64,000 nucleotides of DNA, from positions 101,909 through 165,908 of the forward strand of contig DAOPOS010000001.1 of the NCBI GenBank assembly GCA_035358035.1, written 5' to 3'. The translations under genes were made by a program, and so were the position numbers. The notes beneath the pieces are model-generated. The model was not told the DNA's origin. It was given only the letters and a program-made list of their open reading frames with translations, and did no database searches. This document shows positions 1-64,000 of this stretch, one piece after another (positions within the stretch are counted from its first letter, which is position 1; each line of letters opens with the position of its first letter). Origin of the DNA: Syntrophales bacterium (lineage in GTDB: Bacteria; Desulfobacterota; Syntrophia; Syntrophales; UBA2251).

Positions 1-63
1 GTGACGATCCCCCTGAACGAGATCGTGCTGGGGGTCAGGGGAAAGGTCCTGGCGCGCCGGTAG
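1..63 (+). CDS. 3' end of an unidentified CDS that starts upstream of the window
   Basis: Open frame from the window edge (VTIPLNEIVLGVRGKVLARR) ending at TAG 61-63. Too short to assign a family. Confidence 0.25.
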   Translation: MTIPLNEIVLGVRGKVLARR

Positions 64-124
64 ACTGCGTGGAGCGGGGCGGTCGGCGGCGTTCTGTCGA
101 ACCCGGTTGCATTCAAAGGTGCGA

Positions 125-160
125 GCCCCATAACCCCTCGGGGTTGTGGGGCTTTTTTCT
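125..160 (+). terminator. Rho-independent terminator
   Basis: 12-bp GC-rich stem (125-136 pairs with 141-152, loop CTCG) followed by TTTTTT at 153-158. Confidence 0.6.
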
Positions 161-201
161 TTCTGCGGCCCGGGCGGCCGGACCGGTGCGGAAGATGAGG
201 A

Positions 202-230
202 TTGACAAGGCCGGTCGATCCGGTTATGAG
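202..230 (+). promoter_or_regulatory. Candidate sigma-70 promoter for metH
   Basis: TTGACA at 202-207, 17-nt spacer, TATGAG at 225-230, about 100 nt upstream of the metH start. Confidence 0.35.
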
Positions 231-328
231 ACGCTGTCGGGAAAGGATTCCTCCATCCGTGGAATATAACCGTGTTTTCAATGAAATACCGATCGCGGCC
301 GAGGCAAGCCCTCCCGGGGGAGGTCGCC

Positions 329-2761
329 ATGTCTAGGCGCAGGACCTTTCGCGGCCTCTGGCGGGACGGCCTCGTCCTCCTCGACGGGGGCACGGGGACG
401 GAACTCCAGCGTGTCGGCATGCCCGCCGGGGTCTCTCCGGAGGCGTGGTGCCTCGCGCATCCTGACACCCTGAGCGGGATTCACCGCGCCTACCTCGACG
501 CCGGCGCGGCGATCCTCTACACCTGCACCTTCGGCGGCAGTCGTCCGAAGCTCGCCCCGTACGGGCACACCGACGTCCACGCGATCAACCGGGACCTCGC
601 CCGACTGGCCCGGCGGGTTGCGGGAAGGCGGGCGCTCGTCGCCGGGGACATTGGTGCGACGGGCCGTTTCGTGGAGCCCTTCGGCGACCTGCCTTTCGAC
701 GAGGCGGTGGCCATCTTCAGGGAACAGGCGGCGGGGCTTCTGGAGGGCGGCGTCGACCTCTTCGTCATCGAGACGATGCTCGACATCCAGGAGGCCCGGG
801 CGGCGCTCATCGCGGTCAAGGAGACCTGCCGGCTTCCGGTTATGGTCACCATGACGTATGAACAGGACGGCCGGACGCTGAACGGCACGGACCCGGTGAG
901 TGCCCTGATCACGCTGCAGGCCCTGGGCGCGGACGCCGTGGGGTGCAACTGTTCGACGGGGCCGGAAGCGATGGTCCCCCTGATCGCCGCCATGAAGCCC
1001 TACGCGACCGTCCCGCTCATGGCCAAACCGAACGCCGGGATACCGCGGCTCGTCGGCGACCGCACGCTTTTCGATATGGCGCCGGAGGCCTTCGGCGCGG
1101 CCGCGCGGGAACTCGCCGCCGCCGGAGCGAACCTCATCGGCGGCTGCTGCGGGACCACCGCGGCCCACATCGCCGCCCTGCGCACCGCCTTGGCGGGAGA
1201 GGCGCCGCAACCGCCCCGGCGCGGGGCGCTCGCCGCCGTCAGCTCCGCCCGCGCCCACCGGATCTTCGCCCCCGGCGATCCCCTCGTCGTCATCGGGGAA
1301 CGCCTGAACCCCACCGGCAAGAAGGCCCTCCAGCAGGAGCTGCGCGAGGGCAAGCTGGCCCTCGTCCGCCGGATGGCCCGGGAGCAGGAGGAGCGCGGCG
1401 CGGACCTCCTCGACGTGAACGTGGGCGTGCCCGGCATCGACGAGGTCAAAACCATCCGCGCGGTCGTCCGGCTCCTGGCCGCCGCAACGCCTCTGCCCCT
1501 CTGCCTCGATTCCGCCCGGGTTGACACGCTCGCCGCGGCGCTCCGGCTCTACCCCGGCCGCGCCCTGATCAACTCCATCTCGGGCGAGAAGGAGAAGATG
1601 GCCGAACTCCTGCCGCTCGCGGCCCGCTACGGGGCGATGTTCATCCTCCTGCCGCTCGCCGGCGGCGAGGTCCCCGCCACGGCGGAAAAACGCATGCAAA
1701 TCGTGCGCGACGTCTACCGGGCGGCACGGCGCCACGGGTTCACCAAGGAGGACATCGTCGTGGACAGCCTCGTCATGACCGTCGCCTCCAACCCACGGGC
1801 CGCCGCCGAGACCCTGAAGACCGTCGCCTGGAGCGCGGAGCGGTTCGGCGCCCGGACGGTGCTCGGCCTGTCGAATGTCTCCTTCGGGATGCCCGAACGG
1901 GACCGGCTGAACAGCGCCTTTCTGACCATGGCCCAGGCGGCCGGCCTGACGATGGCCATCGCGAACCCGTCGAGCGACGCCCTGGCCGATGCGCGGCGGT
2001 CGGGCGACGTCCTGCTGGGCCGGGACCGGGACGCGGCAGCCTACATCGCCCATGCGACCCAGAGCGCGCCGGGTGCGGAGCCTGTTCCTCCGGCGGCCGA
2101 CCCAGGGTCTCCGGAGGAACGGGTGCGGGAGGCCATTCTCGACGGCAACCGGGAGGAGATCGTCGCGCGGGTCGACGCGGTCCTGGCCGCCGGGACGCCC
2201 GCCGACCGCCTGGTCGACGACTGCCTGATCCCGGCGATCGTCGAGGTCGGCGACCGGTACGACCGGAAGACCTATTTCCTCCCGCAACTCATCGCCGCGG
2301 CCGAGGCCATGAAGGCGGCGCTCGCGCGCCTCGAACCCCTCCTCAGGCGGGAAGGAGCCGCCCGCGCCCACCGGGGGACGGTCCTGATGGCCACCGTCGC
2401 CGGCGACATTCACGACATCGGGAAGAACATCGTCGTCCTGATGCTGCGCAACCACGGCTTCGACGTCGTGGATCTCGGCAAGGACGTGACGGCGGAGGCG
2501 ATCGTCGCCGCCGCGCGGGAGCACCGGCCGGAGATGATCGGGCTGTCGGCCCTGATGACGACGACCATGGTCCGGATGAAGGACGTGATTGACTGGGCCG
2601 CGGACGCCGGGTTGACGGCGAAGTTTATGGTGGGGGGCGCCGTCGTAACGGCCGGGTTCGCCGCCTCGATCGGCGCCGCCTACGCCCGGGACGGCGTGGA
2701 GGCCGTCCGCGTGGCAACGGCCCTCGTCGAAGCGGTGCGGTCCGACCAGCCCGTTATGTGA
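329..2761 (+). CDS. metH: Cobalamin-dependent methionine synthase, short form without the AdoMet reactivation domain
   Basis: Homocysteine S-methyltransferase module (LLDGGTGTEL, NCSTGP, GGCCGTT). Pterin-binding module (VIGERLNPTGKK). B12-binding motif GDIHDIGKN near the C-terminus. The ATG at 329 has a GGGGGAGG RBS; the ORF track starts at 272. The protein ends after the B12 domain. Confidence 0.9.
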   Translation: MSRRRTFRGLWRDGLVLLDGGTGTELQRVGMPAGVSPEAWCLAHPDTLSGIHRAYLDAGAAILYTCTFGGSRPKLAPYGHTDVHAINRDLARLARRVAGRRALVAGDIGATGRFVEPFGDLPFDEAVAIFREQAAGLLEGGVDLFVIETMLDIQEARAALIAVKETCRLPVMVTMTYEQDGRTLNGTDPVSALITLQALGADAVGCNCSTGPEAMVPLIAAMKPYATVPLMAKPNAGIPRLVGDRTLFDMAPEAFGAAARELAAAGANLIGGCCGTTAAHIAALRTALAGEAPQPPRRGALAAVSSARAHRIFAPGDPLVVIGERLNPTGKKALQQELREGKLALVRRMAREQEERGADLLDVNVGVPGIDEVKTIRAVVRLLAAATPLPLCLDSARVDTLAAALRLYPGRALINSISGEKEKMAELLPLAARYGAMFILLPLAGGEVPATAEKRMQIVRDVYRAARRHGFTKEDIVVDSLVMTVASNPRAAAETLKTVAWSAERFGARTVLGLSNVSFGMPERDRLNSAFLTMAQAAGLTMAIANPSSDALADARRSGDVLLGRDRDAAAYIAHATQSAPGAEPVPPAADPGSPEERVREAILDGNREEIVARVDAVLAAGTPADRLVDDCLIPAIVEVGDRYDRKTYFLPQLIAAAEAMKAALARLEPLLRREGAARAHRGTVLMATVAGDIHDIGKNIVVLMLRNHGFDVVDLGKDVTAEAIVAAAREHRPEMIGLSALMTTTMVRMKDVIDWAADAGLTAKFMVGGAVVTAGFAASIGAAYARDGVEAVRVATALVEAVRSDQPVM

Positions 2762-2814
2762 CTCCCCAAAGGTCGCGCGGATCTCACCCTTTAAATTTTT
2801 CGGGACGCTCAGGC

Positions 2815-4032
2815 ATGGAGAAGAAAAAACAGCAGACCCGTTCACGCATCCTCGATGCCGCCGAGGCCCTCATCCTGGAGAGCAGCATCGAGGAGGTGAC
2901 GATTGCGAAGATCGCGGAGCGGGCCCAGGTAGCCGATTCCCTCGCCTACAAGTACTTCAAGGGCAAGAACGACATCATTTTTTCCGTGGTCGCCGAGCGA
3001 ACCCGCGAGGAAACCGCCCTTTTGCGCGAGCATCTCCAGGGCATCATCGACCCGAAATCCCGGTTGAGCAAGATGATCTGGCACATGCTGAAATACAACG
3101 ATTCGCATTCCAATCACGTGACGAATCTCCTCTTCCGGTGCCGGTCCAACAAGGACTTTTACCGATCCGAAGCGTATCGTCTGATGAAGGAATACGAAGC
3201 CATCCTCCTCAACATCCTCGAGGAGGGCGCCCGGGAGGGTGTGTTCCGGAGCGACATCGACATGAAGCTGATGAAGCACATCATCTTCGGAACGATCGAC
3301 ATCGAGGCCCTCAGCAGCATCGTCACCGGCGAAATCGAGAAGAGCTGCACGGATCTCGACGACATCATGGCCCTGCTCATCCCCATGCTGACAACGAAGG
3401 GCAAGCCCGCCGTGACGAACCGGCAGCAGGCGATCCTGCTCGCGGCGGAGAAGACCTTCGCCCGGCAGGGCTATGCCGACGCCAAGATCGCGGCCATCGC
3501 CGAGGAGGCCCAGGTGGCCGAAGGCACGATTTACGAATACTTTGCCGGCAAGGAAGACCTGCTGTTCGCCCTGTCCGGCAGGAACCTGAACGCCTATCTG
3601 GAAAGGGTTTCCAACATCTTCAACCCGCAGGCCGGCCCCTCCCCGCCGGAAAAATTATGGCGGCTGATGCGTTCCTTCGGTCTGAGCTTCCTGTCCATTC
3701 GGGACTTCATGACGGTCTACTTCATGTATACCCTGTTCAACCGCCGGTACTACCAGACCACCATCCAGCCGAAACAGAATGAATTCGCCCGGATGATGGG
3801 CCAGGTCATCGAGGAGGGCAAACAGGAAGGCACGTTTCGCGCGGACGTGAATCCGCGCGTCTTCTGGTATATGTTTCTGGGGTCCTACACCCACCTCGCC
3901 CTCCGCTGGATCATCATCGACCACAAGGAATTCGACAAGTACACGGAGGTCCGTCACCTGATGACCCTGATGATGACGGCCGCCCTCCGGGAACCCCCCA
4001 ACGTGGAATATCTGGTGCGAATCGAGTTCTGA
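2815..4032 (+). CDS. TetR/AcrR-family regulator with two tandem TetR units in one chain
   Basis: Two separate TetR N-terminal HTH signatures: RILDAAEALILESSIEEVTIAKIAERAQVADSLAYKYFKGKNDI and AILLAAEKTFARQGYADAKIAAIAEEAQVAEGTIYEYFAGKEDL. They lie about 200 aa apart, and each is followed by a helical ligand-domain-sized region. ATG at 2815 (MEKKKQ). Confidence 0.85.
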   Translation: MEKKKQQTRSRILDAAEALILESSIEEVTIAKIAERAQVADSLAYKYFKGKNDIIFSVVAERTREETALLREHLQGIIDPKSRLSKMIWHMLKYNDSHSNHVTNLLFRCRSNKDFYRSEAYRLMKEYEAILLNILEEGAREGVFRSDIDMKLMKHIIFGTIDIEALSSIVTGEIEKSCTDLDDIMALLIPMLTTKGKPAVTNRQQAILLAAEKTFARQGYADAKIAAIAEEAQVAEGTIYEYFAGKEDLLFALSGRNLNAYLERVSNIFNPQAGPSPPEKLWRLMRSFGLSFLSIRDFMTVYFMYTLFNRRYYQTTIQPKQNEFARMMGQVIEEGKQEGTFRADVNPRVFWYMFLGSYTHLALRWIIIDHKEFDKYTEVRHLMTLMMTAALREPPNVEYLVRIEF

Positions 4033-4354
4033 TTCCGCCCGCCTCCGGCCCCGACCGGGAGGACGTCCCACCGGCATCGCGACGCCCCGTCTCAGCGCGT
4101 GATATGACCGTCGGCCGTCGTTCCGGCTTCTGGCCCATTCCGTCGGACCCAAAGCACCGATCTCTTTCTTCAGAACCTGCTCCATGAGCTTCATTGTGTA
4201 TTATCACCTACGGTATTTTCATATACAATATCATTTCCATTTGACACCTAATCTATCTTATGCCAGGATTTTCTCAATCAGAAATCAAGAATGTGGGTCA
4301 TAGAAAGCCGCCGTTGGACGGCCTACACCATGTTGGGCACACCAAGGAGGAACC

Positions 4355-4778
4355 ATGAGCATGGGAAATAAAGGTTGGCCAAGAAATCAAAGTACTGGAC
4401 CAAATGGTGGACTATCTGCCGGACCGGGCGGTGGTATGTCTACAGGTCCAAATGGTGGCGCATCAACTGGGCCAGGTGGTGGAATGTCAACAGGGCCTGG
4501 CGGTGGTCTTTCAACTGGACCAGGGGGGGGGATTATCGACTGGACCAGAAGGAGGTTTATCAACTGGACCGGGTGGGGGCTTATCTACAGGTCCAGGTGG
4601 GGGACTGTCCACTGGACCGGGGGGGGGCCTTTCGACCGGTCCCGGCGGTGGTATGTCCACTGGGCTGACACCCTACTACAGTAACATCCCCCCATGGCCT
4701 GTTTTTGTAAAAGAACTTGAAAAACGGGGGATGCACCAGTACGCCGAACTTATCCGTCAATATCTCCCAAATGTTTAA
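4355..4778 (+). pseudogene. Glycine-rich STGPGGG(L/M) octapeptide-repeat protein, reading frame broken at a G9 tract
   Basis: Track ORFs 4355..4684 and 4404..4778 carry the same repeat in two frames. The frame switches at the 9-G run 4523-4531. Removing one G, or a +1 shift skipping A4532, gives one 141-aa product. RBS AAGGAGG lies before ATG 4355. Confidence 0.6.
4391..4655 (+). repeat. 11 tandem 24-nt coding repeats (octapeptide S-T-G-P-x-G-G-L/M)
   Basis: The span is 265 nt = 11 x 24 + 1. The extra nucleotide is the additional G in the 4523-4531 homopolymer. Confidence 0.9.
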
Positions 4779-4853
4779 TATGCAGAATAAATCGCATTTC
4801 ATAATGTCGCTTCGCACAGCTTCTTGGGATTATCGGTGGGCAGGAACGAAAAT

Positions 4854-5621
4854 ATGAATTTTACACATTACGACCTTGGTCAAAAAAGGGGAGGAGAAAT
4901 CATTGAGGTGACATTACAGGGAAGTGCGGCCAACGTCCGACTAATGGATTCTTCTAATTTCAATAGTTACCGAAACGGGCGGAGTCACAGATATCAAGGA
5001 GGGCTTGTTAAGAGATCGCCTTATCGACTTCAAGTGCCCAGGTCAGGGCATTGGCATGTCACCATTGACATGGCAGGGCTTAGAGGCACAGTCCGTTCTT
5101 CTATTCGTCAATTGCCGGGGGCATTGCCGACAGCACAAGAAGCTCCCCTATCATCAGTTCCTTCTCTCGTCCGAGGGAGAGAACCAGATTTTCACACCGA
5201 AGATGATCGTGAATTTGATGTTTTCATCTCGCATGCATCCGAAGACAAGGATGAAGTCGTTCGCCCACTGGCCCATTCCCTTAAACAAGGAGGTCTAAAA
5301 GTTTGGTATGATGAATTTGAACTCAAGATAGGAGATAGCCTTAGGAGAAAGATAGACAGCGGTCTTGCAAAAAGCCGTTTTGGTATTGTTGTTTTTTCTA
5401 AGGCTTTTCTTACAAAAGGATGGACCAACTATGAACTGGATGGTTTGGTAACGAAAACCGTAAGCGGGGAGCAGGTCTTGCTTCCCATTTGGCATAATGT
5501 AACAAAAAAAGAGATTATTGATTATAGTCCTTCTTTGGCTGACAAAGTTGCGAGAAACACTTCCACTCATACAGTGGAAGAAATCGCTGAAGAAATAGTT
5601 ATGCTTATCAATGGGGATTAA
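4854..5621 (+). CDS. DUF1883-TIR fusion protein
   Basis: The N-terminus MNFTHYDLGQ..GSAANVRLMDSSNFNSYRNGRSHRYQGG..SGHWHVTIDMAG matches the DUF1883 pattern. The C-terminus has TIR motifs FDVFISHASEDKD and KGWTNYELDG (the SxWCxxEL-type motif with the catalytic-position Glu). ATG at 4854; the track starts at TTG 4824. Confidence 0.85.
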   Translation: MNFTHYDLGQKRGGEIIEVTLQGSAANVRLMDSSNFNSYRNGRSHRYQGGLVKRSPYRLQVPRSGHWHVTIDMAGLRGTVRSSIRQLPGALPTAQEAPLSSVPSLVRGREPDFHTEDDREFDVFISHASEDKDEVVRPLAHSLKQGGLKVWYDEFELKIGDSLRRKIDSGLAKSRFGIVVFSKAFLTKGWTNYELDGLVTKTVSGEQVLLPIWHNVTKKEIIDYSPSLADKVARNTSTHTVEEIAEEIVMLINGD

Positions 5622-5759
5622 ACTAATCTCATAAAACCAAATTGCCCAACAAGGCGCTTTCAGTCGGACGCTCAAACAGCTGCGCGCCGCTGAAGCGCAA
5701 CGTTAGGGCAAGAGAAAAAGATACCGCAAGACAAAACCATACAGGAAAGGTCGGATCAG

Positions 5760-6143
5760 ATGGCACAACCACGGGCGTTTATCAGTTTCGAAATGGAAGA
5801 TAAATGGGCACGCGACTTCCTTGTTCAGCAGGCGAAGGACCGGAAGAACGATATTGCGTTCTACGATTATTCAGTGAAAGACCCCTTCGACTCCAAATGG
5901 AAGACGGAGTGCAGGAAGCGGATCGCGATGACGAAAGGCACCATCGTCTTGGTCGGCGAAACCACATGGAAATCTGAGGCCGTCCTGTGGGAGATCGCTG
6001 AGACAATTAGTCAAGACCACTATATCTTTGGAATCCAGATCAACAGGGACAAGACCCACACAATCCCCAAGGGCTTGCCCAGCCGGAACGTGATACGCTG
6101 GGATTTCGAGCAGATCGTAAAGTGGTTGAAAACATGGGTATGA
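5760..6143 (+). CDS. ThsB-type TIR-like protein (DUF1863 family)
   Basis: AFISFEMEDKWARDFL...GTIVLVGETTWKSEAVLWEIAETI...IFGIQI...VIRWDFEQIVKWL follows the DUF1863/MTH538 TIR-like pattern, including the W-E-I Glu. Confidence 0.85.
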   Translation: MAQPRAFISFEMEDKWARDFLVQQAKDRKNDIAFYDYSVKDPFDSKWKTECRKRIAMTKGTIVLVGETTWKSEAVLWEIAETISQDHYIFGIQINRDKTHTIPKGLPSRNVIRWDFEQIVKWLKTWV

Positions 6144-6149
6144 TCAGTC

Positions 6150-6983
6150 ATGTATCTTGACGACATTGCTTCACGAATCCGGTCACACATCCCAGATGAC
6201 CAGATGCCAGATGAGAACGCAGAGGAGCTGTTGCGCCTTTATGCAGTTCTTCTTCGCGCGAAGGGCACGGGCATTACGGAAAGCGATATCCATGACGCTT
6301 GGTCGGCGTGGATGTCCACACGTGACGAGTCTCATAAGGCTCTTGTCAATTATGAAGATCTCCCACCCGAAGTTCGCGACGCGGATAGTGTCTTCGCGAG
6401 TGCTGTCCGGAAAGCGGCTCAGGAGTTGGGACAAAGCAACGTGCTCCTCCCTGAGTTTGAAAGAATACTTTTCCCGTCGGGTCCCCCTGCCGATGTTGAA
6501 TCCACCCAACAGGCGCTGGATCTCTACAAAATCATGGTATCGAGTTCCGAGAGCTTGGTGAGCCGTCGTCAGGCGGTCAACACGTTCTTTTTGACAATGA
6601 ACGGTGCGCTTCTGACCGCCTTCGGAATTATTGTCAAGAGTTCTGGCGCAGATCAGCTAAGTGCTCTCGGTATCTTTGTCTTGGCTGTCGCCGGAGCGAT
6701 TCTCTGTGGGGCGTGGCGAAGTCTTATCACGTCATTCGGGCAATTGAATCGGGGCAAGTTCCAGGTGATCAACACGATCGAACGATACTTGAAGACAGCA
6801 ATATACAAAGCCGAGTGGGAAGCTCTCGGTCGCGGCGAGAACCCTAAGATATATAGATCTTTCACATCACGAGAGATATGGGTTCCGAATGCGCTTCTTG
6901 CGTTGCACGTTTTGGCAGCCATAGCCGCGCTTCTTGTGGCAATGGGATATGTCACCTGTGGAGCGGGAGGAGCTACGCCCTAA
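6150..6983 (+). CDS. Membrane protein with an unassigned helical N-domain and 3 predicted TM helices; candidate effector
   Basis: Starts 6 nt after the ThsB-like stop. Residues 1-~135 are soluble. Hydrophobic segments lie at about 143-162 (VNTFFLTMNGALLTAFGIIV), 170-192 and 243-267. I could not assign a family. Confidence 0.7.
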   Translation: MYLDDIASRIRSHIPDDQMPDENAEELLRLYAVLLRAKGTGITESDIHDAWSAWMSTRDESHKALVNYEDLPPEVRDADSVFASAVRKAAQELGQSNVLLPEFERILFPSGPPADVESTQQALDLYKIMVSSSESLVSRRQAVNTFFLTMNGALLTAFGIIVKSSGADQLSALGIFVLAVAGAILCGAWRSLITSFGQLNRGKFQVINTIERYLKTAIYKAEWEALGRGENPKIYRSFTSREIWVPNALLALHVLAAIAALLVAMGYVTCGAGGATP

Positions 6984-7062
6984 CAACATCTTGGACACGT
7001 ACGCAAGTAAGCCGCGCTGCTTCGATCTGCGGCTCCCTTGCGCCGGTCAAGGTGGACGTTAG

Positions 7063-8328
7063 ATGCCAAGACGGAATGAAAAGGTCGGCGCGACGAACCC
7101 GAGAAAGAGCAGGCAGAAGGTGAATTACGAGATCAAGAAAGACAGAACGTGGCTTGTCCGCGAAGAAGAACGGGTCTACGAGGCTAGGAGCCAAGGCGTT
7201 CTTGGCAGGAAACGCAAGCGGTTCCGATTAATCGATGTGTTCTCCGGCGCGGGAGGGATGACACTCGGATTCTCGAAAATGTTCGGGCACGCATTCGATT
7301 CTGTTTGGGCCAACGATTTTGACGATGCCTGTGTGCATACGTATCGCAGGAACTTCGGAGACCACTGTGTATCAGGTGACATCGTGGATATTCTCGACGA
7401 TCCGAAAACGGAGATTCCATCCGCCGACGTCGTCATTGGCGGGCCACCGTGCCAAGGGTTCAGCCTTCTGAATAAGAACCGCGAGGGCGATCCGCGAAAG
7501 CAACTGTGGCGTCCTTTTCTTGATATTGTCGAGCGTTCCGGAGCTCAAATATTCGTCATGGAGAACGTGCCCCAGCTACTGGGTTCTTTCGAGCATGGTG
7601 AAATCATGGGCACGGCTGAAGCCTTGGGCTTCAGCTGCTGGGGAGAAGTTCTTTGCGCAGCCGACTACGGTGTTCCGCAGACTCGCCGTCGGGCGATCAT
7701 CGTCGGGTGCAAGTTTTTCGACCCGTCTCAGGTTTTTCCGCCGCGGAAAACACACTTCGACCCGCGCAAGGGGGGCGCACAAATCTCCTTTTTGCAGGCC
7801 GACAGCAAAGGGTATCTGCCTGGCGCCGTGAAGTGGCGCACGGTGTGCGATGCGATTGCGGATCTTCCGCCGCCGAAGGGAACGGAGATTCGTGAAGAGG
7901 CCCCACCGCTTGATCTCCACTTCGGACGTTCTCCTACGCCGATGAGCATGGCCCGATACAAGGTGATTCCTGAAGAGGGCATGAACCGTTTCGACCTACA
8001 GAAGCGTGCGCCCGATCTGACTCCCGGTTGCTGGATTCGGAAGAAAAGCGGCGGCACGGATCTTTTCGGTCGGCTGTGGTGGGACCGTCCTGCGTTCACG
8101 ATTCGGACGGAGTTCTTCAAGCCGGAGAAGGGCCGGTATCTGCACCCGAAACAGCACAGACCGATAACGCACCGAGAAGCAGCGCGTTTGCAGTCCTTCC
8201 CGGATGAGTTCGTATTCACGGGATCGAAAATCGAGATTGCGCGGCAGATTGGGAACGCCGTGCCGCCGCGCCTAGCGGCACGCGTGGCCGACGTGGTGTA
8301 TCTGCTCCTGACGATGAACAACCGGTGA
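7063..8328 (+). CDS. DNA (cytosine-5)-methyltransferase
   Basis: Motif I DVFSGAGGMTLGF, motif IV GGPPCQGFS, motif VI FVMENV, motif VIII QTRRR, motif X GNAVPP. Confidence 0.9.
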   Translation: MPRRNEKVGATNPRKSRQKVNYEIKKDRTWLVREEERVYEARSQGVLGRKRKRFRLIDVFSGAGGMTLGFSKMFGHAFDSVWANDFDDACVHTYRRNFGDHCVSGDIVDILDDPKTEIPSADVVIGGPPCQGFSLLNKNREGDPRKQLWRPFLDIVERSGAQIFVMENVPQLLGSFEHGEIMGTAEALGFSCWGEVLCAADYGVPQTRRRAIIVGCKFFDPSQVFPPRKTHFDPRKGGAQISFLQADSKGYLPGAVKWRTVCDAIADLPPPKGTEIREEAPPLDLHFGRSPTPMSMARYKVIPEEGMNRFDLQKRAPDLTPGCWIRKKSGGTDLFGRLWWDRPAFTIRTEFFKPEKGRYLHPKQHRPITHREAARLQSFPDEFVFTGSKIEIARQIGNAVPPRLAARVADVVYLLLTMNNR

Positions 8329-8329
8329 C

Positions 8330-8743
8330 ATGACCGACATATTCTCCAAAGAGAAGCGAAGCTGGATCATGAGTCGCGTCAAGGGGCGCGACACCAAGCC
8401 GGAGATGTTGGTTCGTTCGTTTGTTCATCGGATGGGATTTCGCTTTCGGGTTCATAGGCGTGACCTGCCGGGGAACCCGGATATCGTACTGCCGCGATAC
8501 GGAAAAGTGATCTTCGTGCACGGATGTTTCTGGCACGGGCACAACCGGTGTCCGCGATCGAAGCGGCCGGCAACGAACAAGAGCTTCTGGAACAAGAAGC
8601 TCGATGCGAACATCGAGCGAGATAAGCGCTTCCGAAGGGAGCTACGTCGGATGGGTTGGAAGTTGTTGGTAGTATGGCAATGCGAGACCCACAACCCGGA
8701 GAAACTGTTGGGGAAGCTGGAAAGGTTTCTGTATGACGAATGA
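8330..8743 (+). CDS. vsr: Very-short-patch repair endonuclease
   Basis: SWIMSRVKGRDTKPEMLVRSFVHRMGFRFRVHRRDLPGNPDIVLPRYGKVIFVHGCFWHGH is a typical Vsr sequence. It starts 2 nt after the methyltransferase stop. Confidence 0.9.
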   Translation: MTDIFSKEKRSWIMSRVKGRDTKPEMLVRSFVHRMGFRFRVHRRDLPGNPDIVLPRYGKVIFVHGCFWHGHNRCPRSKRPATNKSFWNKKLDANIERDKRFRRELRRMGWKLLVVWQCETHNPEKLLGKLERFLYDE

Positions 8744-9674
8744 ACGAAAGAAGGTGACGGCTGGCGACCCGGAAGTCGTAAGGCAGAAGGTTGCAAAACT
8801 TATCGCGAACTTCGAAGCGGAGCTCCAGTCGGGCGAGCTTCGCCCGAAGGTTCTTGCCCTGATTCCGATCTTCCACGGGCTGCGCGACATTGGCAAGGCA
8901 CTGATACCGACCGAGTACGCTTCGGCCGCGAGAGACCGGATCCTGTACTACTTCCGGCAGTATCCTGGGACGATTATCAACAGCGACGAGCTGCTTGTCG
9001 TCTCGGGGATTCAGGAGTACGCGCGGCGCTTGCGCGAACTGCGTGTGCAGTTCGGTTGGGCAATCGTGAGCGGCGTCACGATCAAGGAAATGCGCGAGGA
9101 CGAAGCCGATGAAGTACCGGCCGAACTAAAGACCATGAGGCCGAATGAATATGTTCTCTTGAGTGCGGCCGAAGATCGCGACGCGGCGCATCGCTGGCAC
9201 GTCGCGAACACGATCCGCAAGGAGCGCGGATCTATACGCGGCAAGATTCTGAAGTTTCTTCGGGCAAACGTTGGGCGCGGTGTGACGAACGAGGAGTTGC
9301 GCTATGTAGCCGGGGACAAAACGGAGTGGGCACGACGCGTGCGCGAGCTGCGGACGGAGCATGGTTGGCCCATAGCGACAAAGACCACCGGGCGCCCGGA
9401 TTTGGGCGTCGGGGTCTACGTGTTGCAGGCAGACCGGCAAAGCCCGGAACATGACCGCAGCATTCCGGACGATGTTCGTCGGGAAGTGCTGCGGCGCGAC
9501 GGGTACAAGTGTCGAATATGCGGTTGGTCACACGAAGAATGGAATCCGTCCGACCCACGACATCTGGAGTTGCATCATATAGAGCATCATGCGAAGGGCG
9601 GTGCGAACGTGGGGGAGAACCTGAAGACCTTATGCACCGTCTGCCATGACAAGGTACACCGCAGGGAGAAGTGA
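8733..9674 (+). CDS. HNH endonuclease with two tandem wHTH-like N-terminal modules; probable restriction component
   Basis: C-terminal HNH motif: CRICGW...HLELHHIEHHAKGG...NLKTLCTVCHDKVH. Internal duplication: RILYYFRQYPG..DELLVVSGIQEYARRLRELRVQFGWAI versus KILKFLRANVG..EELRYVAGDKTEWARRVRELRTEHGWPI. Overlaps vsr by 11 nt. Confidence 0.8.
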   Translation: MTNERKKVTAGDPEVVRQKVAKLIANFEAELQSGELRPKVLALIPIFHGLRDIGKALIPTEYASAARDRILYYFRQYPGTIINSDELLVVSGIQEYARRLRELRVQFGWAIVSGVTIKEMREDEADEVPAELKTMRPNEYVLLSAAEDRDAAHRWHVANTIRKERGSIRGKILKFLRANVGRGVTNEELRYVAGDKTEWARRVRELRTEHGWPIATKTTGRPDLGVGVYVLQADRQSPEHDRSIPDDVRREVLRRDGYKCRICGWSHEEWNPSDPRHLELHHIEHHAKGGANVGENLKTLCTVCHDKVHRREK

Positions 9675-9774
9675 CAGTAGCGCCGAATGTTTCGATCGAA
9701 TGCCTTTCCCGATGAATTGTGCGTTCTGTGATTGCGTATTCCGATGATTCCGCCCCTCGATTCCGGAGGAAGCC

Positions 9775-9868
9775 GCCACCCGAAACCGATCCAAAGCGCC
9801 AGGGTGTTGCGATGGATGCCCGGTGTCTCGGCGATCTTCCGAATGCTGTACCCCTGATACCGCGCTGA
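9775..9868 (-). pseudogene. Fragment of a transposase/resolvase-type HTH (mobile-element remnant)
   Basis: The minus-strand frame reads ARYQGYSIRKIAETPGIHRNTLALWI, a classic HTH of IS transposase N-termini. A stop lies 4 codons upstream, there is no start, and nothing recognisable follows. Confidence 0.3.
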
Positions 9869-10321
9869 GCTAAAAACCTACCCTACCCTTATCTCTCAGC
9901 AACTCCCCCCACCACCACCCCCACCCTTCGACGGGCTCAGGGTGACAGCGATGACTTTTTACGAGGTCATCCTTTTTGGCTCAATTTATCAGCCTCGTTA
10001 CAATAATTCGGGAATTCATCGCGGATGAACCCCATTCACCCCTTGAACCGGTCTCTGCCCCGAGTGGGCCCGAATCGGCCTTTCGGCGGATCCTCCCCGG
10101 GCCTGGCACTCTAAAACTCTGTAATAACAGCATAATCATAAATTAAATGATTCTCAGCGCCCGGCGGATTCTTCACAGGCCTTTTTTCTCTTGACATTAT
10201 GTTTTCCTTAAATTAGGTGAACGGTACTCAATCAAGGCCGGAACTGAACCGGAGATTCTTCTGCAAACACGTTCATTGCACGGGCGATGAATGGAGCATA
10301 CAAACGAAAGGAGAGTTGGAC

Positions 10322-11881
10322 ATGGTTTTAGGAGATTTTTTCAAGAAGCACAGCCAGGAAATCCCCAATAACGAGGCGCTCGTCTTCAAGGAGCGACGGA
10401 TCACGTTCAAGCAGTACGACGAGGCGACGGACCGGGTGGCGATGGGTCTCCTGAAGCTGGGTGTAAAGCGCGGCGACCGGATCGCGATCTACGGGCCGCT
10501 CTGGCCGGAAATCGTTTTCGCCTATTTCGGCGCGGCCAAGATCGGGGCCATCGGCGTTCCCATGAGCGCGCGGACCACGGCGCCGGAGCTCAAATTCTTC
10601 GTCAACGACTCGGAGAGTTCCGTTCTTTTCATGCCCAGCACCTTCATGGGCGCGGACTTCATGGCTAATCTGGACGCGGTCCGGAGCGAGCTACCGACGC
10701 TGAAGCACGTCGTCTGCCTCGACCTGGAAAAGGAGGGCGTCCTCCTCTGGGAGAAGTTCCTGGCCGAACCCGACCCAGCGGTGTTGAACAAGGCCAAGGA
10801 TGCGGTCCAGGAGGACGATTCCGCCCTCTTCATCTACACGTCGGGCACGACGGGCGTTCCCAAGGCCGCCCAGTTGACGCACAAGAATCTGATCTCCCTG
10901 ACGAACGCCCAGATCGAGGCCACCGGATACCATCGCGGGCACATCATCGTCCTGAACCTCCCCTTCAGCCATGTCGGCGGCGCCGTGATGGGGATCATCT
11001 GCAACGTGAACGTGGGCAACAAGGTCGTCATGATGGACGCCTTCAATCCCGAGGAAACCCTCCGCCTGGTTTCCGAAGAGAAGGCAACGACGCTTGGACA
11101 GGTGCCCGCCATGTACGCCATGGAGCTTTCCCATCCCAACCTGAGCAAGTACGACATCAGCACCCTCAAGCTCCCCATCGTCTCCTCCCAGCCGTGCCCC
11201 TCGGAGCTGATCACGGCCTTCAAGAAGATCGTCGGCGTGATCCCGCTCAACGCCTACGGCCTGACGGAAACCACCGCCGCCATCACCTACACGCATCCCA
11301 GCCACGGAGAGGAGAAACTGACCTACTCCGTGGGCAAGCCCGTCCCCTCGATCCAGATGGTTCTCAAGGATGACGACGGCAAGATCGTCCCCACGGGCGA
11401 GTCGGGCGAGATCTGTGTCAAGGGGCCCGTCGTCATGAAGGGCTACTGGAAGCGCCCCGAAGAGGACGCCAAGGTCTTCGACGCCGACGGCTTCCTCCAC
11501 ACGGGCGACATGGGCCGTTTCGAGGAGGACGGCTCGCTCGTGATCGTCGGCCGGAAGAAGGAGATGTACATCCGCGGCGGCGAGAACGTCTATCCCCCGC
11601 AGATCGAGGACGCGATCTGCAAGCACCCGGACGTGATGCTCGCGGCGGTCATCGGCCGCCCCCACGAGAAGTGGGGCGAGGTCGGGCGCGCCTACATCAT
11701 GCCCAAGCCGGGGAAAAACCCCGCGCCGGAGGAGATCAAGGAATTCCTCAAGGACAAGCTGTCCAACTTCAAGATCCCGGAGGACTTCATCATCCGGCCC
11801 ATGCTGCCCCTGACGCCCCTGGGAAAGGTCAAGAAGCTCGACCTCTACACGGAAATGAAACAGGAACTCGGCAAAAAGTAG
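10322..11881 (+). CDS. Acyl-CoA synthetase / AMP-dependent ligase
   Basis: AMP-binding motifs YTSGTTGVPKAA, GYGLTE-like NAYGLTETT and TGDMGRFEEDGSLVIVGRKKE. ATG at 10322 has RBS AAAGGAGAG; the track starts at 10217. Confidence 0.85.
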   Translation: MVLGDFFKKHSQEIPNNEALVFKERRITFKQYDEATDRVAMGLLKLGVKRGDRIAIYGPLWPEIVFAYFGAAKIGAIGVPMSARTTAPELKFFVNDSESSVLFMPSTFMGADFMANLDAVRSELPTLKHVVCLDLEKEGVLLWEKFLAEPDPAVLNKAKDAVQEDDSALFIYTSGTTGVPKAAQLTHKNLISLTNAQIEATGYHRGHIIVLNLPFSHVGGAVMGIICNVNVGNKVVMMDAFNPEETLRLVSEEKATTLGQVPAMYAMELSHPNLSKYDISTLKLPIVSSQPCPSELITAFKKIVGVIPLNAYGLTETTAAITYTHPSHGEEKLTYSVGKPVPSIQMVLKDDDGKIVPTGESGEICVKGPVVMKGYWKRPEEDAKVFDADGFLHTGDMGRFEEDGSLVIVGRKKEMYIRGGENVYPPQIEDAICKHPDVMLAAVIGRPHEKWGEVGRAYIMPKPGKNPAPEEIKEFLKDKLSNFKIPEDFIIRPMLPLTPLGKVKKLDLYTEMKQELGKK

Positions 11882-11894
11882 GACGGAGGACGGA

Positions 11895-13247
11895 ATGGAA
11901 AAATACGATGTCATCATTATCGGCGCCGGCATTGCCGGACTTGGCGTCGGCGGCATACTTCAGAACAAGGGTTTCAAGACGGCGGTCTTCGAAAAGAGCA
12001 AGGTTGTCGGCGGGCGTTCGCGGACCTTCGAGCTCCCCGGCGGCTGGCGGGTCGACATGGGCACCCACTGCGTCGATCAGGGCGTGCATTCGTCCTGCGC
12101 CAAGCTGCTCACGGAGCTGGGAACGGACATCCCCTGGTCGCACAACCTCGAGGGGTTCATGTTCTACGGCGAGGACGGGAAATGGAAGCCGATGATGGAG
12201 TCTTTCAACCTGGGCGAGGCGGAGAGGAAGGAACTCAATGAGTTGCAGACCTGGATCAAGAACGCCTCCGACGAGCTGATCGACCATTACGACAACGTCT
12301 CCCTGACGAAACTGCTCGAGGAGCGGGTCAAATCGCCCAAGATCGGCGAATTCTGCAAGACCGTCGGCATGGTGCAGACGACCCTGACGGAATCGGACAT
12401 CATTTCCGCGGGCGAGTTCATCCACATCTACCGCGACCAGATGCGCGTCTCGAAGAGCCCCGACCTTCCGTTCGACGCGGTGCGGATGCCCCTGGGCGGC
12501 GTTCAGACCATGATGAACGCCATGGCGGAGGCCTACAAGAAACGGGGCGGAGCGCTTCATCTCGGCACGCCGGTTCGCAAAGTCCTGGTCGGAAAGGGCG
12601 GGCCGGCGGAGCTCGTGACGGACGGCGGCAGCTATTCCTCGCCGATCGTGGTCATCGCCGCGCCGATCTGGAACGTGCTGAAGTTCCTCGACATGGCGGC
12701 CATGGACCAACTGGCGCCGGCATGGGCGAAGCGCATGCGCGAATGCGAGTTCGAGACCAGCGCCTCCATGGGATACACCATCGGGACCAAGGTGCCCCTG
12801 TTCGACGACAAATGCTACCTGTCGGCCTGGCGGGTTCCCGGACTGGGCATGCCCCTGCAGATCCTGGGGCATACGAACTTCGACACAACGATCGCGCCCC
12901 CCGGCCACATGATCGCCTTCATGGGCGCCTGCGGCACGCCGGCGCAGGTGGGCGACGCGGCCTTCCGCAAGAAGACCCTGGATCAGTTCTGGGTCGTCCT
13001 CAATCAGATGTTCCCCAACATGGAGAGCAACCTGGTGTGGAAGCAGGACGGATTCACGATCGGCATCGACGGACTCTCCCGCTCGCCGGGCATGACCGGT
13101 CGCTACCGGCTGCCCGTGGAGCTCCCGGAGGTGCCCGGTCTGTACTTCTCCGGCGACTGCTACCTGGGCCGGGGCGTCGGCATGAACACGGCGGCCAGCT
13201 CCGCCATGATCTGCGTGGACGCGATCCTGTCCAAACACGGAAAATAG
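11895..13247 (+). CDS. FAD-dependent oxidoreductase (phytoene-desaturase/amine-oxidase-like)
   Basis: N-terminal Rossmann motif YDVIIIGAGIAGLGVGGIL...FEKSKVVGGRS. C-terminal FSGDC...G-G motif. Confidence 0.8.
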   Translation: MEKYDVIIIGAGIAGLGVGGILQNKGFKTAVFEKSKVVGGRSRTFELPGGWRVDMGTHCVDQGVHSSCAKLLTELGTDIPWSHNLEGFMFYGEDGKWKPMMESFNLGEAERKELNELQTWIKNASDELIDHYDNVSLTKLLEERVKSPKIGEFCKTVGMVQTTLTESDIISAGEFIHIYRDQMRVSKSPDLPFDAVRMPLGGVQTMMNAMAEAYKKRGGALHLGTPVRKVLVGKGGPAELVTDGGSYSSPIVVIAAPIWNVLKFLDMAAMDQLAPAWAKRMRECEFETSASMGYTIGTKVPLFDDKCYLSAWRVPGLGMPLQILGHTNFDTTIAPPGHMIAFMGACGTPAQVGDAAFRKKTLDQFWVVLNQMFPNMESNLVWKQDGFTIGIDGLSRSPGMTGRYRLPVELPEVPGLYFSGDCYLGRGVGMNTAASSAMICVDAILSKHGK

Positions 13248-13267
13248 TTATTTCATCCATCCGACAA

Positions 13268-13313
13268 CATCAGGGGTGCAGGGGAGCGTTGCAGTCCCCC
13301 CGCACCCCTGATG
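13268..13313 (+). other. Extended intergenic hairpin (12 + 5 bp)
   Basis: CATCAGGGGTGC (13268-13279) pairs with GCACCCCTGATG (13302-13313). Inner stem GGGGA (13281-13285) pairs with TCCCC (13295-13299). No U-tract. It sequesters the track's ATG at 13311. Confidence 0.5.
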
Positions 13314-13343
13314 ACGGATCTCGCAAAAAAAGGGGGACTGCCC

Positions 13344-14894
13344 ATGAATCGAAACATCGCACAGTTTTTGGACCGAAACATCGAGACTTACGGCGAGTAC
13401 GAACAATTCATCTTTCTGGGCGCCAGCGGGCCGCAGCGGATGACCAACACCGAAATCCGCCGCCAGGCGCAGGCCCTGGCCGCGGGCCTTCGCCAGAACG
13501 GGGTCGAACGGGGCGACATCGTTTGCACCGTGGTCAGCAACGTGCCGGAGATTCCCGAGATCATCAACGGCATCAACCGGTGCGGCGCGGTTTACCTGCC
13601 CGTCGTGTTCCTGCTCACGGCGGCGGAGATCCGCTACATCCTGGAAGACTCGGGCTCCAAGGTGATCATCACCGAAGCGATGCTGCTGCCGAAGATCCGG
13701 GAAGCGGCCGAAGGCGTGGCGACGATCCGAAAGATCATCGTCATCGGCGGCGAAACCGGCGGCCACACGCTTGCCTACGCGGACCTTCTCAAGGACGCCG
13801 ATGCAACCCGGGGCCAGCTCGTGGCGGTGGAGGCGGATGACGTCGCCATCCTCATGTACACGTCCGGGACGACCGGCGTTCCCAAAGGGGTGATGATCAC
13901 CCACCGCGGCATGGAGACGCAGATGCGCAACGGCGTCGTGTACACGGGGTGCGAATACGGATCCGTCGTGATGGTCGTCGTCCCCATGAACCACATCCTG
14001 GGGGTGCTCACCTGCCTGGAGGGCAACTCGGTCGGCACCATTACCTACATGATGCAGCCCTTCGATCCCCGGAAGGTGCTGGATGCCATCCGCACGTACA
14101 AGGTCGAGTTCATTCCGCTGGTGCCGACCATGATCGTCTACCTGACGATGGTCTTCGATCCGAAGAAGGACGATCTGTCGTCGATGAAGATGTTCATCTC
14201 CGCCGGAGGCCCCTTAAGCGTGGAAACGCAGGAACAGGCCATGAAGCTTTTCAACGCGGACATCCGGATTTCGTATGGGTGCACCGAGACGGCGGGCACC
14301 ATCACCCGTTCGCACCATGAACTGCCCATCAAGCTGGGAAGCGCCGGCGCGCCGATCGCCTCCATGAGCCTCCTCGTAGTGGATGACAACGGCCGGGAGG
14401 TGCCCCGCGGCGCCGAGGGCGAGGTGATCTGCAAGGGCCCGATGGTCATGGCCGGATATCTGAACAAACCGAAGGAAACCGCGGATGTCCTGAAAGACGG
14501 CTGGTTTTACACGGGCGATGTGGGTCGGCTCGACGCGGACGGCGAGCTCTACATCACGGGACGCAAGAAGGACCTGATCATCAAGGGCGGCGAAAACATC
14601 GATCCGGGGGTCGCCGAGGGACTCCTGTACAAGCATCCCGCCGTGATGGAGTGCGCCGTCGTCGGCATGAAGGACGCAAAGTTCGGCGAGGAAGTGGCCG
14701 CCGCGGTCACCCGTAAGCCGGGCACGGAAACCACGGAGGCGGAACTGCTGGCGTACCTGAACCAGCACCTGAAGGCCTTCATGGTTCCCAAACGCGTCTT
14801 TTTCTTCGACGCCCTGCCAAAAACGGGGCTGGGCAAGATCCTCAAGCGGGAGATCCGGAGAATCATCGATGAAACGCCCGGGGATCGCGGATAA
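13344..14894 (+). CDS. Acyl-CoA synthetase / AMP-dependent ligase (second, divergent paralogue)
   Basis: YTSGTTGVPKGV, SYGCTETAG and TGDVGRLDADGELYITGRKKD. ATG at 13344 lies behind an AAAGGGGGA RBS; the track start at 13311 is inside the hairpin. Confidence 0.85.
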   Translation: MNRNIAQFLDRNIETYGEYEQFIFLGASGPQRMTNTEIRRQAQALAAGLRQNGVERGDIVCTVVSNVPEIPEIINGINRCGAVYLPVVFLLTAAEIRYILEDSGSKVIITEAMLLPKIREAAEGVATIRKIIVIGGETGGHTLAYADLLKDADATRGQLVAVEADDVAILMYTSGTTGVPKGVMITHRGMETQMRNGVVYTGCEYGSVVMVVVPMNHILGVLTCLEGNSVGTITYMMQPFDPRKVLDAIRTYKVEFIPLVPTMIVYLTMVFDPKKDDLSSMKMFISAGGPLSVETQEQAMKLFNADIRISYGCTETAGTITRSHHELPIKLGSAGAPIASMSLLVVDDNGREVPRGAEGEVICKGPMVMAGYLNKPKETADVLKDGWFYTGDVGRLDADGELYITGRKKDLIIKGGENIDPGVAEGLLYKHPAVMECAVVGMKDAKFGEEVAAAVTRKPGTETTEAELLAYLNQHLKAFMVPKRVFFFDALPKTGLGKILKREIRRIIDETPGDRG

Positions 14895-14896
14895 TC

Positions 14897-14956
14897 GCGG
14901 CGGCCGGCGCTGTCGAGATCTGCGTGGACGCGATCCTGTCGAAACACGGCCAATAA
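14897..14956 (+). pseudogene. Relic 3' end of a paralogous FAD-oxidoreductase gene
   Basis: Reads ..AAAGAVEICVDAILSKHGQ* against the authentic gene end ..TAASSAMICVDAILSKHGK* (13190-13247). A 24-nt core is identical (14917-14940 = 13208-13231), and the next 9 nt differ at one position. It begins right after the ligase stop. Confidence 0.55.
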
Positions 14957-15239
14957 TTTTCATTCATTTTTAAACGCGGCAGTCGGCCGGAGGCCCTGTG
15001 GCCTCCGGCCTCTCCGGCCTCAAGACGCCTCTCCATTTCTCAGCCAGACCGATCGCCTGTTTTTCGTCGGGCGACAGCCGGCGTCCGCGAGGACGACCCG
15101 GGCCGTTTCATGGTATAGCGTGTCCGACAGTTACAATCGCGATCCCGCCCTGCCGCCAGGCCGCCCTGACCGGCGCCGGCGTCCCGGCCCGGCGCGCAGG
15201 CGACGACGGAAGGATCACGCGGGAAGAGGAGGAGAAGAC

Positions 15240-16007
15240 ATGGGTGTGATGGAACAATTCAACCTGGCGCAGCGGGTGGCCGTCGTCACCGGCGGCAGCA
15301 AGGGTCTGGGCCGGTCGATGGCGACCGGCCTGGCGGAGGCCGGCGCCCGGGTGGCCGTCGTGAGCCGGACCCGGAGCCTGATCGAGGAAACCGCGGCGGA
15401 GATTGTCGGGAAGGGGGGCGAGGCCATGGCCGTGCCGGCCGACGTGACCCGCGAGGAAGACGTCGAAGCCATGACGGCCCAGGTCCTCGCGGCCTACGGA
15501 CGCATCGACATTCTGATCAACAACGCCGGTATCGGCGGTTCGAAGCGATCGGCGGACTTGACCGTCGAGGACTGGGAGCGCCTGATGAATACCAACGCAC
15601 GGTCCGTTTTTCTCGCGTGTCGGGCGGTCGGCAAGGCGATGATCCGTCAGCGGCAGGGCAAGATCATCAACGTCGGCTCGATCCTCGGACACGGGGCACT
15701 CCCCAACAGCCTTCACTACGGCGCGTCGAAGGCCGCCGTTCACCACATGACGAAGACCCTGGCCCTCGAGTGGGCGCGGTTCAACATCCAGGTGAACTGC
15801 ATCGTTCCCGGGTGGTTCCTGACGGAGATGACGAAAGACCAGCAGGAAGGGGAAAACGAAACGTTCCTCATCGGAAAGATCCCGTTCCGGCGTTTCGGCC
15901 GGCCGGATGAGATCGTGGGGCTGGCCGTCTACCTCGCCTCCGGCGCATCGGATTACATGACGGGTCAGACCCTCTTTCTGGACGGCGGATACGCCATTTC
16001 CGCGTAG
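15240..16007 (+). CDS. SDR-family oxidoreductase (FabG-like)
   Basis: VAVVTGGSKGLG (TGxxxGxG), NNAG, YGASKAAV (YxxxK). ATG at 15240 follows GAGGAGGAG. Confidence 0.85.
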   Translation: MGVMEQFNLAQRVAVVTGGSKGLGRSMATGLAEAGARVAVVSRTRSLIEETAAEIVGKGGEAMAVPADVTREEDVEAMTAQVLAAYGRIDILINNAGIGGSKRSADLTVEDWERLMNTNARSVFLACRAVGKAMIRQRQGKIINVGSILGHGALPNSLHYGASKAAVHHMTKTLALEWARFNIQVNCIVPGWFLTEMTKDQQEGENETFLIGKIPFRRFGRPDEIVGLAVYLASGASDYMTGQTLFLDGGYAISA

Positions 16008-16062
16008 TGCGGGCACAACGGCCTTCATCGGAAAAAATCGGCGCATTCAACAAAAAAATGCA

Positions 16063-16090
16063 TTGACAAACGTGAGGAAAAGCATATTTT
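16063..16090 (+). promoter_or_regulatory. Candidate sigma-70 promoter for the lipoprotein gene
   Basis: TTGACA at 16063-16068, 16-nt spacer, TATTTT at 16085-16090. Confidence 0.35.
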
Positions 16091-16144
16091 TACAAAAATT
16101 TTCGGCCGTAGACTGCCGAGGACCCCACAAGGAGGAGGACTGGT

Positions 16145-16735
16145 ATGAATCATTGCAGGTATTTTTTATCGTTGGTCGTTGTGCTCGTATTGGCTCTGGC
16201 GCTGGCGGGTTGTGCAAAACCCCCTGAGGCGGAGAAGTCCGCGGCCGATGCCGCGATGACCGCAGCGGTGGCCGCGGGCGCGGAGCAGTACGCCGCAACC
16301 GATCTGGATGCGGCCAAAAAGATCCTGGACGGGGCAGAGGCCCAGATGAAGGAAAAGAATTACAAAGAGGCCAAGCAGGCGTATGTGGACGCCAAGGCCG
16401 CCTTCGAGCGCGCCGCCGCCGCCGTGGCCGCGGGCAAGCAGGCCGCCGCCGCCGAAGCGACCACCGCCGTGACCGCCCTGGAGCAGGCCTGGGTGAACCT
16501 CGAGACCGCGGCAAAACCCTTCGAAAAGAAACTGAAGGAAAAGAAGGATCTCTGGACCGCCGACGTCGCCGCTTTTACGGAAGGTCTGACCAAGGTCAAG
16601 GAGGGCATCGCCGCCGATCCGGCCGGCGCCAAGGCGAAGATCGCGGAGTTGCAGGCGATCATCGACAAATGGGATGCCGCCTTCAAGGAACTGGCGGCCG
16701 CCGCCCCGGTAAAACCCGCGGCGAAGAAGAAATAG
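16145..16735 (+). CDS. Alanine-rich lipoprotein, function unknown
   Basis: Signal peptide with lipobox LALAGC. The mature part is a low-complexity helical A/K/E-rich sequence. Confidence 0.7.
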   Translation: MNHCRYFLSLVVVLVLALALAGCAKPPEAEKSAADAAMTAAVAAGAEQYAATDLDAAKKILDGAEAQMKEKNYKEAKQAYVDAKAAFERAAAAVAAGKQAAAAEATTAVTALEQAWVNLETAAKPFEKKLKEKKDLWTADVAAFTEGLTKVKEGIAADPAGAKAKIAELQAIIDKWDAAFKELAAAAPVKPAAKKK

Positions 16736-16775
16736 CCCCGATAAACTTCGACGGGCAGGGGATGGGTGAGGTCGG

Positions 16776-16815
16776 AAGGGCGTTTGCGCCGTGAAGGGCG
16801 CAACGCCCTTTTTTT
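16776..16815 (+). terminator. Rho-independent terminator
   Basis: AAGGGCGTTTGCGCC / GGCGCAACGCCCTT stem with one bulged T and loop GTGAAG, followed by a T7 run. Confidence 0.7.
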
Positions 16816-16926
16816 ATGAGCGAACCGCTTTCTCGAAGGCGTCAGGCCGGGAACGGCACCCGTAAACGTCCTTTCGGGGACGGCCCCTCCCTTTCCGTTC
16901 CGACGCGCTCACCAGGGTTTCATCCC

Positions 16927-18789
16927 CTACATCAGATCGTAAAACGACGAAACATATCTCAGCCTGCGTTCATATTCGGAGGCCTTGGCGGGATCCGTGG
17001 CCCCGTAAAGCCGGATCAATTTCCACAGGGTCCGGCGCTGGCCCGAATTGATGCTCAGGGACTTTTCGTAGGCCGCCGCCGCCGAGGAAAGGTTCCCCTG
17101 ACGGAAGAGCACGTCCCCCAACAGATCGTTTTTTTGCGCGGCCGCAAAAGAGTCGTCGCTGATCCTGTTGAGATAGGCGTGCCCCAAATCCGGCCTGCCC
17201 ATCTGGAAGGATCTTCCCGCCAGGGGGAGATTGGCGAAGGCGGAAAAGGGCTTGTCCATCTCCGAGGACAGGTTCCAGTAATACACCGCCTCGTCCTGGG
17301 CTCCCTTCGCGTTCATCACGATGGCGTGGGTATTGTAATAGGCGGCCTCGTCGTCCGTGGCCCGGACCGGAAGGTTCTCCACCACGACAAACAGCAGGAC
17401 GACGGCCAGACAACCGCCCACCCGCCTCTGGTTTCCTTCCCGGAACGCCCGGATGATCCCGGTCGCGCCCAGAACGGAGAAGGCAATGAGCAGGGGCATG
17501 ATCGGCACGCGATAGCGGCCGTTGGGGAAAAAGGCGATGAGGGTCGCGGCGTAGGCCGCCAGCACGAAGATCGCTGCCCTCGCTTTTCTGTCCTCGAGCC
17601 CACCGATGATCATGCCCATCATGGCCAAGGGAAAGACGAGCCCGAAACCGATGAAGGGGAGACGGAAGATCCTCACCACCCCTCCCATGAAGTCGATGCC
17701 GTAGTGATCGCACGCCTCGAAGCGGTTGACCATGGCGAGGGTCTTCTGACACTGTTTCCAGAGGAAGGCGCCCGGGTCGGCCTTCGCCTCCCGCAGGGTT
17801 TCCCTCGTCCAGTATCGAGACGCCTCATCCGGCGAAAGCCGTTTCCCCACCCGGCGGCTGGCTTCGATGGTAAAATGGATGCCCTGCTCGAACGGGGAGG
17901 TGGTCGCAAAGGGGACGGGCCGGTAATAGGGATCGGGGTTCTTCAGGTTATTGCCGAGATAGAGGTTGAACCCGCCCTGGGACGTGGTCAGGGCGAGCTT
18001 TCCGGCGACCGCGTAATTGCGGATGAGAAAGGGGGACAGGGCAAGGACCGCCCCCATGACGAACATCAGCAGGACGAAACCGGTTTTTCTGGCAGGCAGT
18101 CCGCCCCGGAAGGCATACCCGCCCATCAGGATGAAGATCACGGGGGCAATAATCACGGCATTGGGTCGGACATTGATCAACAACCCGACGGCCAGACCGA
18201 GGGCGCCGGTTTGAACGATAAAGCGCCCCCCGGGCCGGAAGGCCCCCGCCCCCGATCCGTCCTTTTCGCCGGAGAGGCCGTTCGTGACCACGATCAGGAG
18301 GTAGAAAACGGCGGCGAAGAGGCAGGTGGACAGCGCTTCTTTCAGGGGAACGATGCTGTAGAGGATGAACGGCTTGTACAGGCAGGCCACCAGACAGGCC
18401 AGGAGGCCGACCTTGCGGTTCGCCAGCGCCGTTCCGATGAGGTAAACGAGCCCGCAGGTCATGACGCCCAAGGCCACGTTGAGAAACCGGACAAACAGGA
18501 CATCCGGCGAAAAGACCCGGTAGAGGAACGCCACGACATAGGCGTAGAGCGGGGCGAATTCATAGATCGACCGGGATGTGAACGTGCCGTCGGCGATCTT
18601 CTTGGCCCACTCGTGGTAGATCCGTTCGTCCCAGAGGAGAAAATCGAAATAGGCCGTTCCGGAAAGCTCGGCGAGTGCCGCCATCCGGATCAGCAAGGCG
18701 AGGAAGAGAATGCCCCCGAGGTAAAGCAAGACCGGGACAGATGTCCCGGCTGCTGCGACGGGTGTCGTCCCGGTTCTTTTCTTACCCAT
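16927..18789 (-). CDS. Polytopic membrane glycosyltransferase-like protein (GT39/ArnT-like) with C-terminal TPR repeats
   Basis: Many hydrophobic helices across residues 20-400. The C-terminal approx 150 aa show a TPR-like pattern (AYYNTHAIVMNAKGAQDEAVYYW, LGDVLFRQGNLSSAAAAYEKSL). The 717-aa plus-strand ORF opposite is low-complexity shadow. Confidence 0.7.
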   Translation of the reverse strand: MGKKRTGTTPVAAAGTSVPVLLYLGGILFLALLIRMAALAELSGTAYFDFLLWDERIYHEWAKKIADGTFTSRSIYEFAPLYAYVVAFLYRVFSPDVLFVRFLNVALGVMTCGLVYLIGTALANRKVGLLACLVACLYKPFILYSIVPLKEALSTCLFAAVFYLLIVVTNGLSGEKDGSGAGAFRPGGRFIVQTGALGLAVGLLINVRPNAVIIAPVIFILMGGYAFRGGLPARKTGFVLLMFVMGAVLALSPFLIRNYAVAGKLALTTSQGGFNLYLGNNLKNPDPYYRPVPFATTSPFEQGIHFTIEASRRVGKRLSPDEASRYWTRETLREAKADPGAFLWKQCQKTLAMVNRFEACDHYGIDFMGGVVRIFRLPFIGFGLVFPLAMMGMIIGGLEDRKARAAIFVLAAYAATLIAFFPNGRYRVPIMPLLIAFSVLGATGIIRAFREGNQRRVGGCLAVVLLFVVVENLPVRATDDEAAYYNTHAIVMNAKGAQDEAVYYWNLSSEMDKPFSAFANLPLAGRSFQMGRPDLGHAYLNRISDDSFAAAQKNDLLGDVLFRQGNLSSAAAAYEKSLSINSGQRRTLWKLIRLYGATDPAKASEYERRLRYVSSFYDLM

Positions 18790-19002
18790 GCTTCAGGGGA
18801 CTCCGAGCCCCGGCCTTCGTCGGAAAGGGATCATGAGGTTCGTCTCTTCAAGCCTGAGTTGGCTATAAGACATCGCCGCCAAATGTCAAGAAAACAATCG
18901 GCCGCCGTGAAGCGGACCGGTCGCCGGGCGACGGTCGACGCAAACGGGGTCGGCGGCCGTTTCGATTGACACCGGATCGTTCGGTTGATAAGGAAGGTCC
19001 CT

Positions 19003-19626
19003 ATGGAACTGATTCTCGTCCGGCACGGCGAAACCGCCTGGAACCGGGAAGGCCGGGTCCAGGGCATGAGCGATATCGACCTGAGCGACATCGGCGTGCA
19101 TCACGCCCGCCAGCTTGCCCGGTCCCTCAAGGATCACCCGGTCCACGCGATCTACGCCAGCCCCCTGATCCGGGCCCGGAAGACGGCCGAGATCATCAAC
19201 CAATACCACGATGCCCCGATCCGCCTGGAACCGGGGCTGATGGAGATGGACCAGGGGGATTTCGAAGGCCTCACCTATGCGGAGCTGATGGCCTGTGAAA
19301 GGGACTTCCTCCAGTCGTGGATCGCCGATCCGGCGTCCGTGCGGATGCCCCACGGGGAATCCCTGGACGAGCTCCAGGCCCGGGCGTGGCCGGTCATCGA
19401 CGGCATCCTCCAGCAATCCGCCGACGCCCTGGTGGTCTCGCACAGCTTTACCATCGCGTCGATTCTCTGCAGGATCAAGCGGATCAGCCTGTCGGACTTC
19501 AGGTCCGTCCACGTGGATCCCGCCTCCCGGACCGTCGTCCGGTTCAGCAACGGATCGGGAGAGGTCGTTGTGCTGAACGACCGGAGCCACCTCAACGACG
19601 GGGAGGAATCCGCCCGGTCCGCATGA
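19003..19626 (+). CDS. Histidine phosphatase family protein (phosphoglycerate mutase / CobC-like)
   Basis: ELILVRHGETAWN (RHG motif) and later VVSHSF. RBS AAGGAAGG before ATG 19003. Confidence 0.85.
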   Translation: MELILVRHGETAWNREGRVQGMSDIDLSDIGVHHARQLARSLKDHPVHAIYASPLIRARKTAEIINQYHDAPIRLEPGLMEMDQGDFEGLTYAELMACERDFLQSWIADPASVRMPHGESLDELQARAWPVIDGILQQSADALVVSHSFTIASILCRIKRISLSDFRSVHVDPASRTVVRFSNGSGEVVVLNDRSHLNDGEESARSA

Positions 19627-19694
19627 GCGCCCCCTGTGGACCCGGGAGGGGACGGGCAGGCCGCATGAGACCCGACACGACACCCTGGAACGCC

Positions 19695-20834
19695 ATGATC
19701 GGAACGGCCCGGCTGGCCCTGCTTTTGCTGTGCCTCTTGCTCCCGGCCTGTGCCGCCGGCCCGGAACGGGCGCACGATCCGCCGCCGTCATCGGTCCGCT
19801 GCCTGCCCGAGTTTCCCGACCGGGACGGCTGGTACGGCGGGGACGGCGCCTGCTCCATCCCGCTGGACGACCGCCGCGTCCTGTGGCTCTTCGGAGACAC
19901 CTTCGTTTCGGATCAGGCGGGCCGGCGGGACCGCGTGGCGATGAAGCTGGTCCTGGGAACGACGCTGGCCGTCTCCACCTGCTCCGCCGACGGGCAATTC
20001 CAAATCCGGTACTGGCTGAAGAAGAGGGACGGGGAAGTCGTGTCGTCCTTCGGCGAAAACGAATGGCTGTGGCCGCAGGACCCCTTCATGGTCGATCGCA
20101 TCCTCTACGTCCCGCTGGTCTCCGTCACGGCGGACCCGCGGAGGGAAGGGGCCTTCAAGTTCCGGATCGCGGGGCACAGGATCGCCCGGATCCGGAACTT
20201 CGCGGAGGCCGATCCGAACCGGTGGGCCGTGGACTACGTGGACCTGACCCCGGGCATCCCGGAGGGGGTCGAGGCGTTCGCGACGACGTCGGTCGTGTTC
20301 GGGGATCATGTCTATTTTTATCCCCTGTACCGCGGGGCGGGGGTCCTGGGCAATATCCTCGCCCGCATTCCGGCAAACCGGCTCGACGATCCGGCCCCGG
20401 CCATCGAGTACTGGACCCGGGACGGGCGGTGGGAAAGAGGACTGGATCCCGCGAAGATCAGGATCGTCCTGGACGCGGCCGTTTCGGAGCTGAGCGTGAG
20501 GCATCATCCCGACGACGGGACATGGGTCGCCGTCTACCTCTCCATCGAACACAACGGCCGGCGGATGCTCTATCAGACGGCGAACGCGCCCGAAGGGCCC
20601 TGGAACGAACCGAAGGTTGTGATCGGCGCCGTTCCCGAGGTCGACCGGGGCAGCCCCCGATACGACCCGGACAACTTCTGCTACGCCGGCAGGGAGCATC
20701 CGGAATTCGGCTGGGGAAGAACGCTCGTGGTCACCTATGTCTGCAATTCCTTCGCGGATGCCGAGGACGACGCGAGCTTCATCCGGCAGAACCTCTTCCT
20801 CTACCGCCCCGTCGTTGCGACCCCGAGCCACTGA
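19695..20834 (+). CDS. Lipoprotein, DUF4185-like
   Basis: MIGTARLALLLLCLLLPAC lipobox, then DGWYGGDGACSIPLDDRRVLWLFGDTFV, which resembles DUF4185. The start is uncertain; ATG 19623 overlaps the upstream stop as ATGA. Confidence 0.55.
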   Translation: MIGTARLALLLLCLLLPACAAGPERAHDPPPSSVRCLPEFPDRDGWYGGDGACSIPLDDRRVLWLFGDTFVSDQAGRRDRVAMKLVLGTTLAVSTCSADGQFQIRYWLKKRDGEVVSSFGENEWLWPQDPFMVDRILYVPLVSVTADPRREGAFKFRIAGHRIARIRNFAEADPNRWAVDYVDLTPGIPEGVEAFATTSVVFGDHVYFYPLYRGAGVLGNILARIPANRLDDPAPAIEYWTRDGRWERGLDPAKIRIVLDAAVSELSVRHHPDDGTWVAVYLSIEHNGRRMLYQTANAPEGPWNEPKVVIGAVPEVDRGSPRYDPDNFCYAGREHPEFGWGRTLVVTYVCNSFADAEDDASFIRQNLFLYRPVVATPSH

Positions 20835-21070
20835 ACCGTCTTTGCGCACAAGGCACGGAAGCCATTGCGTTTGAAAAGCAGGCCTGCCCGTCCATCGCGC
20901 CCCGGTGCCTGAATCCGGGACCGGACGCGTCGGATGACCGGCGCATGACGCAGAGGCGCTGCCCCCGGCAGAACGCGGCCGTCGCAGCCCGGCCCCGTTG
21001 CCTTACGTTAAAATACAACCGAAGGGGGAGGGGAAACGTTGCCTCATCATTCATGTCACCGGCAAATCCG

Positions 21071-21099
21071 TTGACAGGGGCAGGCGTTTTACCTATACT
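21071..21099 (+). promoter_or_regulatory. Sigma-70 promoter for the tonB-like gene
   Basis: TTGACA at 21071-21076, exact 17-nt spacer, TATACT at 21094-21099, 48 nt before the start codon. Confidence 0.5.
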
Positions 21100-21146
21100 C
21101 CCGCTGCCCGATCCCCCGGGCCGAACCGCGCGGGGACGGGGCCGGA

Positions 21147-21950
21147 TTGGAACCGATGGAAGAAACCCTTTCGCACGACACGGACCTGCGATTCGTCACG
21201 GGGACAGGCCCTGGCGGACGGCAGCCGCGGGCCGGAAACGCCCTGGCGCTCCCCTTCGCCCTGTCCCTGGCGATCCACGTGGCGCTGGGCCTGGTGCTCC
21301 TCGGAGAGACCTTCCGCACCCTCCCCCCCCGGCAAAGCGAGGCGGGCCTGTCGCCCCTGCAGGTCGTCTGGGTTTCCGCATCCGAGAGGGCGACGACCGC
21401 GCCGCAGCGCACGCCGGGGGTGAAGCGCGCACCGAAAGCCTCGCCGGTGACCGCCGAGGCGGCCGCCCCCGCGCCTCCGTCCGCGGCGCTCGCCGGGCTC
21501 CCGGCAATCCCGTCCCTCTCGAAGGCAATGCCGCAGCGCCCCACGGAGACCGCCGCAACACAGCCGGCGAGCGCACGTCCCGGGACGGGCCTGACCGCCC
21601 CGGCCTCCCCCCCGTCAAGCGGCGTCCTCGCCGCGGCTGCCGGGGAGGCCCCCGCGCTGACCCTGCCGCGCTACCGGGCAAACGACGCCCCGGCCTACCC
21701 GGCCCTGGCCCGCCTGCGGGGTTACGAAGGCCTGGTGCTCCTCGCCGCGCAGGTGTCCGAGCAGGGGCGCGTCCAGACGATCCGCGTCAAGAAATCCTCC
21801 GGCTACGCCGTTCTGGACCGCTCGGCCGAGGAGGCCGTCCGGTCCTGGCGCTTCGAGCCGGGGAGGCGGATGGGAACGCCCATGGCCATGTGGGTGGAGG
21901 TCCCGGTGCGGTTCATCCTCGAGGATTCGCCCGCCTTTTCCGACTCCTAG
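21147..21950 (+). CDS. tonB: TonB-family energy transducer
   Basis: N-terminal membrane anchor and a Pro/Ala-rich spacer. C-terminal TonB domain: YPALARLRGYEGLVLLAAQVSEQGRVQTIRVKKSSGYAVLDRSAEEAVRSWRFEPG. Confidence 0.8.
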   Translation: MEPMEETLSHDTDLRFVTGTGPGGRQPRAGNALALPFALSLAIHVALGLVLLGETFRTLPPRQSEAGLSPLQVVWVSASERATTAPQRTPGVKRAPKASPVTAEAAAPAPPSAALAGLPAIPSLSKAMPQRPTETAATQPASARPGTGLTAPASPPSSGVLAAAAGEAPALTLPRYRANDAPAYPALARLRGYEGLVLLAAQVSEQGRVQTIRVKKSSGYAVLDRSAEEAVRSWRFEPGRRMGTPMAMWVEVPVRFILEDSPAFSDS

Positions 21951-22026
21951 CCGGCGCGGCACCGGGCGGAAGGCCGGGCCCCCGCGGGGAGCGTCCCGGA
22001 TGGAAAACGCGACAAGGAGACCCTTC

Positions 22027-22632
22027 ATGGATGCACGCAAAAAGCGCCTCGCCGAACTGATTCTGGAGAAGTCCTTCCAGTACCGCGAGGATCCGCCGTT
22101 CACGCTGGCCTCCGGCCGGCAGAGCCATTTTTATTTCAACTGCAAGCCCACCACCCTCGACCCGGAGGGGATGAACCTGATCGGGGAGATCCTCTGCGAC
22201 CTGCTGGCCGACGTTCCCGTCACGGCCGCGGGGGGGCTCACCCTGGGCGCCGATCCGCTCGCCAACGCCCTGGCCGTCATCTCCTTCCAGCGGGGAAAGC
22301 CCGTCAAGGCCTTTATCGTCCGCAAGGAGGCCAAGGGCCACGGCACGAAGAGCAAGATCGAGGGGAACGTCCGGGCCGGCGAACGGGTCGTGATCCTCGA
22401 CGACGTCATCACCACGGGCGGTTCGACGATCACCGCCATCGAGGCCGCCCGGGAGGCGGGCCTCGTCGTCGACCGGGTGATCGCGCTGGTCGACCGGGAG
22501 GAGGGAGGACGGGAAAACATCCTCGCCCACTGCCCCGTGGTCCAGAGCGTCCTCACCCGGACGGAGGTCATGGACCTTTACCGCGACCGGGCGGTCCGAC
22601 CGACGCTTGACAAACCGGCTCCAAAAGGCTAA
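22027..22632 (+). CDS. pyrE: Orotate phosphoribosyltransferase
   Basis: FTLASGRQSHFYFNCK and the PRPP-binding loop VVILDDVITTGGST. Confidence 0.85.
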   Translation: MDARKKRLAELILEKSFQYREDPPFTLASGRQSHFYFNCKPTTLDPEGMNLIGEILCDLLADVPVTAAGGLTLGADPLANALAVISFQRGKPVKAFIVRKEAKGHGTKSKIEGNVRAGERVVILDDVITTGGSTITAIEAAREAGLVVDRVIALVDREEGGRENILAHCPVVQSVLTRTEVMDLYRDRAVRPTLDKPAPKG

Positions 22633-22649
22633 AGGGGCGCCGATTTTTC

Positions 22650-23372
22650 ATGCATGAGGCGCCGATGAAAAGGTTTGTTCTGCCAATCGCGGTCGGACTG
22701 CTCGTCCTGTTCGGACTGGCGACAACAGTCTTCTCCCTGCGCGAGGACGCCGTGGTGGTGGCCCGCTTTTTGTCCCCCGAGCTGGAGCGCGGTGCGCCGC
22801 CGGGGTGGATCCTGGACCGGAAGGCGGGCACCCCGGTCATCCGTTTCGAACGCGACGGGGATGCCTACGCCCTGAACCTCGTCAGCGACCGCCATTCGGC
22901 CTTCGGGATCAGCCGCCCCCTGCGCGTCAACGTCCGGGAGTATCCCTACCTGAACTGGCGCTGGAAGGTGGAGCGCCTGCCGAAGGGCGGCGACGTCCGC
23001 AAGGCCGGCGCCAACGACCAGGCGAGCCAGCTCTACGTCGCCTTCACCCCCGTCGGTCTCCAGGCGCGTCTGAACGCCCCCGTTGTCGGCTACATCTGGG
23101 ACAACGAGGCCCCCAAGGGCCTGGCCGTCCAAAGCCCCTACCGCCTCCTGGGAAAGGTCCGCTACATCGTCGTCCGGAACAAGACCGACGAGCTCGGCCG
23201 GTGGCACATGGAAAAACGGAACGTCTACGAGGACTACAAGCGGCTGTTCAAGGAAATCAAGGGCGGCGAACCCCAGGGGACCACGCAGGGCGTCCAGATC
23301 TACATCAACTCCCAGAACACCCGCAGCGAGGCGGAGGCCGCGCTGGGGGAAATCTATTTCTCGAAACGCTAG
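22650..23372 (+). CDS. DUF3047 domain protein
   Basis: N-terminal anchor, then YPYLNWRWKVERLPKGGDVRKAGANDQASQLYVAF, characteristic of DUF3047. Confidence 0.75.
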   Translation: MHEAPMKRFVLPIAVGLLVLFGLATTVFSLREDAVVVARFLSPELERGAPPGWILDRKAGTPVIRFERDGDAYALNLVSDRHSAFGISRPLRVNVREYPYLNWRWKVERLPKGGDVRKAGANDQASQLYVAFTPVGLQARLNAPVVGYIWDNEAPKGLAVQSPYRLLGKVRYIVVRNKTDELGRWHMEKRNVYEDYKRLFKEIKGGEPQGTTQGVQIYINSQNTRSEAEAALGEIYFSKR

Positions 23373-23491
23373 ACCCGGCGACCCGACTGCCCCCGGGAAA
23401 GCCCCCCTTTTTTTAACCGGATGTGCTATGGTGCCCCCGGGGATGGGCCTGATCCGCCCGACTCCCGGAATGGAACCCAGGATGCACCGCC

Positions 23492-26400
23492 ATGTCCCTC
23501 ACCGACACCCCCAAGCGGGCCTGGATCGGGCTGGTTCTGGCCCTGGCACTGGCAGGCATCGCCGCGGCGGTCCTCTACGCCCAATTGCCGAAACTGCTGG
23601 ACCCGGAACGCTACCGGACCGAGATTCTTGAAGCCGCCCGGAAGCACCTGCATCGCGACCTGACGTTCTCCCGGGCCCAATTCTCCTGGCGTCCCGTCCC
23701 CGTGCTCACCGTCCAGGGGCTGAAGATCACCGACCGGGACGGCGCCTCCCCGCTCCTGTCCGTCGAAAAGGCCTCCCTGCACCCGGCCCTCCTGCCCCTG
23801 TTGCGCGGCCGGGTCGTCCTCAAGTCCCTGACGCTCGACCGTCCCCGCCTGTTCGTCGTCCGCGGCCCGGACGGGCGCCTCAACATCGCGGACCTCCTGG
23901 AGGGTCCCTCGACCGACCCGGTGCGGCAATGGCGCATCCGTGACGGGGAGGCCGTCTTCCTGGACCGGCGGGCCGGCCCAAACGGTCACGTGACGACCCT
24001 GGCGGGCGTGAATCTGCGGATTGACAACTGGCGCCGGGGGGAAAAAACGGCCCTCCGGCTCGAAAGTCGCCTGTCCGCCCGTCCCCTGCCCCCGGCGGCC
24101 CCTGCGTTTGCACACGCAGGCGCAGGTCCCCCGGGAGAGGCGGGGCCGGAACCACTGCCGGCCACCCTGAACCTGAACGGAACGCTGACCCTGGCCGGCC
24201 GCGACGCGCCGCTGACCGCCAGCCGGTTCGACGGCCGTTTGCGGCTGAAGGGGCTCTCGCTGGATCAGTTCCGGCCCTACGGGGAGGCCTTCGGCGCGCC
24301 AACGGCGGCGGGTCGCCTGGACCTGTCGTTGACCGGGCAGGGGACGGCCGATCGCTTCGACGTGCGGGCCGAGGCGTCGCTCGCGGCGCTCTACGTCTCC
24401 TGGCCGGCGGTCTTTCCGCGGCCCCTGACCCCCGACGCGGTTCGCGTCCGCGGCCGTCTGACCCGGGAACCGGGGCAATGGGCCCTCGACGGCGCCCGGG
24501 TCGACCTCGATCACCTGCGTCTGGAAGGCGGCTTCCGCCTGCACGCGCTCGACACCCGCGATCCGATCCTGTCCGCCCGCGTTTCGATCCCCCGCCTGAG
24601 CGCGGCGGAGGCGAAGCCCTACATCCCCTTCGGCCTCCTTCCCCGGGACACGGGAAACTTTTTCCGGAACATTCTCCGGCAGGCCGTCTTCACCGACGTC
24701 ACGGGGCGTCTCCAGGGACGCCTCAGCCGGATCCGGCAGATGGACCGCGGCGACAACGCCCGGGCGCTGGCCGTACGCGCGCGGGTGGACCGCGGGATCC
24801 TGTCCTTCGGCCCGGACATCCCGCTTTTTGAAGACATCGCCGGGCAGATTCGCCTGGAGGGGACGGACATCCTGTGCGAGGGGATGACCGGCCGCATCGG
24901 CGCCTCGCCGTTCCGCCTGGACGGCCGGATGACGGGCTATCCGCTCGACGCCCCGTCGCGCTACCCGTTTACCGCAACCCTGAATCCCCACCCCCGGGAG
25001 ATCCAGTGGCTGCTGGGGGAGGCGGGCAGGCGCCTCCGGTATTCCGGCGCATCGGTCCTGCGGTTGACGGGCGACGGCGCCGGCGGCGACTATCGCCTGA
25101 ACGGGACGTGGGACGCCACCGCCGCCGATTATCAATTCCCCGGCATCCTGACCAAGCCCACTGGGGTTTCCAACCGGATCCGCGCAGTCCTGCGTTTTTC
25201 GCCCGGGTCCGTCCGGATCCAGGAGATGAAGTTCGACCTGGCGTCCCTTTCGGCCACCGTCAGCGGCGTCATTCCCCTCGACCGGGAAGGCCGCCTCCGC
25301 CTGAACGTCCGGACCGGGACGCTCCCCATCGAAGAGATGGCGCCGTACGTCCCCCGTCTGAAGCCCTACGCGCCGACCGGCCGGATCCGACTGAATATCG
25401 GCGGCCGGGGCGGGGCGGGGGCGGAGCCCCTCCGCTGGCGGGGGCGGATCTCGGTCGCGGAGGCCGGCTTCCGTCCGCCGGCGGGCCTCAAGCCGGTCCG
25501 GGACCTGAACGGCGCCCTCGTCCTGACGGGGACCGGCCTGGCCGCGGACGATCTGTCCGCCCGACTGGGCCGAACCCCGGTCTCGGCGTCCCTGCGCCTG
25601 GACGACTGGGAAAAACCGGCCCTCCGGGTCGGTCTCCGGTCTCCCCGTCTGGATCTGGCCGATGCCGGGCTGACCCACCCCCGGCGGGAGGTGTCGCTCC
25701 GGGACGTCGATCTCGAGGCCGACTACCGGAACGACGCCTGGCAGATCCGGAACCTGTCCGCCACGCTGAACCGGACGACGCTCCGGGCCCAGGGGGTGAT
25801 CCGGGAGAAACCCGAGCCCCGCGCCGATCTGGTCCTGTCCTTCCCGTTCCTCGATGTCGACGACGTGGCGCCCCTGGCCGAGATCGAGGGCGGCGACTGG
25901 ACGGCTCAGTCCAGTCCCCGCCCCTGGACGGTCGTCCTTACGGCCGACAACGGCCGGAACCAGGCGCTGACCTTCAGCAACCTCTCCGCCCGCATCCGCC
26001 ATGAGAACGACCGGATCGACGTCGCCGACGGCGTGGTCGACCTCTTCGGCGGCAAGGCGCAGGCGGAAGGCCGGATCGACCTGACGCAGGCGGGGAGGCC
26101 GGCCTACGACGCCCGCTTCTCCCTGACGGGCGCCAGCGCGGAACAGGCGACGGCCGCCTTGGAGATGCCGGACGGTTTCGTCACCGGGACGTTTTCCCTG
26201 GGGGGGCAGGTCCAGGCCGCCGGGTCCGCGCGGGACGACCTGATCCGGACGGCCGCGGGAACGCTGAGCTTCAAGGCCAAGGACGGCATGATCCGTAAAT
26301 TTGCCGTCCTGTCCAAGATCTTTTCGATCCTGAACGTTTCACAACTGTTCAAGTTCCAACTGCCCGACATGGTGAGCGGCGGCATGCCCTACAGCCGGAT

Positions 26401-26776
26401 CACGGGCCGTCTGTCCCTGGCGGACGGCGTGATCGTGACGGAGGATCTGTTCATCCGGAGCAACGCGATGAATATCTCGGTGGTGGGAAAGACGGATCTC
26501 GTCAAGGGGGTGACGGACCAGACCGTGGGCGTGCAGCCGCTCCAGACGGTGGACAAGGTCGTCAGCCGCATCCCCGTCGTCGGCTGGATCCTCTCGGGCG
26601 AGGACGGCCGGGTGCTGACGGTCTATTTCGAGGCCCGGGGCCCCCTCGCCGATCCCGTCGTCCAAGCCGTTCCCGTCCGGTCCCTGTCCAAGGGACTTCT
26701 GGACACATTCCGGAACCTCTTCCAGCTCCCGGCCCGCCTCTTCACCGACACGGGCGAGGTCCTCCTCGGCCGCTAG
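23492..26776 (+). CDS. AsmA-family / YhdP-like outer-membrane biogenesis protein
   Basis: 1094 aa with an N-terminal anchor (WIGLVLALALAGIAAAVLY) and an AsmA-type N-region. Long beta-rich body. C-terminal AsmA_2/DUF3971-like segment (FSILNVSQLFKFQLPDMVSGGMPYSRITG). Confidence 0.75.
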   Translation: MSLTDTPKRAWIGLVLALALAGIAAAVLYAQLPKLLDPERYRTEILEAARKHLHRDLTFSRAQFSWRPVPVLTVQGLKITDRDGASPLLSVEKASLHPALLPLLRGRVVLKSLTLDRPRLFVVRGPDGRLNIADLLEGPSTDPVRQWRIRDGEAVFLDRRAGPNGHVTTLAGVNLRIDNWRRGEKTALRLESRLSARPLPPAAPAFAHAGAGPPGEAGPEPLPATLNLNGTLTLAGRDAPLTASRFDGRLRLKGLSLDQFRPYGEAFGAPTAAGRLDLSLTGQGTADRFDVRAEASLAALYVSWPAVFPRPLTPDAVRVRGRLTREPGQWALDGARVDLDHLRLEGGFRLHALDTRDPILSARVSIPRLSAAEAKPYIPFGLLPRDTGNFFRNILRQAVFTDVTGRLQGRLSRIRQMDRGDNARALAVRARVDRGILSFGPDIPLFEDIAGQIRLEGTDILCEGMTGRIGASPFRLDGRMTGYPLDAPSRYPFTATLNPHPREIQWLLGEAGRRLRYSGASVLRLTGDGAGGDYRLNGTWDATAADYQFPGILTKPTGVSNRIRAVLRFSPGSVRIQEMKFDLASLSATVSGVIPLDREGRLRLNVRTGTLPIEEMAPYVPRLKPYAPTGRIRLNIGGRGGAGAEPLRWRGRISVAEAGFRPPAGLKPVRDLNGALVLTGTGLAADDLSARLGRTPVSASLRLDDWEKPALRVGLRSPRLDLADAGLTHPRREVSLRDVDLEADYRNDAWQIRNLSATLNRTTLRAQGVIREKPEPRADLVLSFPFLDVDDVAPLAEIEGGDWTAQSSPRPWTVVLTADNGRNQALTFSNLSARIRHENDRIDVADGVVDLFGGKAQAEGRIDLTQAGRPAYDARFSLTGASAEQATAALEMPDGFVTGTFSLGGQVQAAGSARDDLIRTAAGTLSFKAKDGMIRKFAVLSKIFSILNVSQLFKFQLPDMVSGGMPYSRITGRLSLADGVIVTEDLFIRSNAMNISVVGKTDLVKGVTDQTVGVQPLQTVDKVVSRIPVVGWILSGEDGRVLTVYFEARGPLADPVVQAVPVRSLSKGLLDTFRNLFQLPARLFTDTGEVLLGR

Positions 26777-27447
26777 GCCTCCCGGCGCAGACGGTTCACG
26801 AGCAGGTGAGCCCGCCGCGTCGGTTCCGGCAGACGGTAATTCCGGCAGCAGGCCAGGACCACCGCCGCCGCCGTCTCCACGGCGATCCGGTGGCCTGGTG
26901 AAACGAAGAGCGGGTTCGTCCGCCGCCTTGTCCTCAGGACCGTTCCGACAACGCGTCCGTCCATCCTCAGCTCGGACCGGCTTCCCGGCGCCTCCCCCAC
27001 CGGATCGAACGTCCCGCACAGGCGGGTCTTGGCGCAGCCGATCGTCGGGAGGTCGAGCCACAGGCCCAGGTGGGACGCCAGGCCGATACCCCGGGGATGG
27101 GCGATGCCCTGTCCGTCGAAGAGGATCAGGTCCGGCGGCCGGGCAAGACGGTCCAGGGCCGCGAGCATCACCGGCCCCTCCCGGAAGCTCAGGAGCCCGG
27201 GGATGTAGGGGAACGTGACCCGCCCGACCGCATGGGCCTCTTCCCTCACGACCAGGTCCGGGTAGGTCAGGACCACGGCGGCGGCGAAGAAGCGGTCGCT
27301 CCCGCGATCATAGGAAACGTCCGCGCCGGCCACGGTCCGGACGACGCCGGGCAGGGCGTCCTCCAGGACCAGCCGCCGCCGCAGGGTCTGCTGGATGCCG
27401 ACGGCCTCCCTCTGATCGCAATCCCAGCGATGCCGCGTCTCGATCAT
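26773..27447 (-). CDS. nfi: Endonuclease V
   Basis: AGADVSYD...PYIPGLLSFREGP...DLILFDGQGIAHPRGIGLASHLG...PTIGCAK. ATG at 27447 gives a typical 224 aa; the track extends to 27657. Confidence 0.85.
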   Translation of the reverse strand: MIETRHRWDCDQREAVGIQQTLRRRLVLEDALPGVVRTVAGADVSYDRGSDRFFAAAVVLTYPDLVVREEAHAVGRVTFPYIPGLLSFREGPVMLAALDRLARPPDLILFDGQGIAHPRGIGLASHLGLWLDLPTIGCAKTRLCGTFDPVGEAPGSRSELRMDGRVVGTVLRTRRRTNPLFVSPGHRIAVETAAAVVLACCRNYRLPEPTRRAHLLVNRLRREA

Positions 27448-27797
27448 GCCGATCCCCCGTGATCCGCCGCGCAACCCGGCCCCCGTTTCCGTCCGGCGCG
27501 CACGGGAGGTTTGATGGACTGAATGTTCAAATCGCGCCCGGATCCCGGCCGGCCGATTTTCCATTTCCCCTCTATCACGAAGCAGAAGGCGGTCCAACGG
27601 AATTTTGTCTTCATCCGCTGGGATCCGCAGCGGGCAGATCCCCCTTGACATTTTCACGCCTTAATACTATCCGAAATTAAAATCACATCGAACGGACACC
27701 CACGAATGGCCGAGCACGCCGGGAGACCCCGGCGGATGCGGATCGGCGTTATCGAATCGGGAGGCGTGTTTTCAAGCCCGGCGGACGGAAAGGCGGA

Positions 27798-30323
27798 ATG
27801 CACACGACGGCGAGCTCGACCCCCAGCCCGGAGAATACGCTCGGCAACCTGAACAGCCTGATGCGCTCGCTGCTCGCGGCCATCCCGCACGCGGTCATCG
27901 GCCTGAAGGACCGGCGCATCGTTTTCGCCAATTCCGCCGTCAAGACGGTCTTCGGCTGGCGGCCGGAAGAGCTCATCGGCCAGACGACCCGAATCCTGTA
28001 TCGCTCCGACCGCGACTACGAAGAGGTCGCGCGCCGCTTTTACCCCATCTTGGCCAACCGGAAAACCTACCAGGCGGAATTTCCCTGCCGCCGCAAGGAT
28101 CAGCGCGACATCACCTGCATGCTCAGCGCCGCCCGCGTCGGCAGCCGGCTCCGGGAGCGGATGATTATCGTGACCTACGAGGACATCACGCGCCGCCAGG
28201 AGGACCGCGAGGCCCTGCGGGAGAGCGAACAGTTCCTCAAGATGATCCTCTCGGGTTCGCCGATCGCCACCTTCGTCATCGGGCGCGACCACCGGATCAT
28301 GTTCTGGAACCGGGCCCTGGAGGAGCTGACGAAGATTCCCGCCCGCAAGGTCGTCGGCACCCGTCAGCAGTGGCGGGCCTTCTACCGGAGCCGCCGGCCC
28401 TGCATGGCCGACCTGATCGTCGACCAGGCCCACGAGACCATCGCCCGGTGGTACGCCGGGACGTTCAGCAAGTCCAACCTGATCGAGGACGCCTACGAGG
28501 CGACCGACCACTTCCCCGCGCTCGGGGAGGGGGGGAAGTGGCTTCACTTCACCGCGGCGGCGATCCGCAATTCCGAGGGGCAGCTCGTCGGGGCCATCGA
28601 AACCCTGGAGGACATCACTCAGCGCCAGAGCGCCGAAGAGGCCCTGCGGAAGGCCCACGAGCACCTGGAGCTGCGCGTCCAGGAGCGCACCGCCGCCCTG
28701 GCCCGGGTCAGCGACGCCCTGCAGGCGGAGCTGGCGGAGCGCCGGCGCGCCGAGGCGGCGCTGAAGCAGACGACCGACCAGTTGTCCCTGATCCTCGAAT
28801 CGCTCCCGATCGTGTCCTTTACCTGCCGGCCCCGGGGGCGGTACCCGTTCACGTTCGTCAGCAGCACGATCGAGGAGCTGACCGGCTATGCGCCCCGCCA
28901 GTTCCTGGAGAAGGCCGGCTTCTGGCAGGACCGCCTCCACCCGGACGACCGGTCCCGCGTCCTGGCCGAACTGAAGGCCGGCATGAAGAGCGGGACCCTG
29001 CACACCCGCTACCGCTTCCAGATCGCGGATGACGGCTATCGCTGGTTCTCCGACAACCGGCGCCTGATCACGCTTCCCGACGGCGCCTCCCAGCACATCG
29101 TCGGCGCCTGGCAGGACATCACCGAGGAAACGCGCATGCGCCAGGAGGCGGAACTGCGCATGCAGCAGATGATCCAGACCCACAAGCTGACGGCCTTGGG
29201 CGAGGTGGTCGCCGGCGTGGCGCACGAGATCAACAACCCGGTCAGCTTCATCGCCTACAACGCCCCGCTCCTCGAAGAGATCTGGTCGGTCCTGGAGCCG
29301 CTCCTGGCGGACCTGGGGCCCGGGCGGCGCGGCGGGAACGCGGGGAACCTCTCCTTCGAGGAGGTTTCCTCCAACATGCGCGAGATCATCGCGGCCCTCA
29401 AGATCTCCTCCAACCGCATCAGCCGCGTGATCGCGAGTCTCAAGGATTTCGCCCGCGCGGACGAGCCGACCAGGACGAAGCCCGTCCAGGTCAGCGAGGT
29501 CATCCAGGGCGCGCTCACGATCGTGGGCGCCCAGGTGCGCAAGACCGTCTCCCGGATCGAGCTGAACGTCGAGGACAACCTGCCGCTGCTCAGGGGGCAC
29601 TTCCAGAAGATCGAACAGGTCGTCACGAACCTGCTCATCAACGCCCACCAGGCCATGCCGCCCGGCCGCAAGGGCACGGTCCGGATCGTCGCCCGCCACG
29701 TGAGATCCCTGTCCGCCCTGGCGATCGAGATCGAGGACAACGGACGGGGCATGGAGCGGGAGGTCTTGAGCCACCTGTTCGACCCGTTCTTCACCACCCG
29801 CAGGGACTGGGGGGGGACGGGCCTGGGGCTTTCCATCTCCTATGGCCTGATCCGGGAGCACGACGGCCTGATCGGCGTCCTCTCCCGCCCGGGAATGGGA
29901 AGCCGCTTTCTCATCCTCCTGCCGCTGAACGGGCAGGCCAAGATCGAACTGCGGCCGGCCATGCTCTGCGTGGACCATGACCGCGGCTTCGTCAGCCGGT
30001 TGAAGGCGAATTTCGTGGACGCCGTCGAGTATCCCTTGACAAGCGATTGCCGTCCGGGGGATATTGTCGCCCATCTGCTGGAGCATCCCGAGATCGATCT
30101 GGTGCTGGCCGAAATCGACCTGCCCGGCGAGGGAGGCTGGGCCGTGCTGGACCAGATCAAGCGCCGCTTTCCCCTGCTGCCCGTCATCCTCTACTCCCGG
30201 CGGCAGGGGGCCGGCGAGCGAAAGCCGGAAGACGGCCCGCGGGCCGACTTCATCCTGAAAAAACCGTTCCGCATCGATCAGCTCCAGAAAATCATCCGCG
30301 AAACGGGGAGGCAGCGTTTATGA
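27798..30323 (+). CDS. Multi-PAS hybrid sensor histidine kinase with a C-terminal receiver domain
   Basis: Several PAS-like units. H-box AHEINNPVSFI. HATPase motifs (NLLINAHQA, DNGRGM, GGTGLGLSISYG). Receiver-like C-terminus (CVDHD...DLVLAEIDLPG...LKKPF). Confidence 0.85.
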   Translation: MHTTASSTPSPENTLGNLNSLMRSLLAAIPHAVIGLKDRRIVFANSAVKTVFGWRPEELIGQTTRILYRSDRDYEEVARRFYPILANRKTYQAEFPCRRKDQRDITCMLSAARVGSRLRERMIIVTYEDITRRQEDREALRESEQFLKMILSGSPIATFVIGRDHRIMFWNRALEELTKIPARKVVGTRQQWRAFYRSRRPCMADLIVDQAHETIARWYAGTFSKSNLIEDAYEATDHFPALGEGGKWLHFTAAAIRNSEGQLVGAIETLEDITQRQSAEEALRKAHEHLELRVQERTAALARVSDALQAELAERRRAEAALKQTTDQLSLILESLPIVSFTCRPRGRYPFTFVSSTIEELTGYAPRQFLEKAGFWQDRLHPDDRSRVLAELKAGMKSGTLHTRYRFQIADDGYRWFSDNRRLITLPDGASQHIVGAWQDITEETRMRQEAELRMQQMIQTHKLTALGEVVAGVAHEINNPVSFIAYNAPLLEEIWSVLEPLLADLGPGRRGGNAGNLSFEEVSSNMREIIAALKISSNRISRVIASLKDFARADEPTRTKPVQVSEVIQGALTIVGAQVRKTVSRIELNVEDNLPLLRGHFQKIEQVVTNLLINAHQAMPPGRKGTVRIVARHVRSLSALAIEIEDNGRGMEREVLSHLFDPFFTTRRDWGGTGLGLSISYGLIREHDGLIGVLSRPGMGSRFLILLPLNGQAKIELRPAMLCVDHDRGFVSRLKANFVDAVEYPLTSDCRPGDIVAHLLEHPEIDLVLAEIDLPGEGGWAVLDQIKRRFPLLPVILYSRRQGAGERKPEDGPRADFILKKPFRIDQLQKIIRETGRQRL

Positions 30324-31678
30324 GAATTCTGGTCGTCGATGACGAAGCCCTCGCCCTGACATCCGTCCAGCGGCTGCTGCGCTGGCGGGGCTACCCGGAC
30401 GTGGAGATCTGCGACAGCGGCCGCGAGGCGATCCGGAAGATCCGGGAAGAGGCGTTCGACATCGTCATCCTCGACCTCCTGATGCCCGAGGTGGACGGCA
30501 TGCAGGTCCTCGAGGCGACCAAACCCTATCGCCCCGAGACGGAATTCATCATCCTGACCGCGGTGGACGACATCCCCACGACGGTGCGGGCCATTCGTCT
30601 GGGCGCCTACGATTATCTGGTCAAGCCCACGGAAAACGAACTGCTGCTCCTGTCGGTGGAACGGGCCTATGAGCACAAGGGGCTGGTGGCCGGACTGTCG
30701 GCCTCCGTCCGGAAGGCGCCGGCGGAGATGCCCCCGGCCTTCTCCGAAACGGTCACCCGCCATCCCCAGATGATCTCCCTGATCTCCTACGCCCAGGTCA
30801 TGGCGCGGAGCGGGAACCCCATCCTGATCACCGGGGAATCGGGAACGGGCAAGGAACTGATCGCCCGCGGCATCCACCGGGCCGGACCCCGGCCGGAAGG
30901 ACCGTTCGTCGCCGTCAACGTCTCCGCCATCCCGGCCCCCATGTTCGAGAGCCAGTTCTTCGGCCACACCCGCGGGGCCTTCACCGGCGCGGAAACGAAC
31001 CACACGGGGTATTTCGCCCAGGCCGACGGGGGGGCGCTGTTTCTGGATGAAATCGGCAACCTCCCCTTCGATCTGCAGGCCAAGCTCCTGCGCGTCCTCG
31101 AGGAGAAGTCCTTCGTGCCCCTGGGGGGAACCCGGCCGGTGCGGGTGGAGGTGCGGATTGTCTCCGCGACCAATACCGATCTCGACCAGGCCTGCCGGGA
31201 GGGGCGTTTCCGTCTGGACCTGCTCTACCGCCTCAAGCCGGTCCAGATCCACCTGCCCCCGCTGCGGGAGCGCACCGACGACATTCCGCTCCTGGCCTCC
31301 CATTTTCTGGCCCAGGCCGCCGAGCGCCACGGCCGGGACGTCCGGAGCTTCAGCCCCGAGGCGATGGACCTGCTGATGCGCCGGGACTATCCGGGCAACA
31401 TTCGGGAGCTGGCCCAGGTCGTCGAAAACGCCGTGCTCCTGGCCGAGTCGAGCGTCATTCTGCCCCACCACTTAGGCGCGACGAGCCCCCAGCCGTCCCT
31501 GTTCGCCCGCCGCCTGAACACGCTCAAGGACAACACCGACACCCACATCGCCTATGTCCTCGCCCATACCCGGGGGAATCGCCGCCAGGCCGCCGAGATC
31601 CTGGGGGTCACGGTCCGTCAGCTCCAGCGCCAACTGGCCCGGATGAAGCGGGATCCCCGCTGGGAAGGGCAGATTTGA
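30320..31678 (+). CDS. Sigma-54-dependent response regulator (NtrC family)
   Basis: Receiver domain (MRILVVDDE...DIVILDLLMPEVDG...KP). AAA+ sigma-54 interaction domain (GESGTGKE, GAFTGA, ...). Fis-type HTH (NRRQAAEILGVTVRQLQRQL). The start overlaps the kinase stop as ATGA. Confidence 0.9.
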   Translation: MRILVVDDEALALTSVQRLLRWRGYPDVEICDSGREAIRKIREEAFDIVILDLLMPEVDGMQVLEATKPYRPETEFIILTAVDDIPTTVRAIRLGAYDYLVKPTENELLLLSVERAYEHKGLVAGLSASVRKAPAEMPPAFSETVTRHPQMISLISYAQVMARSGNPILITGESGTGKELIARGIHRAGPRPEGPFVAVNVSAIPAPMFESQFFGHTRGAFTGAETNHTGYFAQADGGALFLDEIGNLPFDLQAKLLRVLEEKSFVPLGGTRPVRVEVRIVSATNTDLDQACREGRFRLDLLYRLKPVQIHLPPLRERTDDIPLLASHFLAQAAERHGRDVRSFSPEAMDLLMRRDYPGNIRELAQVVENAVLLAESSVILPHHLGATSPQPSLFARRLNTLKDNTDTHIAYVLAHTRGNRRQAAEILGVTVRQLQRQLARMKRDPRWEGQI

Positions 31679-31912
31679 TAGGCGGAAACGCAAATAAACC
31701 TTGACATTCCCGTCGGAGAAGCCTACAAGGGCGCAGTTTTTAGAGCCGGTTTTGGTCCACGATGTTCCCCAGAGCCTGTCCAGAGGCCGCTGGGGATTTT
31801 TTTTGGTCTCTTCCGGGAACATCCCGATGCTTAATGGGAAAACGGCAACAGGCGGACCCGGGGTCCGGAAGGTTGCCAAAAAAAGAAGAAAGAAAATGAA
31901 GGTGATTTTTTA

Positions 31913-33202
31913 ATGGCGTTTCAATCGTTCAATTTCCACTCACAGATCGCAGACGGAATCGCGGCGGCCGGCTATACAACGCCCACGCCGATTCAACGGG
32001 AATGCATTCCGTCCATCCTCGCCGACCGTGACGTCATGGGCCTTGCCCAGACCGGCACCGGGAAAACGGCCGCCTTCGCGCTGCCCATCCTGCAGCGCCT
32101 GATCACGGGCCCGCGCAAACACGTCCGGGCGCTCATCATCGCGCCCACCCGGGAACTGGCGGAGCAGACCCACGAAGCCCTGCTTCAACTGGGACGAAAG
32201 ACGAGGCTCCGGAGCATGACCGTTTACGGCGGCGTGAACAAGAACCCCCAAATCTCGAGACTGCGCGACGGCGCCGAGATCGTCGTCGCCTGCCCGGGGC
32301 GCCTGATCGACCTGATGGATCAGGGCGTCATGGATGTCTCCCGCGTGGAGGTGCTCGTTCTGGACGAGGCCGACCGCATGTTCGACATGGGATTTCTGCC
32401 GGATATCCGCAAGATCGTCCGGAGGCTGCCCGCCAAGCGCCAGACGCTTCTGTTTTCCGCCACGATGCCCGACGACATCCGTCGCCTGGCCCAGGAAGTC
32501 CTGCACCAGCCCGTCACGATCCGCGTGGACGATACCGTCCCCTTGTCCACGGTTTCCCACGCCCTCTATCCCGTGGAGGCGCACCTGAAGACCCCGCTCC
32601 TGATGAAGCTGCTCAAAAGCACGGATACGGAGTCCGTCCTCGTGTTCACGCGCACGAAGCACCGCGCGACGCGCCTTGCCCGGCAAATGACCCAGGCCGG
32701 ATTTGCGGCCGCCTCTCTGCAGGGGGATCTGCCGCAGAACAAGCGGCAGGCGGCGCTCAGCGGTTTCCGCAGCGGCGCCTGTCAGATCCTGGTGGCCACC
32801 GACATCGCCGCCCGCGGCATCGACGTCTCCCGGATCTCGCACGTGATCAATTACGATATGCCCGACACCGTCGAGGCCTACACGCACCGCATCGGCAGGA
32901 CCGGCCGGGCCGCAAGGACGGGGGACGCCTTCACGTTCGTCACCCGCGAAGAGCGGGCCCTGGTGTGGCCCATCGAAAAGGTATTGGGGGAACCCCTGGA
33001 GAAACGGACGCTGCGGGACTTCGATTACAGCCTCCCGGCCCCGGCGGTCCGCAGCGGGGATGACCATCCCCGGAGTACGTCGGGCAGAACCGGATCCGCG
33101 GCGCCGCGGAGGTCATCCGCCTCGTCGCGCACGCTGGCCGGCTTCCCCGGACTGCACGCCGGCCTCGGACGCAGGCCGGGGAAAAAGACCGCCAGCCGCT
33201 GA
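31913..33202 (+). CDS. rhlE: DEAD-box ATP-dependent RNA helicase
   Basis: Q-motif TPTPIQ, AQTGTGKT, PTRELA, DEAD (VLDEADRM), SAT, HRIGRTGR. Basic C-terminal tail. Confidence 0.9.
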   Translation: MAFQSFNFHSQIADGIAAAGYTTPTPIQRECIPSILADRDVMGLAQTGTGKTAAFALPILQRLITGPRKHVRALIIAPTRELAEQTHEALLQLGRKTRLRSMTVYGGVNKNPQISRLRDGAEIVVACPGRLIDLMDQGVMDVSRVEVLVLDEADRMFDMGFLPDIRKIVRRLPAKRQTLLFSATMPDDIRRLAQEVLHQPVTIRVDDTVPLSTVSHALYPVEAHLKTPLLMKLLKSTDTESVLVFTRTKHRATRLARQMTQAGFAAASLQGDLPQNKRQAALSGFRSGACQILVATDIAARGIDVSRISHVINYDMPDTVEAYTHRIGRTGRAARTGDAFTFVTREERALVWPIEKVLGEPLEKRTLRDFDYSLPAPAVRSGDDHPRSTSGRTGSAAPRRSSASSRTLAGFPGLHAGLGRRPGKKTASR

Positions 33203-33277
33203 TTCGACGGCGCACCCGCGGGGAAAGACGACCGGGGCCGGAATCCGGATCCCTCCCCGGCCGGACCGGCCGGTCCG

Positions 33278-35494
33278 TCATTTTCCCCCGCGGGAGCTCG
33301 CGTCGCCGCCCCCTCCCGCGAGCGCCGCAACGGTCTCCCGCGCGTCCCCGGTCAGGAAGGCCCACAGGCCGAGGTCCTTGAGGGTCTCGACCGTGGGGAT
33401 GCCGTCGGGGGTCCAGCCCCGCGTCCGGTAATAGACTCCGATCAATTCCCTCAGCTGTTCCTTGCGCGCCTGCATGAGGAGCGACCGCTTCTCGGCCGTG
33501 GACATCTCCCGGACCCGCTCCGGCGACTGCCCCGGCAGGCGGGCGAGCTCCGCGTCGTTGAAGTCTCCCTCGGCCTCGTAGAGGGCGTCGTCGGTCGGGC
33601 CGATGGCCCGGTCGGGGATCCAGTCCCGCGACCCCGTCCCCGCGCCGTACGTCATCACGTTCATCACCCGCTGCAGGTTGATGTCCCGGTCGGTGCGCGC
33701 GAAGATCTCCTCCCACGTCAGGTCCGTCCCCAGCATCCCGTTGTAGAAGTCCGCGTAGAGGGCCTGGGAGGCGGGATTGATGAACTTGTCCCCCTCGGTC
33801 ACCTTTTCCGAGTCGGGGTTGAAGACGTCGACCCAGGGGAGCTTGCACAGCCCGAGGTTGTCGTTGCCGAGGCGGACGCGCGGGTAGGTGATGAGCGCGC
33901 GAGCCTTGTCCTGCAGGGTCGGGAAGGCGCCCAGGAGATCCACCTTGATGAGCCAGGCGGCGGCGTGATGCGCCCCGATGTCGCTCGCGGCCGCGTAGGA
34001 GCCCTGCATCGACAGTGAGCGGTGGGTCCGGTAGAGGGAAAAGGGCAGCCCCTTCGTCTGCATGGCGAAGCGCGCCAGGTCCGGACGGGGATCGGCCTTT
34101 CCCGTTTTCTGCATGAATTTTTCGGCCACCCAGTCCACGAGCGGCTGCATCCCCCGGCCCGCCGCCCGCGCGAGGTCCGTCTCCCCGTAGGCGATCCGGC
34201 GCAGGAATTCCAGGACGGACGGCTCGTTCCCCCAGGTCAGTTCGAGGCCGTCGGCGTCGTCCGCGCCCAGGTAGCCCCGCTGGAAGCACTCCATCAGGAA
34301 GGCGATGAGCACCGCGGCCGTGATCGTGTCGATCCCGTAGTTGTCGCAGTGCCAGTTGGCCTCCATGATGAACTCGGCGTTCCACATGCCGAGGTTGGAG
34401 CCGAAGCCCGCGGCGGTTTCGTACTCGGGGCCGTCCACCCACACGGTGCGGCCCTTGTGGTCCCCGTAGGTCAGGGTTACCCGGCCGCCCTTGGTGCATC
34501 GGAGATTGCAGCCCGGGAAGCACCCGTCCATGCCCCGGTGGTCGAAGAGGTGCTCCGCGTAGAACTTCCCCGTGATCCGGTCCGCCCGGGGATCGGAGCC
34601 CAGCTGGTAGTTGTTCACGGGCAGGGACTGGTATTCCGGCTTGCTCATGAAGGCGATGAGGCCCGCGCTTCCCTTGCGGTACATCTTGAGCGACTGCGGA
34701 TCGACGTCGCGGACAACCTGCCCCAGCTTCGTCCCCGCCTGCTTCACCTTCTCCCAGTCGGCGGCGCCGTAGGGGTTGGCGCCCCGGGGGAACTCGGCCA
34801 GGACCACCACGGCCCGGATGTTCTTGTCCATCATCACGGTCCCGAGCCCCGTCCGTCCCGCCTGCTTCACCCGGAAGAGGCCCTTGGCCCCGTCCACGGG
34901 CTTGGCCGCGTCAAAATAGTGGCTGTTGATGCAGCCGTAGCGGGTGTGGGCGGCGCCGACGCCCGTCGTCAGGAAGACGATGTTCCTGCGCTCGTGACCC
35001 GCCCGGACGAAGCGATCGACGATCATCCGTTCCGCGTCGAAGACCTCGTCCACCGCCGGCGCGTCCGTGAGGGAGATCTCCCGGCGGAACCCGTCGATGA
35101 CGATCATGACGCCCGCGGAGGCCTTCCCGACGATCTCGAGGGCGTCGAACCCGGCGTACTTGAGGTAGGCGCCGAAATAGCCGCCGAAGTTCGAGACGCC
35201 GGGGATGCCCGTCAGCGGGGAGAGCGAGATGGCCATGCACTTGCTCGTGCCCGGGAACTGCGGGATGCCGCCCAGCGGACCGGGGGCGAAGATCAGGGGG
35301 TTTTCGGGGGCGTCGGGGGTCGTCCGGGGGGTGAGGCGGCGGTGCAGGAGGTAGAGGCCGAGCCCGCGCCCGCCGATAAAATAATCCCGGATCTCGGGGT
35401 CCAGCTCCGGCGTCTCGACGCTGCGGCGATCGAGGTCGATCGTCAGGAGCTTTCCGGCGTAGCCGTGCGCCAGTGCGGATCGGGTGTAGTTCAT
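33278..35494 (-). CDS. Aldehyde:ferredoxin oxidoreductase family protein (tungstopterin enzyme)
   Basis: The N-terminus YAGKLLTIDL...GGRGLGLYLL is AOR-like, and the AOR domain 2/3 pattern runs through the body. ATG at 35494 follows GGAAGGAAC; the track starts at 35581. At 738 aa it is longer than classical AORs. Confidence 0.85.
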   Translation of the reverse strand: MNYTRSALAHGYAGKLLTIDLDRRSVETPELDPEIRDYFIGGRGLGLYLLHRRLTPRTTPDAPENPLIFAPGPLGGIPQFPGTSKCMAISLSPLTGIPGVSNFGGYFGAYLKYAGFDALEIVGKASAGVMIVIDGFRREISLTDAPAVDEVFDAERMIVDRFVRAGHERRNIVFLTTGVGAAHTRYGCINSHYFDAAKPVDGAKGLFRVKQAGRTGLGTVMMDKNIRAVVVLAEFPRGANPYGAADWEKVKQAGTKLGQVVRDVDPQSLKMYRKGSAGLIAFMSKPEYQSLPVNNYQLGSDPRADRITGKFYAEHLFDHRGMDGCFPGCNLRCTKGGRVTLTYGDHKGRTVWVDGPEYETAAGFGSNLGMWNAEFIMEANWHCDNYGIDTITAAVLIAFLMECFQRGYLGADDADGLELTWGNEPSVLEFLRRIAYGETDLARAAGRGMQPLVDWVAEKFMQKTGKADPRPDLARFAMQTKGLPFSLYRTHRSLSMQGSYAAASDIGAHHAAAWLIKVDLLGAFPTLQDKARALITYPRVRLGNDNLGLCKLPWVDVFNPDSEKVTEGDKFINPASQALYADFYNGMLGTDLTWEEIFARTDRDINLQRVMNVMTYGAGTGSRDWIPDRAIGPTDDALYEAEGDFNDAELARLPGQSPERVREMSTAEKRSLLMQARKEQLRELIGVYYRTRGWTPDGIPTVETLKDLGLWAFLTGDARETVAALAGGGGDASSRGGK

Positions 35495-35627
35495 CTCCAC
35501 GGTTCCTTCCGGCGGTCGCCGTTGCGCGGGGCGGCCGCCATCGATACTCCGGCGGTCTTCACCGCCGGGACCGGGAACCATAGGATAAAAGAAGCGCGCT
35601 TGTCAATATCTTATCTTGCAATTTCGG

Positions 35628-36533
35628 CTATTTCACGGTGTACCCGCGACCGTCCAGACAGGCGGTCATCGCCCGCGAGTAGTCCGGGCGTTTCTCGGCG
35701 CTCGCGCCTTCGGCGGCCTCACCGGCCGGCTGCCGCGGGTCGTAGCCCGTCTGTTCCACCGCCCAGCCGTGGCACGCCTCCCGGTCCTCCGCCTGTTGCG
35801 CCTCGCTCTGGCCGAGGCGGGGATAGATGAACAACCGGTCGGCCGGCGTCGGCCGGCCCACCTCCCCCTTCGGAGGCTCGACGACGGCATAGCCGTCCCC
35901 CCGGTGGGCGTAATAGACCTCGTTGGCGTAGTAGTAGGGTGCGCCGCCCACCCAGACCGTCACGTAGGACGACGGCAGGAAGGGCACCACGAGCCCGATC
36001 GGCGGCATGGTGACGATGAAGCGCAGCCCCTGCGGCAGATACCAGACGCCCCCGGAAAGGAAGAACCGAATCCCGTGGTGCATCACGCTCCAATGGTCGT
36101 GCGGCAGCGCCGTCCTGAACTGGCCCCGGACGGGATAGAGGCGGTTGTGGTCGTAGCGCGCGTCCCGGTATTCGCGGAACCGCGGGGTCGCGACGAACGG
36201 TCTCGGCGGCGGCGTTCCGATTCTTGGCGCCGGGCCGGGGGTGCGGATGCCGGGCCGGGCGGGCGGCGCCTCTGCGTCCCTGAACCGGGGCGAGCGTTGC
36301 GGACGCTCTGCCGGGGACGTTATGCGCGTCTCCCGGCCCCGGGAGTCGAACGGGCCTTGCTGACGCAGATTCAACGGTGAGGCACGCATTTCCCCGCCGG
36401 GGCCTCCCCGCGGACGGTCCCCGAACGGGCCCGCCTGCGCCGACGGCACGGCGGCAAAAAGAACGGCCAGCGCAAACAGGACCAGCATCAGGCCGAGGAC
36501 TGGAATTGGCTTTCTGGGGTGAAACGGTTTCAT
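35628..36533 (-). CDS. Exported protein of unknown function
   Basis: Signal peptide (PVLGLMLVLFALAVLFAAVPSAQA), a Pro/Arg/Gly-rich middle, and a conserved-looking C-terminus with two Cys (DREACHGWAV...MTACLDGRGYTVK). Confidence 0.55.
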   Translation of the reverse strand: MKPFHPRKPIPVLGLMLVLFALAVLFAAVPSAQAGPFGDRPRGGPGGEMRASPLNLRQQGPFDSRGRETRITSPAERPQRSPRFRDAEAPPARPGIRTPGPAPRIGTPPPRPFVATPRFREYRDARYDHNRLYPVRGQFRTALPHDHWSVMHHGIRFFLSGGVWYLPQGLRFIVTMPPIGLVVPFLPSSYVTVWVGGAPYYYANEVYYAHRGDGYAVVEPPKGEVGRPTPADRLFIYPRLGQSEAQQAEDREACHGWAVEQTGYDPRQPAGEAAEGASAEKRPDYSRAMTACLDGRGYTVK

Positions 36534-36909
36534 CGTGATTTCCTCCCGCATCGTTTGAAAATCCCTGCTTTCTGTCCATCATGCAGCAAAGGGCGTGCCG
36601 ACCGGCGGGTTGTTCTTGTAACACATCGATATCCAATTGCAATCACATCATGGCACGCCTTCCGGCAGAGCCGCGGAAAAAGGGCGCCCTGGTCGGGAAG
36701 TATCCACTTCTCCGACGGCAACCGCAAACAAAATATCCGGCCTGGGGCCTTACATTCAAAAGCTGAAAAAAGGTTTCTCCACACTTAATCACCGACACGG
36801 TCTGGATCGGCTCCGGAATCTGGCTCTAGAGGACCAATCGTCAGGGACGCGGGTTAAAGCCGGGGCCATGAACACGCAAAGACGACAGGCAGGAAGAGGC
36901 AACCGCAAG

Positions 36910-37083
36910 TCACCAGACCGATAGAGGCGGAGAAGATCGCTGCGACTGGGAAAGTCGGTACAGAAAACGCTCGATCGCGTAATATTGGAACAGTTCGTTG
37001 AAGGGCCGGCCGGATTCTTTTGCCCTGTCAAGCAGGCGTTGATGAATGGAAGCGGCAATGTTGCGTGGGCGGGGATTCGTCAC
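36910..37083 (-). pseudogene. N-terminal fragment of an AbiEii/AbiGii-type nucleotidyltransferase toxin
   Basis: From GTG 37083: VTNPRPRNIAASIHQRLLDRAKESGRPFNELFQYYAIERFLYRLSQS matches the characteristic AbiEii (DUF1814) N-terminus. It then degenerates (QRSSPPLSVW*) after about 50 aa. No AbiEi partner is present. Confidence 0.55.
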
Positions 37084-37758
37084 AGCGTCGCCTCCAGATA
37101 CCCGCCTGTGCCACGTCCCATCCCGATTGTGGATTACAAGGTCGTTCAACAGGCCGTGACGGCCGCGGTGGCCAATGGAACACTGTGGCTTGTCTACGGC
37201 AACGACAGCGTGTTTAAAGAAAAACCGACAGCCATCCAACTGGATGCGGATGCGGTTCTCTACCGACCGCCGCAGCCTTTGCCCGGGATCGATTTCCTGC
37301 CGCCCCGTTTGCCGGAAGCCTGGACAAAGGAAACCGAACCCAAAACGAGTGTGGAAAAGCTCTATGCCGAGATCAAGGCGAAGTTTGGGAAGCCCTGGCC
37401 CGAAACACTCTTTCTGGAGGGGCTCAACGCCGCCCTGGCACAGGGGTTCATTGCACGGGTTTCCGGAAAAGGGCCGCTGACCTCATTGACCCACGATGGC
37501 GCCTGTTGTCTCGTCATCAAGGTGGAAGTGCCACCACCACCACCGCCACCATCACAGGATCGCCGGATGACAAACATGACAAAACTGTCTGTTCAAGAAG
37601 TTCAGACCTTGGCTGAAGAGATGCCGGACCTTGCCAAATCTCTGGTTGGTTGTGATCTTGTCGTAGAGGCGCGGATCAGCATCAAACCCAAGCCGGATGC
37701 CGACCTAGCGACTGCGGAGGAGATTCTGGCCAGGATCAAGAAGGAATGGAGGTTCTGA
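36985..37758 (+). CDS. Hypothetical protein, probably a 5'-truncated remnant of a larger gene
   Basis: The first approx 100 nt of the ORF are antisense to the AbiEii fragment. The protein-like sequence starts at about 37090 with no RBS there. It has two globular-looking parts joined by a P7 linker. No family recognised. Confidence 0.4.
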   Translation: MEQFVEGPAGFFCPVKQALMNGSGNVAWAGIRHSVASRYPPVPRPIPIVDYKVVQQAVTAAVANGTLWLVYGNDSVFKEKPTAIQLDADAVLYRPPQPLPGIDFLPPRLPEAWTKETEPKTSVEKLYAEIKAKFGKPWPETLFLEGLNAALAQGFIARVSGKGPLTSLTHDGACCLVIKVEVPPPPPPPSQDRRMTNMTKLSVQEVQTLAEEMPDLAKSLVGCDLVVEARISIKPKPDADLATAEEILARIKKEWRF

Positions 37759-37796
37759 GAGCCTATGAGTTCGTAGGGAAAATCTGAGAAAAAGCC

Positions 37797-37839
37797 TTGA
37801 CAAACCCCCTTTGTGGTATTATTGATACCACATGTGGTA
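37797..37839 (+). promoter_or_regulatory. Promoter with an overlapping operator-like repeat for the XRE/ImmA operon
   Basis: TTGACA at 37797-37802, 17-nt spacer, TATTGA at 37820-37825. TGTGGTA (37812-37818) and its complement TACCACA (37826-37832) bracket the -10 element. A third TGTGGTA follows directly at 37833-37839. Confidence 0.45.
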
Positions 37840-37920
37840 AGAATTAAACCACGGACACGGAATGAAGGAGGGAGAAAGAAACGAAATGGTGGGAGGTTTA
37901 CCAAGAAAGGGGGAGGGGCG

Positions 37921-38283
37921 ATGTTTGGTGAATTTGTCAAGGAAAGGAGAATCGCCAGAGACATCACTTTAAGAAAATTCTGCCAGGCCATCGAATGGGA
38001 TGCCAGCAACTGGAGCAAAATTGAGAGAGGACTTCTCGCACCACCCCAGGACGAAGAGAAGCTGGGACGCATCGCGGAAGTGCTCGGCATCGAAAAGGGA
38101 TCGGAGGAATGGCAGGCAATGAAGGATCTGTCCCGTATCGGACCGCAAATGCTCCCCGATGATATCGCGGCGGACAGCAGAATCGTAAAAGCGTTACCGT
38201 TGTTCTTCAGGACAGTAAGAAGTGACAAACCCACAGCGGAGGAATTAGACCGGCTTATCGAGTTGCTCAAAAAGGGGGATTAG
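37921..38283 (+). CDS. XRE-family helix-turn-helix regulator
   Basis: FGEFVKERRIARDITLRKFCQAIEWDASNWSKIERG is a typical HTH_3/XRE sequence. ATG at 37921 follows AAGGGGGAGGGG; the track starts at 37813. Confidence 0.8.
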   Translation: MFGEFVKERRIARDITLRKFCQAIEWDASNWSKIERGLLAPPQDEEKLGRIAEVLGIEKGSEEWQAMKDLSRIGPQMLPDDIAADSRIVKALPLFFRTVRSDKPTAEELDRLIELLKKGD

Positions 38284-38286
38284 GCG

Positions 38287-38922
38287 TTGAAGCAGGCCGA
38301 GTTCAGGTGCAATAGACTTCCATTTGCGGATATTTGGCAATGTGCAAAGGATATTCGCAATCAATATTGGCCGGAGGGGAGATTGCCCGTCAATGTTGAA
38401 GCTATCGTCGAATTCAGTTTGAGGCTTGACATCGAACCGATGAAATGTCTCGTACAAATGACGGATATGGAAGCCTATCTCAAATCTGACTTGATGGGGA
38501 TCGTCGTCGATTACGATCGGTATATGGATGAAAAGTTCGCTCACCGGATGAGATTTTCATTTGCCCATGAACTCGGCCATTTCTTTCTTCACAAGGACAT
38601 GTATGCATCATTCAAATTCGAATCAGCCGAAGAATGGAAAGAAATTCTCCAAGGAATGCCCGACGTGGAGTACAGAAGTTTTGAATACCAGGCAAACGAG
38701 TTTGCCGGCCGTCTTCTCGTACCTCGAGAAGACCTAATTCACGAAATTGAGAAATCCGTTGAAACGCTGAAGCGCAATAATATGCTGGAATATCTGAAAG
38801 GGGATCCCTATGCAGTGTTATCGCGAATAAGCCCGCAATTAGCAAAACCATTTGGCGTCTCTACTGATGTCATTGAAACACGAGTGAAGCGGGAGGATTT
38901 ATGGCCACCGGATGTTAGGTGA
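38287..38922 (+). CDS. ImmA/IrrE-family zinc metallopeptidase
   Basis: HEXXH motif within FSFAHELGHFFLH, followed by EYQANEFAGRLLVP, typical of DUF955/ImmA. TTG start 3 nt after the XRE stop. Confidence 0.85.
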   Translation: MKQAEFRCNRLPFADIWQCAKDIRNQYWPEGRLPVNVEAIVEFSLRLDIEPMKCLVQMTDMEAYLKSDLMGIVVDYDRYMDEKFAHRMRFSFAHELGHFFLHKDMYASFKFESAEEWKEILQGMPDVEYRSFEYQANEFAGRLLVPREDLIHEIEKSVETLKRNNMLEYLKGDPYAVLSRISPQLAKPFGVSTDVIETRVKREDLWPPDVR

Positions 38923-39011
38923 ATTTGACAGTTAAGGGGAATGGCTCGAAAAATTATAATTAAGGTTTTGTGAGTATAATGAAAATGGAGATTCAACCGC
39001 AGGTCTGACCT

Positions 39012-39044
39012 AAAAAAAGAAGAGGTAGTGGCGCTACCCCTTCT
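39012..39044 (-). terminator. Rho-independent terminator oriented for the minus strand
   Basis: 11-bp stem (39018-39028 / 39034-39044, loop of 5). The single non-Watson-Crick position is G.U on the minus-strand RNA but A.C on the plus-strand RNA. It is followed on the minus strand by U7 (A-run 39012-39018). Confidence 0.6.
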
Positions 39045-39465
39045 TTGGGTTGGTAACAGCGGACCACAAGTGCAAAGGTTCTTAGGATGGCCTTGAGCCT
39101 GTGGTACATTCTCGGATGGTGTCCGAGAACGGGTCGCTGCCCCATGGTGCTTAACGTGAGCAATATCTAAACCACCAAGGGCCCGCCTTGTCAAGAAAAA
39201 AAGCATCCTAAGAAAGGATGGGAGCCTGATGGACAATTTAGGCCATCGCTCCCGCAGAGTCCTTTACTACATCTTCCGGACGTTCATCACCCGGAAAGAC
39301 GGTAGGCGGGACTATGCGAGAGATCACGGCTTCAAGGCCTGGCGCATTCCTGTATACGCCACATAGGAAGCATCGATCTTGACAGCTGTTGAGCGGCCGC
39401 TCAGCCGGGTCTATCCCCGCCTGGGAACAGAATGGGGACACAAAAAACTCTTGGAGGTTTATACC

Positions 39466-39696
39466 ATGGGAAAAGGTTCACATCACGTTGTACATAACTC
39501 GGAACGCGGCGGTTGGGATGTTCGGAAAGGTGGATCGGAACGGTCTTCAGGACATTGCGACCACAAACAGGATGCAATCGACCGCGGTAGGGAAATCAGC
39601 CGGAATCAAGGGACCGAGTTGATCGTACATAATCAAGACGGCAAGTTCGCGTGGCGTGACAGCCACGGGAATGATCCCTGTCCGCCGAAAGGTTAG
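39466..39696 (+). CDS. DUF2188 domain protein
   Basis: HVVHNSERGGWDVRKGGSERSSGHCDHKQDAIDRGREISRNQGTELIVHNQDGKF..DSHGNDPCP matches the DUF2188 pattern. A GGAGG RBS precedes it. Confidence 0.8.
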   Translation: MGKGSHHVVHNSERGGWDVRKGGSERSSGHCDHKQDAIDRGREISRNQGTELIVHNQDGKFAWRDSHGNDPCPPKG

Positions 39697-39711
39697 GCAA
39701 ACTCACAAGGG

Positions 39712-39737
39712 GGCCCCGGAAACGGGGCCTTCTTTTT
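39712..39737 (+). terminator. Rho-independent terminator
   Basis: GGCCCCG-GAAA-CGGGGCC stem-loop followed by TTCTTTTT. Confidence 0.65.
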
Positions 39738-39838
39738 CAGCATCACTGAAATGCCACTACCAAGCCTCTTCTTTAACTATTCTGTCCTCAAACATCCAAC
39801 TCTCATCCACCGACACCCGGACGCGAACCAAAACCCCC

Positions 39839-39867
39839 TTGACTTGCCGGAACGCTTTTCCTATCCT
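39839..39867 (+). promoter_or_regulatory. Candidate sigma-70 promoter for the MBL-fold gene
   Basis: TTGACT at 39839-39844, 17-nt spacer, TATCCT at 39862-39867. Confidence 0.35.
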
Positions 39868-39935
39868 TGAGCGCAGTGCCCGAACGCCGCACCGTTTTCC
39901 CCCGGCGGGAGGACCCGGGGAAAGGAAGGGGGCCG

Positions 39936-40931
39936 ATGTACAGCGCCGCACTCATCAACGATCCTTTCGGAGACCCCGGGGTTTACGTGGAGTGCAAGTA
40001 CCGCCGCGCGTCCCTCCTGTTCGATCTCGGGGACCTGCACCGCCTGCCGCCGCGCAAGCTCCTGAAGATCGACTACATCTTCGTGTCGCACACCCACATG
40101 GACCACTTCATCGGGTTCGACCAGCTGCTCCGGCTGTGTCTGGGCCGCGACAAGCACCTGCACCTCTTCGGGCCGTCGGGGTTTCTCGAACGTCTCGAAC
40201 ACAAGCTGGCGGCCTACACCTGGAACCTCGTCGAGAATTACGAGAACGATTTCGCCATCATCGCGACGGAGATCCACCCGCGGGGCCGGACCGTCCGACG
40301 CTACGACTGCCGAACGGCCTTCCGCCCCGAGCCCCTGGAGGCGGGCCCTGCCGCTGACGGCGTGCTGGTCGAGACGCGCTTCTTCACCGTGAGCGGCGTC
40401 TTCCTCGACCATCGCATCCCCTGCCTGGCCTTCCGCTTCGAGGAGCGGCGGCGCTTCAACATCCTGAAGACGGTCCTGGTGGAGATGGGCCTGCCCACGG
40501 GCGCCTGGCTGATGACCCTGAAGGAGCACCTCGTCAGCGGCGACCCGGACGAGACGCCCGTCCGGATCCGCTCCCGGGATCCCCAGGGGCGGATCGAGGA
40601 GACGTGGCGGCCCCTGGGCGAGCTCAAGGCGGCCGTCAAGGTGAGCCCGGGCTTCAAGATCGGCTACGTCACCGATGCGGCCTACAGCACGGAAAACCGG
40701 GCCGCCATCCTGGGGGTGGCCGACCAGGCGGACCTGCTCTTCATCGAGACGACGTTTCTCGACGAGGATGCGGAAACGGCGGCCCGCAAGTATCACCTGA
40801 CCGCTCGGCAGGCGGGGACGCTGGCCAGGGAGGCGCGGGCGAAGCGGCTACTCCCCTTCCACTTTTCCCCGAAGTACAAGCGCACGCCGGACGCCCTCGC
40901 CGCGGAGGCCCGGGCGGCCTTCCGGGGGTGA
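39936..40931 (+). CDS. MBL-fold metallo-hydrolase (RNase Z-like)
   Basis: IFVSHTHMDHFIGF (HxHxDH motif). AAAGGAAGGGGG RBS before ATG 39936. Confidence 0.8.
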   Translation: MYSAALINDPFGDPGVYVECKYRRASLLFDLGDLHRLPPRKLLKIDYIFVSHTHMDHFIGFDQLLRLCLGRDKHLHLFGPSGFLERLEHKLAAYTWNLVENYENDFAIIATEIHPRGRTVRRYDCRTAFRPEPLEAGPAADGVLVETRFFTVSGVFLDHRIPCLAFRFEERRRFNILKTVLVEMGLPTGAWLMTLKEHLVSGDPDETPVRIRSRDPQGRIEETWRPLGELKAAVKVSPGFKIGYVTDAAYSTENRAAILGVADQADLLFIETTFLDEDAETAARKYHLTARQAGTLAREARAKRLLPFHFSPKYKRTPDALAAEARAAFRG

Positions 40932-41074
40932 CCCGCCCGGCGCACGCCGGCCGGACGCGTCGACCGTTCGCCCCGGTCTTATACGCAGGAGATCGCGGTT
41001 CGGGAGAAAACCGCAGGAACGGGCCATCTGTTTGCGGGGCGCTTTCAACCCGCGCGGCCGCGGCCGATCCGGAG

Positions 41075-41461
41075 ATGCTGCCGATGCTGTATGCCGCCTT
41101 GGCCAACATCGTGGTTCTCGTCCACGCCGCCTTTGTCCTGTTCGTGGTGTGCGGCGGCCTGCTCGTCCTCCGCTGGCGGCGGGCGGCCTGGCTCCACCTG
41201 CCGGCGGCGGCGTGGGGCGCGCTCGTGGAGGCCGCCGGCTGGATCTGCCCGCTCACGCCCCTGGAAAACCGGCTCCGCCTCCTCGCCGGGCAGGAAACGT
41301 ATGCGACGGACTTCATCGATCACTACCTGATGCCGGTCCTGTACCCGGCGGCGCTCACGCGGGAATGGCAGATGGTCCTGGGGCTGGCCGTGCTGGTCGT
41401 CAACGGCGCGGTCTACGCGTGGGTGTGGCGCCGGTCGAGGCGCGCCCCCGCCGGCCCCTGA
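41075..41461 (+). CDS. DUF2784-like small membrane protein
   Basis: 128 aa with 3-4 hydrophobic helices. The motif WICPLTPLENRLR is typical of DUF2784. Confidence 0.7.
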   Translation: MLPMLYAALANIVVLVHAAFVLFVVCGGLLVLRWRRAAWLHLPAAAWGALVEAAGWICPLTPLENRLRLLAGQETYATDFIDHYLMPVLYPAALTREWQMVLGLAVLVVNGAVYAWVWRRSRRAPAGP

Positions 41462-41665
41462 GGGCGGCAGCTTCTTGCGGATATGAATCCGGGGCGTTTT
41501 CCGGCGGGAATTTAAGGATCCTGCCGGCCCCTGGTGGGCGAAAATCTGTGTGCATGAATGGGCGCGGTTTCCGGCGAGGCTTAAGCAGCCCCGCCGGTCC
41601 CTGAGGCCGGGCGTCATTTTGCATGCGGAATCAGAACCGAACGACGCTTCCGCCGGGAGGGCGAG

Positions 41666-42370
41666 ATGAAACGAACGGGGGCGATTCTGGCGCTCCTGCT
41701 CCTGCTCCTGCTGACGGTCTCCTCGGCTCCGGCCGACGACGCCGGGCGGGCGGCGCGGGACGAGATGGTCCGGACGCAGATCGCGGATCGCGGCATCCGG
41801 GACCCGGCCACGCTCGCGGCGATGCGCGCCGTGCCACGGCACCGCTTCGTCCCGCCGGACCTGGCGGAGAGCGCATACGCGGATGAGCCCCTGCCCATCG
41901 GTTACGGCCAGACCATCTCCCAGCCCTACATCGTCGCCTTCATGACGGAGACGCTCCGTCTGAAACCCGGTCACAAGGTCCTCGAGGTCGGCGCCGGTTC
42001 GGGCTACCAGGCGGCCGTGCTGGCCCGCATCGTCCGGGAGGTCTTCACGATCGAGATCGTCCCGGAGCTGGGAAATGCCGCCCGCGAACGCCTGCGAATG
42101 CTGGGATACCGCAACGTCCGGGCGCACGTGGCCGACGGCTACGACGGCTGGCCGGAGGAGGCCCCCTTCGACGCGATCGTCGTGACGGCCGCCGCGGACC
42201 ACATCCCGCCGCCGCTCATCCGGCAGCTCAGGGACGGCGGCCGGATGGTGATCCCCGTCGGCTCCCCGTTCTTCGTCCAGACGCTCATGCTCGTGGAGAA
42301 GGACCGGGGAAAGATCCGGACGACGAGCCTGATGCCCGTGCGCTTCGTCCCCTTCACTCGGCGCCGCTAA
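41666..42370 (+). CDS. pcm: Protein-L-isoaspartate O-methyltransferase with a signal peptide
   Basis: GYGQTISQPYIVAFMTE, VLEVGAGSGYQAAVLA, and GGRMVIPVG. Confidence 0.9.
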   Translation: MKRTGAILALLLLLLLTVSSAPADDAGRAARDEMVRTQIADRGIRDPATLAAMRAVPRHRFVPPDLAESAYADEPLPIGYGQTISQPYIVAFMTETLRLKPGHKVLEVGAGSGYQAAVLARIVREVFTIEIVPELGNAARERLRMLGYRNVRAHVADGYDGWPEEAPFDAIVVTAAADHIPPPLIRQLRDGGRMVIPVGSPFFVQTLMLVEKDRGKIRTTSLMPVRFVPFTRRR

Positions 42371-42489
42371 GCGCGGGGCGATCGCCTCAGGCGCCGCCAC
42401 CGCCCCGTCGGTTCGTGGCGCGTGAATCGTTCCCGCGGCGCCTGGGTTGCGGGGCGGCGCGTTCGGGCCTGCGTGCGGAGGTAAGCTGG

Positions 42490-44919
42490 ATGAACCCACG
42501 CGTGTATCCGGCCATCGGCCTGCTGTCGGCCGCGACGATCGCCTTTCAGCTCGCGCTGATGCAGATCCTGGCGATCACCCAGTGGCACCACTTCGCCTTT
42601 ATGGTGATTTCCGTTGCCCTGCTGGGGTTCGGCGCGGCGGGGACCGTGCTCGCGCTCTTCCGGACCGTCTTGGCGGCGCGGGAGGAGCGCGGCGTTCCCC
42701 TCCTGATGCTCCTCGCGGGGGCGGCGATGGCCGCCGCGGTCGGGCTCGCCCAGCATCCCGCCGTCCGCTTCGACGCCTACCTGCTGTTCACCGGCGTACG
42801 CCCCGCCCTCCGGCTGCTGCTGACCTACGCCGTCTTCTCCGTCCCGTTCCTCCTGGCGGGCCTGGCGATCGGCTGGACCTTCAGCCGGCACGGCCGCGAC
42901 ATCGGCGCACTCTATTGCTGGAACCTCGCGGGCTCCGGCGCGGGAGGGCTCGTGGCCCTCGGCCTGATGGGGGCGCTGCCGCCCGCCGAACTGCCGGCGG
43001 TGCTGGCGGGGATCTGTGTCCTGGCGGGCCTGCTCGCCCTGCCGCGGAAACCGGGGATCGCGCTGACCGTCACCGCCCTCTTTTCGCTGCTGTGCGTGGC
43101 GGCGGCGATCCGCTACCCGCCCGCGCTCGTTTCCTCCGAGTTCAAAAGCCTGAGCCGGGCCCTGCGGCTTCCCGGGGCGGCGATCACCCGGACCGCGGCC
43201 GGCCCCTGCGGCCTCGTGCAGATCGTCTCCTCCCCCGCCCTCCGCCACGCGCCGGGCCTCAGCCTGACCTACCCGGGCGCCGTCCCCGCGCTCCGGGGCG
43301 TTTTCAGCAACGGGGACTGGGTCGGCCCCCTGCCCGCCGCCTCCGGGAACGGCGCACCCCGGGTCGAGGATTACGCCACCTCGGCCCTGCCCTATGCGAC
43401 AGGGCCGCGACGCACGGCGCTCATCCTCGACATGGGCGCCGGCGCGCCCGTCCGGCAGGCGATCGACCGGGGGGTGGCGCGGGTCACGGCGGTCGCGCCG
43501 AACCCGCGCCTGCCCGCCCTGCTCGAGGAGGAACTCGCCGAAGCCGGGGCTCCCCTTCCGGGGCCTCCCGCGCTCACCCTCGTCCGGTCCGCCCCCCGGA
43601 CCTGGCTCCTGCGGGACCGGGCGACCTACGACCTGATCGTCCTGCCGACGATCGACACCTTCGGCGGCACGGCGGGCCTCGACGCGATCCGCGAGCAGTT
43701 TCTCTTCACGACGGAGGCCTTCGGCGACGCCTGGCGGCGGCTCTCCCCGCGGGGCGCGCTCGCCGTTACCTGCTGGATGGACTATCCGCCCCGCCACGCC
43801 CTGAGGATGGCGGCCACGCTGATCGAGATGCTCGCGCGGGAGGCCGGCGGCGATCCGCGCACCCGCGTCGCCGCCGTGCGGAGCTGGGGAACGATCACGT
43901 TTCTGGTCAAGAAGACGCCCTACACCCCCGCGGAACTCCGGGCGATGCGCGACTTCTGCCGGCGCATGAATTTCGACCCGGCCCTGCTGCCCGACCTTCG
44001 CCCCTCCGAACGCGCCGCATTCAACGCCCTCGGGGACGACCGCTTCTTTGCCGAGCTCGACGGGCTGTTTTCGCCCCGGCGCGCCGACCTCTACGCCGCC
44101 TACGCCTTCCGCATCGCCCCCGCCACGGACGACCGCCCCTACTTCGCCCAGTTCCTGCGGTGGCGGAGCCTCCCCAGCCTCGCCGCGGCGTTCGGGGGCC
44201 GGACCGTGCCCTTTTTCGAAATCGGCTACCTCGTCGTTTTTCTCACGCTCGTGCAGACGGCGGCCGCCGGGGTCGCGCTCATCCTCCTCCCGCTCGCCCG
44301 CCGGAGCCGTCCCCGCCACGGGAAGGTCCGGATCATTCTTTATTTCGGCGGTCTCGGTCTGGGCTACCTCTTCGTCGAGATGGCCCTGATCCCGCGCTTC
44401 GGCCTCTACTTCGGCCATCCGATTCCGGCGACGGCCGCCGTCGTCGGCGCCCTGCTCTTCGCCTCCGGGCTGGGGAGCTTCGCCTCGGAGCGGATCGCGG
44501 CCCTCCGGGGCGTGCGGGCCGCCGTCCCGGCGGGCATCGTGCTCTTCGCGGCGCTGGGCGGCGTCGGGCTGACGCCGCTCCTGATCAAGACCATCGCCTG
44601 GCCGACGGCGGCGAAGGTCCTGGTCGCCCTGGCGATCCTGACCCCGCCCGCCTTCCTGATGGGCGTCCCCTTTGCCGCGGGCATCCGGTCTCTGGCGGAA
44701 CGGAACGAGGCCGCCATCGCCTGGGCCTGGGGAATCAACGGCTGTTTTTCCGTGATCGGCGCCTCCCTGGCGACGATCATCGCGGTCGAGGCGGGCTTCA
44801 CGGCCCTGATGGGGGCCGCGGCCCTCGCCTATCTGGTGCCCCTGGCGGCGGGGCTTGAGCCACGCGGCGTTCCTGCCCGGGGTGTGCCCGAGCATGGCGC
44901 ACCTGAAAAAGACGCTTGA
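42490..44919 (+). CDS. Polytopic membrane protein with a central spermidine-synthase-like (methyltransferase-fold) domain
   Basis: N-terminal and C-terminal blocks of TM helices flank a soluble region (ALILDMGAGAP...YDLIVLPTIDTFGG). The 851-aa minus-strand ORF is shadow. Confidence 0.6.
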   Translation: MNPRVYPAIGLLSAATIAFQLALMQILAITQWHHFAFMVISVALLGFGAAGTVLALFRTVLAAREERGVPLLMLLAGAAMAAAVGLAQHPAVRFDAYLLFTGVRPALRLLLTYAVFSVPFLLAGLAIGWTFSRHGRDIGALYCWNLAGSGAGGLVALGLMGALPPAELPAVLAGICVLAGLLALPRKPGIALTVTALFSLLCVAAAIRYPPALVSSEFKSLSRALRLPGAAITRTAAGPCGLVQIVSSPALRHAPGLSLTYPGAVPALRGVFSNGDWVGPLPAASGNGAPRVEDYATSALPYATGPRRTALILDMGAGAPVRQAIDRGVARVTAVAPNPRLPALLEEELAEAGAPLPGPPALTLVRSAPRTWLLRDRATYDLIVLPTIDTFGGTAGLDAIREQFLFTTEAFGDAWRRLSPRGALAVTCWMDYPPRHALRMAATLIEMLAREAGGDPRTRVAAVRSWGTITFLVKKTPYTPAELRAMRDFCRRMNFDPALLPDLRPSERAAFNALGDDRFFAELDGLFSPRRADLYAAYAFRIAPATDDRPYFAQFLRWRSLPSLAAAFGGRTVPFFEIGYLVVFLTLVQTAAAGVALILLPLARRSRPRHGKVRIILYFGGLGLGYLFVEMALIPRFGLYFGHPIPATAAVVGALLFASGLGSFASERIAALRGVRAAVPAGIVLFAALGGVGLTPLLIKTIAWPTAAKVLVALAILTPPAFLMGVPFAAGIRSLAERNEAAIAWAWGINGCFSVIGASLATIIAVEAGFTALMGAAALAYLVPLAAGLEPRGVPARGVPEHGAPEKDA

Positions 44920-44944
44920 CACGGCCGGCCAATCCGGATAATCT
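44916..44944 (+). promoter_or_regulatory. Candidate sigma-70 promoter for the fur-family gene
   Basis: TTGACA at 44916-44921, 17-nt spacer, TAATCT at 44939-44944. An AT-rich stretch follows up to the start codon. Confidence 0.45.
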
Positions 44945-44979
44945 CTTAGTTAATAAAATTTCCTATTGAGAAGACCGTT

Positions 44980-45417
44980 ATGGCCCTCGCGCACCCCGCG
45001 GAACCGTTGAGCCGCTTCCAGGCCATCTGCCGCCAGGCGGGCCTCAAGCTGACGTATCAGCGCCTGGAGGTCTATCGCGAATTGAGCGCCTCCATGGATC
45101 ATCCCTCCGCGGAGGCGCTCTACCAGCGGCTGATCCGCAAAATCCCCACGCTCTCCCTGGACACCGTCTACCGGACGCTCGCGACCTTTGTCCAACTGGG
45201 ACTTGTCCACCGGGTCGAAACGGGGGAGAGCCAGGCCCGCTTCGAAGTGGTCTCGGCACGCCACCATCACCTGATCTGCCGGAACTGCTTCGAGATCATC
45301 GATTTCCAGTGGCCGTCGATGGATGCGGCGCCCCTTCCGGAGGCGCTCAGGCCCTGGGGCCAGATCGAGAACCGGCACGTCATCGCCTACGGCGTCTGCC
45401 GGAAATGTTCGAAATAG
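44980..45417 (+). CDS. Fur-family transcriptional regulator
   Basis: LKLTYQRLEVYREL...HPSAEALYQRL...SLDTVYRTL...GLV, then HHHLICRNCFEIIDF and a C-terminal CRKC. Confidence 0.85.
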   Translation: MALAHPAEPLSRFQAICRQAGLKLTYQRLEVYRELSASMDHPSAEALYQRLIRKIPTLSLDTVYRTLATFVQLGLVHRVETGESQARFEVVSARHHHLICRNCFEIIDFQWPSMDAAPLPEALRPWGQIENRHVIAYGVCRKCSK

Positions 45418-45502
45418 ATCCCGCGCGCGGGTCGTCCGCGTCCCACGGGCCGGGCGGGGGAACGGCGTTTTAATTCATTTTCAGGAGGGCATCGGGAAAA
45501 CC

Positions 45503-46447
45503 ATGGCAGCGCCTGCTCGCAAGAAGGAAATCCAGCTTTCCATCCTCGTCGATCCCGGCAAGCCGTTTGCCATCCTCCGGGACGCGAAGCGACTCTACCG
45601 GACCTCCTACCCCGGCGCCGACTTCAGGCCCGTCGATCGGGCGTTCCGTCTCACGAAACGCCTCTATGAAGGCGGGTTTCCCGGCTACCTCGCCTGCGCC
45701 GTCGACTACCACGACTTCGCCCACAGCGCCTCCGTCTTTGCCGCGACCTCCCGCCTCCTCGACGGGTGCGAGCTGTCCGGATCCGCGCTGGGGCCCGTCC
45801 TGGCCGGAGAGGTCCTCATCGCCGCCATGCTTCACGACACGGGCTACATCCGGGCGGAGGGCGATACCCGCGGCACGGGCGCCCAGTACACGAAAATTCA
45901 CGTGGACCGCTCCTCGGCCTTCGTCCTGCGCGAGCGGGAGGCCTTCGGCCTCGGCCTTCAGAGCGCCGCGCGCATCTCCCGAATGATCCTCGGGACGGAC
46001 CTGGAGCGCCCCTGGGGGGGCCTCGTCTTCGAATCCGAACAAGAGCGGATGGCCGCCGAAATCCTCGCGACCGCGGACCTGTTCGGCCAGATGGCCGACC
46101 GGGCCTACCTCGAGAAGTTGCTCTTCCTGTATTACGAATTCCGGGAAGCGGGGATCGGGGGCTACGACAGCGCCTACGACATCCTCACGAAAACCGCCGG
46201 ATTCTACCAGACCATCCGGAACCGGCTTGACGGGACCCTGGGCCGCGTGTCGGACCGGATGAAGGCGCATTTTCAGGCCCGCCACGGCGTGTCCCGCGAC
46301 CTCTACCGCGAGACCATCGCCCGGCAAATGGCCTACCTGGACGCCATCATCGCCGACGACAGCACCAACTTCCGGGCGAAACTCCGGCGCCTGGACCTGC
46401 CCGCCATCGAGCGCCGCGGGGCCCCCGCGCCTTCCGACGGATCCTAG
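45503..46447 (+). CDS. HD-domain phosphohydrolase-like protein
   Basis: YHDFAHSASV and AAMLHDTGYI (H...HD signature). [10 protein letters not shown]. Confidence 0.7.
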   Translation: MAAPARKKEIQLSILVDPGKPFAILRDAKRLYRTSYPGADFRPVDRAFRLTKRLYEGGFPGYLACAVDYHDFAHSASVFAATSRLLDGCELSGSALGPVLAGEVLIAAMLHDTGYIRAEGDTRGTGAQYTKIHVDRSSAFVLREREAFGLGLQSAARISRMILGTDLERPWGGLVFESEQERMAAEILATADLFGQMADRAYLEKLLFLYYEFREAGIGGYDSAYDILTKTAGFYQTIRNRLDGTLGRVSDRMKAHFQARHGVSRDLYRETIARQMAYLDAIIADDSTNFRAKLRRLDLPAIERRGAPAPSDGS

Positions 46448-46743
46448 AAACACCCGGCGTCCCGGGACGGCACGGCGGCGGCGCGGGTGTCGTCCAGCCG
46501 CCCCCTTCAAGGCATCGACCCTCGCTCCCCCGGCAGGAATCCCGCACTCCGCGCCAGCAGGGCCGGTCCCTCGAGGCGGAACAAGGCGTGGACCGGACCT
46601 CGGGATCCCCTCCGCCGGATTCCCCGAAGCCCCCGAGTTCGGCCTTGCCAAAAACCGCGATTGGGCATATGCACACCGTCAGGAGGCCCGATCGGAAGCA
46701 CGGCTTAACCCCCTGAATTCCACCCCCAAGAAAGGAGTCGACC

Positions 46744-47994
46744 ATGTTTGACTACCTGATGACCCAGGAACAATTGAAGATCCGGGACGAGGCCCGGGAG
46801 CTCGTGAAGTGGGTTCCCCGGCAGATGATCCTGGACATGGACGCGGACGTGATCAAATTTCCGAAGGAATTCCTGCGCGAGGCCGGCCGGCGCAACCTCC
46901 TGGGCTGCCGCTATCCCAAAAAATGGGGCGGCCGGGAGATGGACTGGGTGACCACCTGCATGCTCATGGAGGAGATCGGGACCCTGGGCTATGAGTTCTC
47001 CTGCGTCTTCGGCGTCGGGGCGGAACTCGTCTGTGACGCGATCATCCTTCACGGAACCGACGAGCAGAAGGAAAAGTACGTCCGGCCGCTGCTCAGGGGC
47101 GATCTTTTCGCCGCCGAGTGCCTGACGGAACCCCGCGGCGGCTCGGATTTCTTCGGCGCGACGACGAAGGCCGAGGACATGGGGGACTACTTCCTCCTGA
47201 ACGGCCAGAAGCGCTTCATCGTCGGCGGGGAAGGGGCCGACTACTTCCTGCTGTACGCCCGGACGAACTTCGATCCCGCCGTCAAGCCTCAGGCGTCGCT
47301 CACCGCCTTCATCGTGGACCGCGGCCCGGGGGTGGAGACGAAGTACCTCTACGGCCTGATGGGCTGCCGGGGCGGCGGCACGGCGCGGCTTGTCTTCAAG
47401 GACGCGAAGGTCCCGAAGGCCAACATCGTGGGCAGGCTCCACGGGGCCTATGACGTCTTCAACACGATGATGATCCCGGAACGCCTGGGGACGGCGGCCA
47501 TGACCATCGGCGCGGCGCGGCCGGCCCTCGAAGTGGCGACGAACTACACCGCCCGCCGGAAGGCCTTCGGGCAGATCATCGCCCAGTTCGAGGGGGTGAG
47601 CTTCCAGATCGCCGAGGCGGTGATGCTCCTCGACGCGGCCCGGTCGATGGCCTACGTGACGGCGTCCGCCGTGGACCGCGGGGTGGAGATGCACCGTGTG
47701 CGCCGGATGGTGTCGGAATCGAAGAAGTTCATCACCGAGGCCTGCCAGAAGGCGGTTCACAACGCGATGCAGGTCTGCGGGGGGATCGGCTACACGAACG
47801 TCCTGCCGATCGAGCGGATCCACCGCGACGTGCGGCTGGCCTCCATCTGGACCGGCACGAGCGAGGTCATGTCCATGATCACGGCCCACGAGTGGTACCG
47901 GGAGTACTTCCAGGCCAAGGCGGCGCGCCTCACCCGCGATGCCGAGGCCGACGCCGCCGAGGCCGAGGCGGCCGACGAGATCATCTACGAGTAG
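46744..47994 (+). CDS. Acyl-CoA dehydrogenase
   Basis: Typical ACAD layout: N-helical domain, CLTEPRGGSDF in the middle beta domain, and the C-terminal GGIGYT motif. Confidence 0.9.
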   Translation: MFDYLMTQEQLKIRDEARELVKWVPRQMILDMDADVIKFPKEFLREAGRRNLLGCRYPKKWGGREMDWVTTCMLMEEIGTLGYEFSCVFGVGAELVCDAIILHGTDEQKEKYVRPLLRGDLFAAECLTEPRGGSDFFGATTKAEDMGDYFLLNGQKRFIVGGEGADYFLLYARTNFDPAVKPQASLTAFIVDRGPGVETKYLYGLMGCRGGGTARLVFKDAKVPKANIVGRLHGAYDVFNTMMIPERLGTAAMTIGAARPALEVATNYTARRKAFGQIIAQFEGVSFQIAEAVMLLDAARSMAYVTASAVDRGVEMHRVRRMVSESKKFITEACQKAVHNAMQVCGGIGYTNVLPIERIHRDVRLASIWTGTSEVMSMITAHEWYREYFQAKAARLTRDAEADAAEAEAADEIIYE

Positions 47995-48301
47995 GGGCGA
48001 CCTTTGCGTCGCCCGGGACGACCGAAACGTCGGCGATTTTAATGCAGAATTAAATCCAGTCGTTGCAAACCCGTCGCGGCCCGGGAACCGTTCCGGGCCG
48101 GCGGCCGGGTGACGCGCAGGTCGCGCGCCGGCAGAAGAAGGACGCGGGCGCACATCGCGTCCCGGCCTTGAGCGCCCGGCCGTCCGCCCCGGGCCCTGCC
48201 GCCCCCGCCCCGTCTTTATCCCAACGATATTAAATTCTTGACGCCGAGAACCCGCGCGGCCCCGCCGCTCTTTGCCCGCGCCCCACCGGTCCGCGCGCCC
48301 G

Positions 48302-48316
48302 TGGCACGCCCCTTGC
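48302..48316 (+). promoter_or_regulatory. Sigma-54 (-24/-12) promoter upstream of the N-ATPase operon
   Basis: TGGCAC-gcccc-TTGC matches TGGCAC-N5-TTGC exactly. It lies 57 nt upstream of ATG 48373 with RBS GGAAAGGAG in between. Confidence 0.6.
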
Positions 48317-48372
48317 GGAAGGCTGAAGTCAAAAGTCCCCGGCGCATGCGAAAGCGGAAAGGAGCAGGGTCC

Positions 48373-50715
<2,343 letters not shown>

Positions 50716-50773
50716 CGGCGTGAAGCTCCCGGCGGCACACCCCCCACCCTCGACCCAGGAGACGAGGTCCGGC

Positions 50774-51142
50774 ATGGAAAACGAAAAGACATCCCAGGAG
50801 CGGCGCCGGCAGATCGCCGCAACCTTTACCAAGAAGATCGCCCAGCGGCAGGCCATGCGCATCCGGGGCCAGAAGCAGAAGGACCGCATCGTCTGGTTCG
50901 GATTGGGGATGATCGGCGTCGTCGGCTGGTCGGTGGCGATTCCCACCCTGATCGGCGTGGCGCTCGGCCTGTGGATCGACCAGAACCTCCCGAGCCGCTT
51001 CTCCTGGACCCTGATGCTGCTGATCGCCGGCGTGACGGCCGGTTGCATGAACGCCTGGTACTGGGTGAAGCGGGGGGGCTACAACATCGAACACTTGAAC
51101 GGCGAAACGGACGAAGAGGAGACCCATGAGAAGCGCCGCTGA
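50774..51142 (+). CDS. atpQ: AtpQ (AtpZ/AtpI-like small membrane protein of N-ATPase operons)
   Basis: IVWFGLGMIGVVGWSVAIPTLIGVALGLWID...WTLMLLIAGVTAGCMNAWYWV matches the AtpZ/ATPase_gene1 pattern. Its position after atpC is diagnostic for N-ATPase operons. Confidence 0.7.
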   Translation: MENEKTSQERRRQIAATFTKKIAQRQAMRIRGQKQKDRIVWFGLGMIGVVGWSVAIPTLIGVALGLWIDQNLPSRFSWTLMLLIAGVTAGCMNAWYWVKRGGYNIEHLNGETDEEETHEKRR

Positions 51143-51428
51143 CCTCCTGCCGGCCTTCGCGGCCGGCCTGGCCCTGGGCGCCGTCTTTTTCGGCGGGCTC
51201 TGGTGGACCGTCCGCCGCCTCGTCGCCACGCCGAGGCCGTCCCGACTCCTTTGGCAGAGCTTCGCCCTCCGCTTCGTGATCGCGCTGGCGGGGTTCTACG
51301 CGGTGGCGAACGGACAGGGCGGACCGCTGGCGGTTGCGGTCCTGGGATTTCTCGTGATGCGCGAACTCATCGCGCGGCGCTTTTTCATCCGCGCGGATTC
51401 CTCGGGAGGCATGCCATGGAAGTCATGA
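51126..51428 (+). CDS. atpR: AtpR (N-ATPase-specific small membrane subunit)
   Basis: 100 aa with 3 hydrophobic helices and conserved Arg (FFGGLWWTVRRL). Lies between atpQ and atpB. Confidence 0.7.
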   Translation: MRSAADLLPAFAAGLALGAVFFGGLWWTVRRLVATPRPSRLLWQSFALRFVIALAGFYAVANGQGGPLAVAVLGFLVMRELIARRFFIRADSSGGMPWKS

Positions 51429-52159
51429 CGCTGCAGATGATCAGTCCCGACCAGATCGTCCTCTGGAAGTGGGCCTTCATCACCATCAACGCGACCCTGC
51501 TCTTCACCTGGCTGGTCATGGGGATCCTGGTCTGCGCCTCCTTTCTAATCACGCGGCGGCTGTCCGCGGGCACCCGGATCCCGCGCTGGCAGAACCTGCT
51601 GGAGGTCATCGTCGGGGCGATGCGCGAACAGATCCGGGAGGTGACCGAGGAGGACACGGACGAATACATGCCGTTCATCGGGACGATCTTCCTGTTCATC
51701 CTCACCTCGAACCTCCTGTTCATCATCCCCGGCTACGTGACGCCCACGGCATCCCTGACCACCACGGCGGCCCTGGCGGTCTGCGTTTTCCTGGCCGTGC
51801 CCATCTACGGCATCCGCAAGCAGGGGATCGTGAATTACCTCAAGGAGTACTTCCAGCCCATCTTCATCTTTTTCCCCTTTCACGTCATGGGCGAGTTTTC
51901 CCGCACCCTGGCGCTGGCCGTCCGGCTCTTCGGCAACATGATGAGCCACGAGAAGGTCATCGCGATCCTCCTGGCCATCACCCCCCTGCTCTTTCCGGTC
52001 GCCATGCACATCCTGGGGCTTCTGATCGGCGCTATCCAGGCCTACATCTTCGCGATCCTTGCGATGGTCTACATCGCCTCCGCCACGGGGGCGCACCACG
52101 AAAAGCAACCAAGCGCCGCGGTTCCGTCGGAAGCGGTCAAACTGGCTTCGGCCAAATAA
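51416..52159 (+). CDS. atpB: ATP synthase Fo subunit a
   Basis: Polytopic protein with the conserved Arg region LALAVRLFGNMMSHE. ATG at 51416 is in frame with track ORF 51203. Confidence 0.85.
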   Translation: MEVMTLQMISPDQIVLWKWAFITINATLLFTWLVMGILVCASFLITRRLSAGTRIPRWQNLLEVIVGAMREQIREVTEEDTDEYMPFIGTIFLFILTSNLLFIIPGYVTPTASLTTTAALAVCVFLAVPIYGIRKQGIVNYLKEYFQPIFIFFPFHVMGEFSRTLALAVRLFGNMMSHEKVIAILLAITPLLFPVAMHILGLLIGAIQAYIFAILAMVYIASATGAHHEKQPSAAVPSEAVKLASAK

Positions 52160-52180
52160 ACAAAGAAAGGAAGGAAGACT

Positions 52181-52465
52181 ATGGACAGCATGAGTATCAT
52201 AGGAATGGCTTCGGTGATCGCTTCCGCGATCTGCATGGGGATCGGGTCCATCGGCACCGGACTCGGGGAGGGGAGGGCCGTCCAGCAGGCCCTGATGGCC
52301 ATCGCCCAGCAGCCGGATGAAAAGGGCGCCCTGACCCGGACCCTGTTCGTGGGTCTGGCGATGATCGAGTCCATCGCCATCTACTGCTTCGTGATTTCCA
52401 TGATCCTGATCTTCGCCAATCCATTCTGGAATCAGGTCATTCCAAAGGTCGTCGCGGGAGGATAG
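52181..52465 (+). CDS. atpE: ATP synthase Fo subunit c
   Basis: Hairpin proteolipid with the AQQPDEKG loop and the carboxylate-bearing helix 2, LAMIESIAIY. Confidence 0.9.
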   Translation: MDSMSIIGMASVIASAICMGIGSIGTGLGEGRAVQQALMAIAQQPDEKGALTRTLFVGLAMIESIAIYCFVISMILIFANPFWNQVIPKVVAGG

Positions 52466-52469
52466 GTCC

Positions 52470-53240
52470 ATGCATATCGACGGGTTCGTATTTTTTGCCC
52501 AGATCGTCAACTTCCTGATCCTGATCTATCTGCTGAAGCGTTTTCTCTACGGCCGGATCATCCAGGCCATGGACAACCGGGAAGCGAAGATCGCCGCCCG
52601 GATTGCCGAAGCCGAGACGATGAAGGCGGATGCGGCGGCGGCGGCGGAGAATTACGCCCAGAAGATGAAGGGTCTCGATGCACGGTTCGAGGCGTTGCTC
52701 AACGAGGCGCGGCTGGAAGCGGAGGAACGGCGCAAGGAGCTGCTCGCCAAGGCCCGCGAAGAGGTGGACGGGATCCAGCGCAACTGGCAGGAGGCCCTCA
52801 AGCGCCAGCAGGAGGCGTTTCTCCAGGAGCTGCGCCGCCTGACGGGCCAGCAACTCTGGACCATCGTCGGCCGCGTGCTGGCCGATCTGGCCGACGCCGA
52901 CCTGGAACAGCGGATCGTCAAGGTCTTTCTCCACCGCCTCACCACCCTGGACGAGCAGCGGCGGCTGGAAATCAAGGCCTCGCTCCGGGGCGAGGGGGAG
53001 CTCTATATCGACAGCGCCTTCGCCATCGCTCCGGAGGCCCAGGAGCAGATCCGGTCCGTTCTCAAAGGCCATTTCACCAACGGCGTCCGCATCTTCTACC
53101 GGGTCCGGCCGGAGGTCGTCTCCGGAATCGAGATGCGGGCGCACGGGCACAAGATCGCGTGGAGTTTCCAGGAGTACATGGAAACGATGCAGGAAAATCT
53201 CTCCCAGGCCCTGCAGCGGGAGGCCCAGGGAACAGCCTAA
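52470..53240 (+). CDS. atpF: ATP synthase Fo subunit b (elongated, 256 aa)
   Basis: N-terminal TM helix (FFAQIVNFLILIYLL) followed by a long charged coiled region. No delta-subunit gene is present in the operon. Confidence 0.8.
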   Translation: MHIDGFVFFAQIVNFLILIYLLKRFLYGRIIQAMDNREAKIAARIAEAETMKADAAAAAENYAQKMKGLDARFEALLNEARLEAEERRKELLAKAREEVDGIQRNWQEALKRQQEAFLQELRRLTGQQLWTIVGRVLADLADADLEQRIVKVFLHRLTTLDEQRRLEIKASLRGEGELYIDSAFAIAPEAQEQIRSVLKGHFTNGVRIFYRVRPEVVSGIEMRAHGHKIAWSFQEYMETMQENLSQALQREAQGTA

Positions 53241-53252
53241 AGGAAGAGGATC

Positions 53253-54845
53253 ATGGAAGGGAACGCAAAGTCGAGAGAAAGCACGTCACGGGGCGATGAC
53301 GGAGTCTTGAAGTCCTTCCTCGCCAGCACCTTTTCCACTCTGGACGAGGTCCTGCTGAGTCAGCAGCCCGACCTGACGCTCCACGAAGTCGGGGTCGTGA
53401 AGTTCGTCAGCCGGGGGATCGTCCGCGTCGACGGCCTGCCCAACGTCCGGGCGGAGGAACTCGTGCGCTTCCCGGGAAACCTGATGGGACTCGTGTTCAA
53501 CATCGACCCGGACGAGGTCGGCGTGATCCTCCTCGACCCAAGCGAACACATCGCCGCCGGCGCCGAGGTCCACCGCACCGGCCGGGTCCTCGACATTCCC
53601 GTGGGGGACGCGATGCTGGGACGCATCGTGGACGCCCTGGGCCGCCCCCTGGACAACAAGGGGGACATCGCCGCCGCGAAACGGCTCCCCGTCGAGCGGG
53701 AGGCCCCGGCGGTCATGGACCGGCTCCCCGTCACCGTCCCCCTCCAGACGGGGATCAAGGTGATCGACGCCCTCATCCCCATCGGCCGCGGTCAGCGCGA
53801 GCTGATCCTGGGCGACCGTCAGACGGGCAAGACCGCCATCATCCTGGACACGATCATCAACCAGAAGGGCAAGGACGTCATCTGCATTTACTGCGCCATC
53901 GGCAAGCAGAGCTCCGACACGGCCCGGGTCGTCGCCGATCTCGAGGCCCACGGGGTGATGGACTTCTGCACGATCGTCGTCGCCACGGGGGAGGACCCGC
54001 CGGGACTGCAATTCATCGCCCCCTACGCGGCCACCTCGATGGGAGAATACTTCATGTCCCAGGGCCGGGACGTCCTCGTCGTGTACGACGACCTGACCCG
54101 ACACGCCCGCGCCTACCGGGAGCTCTCCCTCCTCCTGCGCCGCCCGCCCGGCCGCGAGGCCTTTCCCGGCGACATCTTCTACATCCACTCCCGGATGCTC
54201 GAACGGTCCACGCATCTGCGGGCGGAGCTGGGCGGCGGGTCGCTCACCGCCCTGCCCATCACGGAGACGGAGGCCCAGGACATGTCGTCGTACATCCCAA
54301 CCAACCTGATCTCCATCACCGACGGCCAGATCTACCTCTCCCCGCCGCTCTTCCAGAAGGGCATCCTGCCGGCCATCGACGTGGGCAAGTCCGTCTCCCG
54401 CGTCGGCGGCAAGACGCAACTGCCCGCCTACCGGGCCGTCGCCGGCGACCTGCGGCTGTCCTACTCGCAGTTCGAGGAACTGGAATCCTTCTCACGGTTC
54501 GGCACCCGCCTCGACGAGAGCACCCGCCGGACGCTGGAACGGGGCTGGCGGGTCCGGGAGATCCTGAAGCAGAACCAGTACGTCCCCCTGCCCGTCGCGG
54601 AGCAGATCGCCGCGCTGCTGTCCGTAACCGGCGGCGCCCTGGACGAGGTGCCCCTCGAGCGGGTCGGCGAGGCGGAAGCGGCCATCCGTCAGGCGGTGCG
54701 GGAGCAGCTGGTCGACCTGTGCGCCCGCATCCAAGCGGGGGAAAAACTCGGCCTGTCGGACAAGGAGGCCATGCTGCGGGTGGCCCGGGACGTCGTGGCC
54801 AAGAAATTCAGGGAGGAATCCCGTGCAGACAACGGAAGCGCTTAA
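53253..54845 (+). CDS. atpA: ATP synthase F1 alpha subunit
   Basis: Walker [10 protein letters not shown] and VYDDLTRHA. General alpha colinearity. Confidence 0.9.
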
Positions 54846-55755
54846 GCGCACCATCAAGAGCGCCGGGGATCTCCTGTCGGTCGTCAAGACGATGAAGGCC
54901 CTGGCCGCCGTCAGCATCCGCCAGTATCAGAAGGCCGTCGAATCGCTCGCGGACTACAACCGGACCGTGGAAATGGGTCTGCAGATCCTGCTCAGGAGCC
55001 AGCCGGACCTCACCCTGCTGTCCCGGCCCCAGCCGGTTCGGCGCCTGGGGGTCATCGTCTTCGGCTCCGATCAGGGCCTGTGCGGTCAGTTGAACGAGCA
55101 GATCGCCACGCACGCCCTTGCGGAGATGGACGCCCTCAAGGTGCCGCGGTCGGAGCGGACGATCCTGGCCGCGGGGATGCGCGTCACCGATTACATCGAG
55201 GACGCGGGCCAGCGGGTGGAGGAAACCCTGACCACGCCCGGTTCGACCTCGGGCATCACGCCCATGGTTCAGGAAATCATCATGATCCTGGAAGGCTGGC
55301 GCTTCGAGAAGCACATCGACCATTTCGTCCTGTATTACAACAAGTACCTGTCCGGGGCGTCCTACCGGCCGATCACCGTTCCGCTCCTGCCCGTGGACCC
55401 CGCCTGGCTCAGGGACATCGCGAAAAAGAAATGGCCGTCCCGGAGCCTGCCCGTCTTCACCCTGGATCCCGACGTCCTGCTGTCCACGCTGGTGCGGGAA
55501 TACCTCTTCGTTTCCCTCTACCGGGCCTTCGCCGAATCCCTGGCCAGCGAAAACGCCAGCCGTCTGGCCTCCATGCAGAACGCCGAGAAGAACATCGAAG
55601 AGCGCCTCCAGGAGCTCCACGTCCACTACCATCGGCAGCGGCAGATGACCATCACGGAGGAGCTCCTCGACATCGTCGCCGGCTTCGAGGCGTTGCAGGA
55701 GCAGGCCCGCTTGAAGGCGCGCAGCGCGCATGCAGAAAGGAGGGTGTCATCATGA
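54823..55755 (+). CDS. atpG: ATP synthase F1 gamma subunit
   Basis: [29 protein letters not shown] at the N-terminus and C-terminal [17 protein letters not shown] start. Confidence 0.85.
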
Positions 55756-56612
55756 CGTCGAGCGACAAGAGGTTCTGTGCGATCTGTGCCTGGCGGGGAA
55801 CCTGTCAAAAACGGTTCAGCGTCCCCGTCGACGGCCTGCTGAACGTCTACTGCCCCGATTATACGCGGGACATTCAGATCAAGGATACCCGGGACCTGGA
55901 CCGGGCGCTTTTGGACTATCAGATCAGCCAGTGGCAGGCCGAGGCCCGGAAAAAGGTCGGCCCGACGATCACCGTCTCCCGGGAGACGGGCAGCGGCGGC
56001 AGCGAGATCGCCCGGATCGTGGCCACCCGGCTCAAGATGGACCTGATCGGCGGCCAGATCATCCAGAAGGTGGCGGAAAGCGCCAAGATGAGCACGAAGG
56101 TCATCGAAACCCTGGACGAGAAGGGCGTCACGTTCATGGAGAGCCTCGTCAACTCGATGTTCGCCAGCCGCCACATCTGGCCCGACGAATACCTCCGCCA
56201 CCTGACGATGGTCATCGGCGCCGCCGGCCAGCACGGAAACGCCGTCCTCATGGGCCGGGGCGCCAACTTCATCCTCAAGCCGGAACGGACCTTCCGCCTG
56301 CGCATCATCGCGCCCCTGGAGAAGCGGATCCAGTACCTGATGGAGCGCGGCAAACTTTCCCCAGGCGATGCGGAAAAGTTCATCGTGAACAAGGATGCGG
56401 ACCGGAAGAAATTCATCAAGAAAAACTTCAAGGCGGACATCTCCGACCCGGCGCACTACGATCTGGTCGTCAACACCGCCTATGTCAGCGTGGAGGGCGC
56501 CGTGGCCGCCATCATCGACGCCTTCCAGGCCCGGACCTATGTCTTCGGCCAGAACGGGGCCGGCACGGGCGCGAAGAAGACGGGCGCCGTCCGGCAATCC
56601 GCCGCCCGGTGA
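55752..56612 (+). CDS. Cytidylate-kinase-like family protein with a Cys-rich N-terminal extension
   Basis: ITVSRETGSGGSEIARIVATRL is the P-loop-like signature of the cytidylate kinase-like family. The N-terminus has C-x2-C-x5-C-x15-C. The ATG overlaps the atpG stop as ATGA. Confidence 0.75.
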   Translation: MTSSDKRFCAICAWRGTCQKRFSVPVDGLLNVYCPDYTRDIQIKDTRDLDRALLDYQISQWQAEARKKVGPTITVSRETGSGGSEIARIVATRLKMDLIGGQIIQKVAESAKMSTKVIETLDEKGVTFMESLVNSMFASRHIWPDEYLRHLTMVIGAAGQHGNAVLMGRGANFILKPERTFRLRIIAPLEKRIQYLMERGKLSPGDAEKFIVNKDADRKKFIKKNFKADISDPAHYDLVVNTAYVSVEGAVAAIIDAFQARTYVFGQNGAGTGAKKTGAVRQSAAR

Positions 56613-56672
56613 CGTTTCATGCAGCCGCCGCCGGACGCGGGGCTTCCGGCGGCCGGGGCGTAAGGGCATGCC

Positions 56673-56918
56673 GTGAAAAGCAGGACCGTGAAAGAGGGGC
56701 CGGAGAGCCCGGGGAAGATGGAACGGCTGGAACGGGAGCTCCTGCTTGCGCTCGCCGAGGAGGTCGTGCTGCAGCTGCGCAACCGGCTCATGGAAGCCGA
56801 GACGCAGCACCCCCTCGAATCGGCCATCCGCATCGCCGACTTCCAGGAACGGCTCTGGTGCATCGAAGATCTGACCGACAAAATCCGCACGCAGGTCCGC
56901 AGGGAAACGAACCTTTGA
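56673..56918 (+). CDS. Small hypothetical protein (weak call)
   Basis: 81-codon ORF with a GTG start and a helical charged sequence. No family recognised and no clear RBS. Confidence 0.3.
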   Translation: MKSRTVKEGPESPGKMERLERELLLALAEEVVLQLRNRLMEAETQHPLESAIRIADFQERLWCIEDLTDKIRTQVRRETNL

Positions 56919-56925
56919 GCCCGGC

Positions 56926-57909
56926 CTACGGAAAGGACGCCAGGCCGCAGCGCACGGCGCCCAGCAGGGCGGCGCGCTCGTAGACGATCACGGTGACGGG
57001 GATCTGCGCCACCGTCCCGGCCATCCGGCCCTTCCGGCGGAAGGCCGCCAGGAAGGCCGGCGCCCTCAGAACCGGCAGGATGCGCCGGGGAATCCCGCCG
57101 CCGAGGTACACGCCGCCCGCGGCCATGACCTTCAGGGCCAGGTTGCCCGCCTCCGCCGCCAGGATGGCGGCGAAGAGGTCCAGCGTCCGGCGGCAGAGGC
57201 CGTCCCCCCGCTCCAGGGCCCCCGCGACGATAACCGGGTTCGGATCGTCCGCACCCGTCAGGGCCTCGGTCAGCCAGGCCGGCTCGCGGCCGTCGCCGCC
57301 GTCCCGGAGAAATTCGTAGAGACGGCGCAACCCCTGCCCGGAGCAGACCGTTTCATAGCCGACGTGATCGAGCCGCGCCTGCAGCCCGGTCAGCAGGGCC
57401 GCCTGCTGTTCTCCCGCCGGCGCGAAATCCACATGCCCTCCCTCGGAGGGGTGAACCCGGTACTCAAAGCCGTTCCAGGTCAGAAAGGCCTCCCCCAGTC
57501 CGGTCCCCGGGGCGATCAGGGCCAGGGTCCCCCGTTCCGGCGGCTCTCCCGGGCTCAACACCTCCAGGTCCGCCGGCCCCAGCGCGGGAATGGCCCAGGC
57601 CATCGCCTCGACGTCGTTGACGACCCTGACGGACGGCGTCCCCAGAAGGTCGCGGAGGCGGCCGACGCTCAGCCGCCAGGGGAGGTTCGTGATATCGGCG
57701 GCACCCTCCCGCACCGGTCCCGCGACGCCAAGGCAGACCGCCGTCACGGGCAGCCGGGCCTCCGCCAGGAATTCCCGGATCATCGTCTCCGGATCGGGAT
57801 ACCGCCCGCTGGGCAGGGTCGCCGCGTGGAGCGGTTCCCGCGGATCGCCGTAAGGGGAAAAAACGCCCAGATGGGTCTTCGTTCCGCCGATGTCGCCCGC
57901 CAGCAGCAT
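56926..57909 (-). CDS. glk: Glucokinase
   Basis: MLLAGDIGGTKTHLGVF at the N-terminus, an ROK/glucokinase-type body, and GGVYLGGGI. Confidence 0.9.
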   Translation of the reverse strand: MLLAGDIGGTKTHLGVFSPYGDPREPLHAATLPSGRYPDPETMIREFLAEARLPVTAVCLGVAGPVREGAADITNLPWRLSVGRLRDLLGTPSVRVVNDVEAMAWAIPALGPADLEVLSPGEPPERGTLALIAPGTGLGEAFLTWNGFEYRVHPSEGGHVDFAPAGEQQAALLTGLQARLDHVGYETVCSGQGLRRLYEFLRDGGDGREPAWLTEALTGADDPNPVIVAGALERGDGLCRRTLDLFAAILAAEAGNLALKVMAAGGVYLGGGIPRRILPVLRAPAFLAAFRRKGRMAGTVAQIPVTVIVYERAALLGAVRCGLASFP

Positions 57910-57997
57910 GTCGCCTCCTTTTCGGGATCTCCCTGAAACCGGGGCGGTCGACCGGTGCCGCGGCGGCTAGGCCACCCGGCGCCGCCCCCCGGGCGCG

Positions 57998-58321
57998 TCA
58001 GGGGGGAACCACTTCCCGCCTCAGCCAGTCCAGATACGCCGGGTCGCCCGCGACGATCGGAAGAGCGATGATTTCCGGAAGTTCATAGGCATGCAGGGCC
58101 CGGATCGCCGCCGCGACCGCATCGAAGAGATCCGCCCGCGTCTTGATCAGGCATTGCCACTCCCGGGCCTCCTCGATCCGCCCCTGCCAGCGGTAAACGC
58201 TCGCCACCGGGCCGGCGACCTGCACGCAGGCGGCCAATCGCCGCTCCACGAGCATCCGGGCCAGGCGCGTCGCCCCCTCTTCCGTGTCGATGGTCGTGAC
58301 CACCTGGATCGCCGTTGTCAT
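57998..58321 (-). CDS. cutA: Divalent-cation tolerance protein CutA
   Basis: 107 aa: LVERRLAACVQVAGPVASVYRWQGRIEEAREWQCLIKT...HAYELPEIIALPI. ATG at 58321; the track ORF is over-extended. Confidence 0.85.
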   Translation of the reverse strand: MTTAIQVVTTIDTEEGATRLARMLVERRLAACVQVAGPVASVYRWQGRIEEAREWQCLIKTRADLFDAVAAAIRALHAYELPEIIALPIVAGDPAYLDWLRREVVPP

Positions 58322-58398
58322 GGCCGCTCCCCCTTCACACCTGTTTTTGAAACGGTCCCCGGCCAGCCCGCACGCACGCGATCCGACCCGCGGCCCGT

Positions 58399-58728
58399 TC
58401 AATTCACGACGGACCGGGAACAGAGATTCAGCACCGCCACGCCGGCGCCGATCAGGACCAAACCGGCGATGGCGGGCGCATCCAGGGGCTGCTCCAGGAA
58501 GAGCCAGCCGATCAGGGCGATGAGGGCCATCCCGACCCCGGACCACACCGCATAGGCCACGCCGACCGGCAGGGTCCGCAGCGTCAGGGAAAGGAAGAAG
58601 AAGGAAATTCCATACCCCAGAACGACGACCAGCGACGGAACGAGACGGGTGAATCCGTCGGAGACCTTGAGCGCCGACGTCCCGATCACCTCCGCGAGAA
58701 TCGCGATGGACAGAAAAACCCACTGCAC
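58399..58728 (-). CDS. SMR-family multidrug efflux transporter (EmrE/QacE-like)
   Basis: 109 aa with 4 TM helices. [13 protein letters not shown] carries the conserved membrane Glu. GTG start at 58728 follows AGGAGGGGGG. Confidence 0.85.
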
Positions 58729-58730
58729 GG

Positions 58731-59495
58731 TTATTCCCCCCTCCTGAATTCGTACATCATGATCGCCGCGGCCTGGGGCAGGCTCAGCGACTCGGCGTCT
58801 CCGGCGCCGGGGATGCGCCAGCATTCGTCCGCCAGGTCGAGCAGCGCCGGCGGCAGGCCGTGGGTCTCGTTACCCAGCAGCAGGGCCGTTTGCGGCGGAC
58901 AGGGATGGGGCGGGACGCCCCGGCGGACGTCGCTGCCGATGAGGCGGAAACGCCCCCGGAGCGCCGGCAGGACGGCGGCAAGATCGAGATCGGCCGCCAC
59001 GTTCAGGTGAAAGAGGCTGCCCATGGACGTCCGGATGACCTTCGGGTGGGTCCAGTCCGCCGACCCGGCGCCGACGAGCACCGTCCGGAAGCCGAACCAG
59101 TGGGCCGTCCGCAGGAGCGCCCCGAGATTGTTGGGATTGTTGACCCGGTCGATCAGCAGCAGCGGCCCGGGGCCCGTCTCCCAGTCCGCCGCGGCCAGGG
59201 GCGGCGGCAGGGCCGCCACGGCCAGGATGCCCTCCGGGGCGGGGTCCTGGCTGATCCGCTTCCAGGACCGCGCCGGCACCGCATGGACCGCCCCGGACGG
59301 CAGGGACGCGATCAGGGCCTGGTGGCGCGCCGCGGCATCCTCCTCCATCAGCACGGCCCGGACCGCCCAGGGGCTCCGGAGGAGTTCCCGGACGACCTTC
59401 TCCCCCTCGGCGAGGCACAGCCCCTCCCGCCGGCGGTATTTCGTCTGGTTCAGCTTGGCCCACGCGGTCACGCGTGCGGACGATAATGCCTGCAA
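58731..59495 (-). CDS. TrmH/SpoU-family RNA 2'-O-methyltransferase
   Basis: [33 protein letters not shown] and [14 protein letters not shown] (SpoU motifs 1-3). Confidence 0.8.
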
Positions 59496-59616
59496 ATCAT
59501 TCCCTCCGGGGGAATCGACGCGCTCCGCGACAAACGGCCCGTCCCGGCCCCGCCTGCGCCGGCGGGCAGGGCGACCCGACGCCCTGCGGTGAGACCTCCC
59601 CTTCTCGTTCGGCCGG

Positions 59617-60366
59617 TTACGGAAGGTCCCAGGCCGTGCGCAGCCGCTCCCGGTCCTCCACCGCCAGCTGCACCAGGACCGGACACAGGGCCGGATCGAG
59701 CCAGCGGAGGATCTCTTCGAGCCGCGGCAGCGCCACGGCGGTGCACCCCGCCGTGGCCCGGTCCGGCCCGCCCCAGGCGTGAAGGAAGATGCAGGAGCCG
59801 CCGCCGGGCACGACCGGATCGTCGTTGTGGCCGATCACGGCCCCCAGGCGGTAAAGATCGTCCTTCCTCAGCATCTCCTCGTGGCGGCGCCAGGTCTGTG
59901 CCTCCACGGCGGCATCGACGAGGCGGTTGTAGCGGGGCGATGCGGGGTCGTCCACGCATTTGAGTCCGGCCGTGGCCTGACGGTAGGGCAGACGGATCCA
60001 GGGGACCTCCGCCGCCGGGGCGTAGCCGAAGGCGCCGCGGATCCTGAACATGCCCGCGGGAGACCGGCCGTCTCCCTCCCTTTTGACCGGACCGTCCGGC
60101 GGCGTCGCCAAGCCCCACCCCCGGGCCAGTCCGTTGCGCCCCAGGACGGCGGGGATCCGCCCCCCGACGGCCCGCCACGGCGTCCCCGCCGCCGTCCGCT
60201 CATACCGTTCGAGCACGGCGGCAACGGCGTTCCAGCCCTGCGCGGTCACCAGGAGGACCTGGCGCGATTCGGCCGGAATCGGCCTGACGTCCCGGTATTC
60301 ACAGGCGGACGGCCTCGCGGATGGAGACGGCATGATCACAGCCCCTGCAAGGCCGGGCTTCCCCAA
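59617..60366 (-). CDS. L,D-transpeptidase (YkuD) catalytic-domain family protein
   Basis: GGGSCIFLHAW...ATAGCTAV resembles the YkuD His...Cys catalytic signature. The start codon is uncertain. Confidence 0.6.
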   Translation of the reverse strand: MGKPGLAGAVIMPSPSARPSACEYRDVRPIPAESRQVLLVTAQGWNAVAAVLERYERTAAGTPWRAVGGRIPAVLGRNGLARGWGLATPPDGPVKREGDGRSPAGMFRIRGAFGYAPAAEVPWIRLPYRQATAGLKCVDDPASPRYNRLVDAAVEAQTWRRHEEMLRKDDLYRLGAVIGHNDDPVVPGGGSCIFLHAWGGPDRATAGCTAVALPRLEEILRWLDPALCPVLVQLAVEDRERLRTAWDLP

Positions 60367-60385
60367 CCCGGAGTCCCGCCGGGCC

Positions 60386-61348
60386 TCATCCGGCCGGGTC
60401 CTCCTTCTTTCCGGCCTCGTCGTCGATCACCATCTTCACGGGGTGCGGCAGGGCCAGCGAGGCGACGATCGACACCGCCAGCACCGCCGCGATGACGCCC
60501 AGGGAGAGTCCCACCGGAATCTTGACCCACTCCGTCAGGATCATCTTCACCCCGACGAAGGACAGGACCACCACCAGGCCGTAGCGCAGATAGTAGAACA
60601 GGCGCATCATCCCCGCCAGGGCGAAGAAGATCGACCTCAACCCCAGGATGGCGAACACGTTGGAGGTATAGACGATAAAGGGATCGGTGGTGATCGCCAG
60701 GACCGCCGGGATGGAGTCCACGGCGAAGATCACGTCCGTCGTCTCCAGGACGAGGACCACGGCGAACAGCGGCGTCGCCATCCACCGGCCCGCCTCCCGC
60801 ACGAAAAACCTCCCCCCGGCGTAATCGTTCGTTACCGGCATGACCTTGCGCAGGAGCTTGAGGGCGACGTTCCGGTCCGGGTGGACGTCCCCCTCCCCGC
60901 TCCGCGCCATCTTGACGGCGGTGAAGATGAGGAAGGCGCCGAAGACATAGATGATCCAGTGGAACTGCTCGATCAGGGCCACGCCGGCCGCGATGAACAC
61001 CGCCCGCATCACGAGCGCCCCGATGATCCCCCAGAACAGGGCCTTGTGCTCGTACTGCGGCGGGATGCCAAAGTACGAAAAGATCATGAGAAAGACGAAG
61101 AGGTTGTCTACGCTCAGGGACTCCTCAATGAGGTAGCCGGCGAGGAAGGCCAGGGCCTTCTCCGACCCCTTGACCCAATAGACGCCCAGGCAGAACAGCA
61201 TGGCGAGGCCGATCCAGAACGCCGTCCACAGCAGGGCTTCCCGGACCTTGATCACATGGGCCTTGCGGTTGAAGACGCCCAGATCCAGGGCCAGCATGAC
61301 GATCACGAAGGCAATGAAGATTCCCCAGTACAGCGTTTGTTCCGACAT
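60386..61348 (-). CDS. TerC-family integral membrane protein
   Basis: WTAFWIGLAMLF...YLIEESLSVDNLFVF...DVIFAVDSIPAV are the paired TerC motifs. Confidence 0.85.
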   Translation of the reverse strand: MSEQTLYWGIFIAFVIVMLALDLGVFNRKAHVIKVREALLWTAFWIGLAMLFCLGVYWVKGSEKALAFLAGYLIEESLSVDNLFVFLMIFSYFGIPPQYEHKALFWGIIGALVMRAVFIAAGVALIEQFHWIIYVFGAFLIFTAVKMARSGEGDVHPDRNVALKLLRKVMPVTNDYAGGRFFVREAGRWMATPLFAVVLVLETTDVIFAVDSIPAVLAITTDPFIVYTSNVFAILGLRSIFFALAGMMRLFYYLRYGLVVVLSFVGVKMILTEWVKIPVGLSLGVIAAVLAVSIVASLALPHPVKMVIDDEAGKKEDPAG

Positions 61349-61351
61349 CGA

Positions 61352-62683
61352 TCAGATTTTCCTTTGCAGTCTCTGGGCGGCGTGATGGATCACATCCCAG
61401 GCCCCGCCGAAGGGCGGGGCGTACGCGAGATCGAGCCAGCCGATCTCGTCCAGGGTCAGTCCGGACCACAGCGCCGCCGAGAGGGCGTTGATGCGGCCGA
61501 CCGCCCCCGTCTCCCCGATGGCCTGCGCGCCCAGCAGCTTGCCGTTTGCGCGGTCCGCCACGAGTTTCAGGCCGAGCTTCCGTTTTCCGAAGGGGCCGGC
61601 AATCGCGTTGCCCCAGAAGACGTCGCCGACGGGATCGAACCCCGCCTGCCGCGCCTCCGCCTCGTTCAGGCCCGTCGCCGCCGTTTCGAGCTCGAAGATC
61701 TTGAAGGACTGGGCCCCGACGACGCCCGGGTGCGCGGCGGGGCGGCCGCCGATGGTCCGGCCCGCCAGGCGGCCCTGCTTGTTGGCCGTATCGCCCAGGG
61801 GCAGATAGGCCCAGCGGCCGCTCACCCGGTGGTACACCTCGCAGCAGTCGCCGACGGCGTAAACGTTCGGGATCGATGTGCGCTGATGCGCGTCGACGCC
61901 GATCGCGCCCGTCGCGCCGATCCGGAGCCCCATGCCCCGGGCCAGGGCCACGTTCGGGGCGATGCCCACGGCCACGAGGACCAGGTCCGCCTCGATCGGT
62001 CCCCGGCTCGTCATCACCGTCAGCGGACAGGACGTTCCCGCCTCGATCCCGTGCAGCGCCGTATCCGCGAGAAAGGCCACGCCGTTCCGCTCCAGGGCGG
62101 CGACGATCTCCCGGGCGAGCTCGGCGTCCCAGCGCGCGACCGGCAGGTCGCCGCGATGGACGACCGTCGTCTCCATCCCGCGCTCGCGGAGGGCCTCGCA
62201 CATCTCCATGCCGATGAATCCCGCGCCGATGACCACGGCCTTGCGGCAGTCGCTCTGGTTCAGATGCGCCTTGATCCGGATGGCGTCCGCCAGGTTCTTC
62301 AGGAGGAAAACCCCCGGCAGGTCGAATCCCGGCCCCTCGGGAAGCCTCGGCTCGGCGCCGGTCGCCAGGACCAGCGCGTCGTAGGGCAGCAGTTCACCCG
62401 TGGTCAGCCGCGCGCGGCCCTGGGCGGCATCGACCGCCTCCACCGTCGACTCCAGGCGCACATCGATGCCCGCCTCCCGGAATTTTTCGGGCGTGCGGGC
62501 GACCAGCGTTTTTTCGTCCCTGATTACATCGCCGATGTAATAGGGCATCGGTCAGGCGGCATAGGACACGAACGCCCCCTGTTCGATCATCGTGATCTCC
62601 AGGGAGGGATCGTTCCGCTTGGCCTCCGCGGCCACGGATGGACCGGCCGCGCCCCCGCCGACAATGACGACCCGTTTCCCCAT
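61352..62683 (-). CDS. Pyridine nucleotide-disulfide oxidoreductase (CoA-disulfide reductase / NADH oxidase family) with in-frame TGA, probable selenocysteine at codon 44
   Basis: ATG at 62683 follows GGAGGTG. The N-terminus is MGKRVVIVGGGAAGPSVAAEAKR...FVSYAA-TGA(62554-62552)-PMPYYIG. The TGA aligns with the catalytic Cys of the SFANCGLPYYIG motif. The frame continues for 400 more codons (track ORF 61352..62548). Confidence 0.7.
62523..62541 (-). promoter_or_regulatory. Candidate bacterial SECIS hairpin
   Basis: mRNA AUUACAUC-GGC-GAUGUAAU forms an 8-bp stem starting 10 nt after the UGA, with a G-containing apical loop 19-21 nt downstream of the UGA. Confidence 0.45.
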
Positions 62684-62746
62684 CTTGCACCTCCGTCGGG
62701 TTTGTGGATGTTGACGGTCCCGCCGGTCCGCCCGGCCGGGCGCGAT

Positions 62747-63586
62747 CTATGTCACCGCCTGCGGCTTCCGGACGGCCAGGATCAGGCCTCCCGCGGCGAT
62801 CATGAGCAGGCACAGAAGCTGGCCCATGCTGAACAGTCCCAGGAACAGGCCGAGCTGCGCGTCCGGCTCCCGGAAATATTCGATCACGAAGCGCGCCGTC
62901 CCGTAGCCGATCACGTACAGGCCGAAGAGGAACCCGTCGAACGGGCTCCTCCGGCGGATCGCCCACAGGAGGAGGAACAGGAGAACCCCCTCGCCCAGGG
63001 CCTCGTAGAGCTGCGAGGGATGGCGGACGAGATGGTCGGCGTCGAGGGGGAAGATCATGCCCCAGGGGACGTCGGTCGCCCGGCCGTAGAGTTCCCCGTT
63101 GATGAAGTTTCCGATGCGGCCGAAGGTATAGCCCAGCGGGATCGCCGGGGCGAACAGGTCCGCCCAGTTCCAGAAATCCGCGCCCTGCCTCCGGCAGAAG
63201 AGCGCCGTCGCGACGATCACGCCGATCGCCCCGCCGTGGTAGGACATCCCGCTGATCCCGACGAAGCGGATGCCGTTCGTGAACTCGAACGGCAGGAGAA
63301 TCTCCAGGGGGTGCCCGAGGTAATAGCTGAAATTGTAGAAGAGGACATAGCCCAGGCGCGCCCCCAGGATGAGGCCGAAGATCGCCCACACGAAGTAGTC
63401 CTGCACCTGCTCGATGCGGTACGGATAGCCCTCCCGGCCGATCCGGCGACGGACCAGGAGGTACGTCACGCCGAAGGCCACCAGGTACATCAGGCTGTAA
63501 TACCGGAGTTGAAAACTGCCGATCTCCAGGAGGTTCGGACTGAGATGGAAGGGGAGGTACCGCCAGGATTCGAGGAGAGTCGCCAT
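62747..63586 (-). CDS. lgt: Prolipoprotein diacylglyceryl transferase
   Basis: YYSLMYLVAF, GMSYHGGAIG and FGRIGNFINGELYGR. Confidence 0.9.
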   Translation of the reverse strand: MATLLESWRYLPFHLSPNLLEIGSFQLRYYSLMYLVAFGVTYLLVRRRIGREGYPYRIEQVQDYFVWAIFGLILGARLGYVLFYNFSYYLGHPLEILLPFEFTNGIRFVGISGMSYHGGAIGVIVATALFCRRQGADFWNWADLFAPAIPLGYTFGRIGNFINGELYGRATDVPWGMIFPLDADHLVRHPSQLYEALGEGVLLFLLLWAIRRRSPFDGFLFGLYVIGYGTARFVIEYFREPDAQLGLFLGLFSMGQLLCLLMIAAGGLILAVRKPQAVT

Positions 63587-63588
63587 GC

Positions 63589-64000
63589 TCAGTAGGCCTC
63601 TCCCTTAAGATCTTCGACGTACAGCTGGGCGGCGTAGGCGGCGGTGGCGCCGTCGCCGCAGGCCGTGATCACCTGCCGGAGCAGTTTCTGAATGCAATCG
63701 CCGCAGGCGAAGATCCCCGGGACGGAGGTCCGCATGTCCGGATCGACCCGGACATACCCGTTCGGATCGCGGTCCGCGATGCCGGCCAGGAGGTCCGTGT
63801 TCGGCGTCAGCCCGATGAAGACGAAAACCCCTTCCGCCGGAATGACGCGGATCTCGTCGGGGTTCCGGACGTTCCGGATGCGGATCCCCTCCACGAAGTC
63901 CTTCCCCTCGACCGCCTGGACGACGCTGTCCCAGGCGAAGGCGATCTTCGGATGGGCAAAGGCGCGCTCGGGCAGGACGCCCGCCGCCCGCAGCCGCTCC
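63589..64000 (-). CDS. trxB: Thioredoxin-disulfide-reductase-like flavoprotein, C-terminal part (5' end beyond the window)
   Basis: GVFVFIGLTPNT...TSVPGIFACGDC...QVITACGDGATAA. The frame stays open to the window edge (..HPKIAFAWDSVVQAVEG..). Confidence 0.8.
   Translation of the reverse strand, partial: ERLRAAGVLPERAFAHPKIAFAWDSVVQAVEGKDFVEGIRIRNVRNPDEIRVIPAEGVFVFIGLTPNTDLLAGIADRDPNGYVRVDPDMRTSVPGIFACGDCIQKLLRQVITACGDGATAAYAAQLYVEDLKGEAY

Follow-up and report, generated by a model that had tools for sequence, protein, structure and literature searches.

A selenoprotein described as 'NADH oxidase' or CoA-disulfide reductase (CoADR) has been catalogued for Geobacter metallireducens (Zhang et al. 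2006, PMC1794560; reviews of 2022, PMC9312934, and 2026, PMC13188914). The 2026 review lists the family as 'FAD-dependent oxidoreductase (CoADR/NADH oxidase)', with the model TIGR03385, the exemplar WP_011365774.1 and the motif UGxP (PMC13188914), while the 2006 census recorded it in one genome only and as absent from Syntrophus aciditrophicus (PMC1794560). The solved Cys-type enzymes used here for comparison are Thermus NADH oxidase (6ruz), Pyrococcus CoADR (4fx9, 5l1n and 3kd9), Shewanella Npsr (3nta and 3ntd), the CoADRs of B. anthracis (3cgb and 3icr) and S. aureus (1yqz), and E. faecalis NADH peroxidase (1joa).

The locus described here lies on the minus strand of a 64,000-nucleotide stretch of Syntrophales DNA, analysed as a whole and called the window below. 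It is highly probable that positions 62683-61352 form one gene, encoding a 443-residue FAD-dependent pyridine-nucleotide-disulfide oxidoreductase of the CoA-disulfide-reductase/NADH-oxidase/persulfide-reductase group, in which the single redox-active Cys is replaced by a UGA-encoded selenocysteine (Sec). Like the Geobacter 'NADH oxidase', the protein belongs to the same superfamily with TIGR03385 as the best model, has one Sec per protein and comes from the former Deltaproteobacteria; its motif also begins with U, as expected if Sec takes the place of the active-site Cys. The two differ in motif, UPxP in the Syntrophales protein and UGxP for the catalogued family as tabulated in the 2026 review. 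The UGxP motif of the catalogued family is absent from the Syntrophales protein, and we count this mismatch against the best explanation.

Anatomy of the gene and its neighbourhood

A first-pass annotation had proposed that an ORF beginning MPYYIG is the downstream part of a longer gene, opened by its own ribosome-binding site and interrupted by one in-frame TGA. Every element of this arrangement was found in the sequence, as follows.

61352..62683, minus strand: complete putative selenoprotein gene, 443 residues plus stop, Sec proposed at residue 44; a single frame with one internal TGA
62694-62688, minus strand: Shine-Dalgarno-like GGAGGTG, 4 nt before the ATG at 62683-62681 (direct sequence reading)
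62683..62555, minus strand: N-terminal 43 codons, MGKRVVIVGGGAAGPSVAAEAKRNDPSLEITMIEQGAFVSYAA, first beta-alpha-beta unit of the FAD-binding Rossmann fold, with GGGAAG
62554-62552, minus strand: in-frame UGA proposed to encode Sec44, on the column of the family's redox-active Cys
62747..63586, minus strand: lgt (prolipoprotein diacylglyceryl transferase; Pfam LGT), immediately upstream
63589..64000, minus strand: 3′ portion of a thioredoxin-reductase-like gene that runs past the end of the window; the full protein carries a CATC motif
60386..61348, minus strand: gene for a TerC-family membrane protein (Pfam TerC), immediately downstream

After the TGA the reading continues as P-MPYYIGD in an unchanged frame to the stop codon, again TGA, at 61354-61352, giving 444 codons in total. 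The ORF called by the program (61352..62548) begins at the Met two codons past the internal TGA and, since the 43 N-terminal codons carry the GxGxxG FAD fold, it misses the first beta-alpha-beta unit. The expectation that standard pipelines would overlook the complete gene is borne out by GenBank, which holds it as two proteins, HOD27711.1 (398 aa) and HOD27712.1 (43 aa, 'lycopene cyclase family protein'). The same pairing of a 43-aa 'lycopene cyclase family protein' with an N-terminally truncated 'FAD-dependent oxidoreductase' recurs in GenBank, IMG and other collections.

The window was also screened for further in-frame TGA codons using codon-position GC filters. Apart from the run-on of the gene's own stop into terC, which was discarded, the only candidate was 50720-52159 on the plus strand; it was rejected because it consists of AtpR/AtpI and, after a junk spacer, the ATP synthase a-subunit in the same frame.

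Among 80 genome loci, lgt lies upstream at 45 and is a conserved neighbour in one clade of the family (clade A), the thioredoxin-reductase-like gene lies two genes upstream at 39, in agreement with the TrxB-like gene reported earlier at that distance, and terC is directly downstream at 19. The terC gene is probably co-transcribed with the selenoprotein gene because its start codon lies 4 nt past the selenoprotein stop. It is conceivable, though unlikely, that a recurrent neighbour with a C_GCAxxG_C_C pattern is the redox partner or the substrate of the enzyme.

The UGA column and its flanks

The full-length protein matched Pfam Pyr_redox_2 (E 5e-59) as well as Pyr_redox and Pyr_redox_dim. The best NCBIfam model was the CoA-disulfide reductase TIGR03385 (E 4e-114, residues 4-433), and the protein shows homology to COG0446/TIGR03385 with the proposed Sec on the active-site Cys column. 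It scored under the equivalog cut-offs of all three CoADR models (TIGR03385, 381.8 versus 578.8; NF007123, 367.4 versus 458; NF010037, 215.2 versus 394) and under that of the H2O-forming NADH oxidase/NADH peroxidase model (NF046103, 238.2 versus 600). These sub-cut-off scores are listed among the points against the best explanation.

The claim that the TGA replaces exactly the redox-active Cys held up against both homologues and solved enzymes. All 14 full-length homologues that were aligned have Cys in the TGA column (VSYAAC-PMPYYIGD). Cys43 of Shewanella Npsr aligns with this column, and an ungapped offset places Cys43 of S. aureus CoADR and Cys42 of NADH peroxidase (Npx) there too, so that by alignment the column corresponds to the catalytic Cys of the solved CoADR, Npsr and Npx enzymes. 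The possibility that Cys residues in the databases are disguised U was ruled out, since in the Cys-type relatives the DNA reads TGT or TGC. With the solved enzymes the protein shares full-length homology (E 1e-89 to 4e-57) and the three-domain layout, with the UGA falling on their single redox-active Cys; unlike them, it has a proposed Sec in place of that Cys. It also lacks the rhodanese domain of Npsr and CoADR-RHD, and it has an invariant Cys280-Cys281 pair that distinguishes it from Thermus 6ruz.

The TGA was kept in 77 unique genome genes from Syntrophales/Smithella MAGs, which share 56-100% protein identity and contain no other stops, and in 111 unique metagenome sequences. The latter came from a scan with a degenerate pattern set at the peptide level, in which every synonymous codon was allowed: 111 of the 113 unique matches had TGA, all 111 with 8/8 pairs of the stem described below, and both Cys matches had a broken pair. 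The motif is U-P-x-P (U-P-M/T/L-P) in the window as well as in each of the 77 unique TGA-type genes. In contrast to the 2006 census, with its single genome, the TGA form dominates among the 80 closest genome homologues, and the Syntrophales TGA-type group consists of two paralogous clades. UPGMA clustering with Fitch parsimony, a rough procedure, indicated at least ~15 switches between Sec and Cys codons, with Sec at the root.

Whether the 43 N-terminal codons are decaying was checked in the 77 unique TGA-type orthologues, in which differences by codon position were 671:472:1861 upstream of the TGA; for the downstream flank of TGA-type genes the corresponding numbers were 9008:6951:16162. Divergence dominated by third positions, without extra stops, indicates that the flanks are not decaying; in TGA-type genes both remain intact, with purifying selection acting on them. 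A pseudogene, or a sequencing or assembly error, in which a Cys codon mutated or was misread, is conceivable in that TGA is one substitution from TGT/TGC and Cys-type relatives are known, but it is effectively refuted by this selection, by the lack of additional stops or frameshifts and by the identical TGA in the 77 genome genes, the 111 metagenome sequences and, for the same gene, at least six independent assemblies.

The hairpin 3′ of the UGA

An 8-bp hairpin with a G-rich loop, starting after 10 nt, had been noted downstream of the UGA, and its presence there was confirmed.

62518..62545, minus strand: SECIS-like hairpin, a conserved 8-bp core stem plus a window-specific 4-bp lower extension
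62541-62534, minus strand: 5′ arm, AUUACAUC; its first nucleotide is the 11th past the UGA
62533-62531, minus strand: loop GGC, GGN across the family
62530-62523, minus strand: 3′ arm, GAUGUAAU, pairing with the 5′ arm at 62541-62534
62545-62542 and 62521-62518, minus strand: window-specific lower extension, CCCU with AGGG, 4 bp

The folding energy of the hairpin in the window was -13.2 kcal/mol (z = -4.1), with none of 200 shuffles equalling it. Three observations were counted against the Sec reading. The wider 66-nt stretch was unexceptional (z = -0.88); the stem across the family is short and A/U-rich, with a mean of -6.4 kcal/mol; and an Rfam search of the 400-nt region gave only chance-level matches, none of the families fitting the hairpin.

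Conservation of the hairpin was examined at synonymous sites and by pairing. Among 116 columns in which a degenerate amino acid is conserved, the third position was at least 90% fixed at only six, and five of these are codons 48, 49, 50, 52 and 53, i.e. the stem arms, with the third position of the loop codon 51 (GGN) left free (major-allele frequency 0.47). All eight stem pairs were present in 72 of 72 unique segments. The variants comprised one double compensatory change of C-G to U-A (locus L080), one change of U-A to U-G (locus L048) and a few single U-G wobbles; with so little variation in the stem, there is only thin support from classical covariation. For the lower-stem pair +11/+35, Fisher's test gave p = 0.0014, to be read beside p = 0.006 for a control pair and C·A at this position in 42 of 156 sequences. 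A first register for the stem extension, from +12/+32 onward, was discarded as a wrong pairing. The hairpin persists in TGA-type genes but is gone from most Cys-type genes (TGT/TGC in the DNA), in which the 3′ arm was mostly lost. RNA-level constraint acts on the hairpin, and chance would not account for the recurrence of the same TGA and hairpin across 77 unique genome genes and 111 unique metagenome sequences.

The placement of the hairpin also agrees with the earlier suggestion that it sits where a bacterial SECIS is expected. Like the SECIS of E. coli fdhF (formate dehydrogenase H, Sec140), it lies within the coding sequence just 3′ of the UGA, and its apical loop opens with GG starting 21 nt after the U of UGA (+21), as in fdhF. 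It differs from fdhF in its 3-nt GGN loop, against the 4-nt GGUC, and in its perfect 8-bp A/U-rich upper stem; the two sequences are dissimilar, and the SelB site proposed here is putative.

Decoding of the UGA and its implications

From the gene anatomy, the Cys alignment, the selection on both flanks and the constraint on the hairpin we infer that Sec is inserted at the UGA. At the ribosome, the 8-bp hairpin 11 nt downstream would offer its GGN apical loop to SelB·GTP·Sec-tRNASec, and SelB would deliver Sec in competition with release factor 2. By analogy with the family, NAD(P)H would then reduce FAD, and FAD would in turn reduce Sec44 held as a selenenyl-sulfide (with CoA, another thiol or a persulfide) or as a selenenic acid; the regenerated selenolate may attack a disulfide, persulfide or peroxide substrate.

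The Sec machinery was searched for with ARAGORN on the window and 1.53 Mb of flanks, and with tblastn using E. coli SelA, SelB and SelD. Neither the 64-kb window nor the 0.77-1.5 Mb of gene flanks at related loci, about 2% of a genome, yielded selA, selB, selD or tRNA-Sec; with so small a share covered, this result is uninformative. The literature supports the machinery at the level of the order: 19 selenoproteins are listed for Syntrophus aciditrophicus (PMC1794560), and a full selA/B/C/D set is reported for genomes carrying selC* (a tRNA-Cys shaped like tRNA-Sec, with the anticodon UCA), one of them a composite Smithella genome (PMC5389517).

This tRNA-Cys opens two further readings. The UGA and hairpin could be dual-coded in Syntrophales, as Sec with selenium and otherwise as Cys through the selC* tRNA-Cys(UCA) with SelB or its paralogue SelB*; we regard this as unlikely. 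Its context is the two paralogous Sec clades, the near-invariant SECIS-like hairpin inside the active-site peptide PYYIGDVI and the at least ~15 switches on the rough tree. Very unlikely is that the UGA and hairpin are read as Cys, by the same selC* tRNA delivered by SelB or SelB*, to give an ordinary Cys enzyme. Genes for selC* have been reported in delta-proteobacteria, the composite Smithella genome among them, with a second selB beside selC* in Syntrophobacterales and Desulfobacterales, and opal suppression with Cys has been demonstrated in E. coli (Mukai et al., PMC5389517); Smithella-type genomes also hold homologues of the selenoprotein gene. However, no selC*-type tRNA was seen in the window or in the flanks of related loci, and since every selC* genome also has the full Sec apparatus (PMC5389517), Sec insertion stays available. 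Maintenance of a costly UGA and SECIS over more than 150 unique sequences merely for Cys is hard to explain, because a TGT/TGC codon does the same and arose repeatedly.

Termination at the TGA followed by a restart at the ATG 3 nt further on (TGA-CCG-ATG), yielding a 43-aa peptide and a 398-aa protein that possibly reassemble, is the split that gene callers assume and the databases store. The window has an ATG two codons past the TGA, as do 63 of 78 unique TGA-type genes, but the other 15 have ACG, ACA, ACT, ACC or CTC there, with the next in-frame start 16-115 codons downstream, which disfavours reinitiation. The 398-aa product would moreover miss both the GxGxxG beta-alpha-beta unit and the catalytic residue, and neither the exact fall of the stop on the catalytic Cys column nor the fixed synonymous sites of a hairpin with SECIS geometry would be explained. 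We therefore consider this split highly improbable.

It is likewise scarcely probable that UGA is reassigned throughout the genome (codes 4 and 25), or is leaky through a near-cognate tRNA for Trp, Cys or Arg with the hairpin as a generic stimulator of read-through. A C directly follows the UGA in every TGA-type sequence, and UGA-C is a weak termination context in E. coli. TGA is, however, the commonest stop among 24 neighbouring genes (12 of 24) and ends the selenoprotein gene itself, which speaks against reassignment; the loop GG at +21/+22 fits the SelB-binding geometry of fdhF rather than generic read-through, and the pairing of Sec with Cys at a redox-active position is what classically marks a selenoprotein.

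Selenocysteine thus remains the preferred reading, and the Cys alignment, the N-terminal selection and the conserved hairpin support the original description of the locus as a probable mis-split selenoprotein. That description had also held the family to be probably not new, in keeping with its listing for Geobacter metallireducens (PMC1794560, PMC9312934 and PMC13188914). The enzyme family itself is an already known selenoprotein, and the correction is right but fairly ordinary; a catalogued family with the standard Sec-for-Cys pattern at a redox-active site brings no new kind of biology. The Syntrophales group has the UPxP motif, consists of two paralogous clades and is held in GenBank in split form. 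Reading the locus as one selenoprotein corrects the annotation of a gene widespread in syntrophic anaerobes of digesters, peat and sediments, raises the selenoproteome counts of Syntrophales by one or two per genome, and supplies a very clean example of a bacterial SECIS embedded in the synonymous sites of an active-site motif, which could be used to train SECIS predictors. If dual coding were true, the family would offer a natural system in which to study conditional Sec/Cys recoding.

Reading frame and annotation of the gene

Direct reading of positions 61300-62800 of the window gave the following features, together with a lower extension of the hairpin in the window sequence:

62694-62688, minus strand: Shine-Dalgarno-like GGAGGTG, 4 nt ahead of the ATG
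62683-62681, minus strand: start codon ATG
62554-62552, minus strand: in-frame TGA
62545-62542 and 62521-62518, minus strand: lower extension, CCCU pairing with AGGG
62541-62534, minus strand: 5' arm of the hairpin, AUUACAUC
62533-62531, minus strand: hairpin loop GGC
62530-62523, minus strand: 3' arm of the hairpin, GAUGUAAU
61354-61352, minus strand: terminal stop codon

Positions 62683-61352 translate as one frame of 444 codons that is interrupted once: MGKRVVIVGGGAAGPSVAAEAKRNDPSLEITMIEQGAFVSYAA is followed by the TGA at 62554-62552, after which the frame continues with PMPYYIGDVIRDE... as far as the terminal stop. The first-pass annotation, which had proposed a selenoprotein with Sec encoded by this TGA, was right in every coordinate it gave, and also as to the ribosome-binding site, the ATG, the 43 codons, the TGA and the same-frame continuation. 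It had also expected standard pipelines to miss the gene. In the mechanical ORF list the gene appears as two entries, one of 43 aa (62552..62683) and one of 398 aa (61352..62548). GenBank likewise has two separate proteins: the 398-aa HOD27711.1, an 'FAD-dependent oxidoreductase', and the 43-aa HOD27712.1, named 'lycopene cyclase family protein'. The 43-aa protein is present on 51 contigs; its name is a propagated misannotation that arose from a weak Pfam match of the fragment (62555-62683, minus strand) to the FAD-binding start.

Extra stops are absent from all 77 unique coding sequences of the TGA type, whose proteins are 56-100% identical to that of the window. Their differences from the window are distributed over the three codon positions as 671:472:1861 in the N-terminal 43 codons and as 9008:6951:16162 past codon 60. 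Third positions dominate in both parts, which shows that translation of the segment ahead of the TGA uses the same frame. N-terminal decay, which had been named as a sign of a true pseudogene, was not seen, and judged from these sequences the gene is not a decaying pseudogene.

Conservation of the hairpin downstream of the UGA

The predicted 8-bp hairpin with a G-rich loop was found 3' of the UGA, where it had been placed. Alone it folds with -13.2 kcal/mol (z = -4.1; 0/200 shuffles fold as well), and the enclosing 66 nt are unexceptional (z = -0.88). For the 116 columns of the alignment in which a degenerate amino acid is conserved, the third-position major-allele frequency had a mean of 0.59 and was at least 0.90 in only six. 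Five of these six were codons 48 (TAT), 49 (TAC), 50 (ATC), 52 (GAT) and 53 (GTA), which are exactly both stem arms; the frequency at loop codon 51 (GGN) was just 0.47, and Val53 is fixed as GTA despite a 65% G+C genome. The chance of five of the six columns falling on five pre-specified codons is ~4e-8, a hypergeometric estimate from the column counts. All eight stem pairs are retained in 72/72 unique segments, where one locus (L080) carries a double compensatory change from C-G to U-A that also replaces Val by Ile, and another (L048) has U-G in place of a U-A pair; RNAalifold gives the same stem. An independent scan of metagenome contigs with the pattern A-[U/C]-P-x-P-Y-Y-I-G-D-x-I, every synonymous codon being permitted, returned 113 unique matches. 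TGA was present in 111, all of them with 8/8 pairs (canonical arms in 108, single wobble variants in three) and with any of the four nucleotides as third base of the loop. The hairpin is thus conserved among TGA-type genes, a check that had been proposed at the outset, and is constrained at the RNA level.

Both metagenome matches with Cys have one pair broken, and Cys-type genes are mostly without the 3' arm (codon 53 GTC, GCC, ATA, ATG or TAT; codon 52 GAC or AAT). The hairpin is gone in Cys-type loci L019, L029, L046, L057, L095 and L096. L084 (TGC) and L094 (6132-6176, TGT) are Cys-type yet keep it, with 8/8 pairs or seven plus one G-U, which suggests a recent Sec-to-Cys replacement. The 3-bp lower stem (+10..+12 with +34..+36) showed no convincing conservation in 156 unique TGA-type sequences: the third positions of Pro47 (CCC/CCU) and Lys55 (AAG/AAA) are associated with p = 0.0014, a control pair gives p = 0.006, and C·A occurs in 42/156.

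In fdhF, the gene of E. coli formate dehydrogenase H, two loop-initial G/U residues contact SelB. The first in-frame stop of fdhF (NC_000913.3) is the TGA at codon 140, and the predicted apical loop GGUC begins 21 nt past the U of UGA; the loop GGC of the window hairpin has the same start, +21.

Protein family and decoding of the UGA

Domain and family searches of the 443-aa protein were run with Cys substituted at the TGA. Pfam matches were Pyr_redox_2 (5e-59), Pyr_redox and Pyr_redox_dim. The best NCBIfam models were the CoA-disulfide reductases (CoADR) TIGR03385 (4e-114, 381.8 bits) and NF007123 (367.4 bits), followed by H2O-forming NADH oxidase (238 bits). All these scores lie under the curated equivalog cut-offs (578.8, 458 and 600, respectively). 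The protein belongs to the CoADR/NADH oxidase/persulfide reductase group (COG0446), without an assignable substrate. The nearest solved structures are the NADH oxidases 6ruz (E 1e-89) and 6pfz (NoxA-3, 3.5e-78), the Pyrococcus CoADRs 5l1n, 4fx9 and 3kd9 (~1e-77 to 1e-78), B. anthracis CoADR 3cgb (~6e-78) and the Shewanella persulfide reductase Npsr (3nta and 3ntd, ~3e-76). As proposed, the TGA stands at the catalytic Cys of the family: in the N-terminal alignment its column matches residue 43 of Npsr, the Cys in YVSFANCGLPYHIS, and the Cys in YISFANCGLPYYIG of CoADR-RHD, and by ungapped offsets it matches Cys43 in S. aureus CoADR (1yqz) and Cys42 in the NADH peroxidase of E. faecalis (1joa); these are the redox-active residues of the enzymes. 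Elsewhere in the protein, Cys280-Cys281 in GDCCE (61841-61846, minus strand) are invariant and nearly so, respectively, in 20 aligned homologues, whereas 6ruz, the closest solved structure, has Val-Ala.

Alignment with full-length homologues from the protein search (55-62% identity) placed Cys at the TGA column in 14/14, in the motif VSYAAC-PMPYYIGD or close variants. The search also gave shortened entries of 398-399 aa starting from MPYYIG (P0001, 91%; P0002, 84%; P0073, P0087 and P0098, 63%), and the DNA behind them has an intact 43-codon ORF, the TGA and an unchanged frame. Cys-type proteins, including a large Smithella-like block, account for 114 among the 120 matches listed, and head the search only because gene callers shorten the Sec forms; several checked in DNA have true TGT/TGC. 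A genome scan with one genome per species gave, for the closest 80 of 320 relatives, all from Syntrophales/Smithella/'Deltaproteobacteria' MAGs, TGA at ~70 loci and TGT/TGC at six, a ratio that is not that of the whole family. Sec and Cys forms are intermixed in a rough UPGMA clustering of 191 sequences, on which Fitch parsimony counts at least 15 state changes, an indicative figure only.

Homologues of E. coli SelA, SelB and SelD were absent from the window (~2% of the genome) and the related loci, which is uninformative at that coverage. The literature supports Sec machinery at the level of the order: 19 selenoproteins, SelD among them, are recorded for Syntrophus aciditrophicus (PMC1794560), and a complete selA/B/C/D set is reported for all genomes carrying selC*, the gene of a tRNA-Sec-shaped tRNA-Cys(UCA) (PMC5389517). 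The same selC* genes, which Mukai et al. (PMC5389517) describe in delta-proteobacteria together with a second SelB, a composite Smithella genome being one of the carriers, could insert Cys instead of Sec at the UGA, but neither the window nor 1.53 Mb of related loci contains such a tRNA, and we consider Cys insertion very improbable. Termination at the TGA with reinitiation at the ATG two codons on is contradicted by 15/78 unique TGA-type genes, where ACG, ACA, ACT, ACC or CTC stands in place of the ATG and the nearest later start is 16-115 codons off. Genome-wide reassignment of UGA is excluded because TGA ends 12/24 neighbouring genes and the selenoprotein gene itself, and an assembly error by the identical gene in at least six independent assemblies and the population of TGA orthologues. 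The selenoprotein interpretation of 61352-62683 is supported.

Genomic context and relation to known selenoproteins

The gene order is trxB-like (CATC motif), lgt, the selenoprotein gene and terC, so that the TrxB-like gene indeed lies two genes away; terC starts 4 nt past the selenoprotein gene's stop codon and is followed by ykuD-like, spoU, cutA and glk. Among the 80 closest loci, lgt is a neighbour in 45, trxB-like in 39, spoU in 28 and terC in 19. A second clade, paralogous to the first and likewise TGA-type with the same hairpin, comprises about 30 other loci. Among its members are L031, L033-L035, L037-L039, L048, L050-L054, L058-L065, L070 and L089, each with the gene at ~3001-4332, as well as L094 and L095. 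There, the gene 17-70 nt upstream encodes a C_GCAxxG_C_C (PF09719) 'putative redox-active protein', and downstream follow a small ORF of ~108 aa and a gene of the HpaB family (~90% identical). Since the C_GCAxxG_C_C gene is also directly upstream in L007, L016 and L017 of the window-type clade, there is a hint that its product is a functional partner of the enzyme. One MAG, LacPavin_0920_SED1_MAG_53_19, has both paralogues (L017 and L038), each with TGA and a SECIS-like hairpin.

Past the window end at 64000, upstream of trxB-like (positions 1-7770 of L001, the locus on the same contig), are an ADP-forming acetyl-CoA-synthetase-like gene and five or six clustered CoA-transferase genes with an amidohydrolase; this CoA-centred neighbourhood may have a bearing on a CoA-linked substrate. 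A second selenoprotein candidate at 50720-52159 (plus strand), an AtpR/AtpI-like ORF and an ATP synthase a-subunit in one frame across a TGA, was rejected: the spacer is junk, and these are merely adjacent genes that mimic a selenoprotein split. The order AtpR-a-c-b-alpha-gamma of the genes there (window ~50.7-55.8 kb, matching 15.9-21.2 kb of L001) resembles that of an N-ATPase-type operon.

The family was suspected to be known already, and an 'NADH oxidase' of Geobacter metallireducens is indeed catalogued as a selenoprotein (Zhang et al. 2006, PMC1794560). A literature search of incomplete coverage found no published description of the Syntrophales/Smithella clade. Compared with the catalogued family, the present gene has the motif UPxP and an almost invariant SECIS, predominates in two Syntrophales clades and is divided in public records (HOD27711.1 and HOD27712.1). 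The gene thus joins a known selenoprotein family, perhaps as a separate sub-family, and the significance of the Syntrophales gene within this known kind of selenoprotein is modest.
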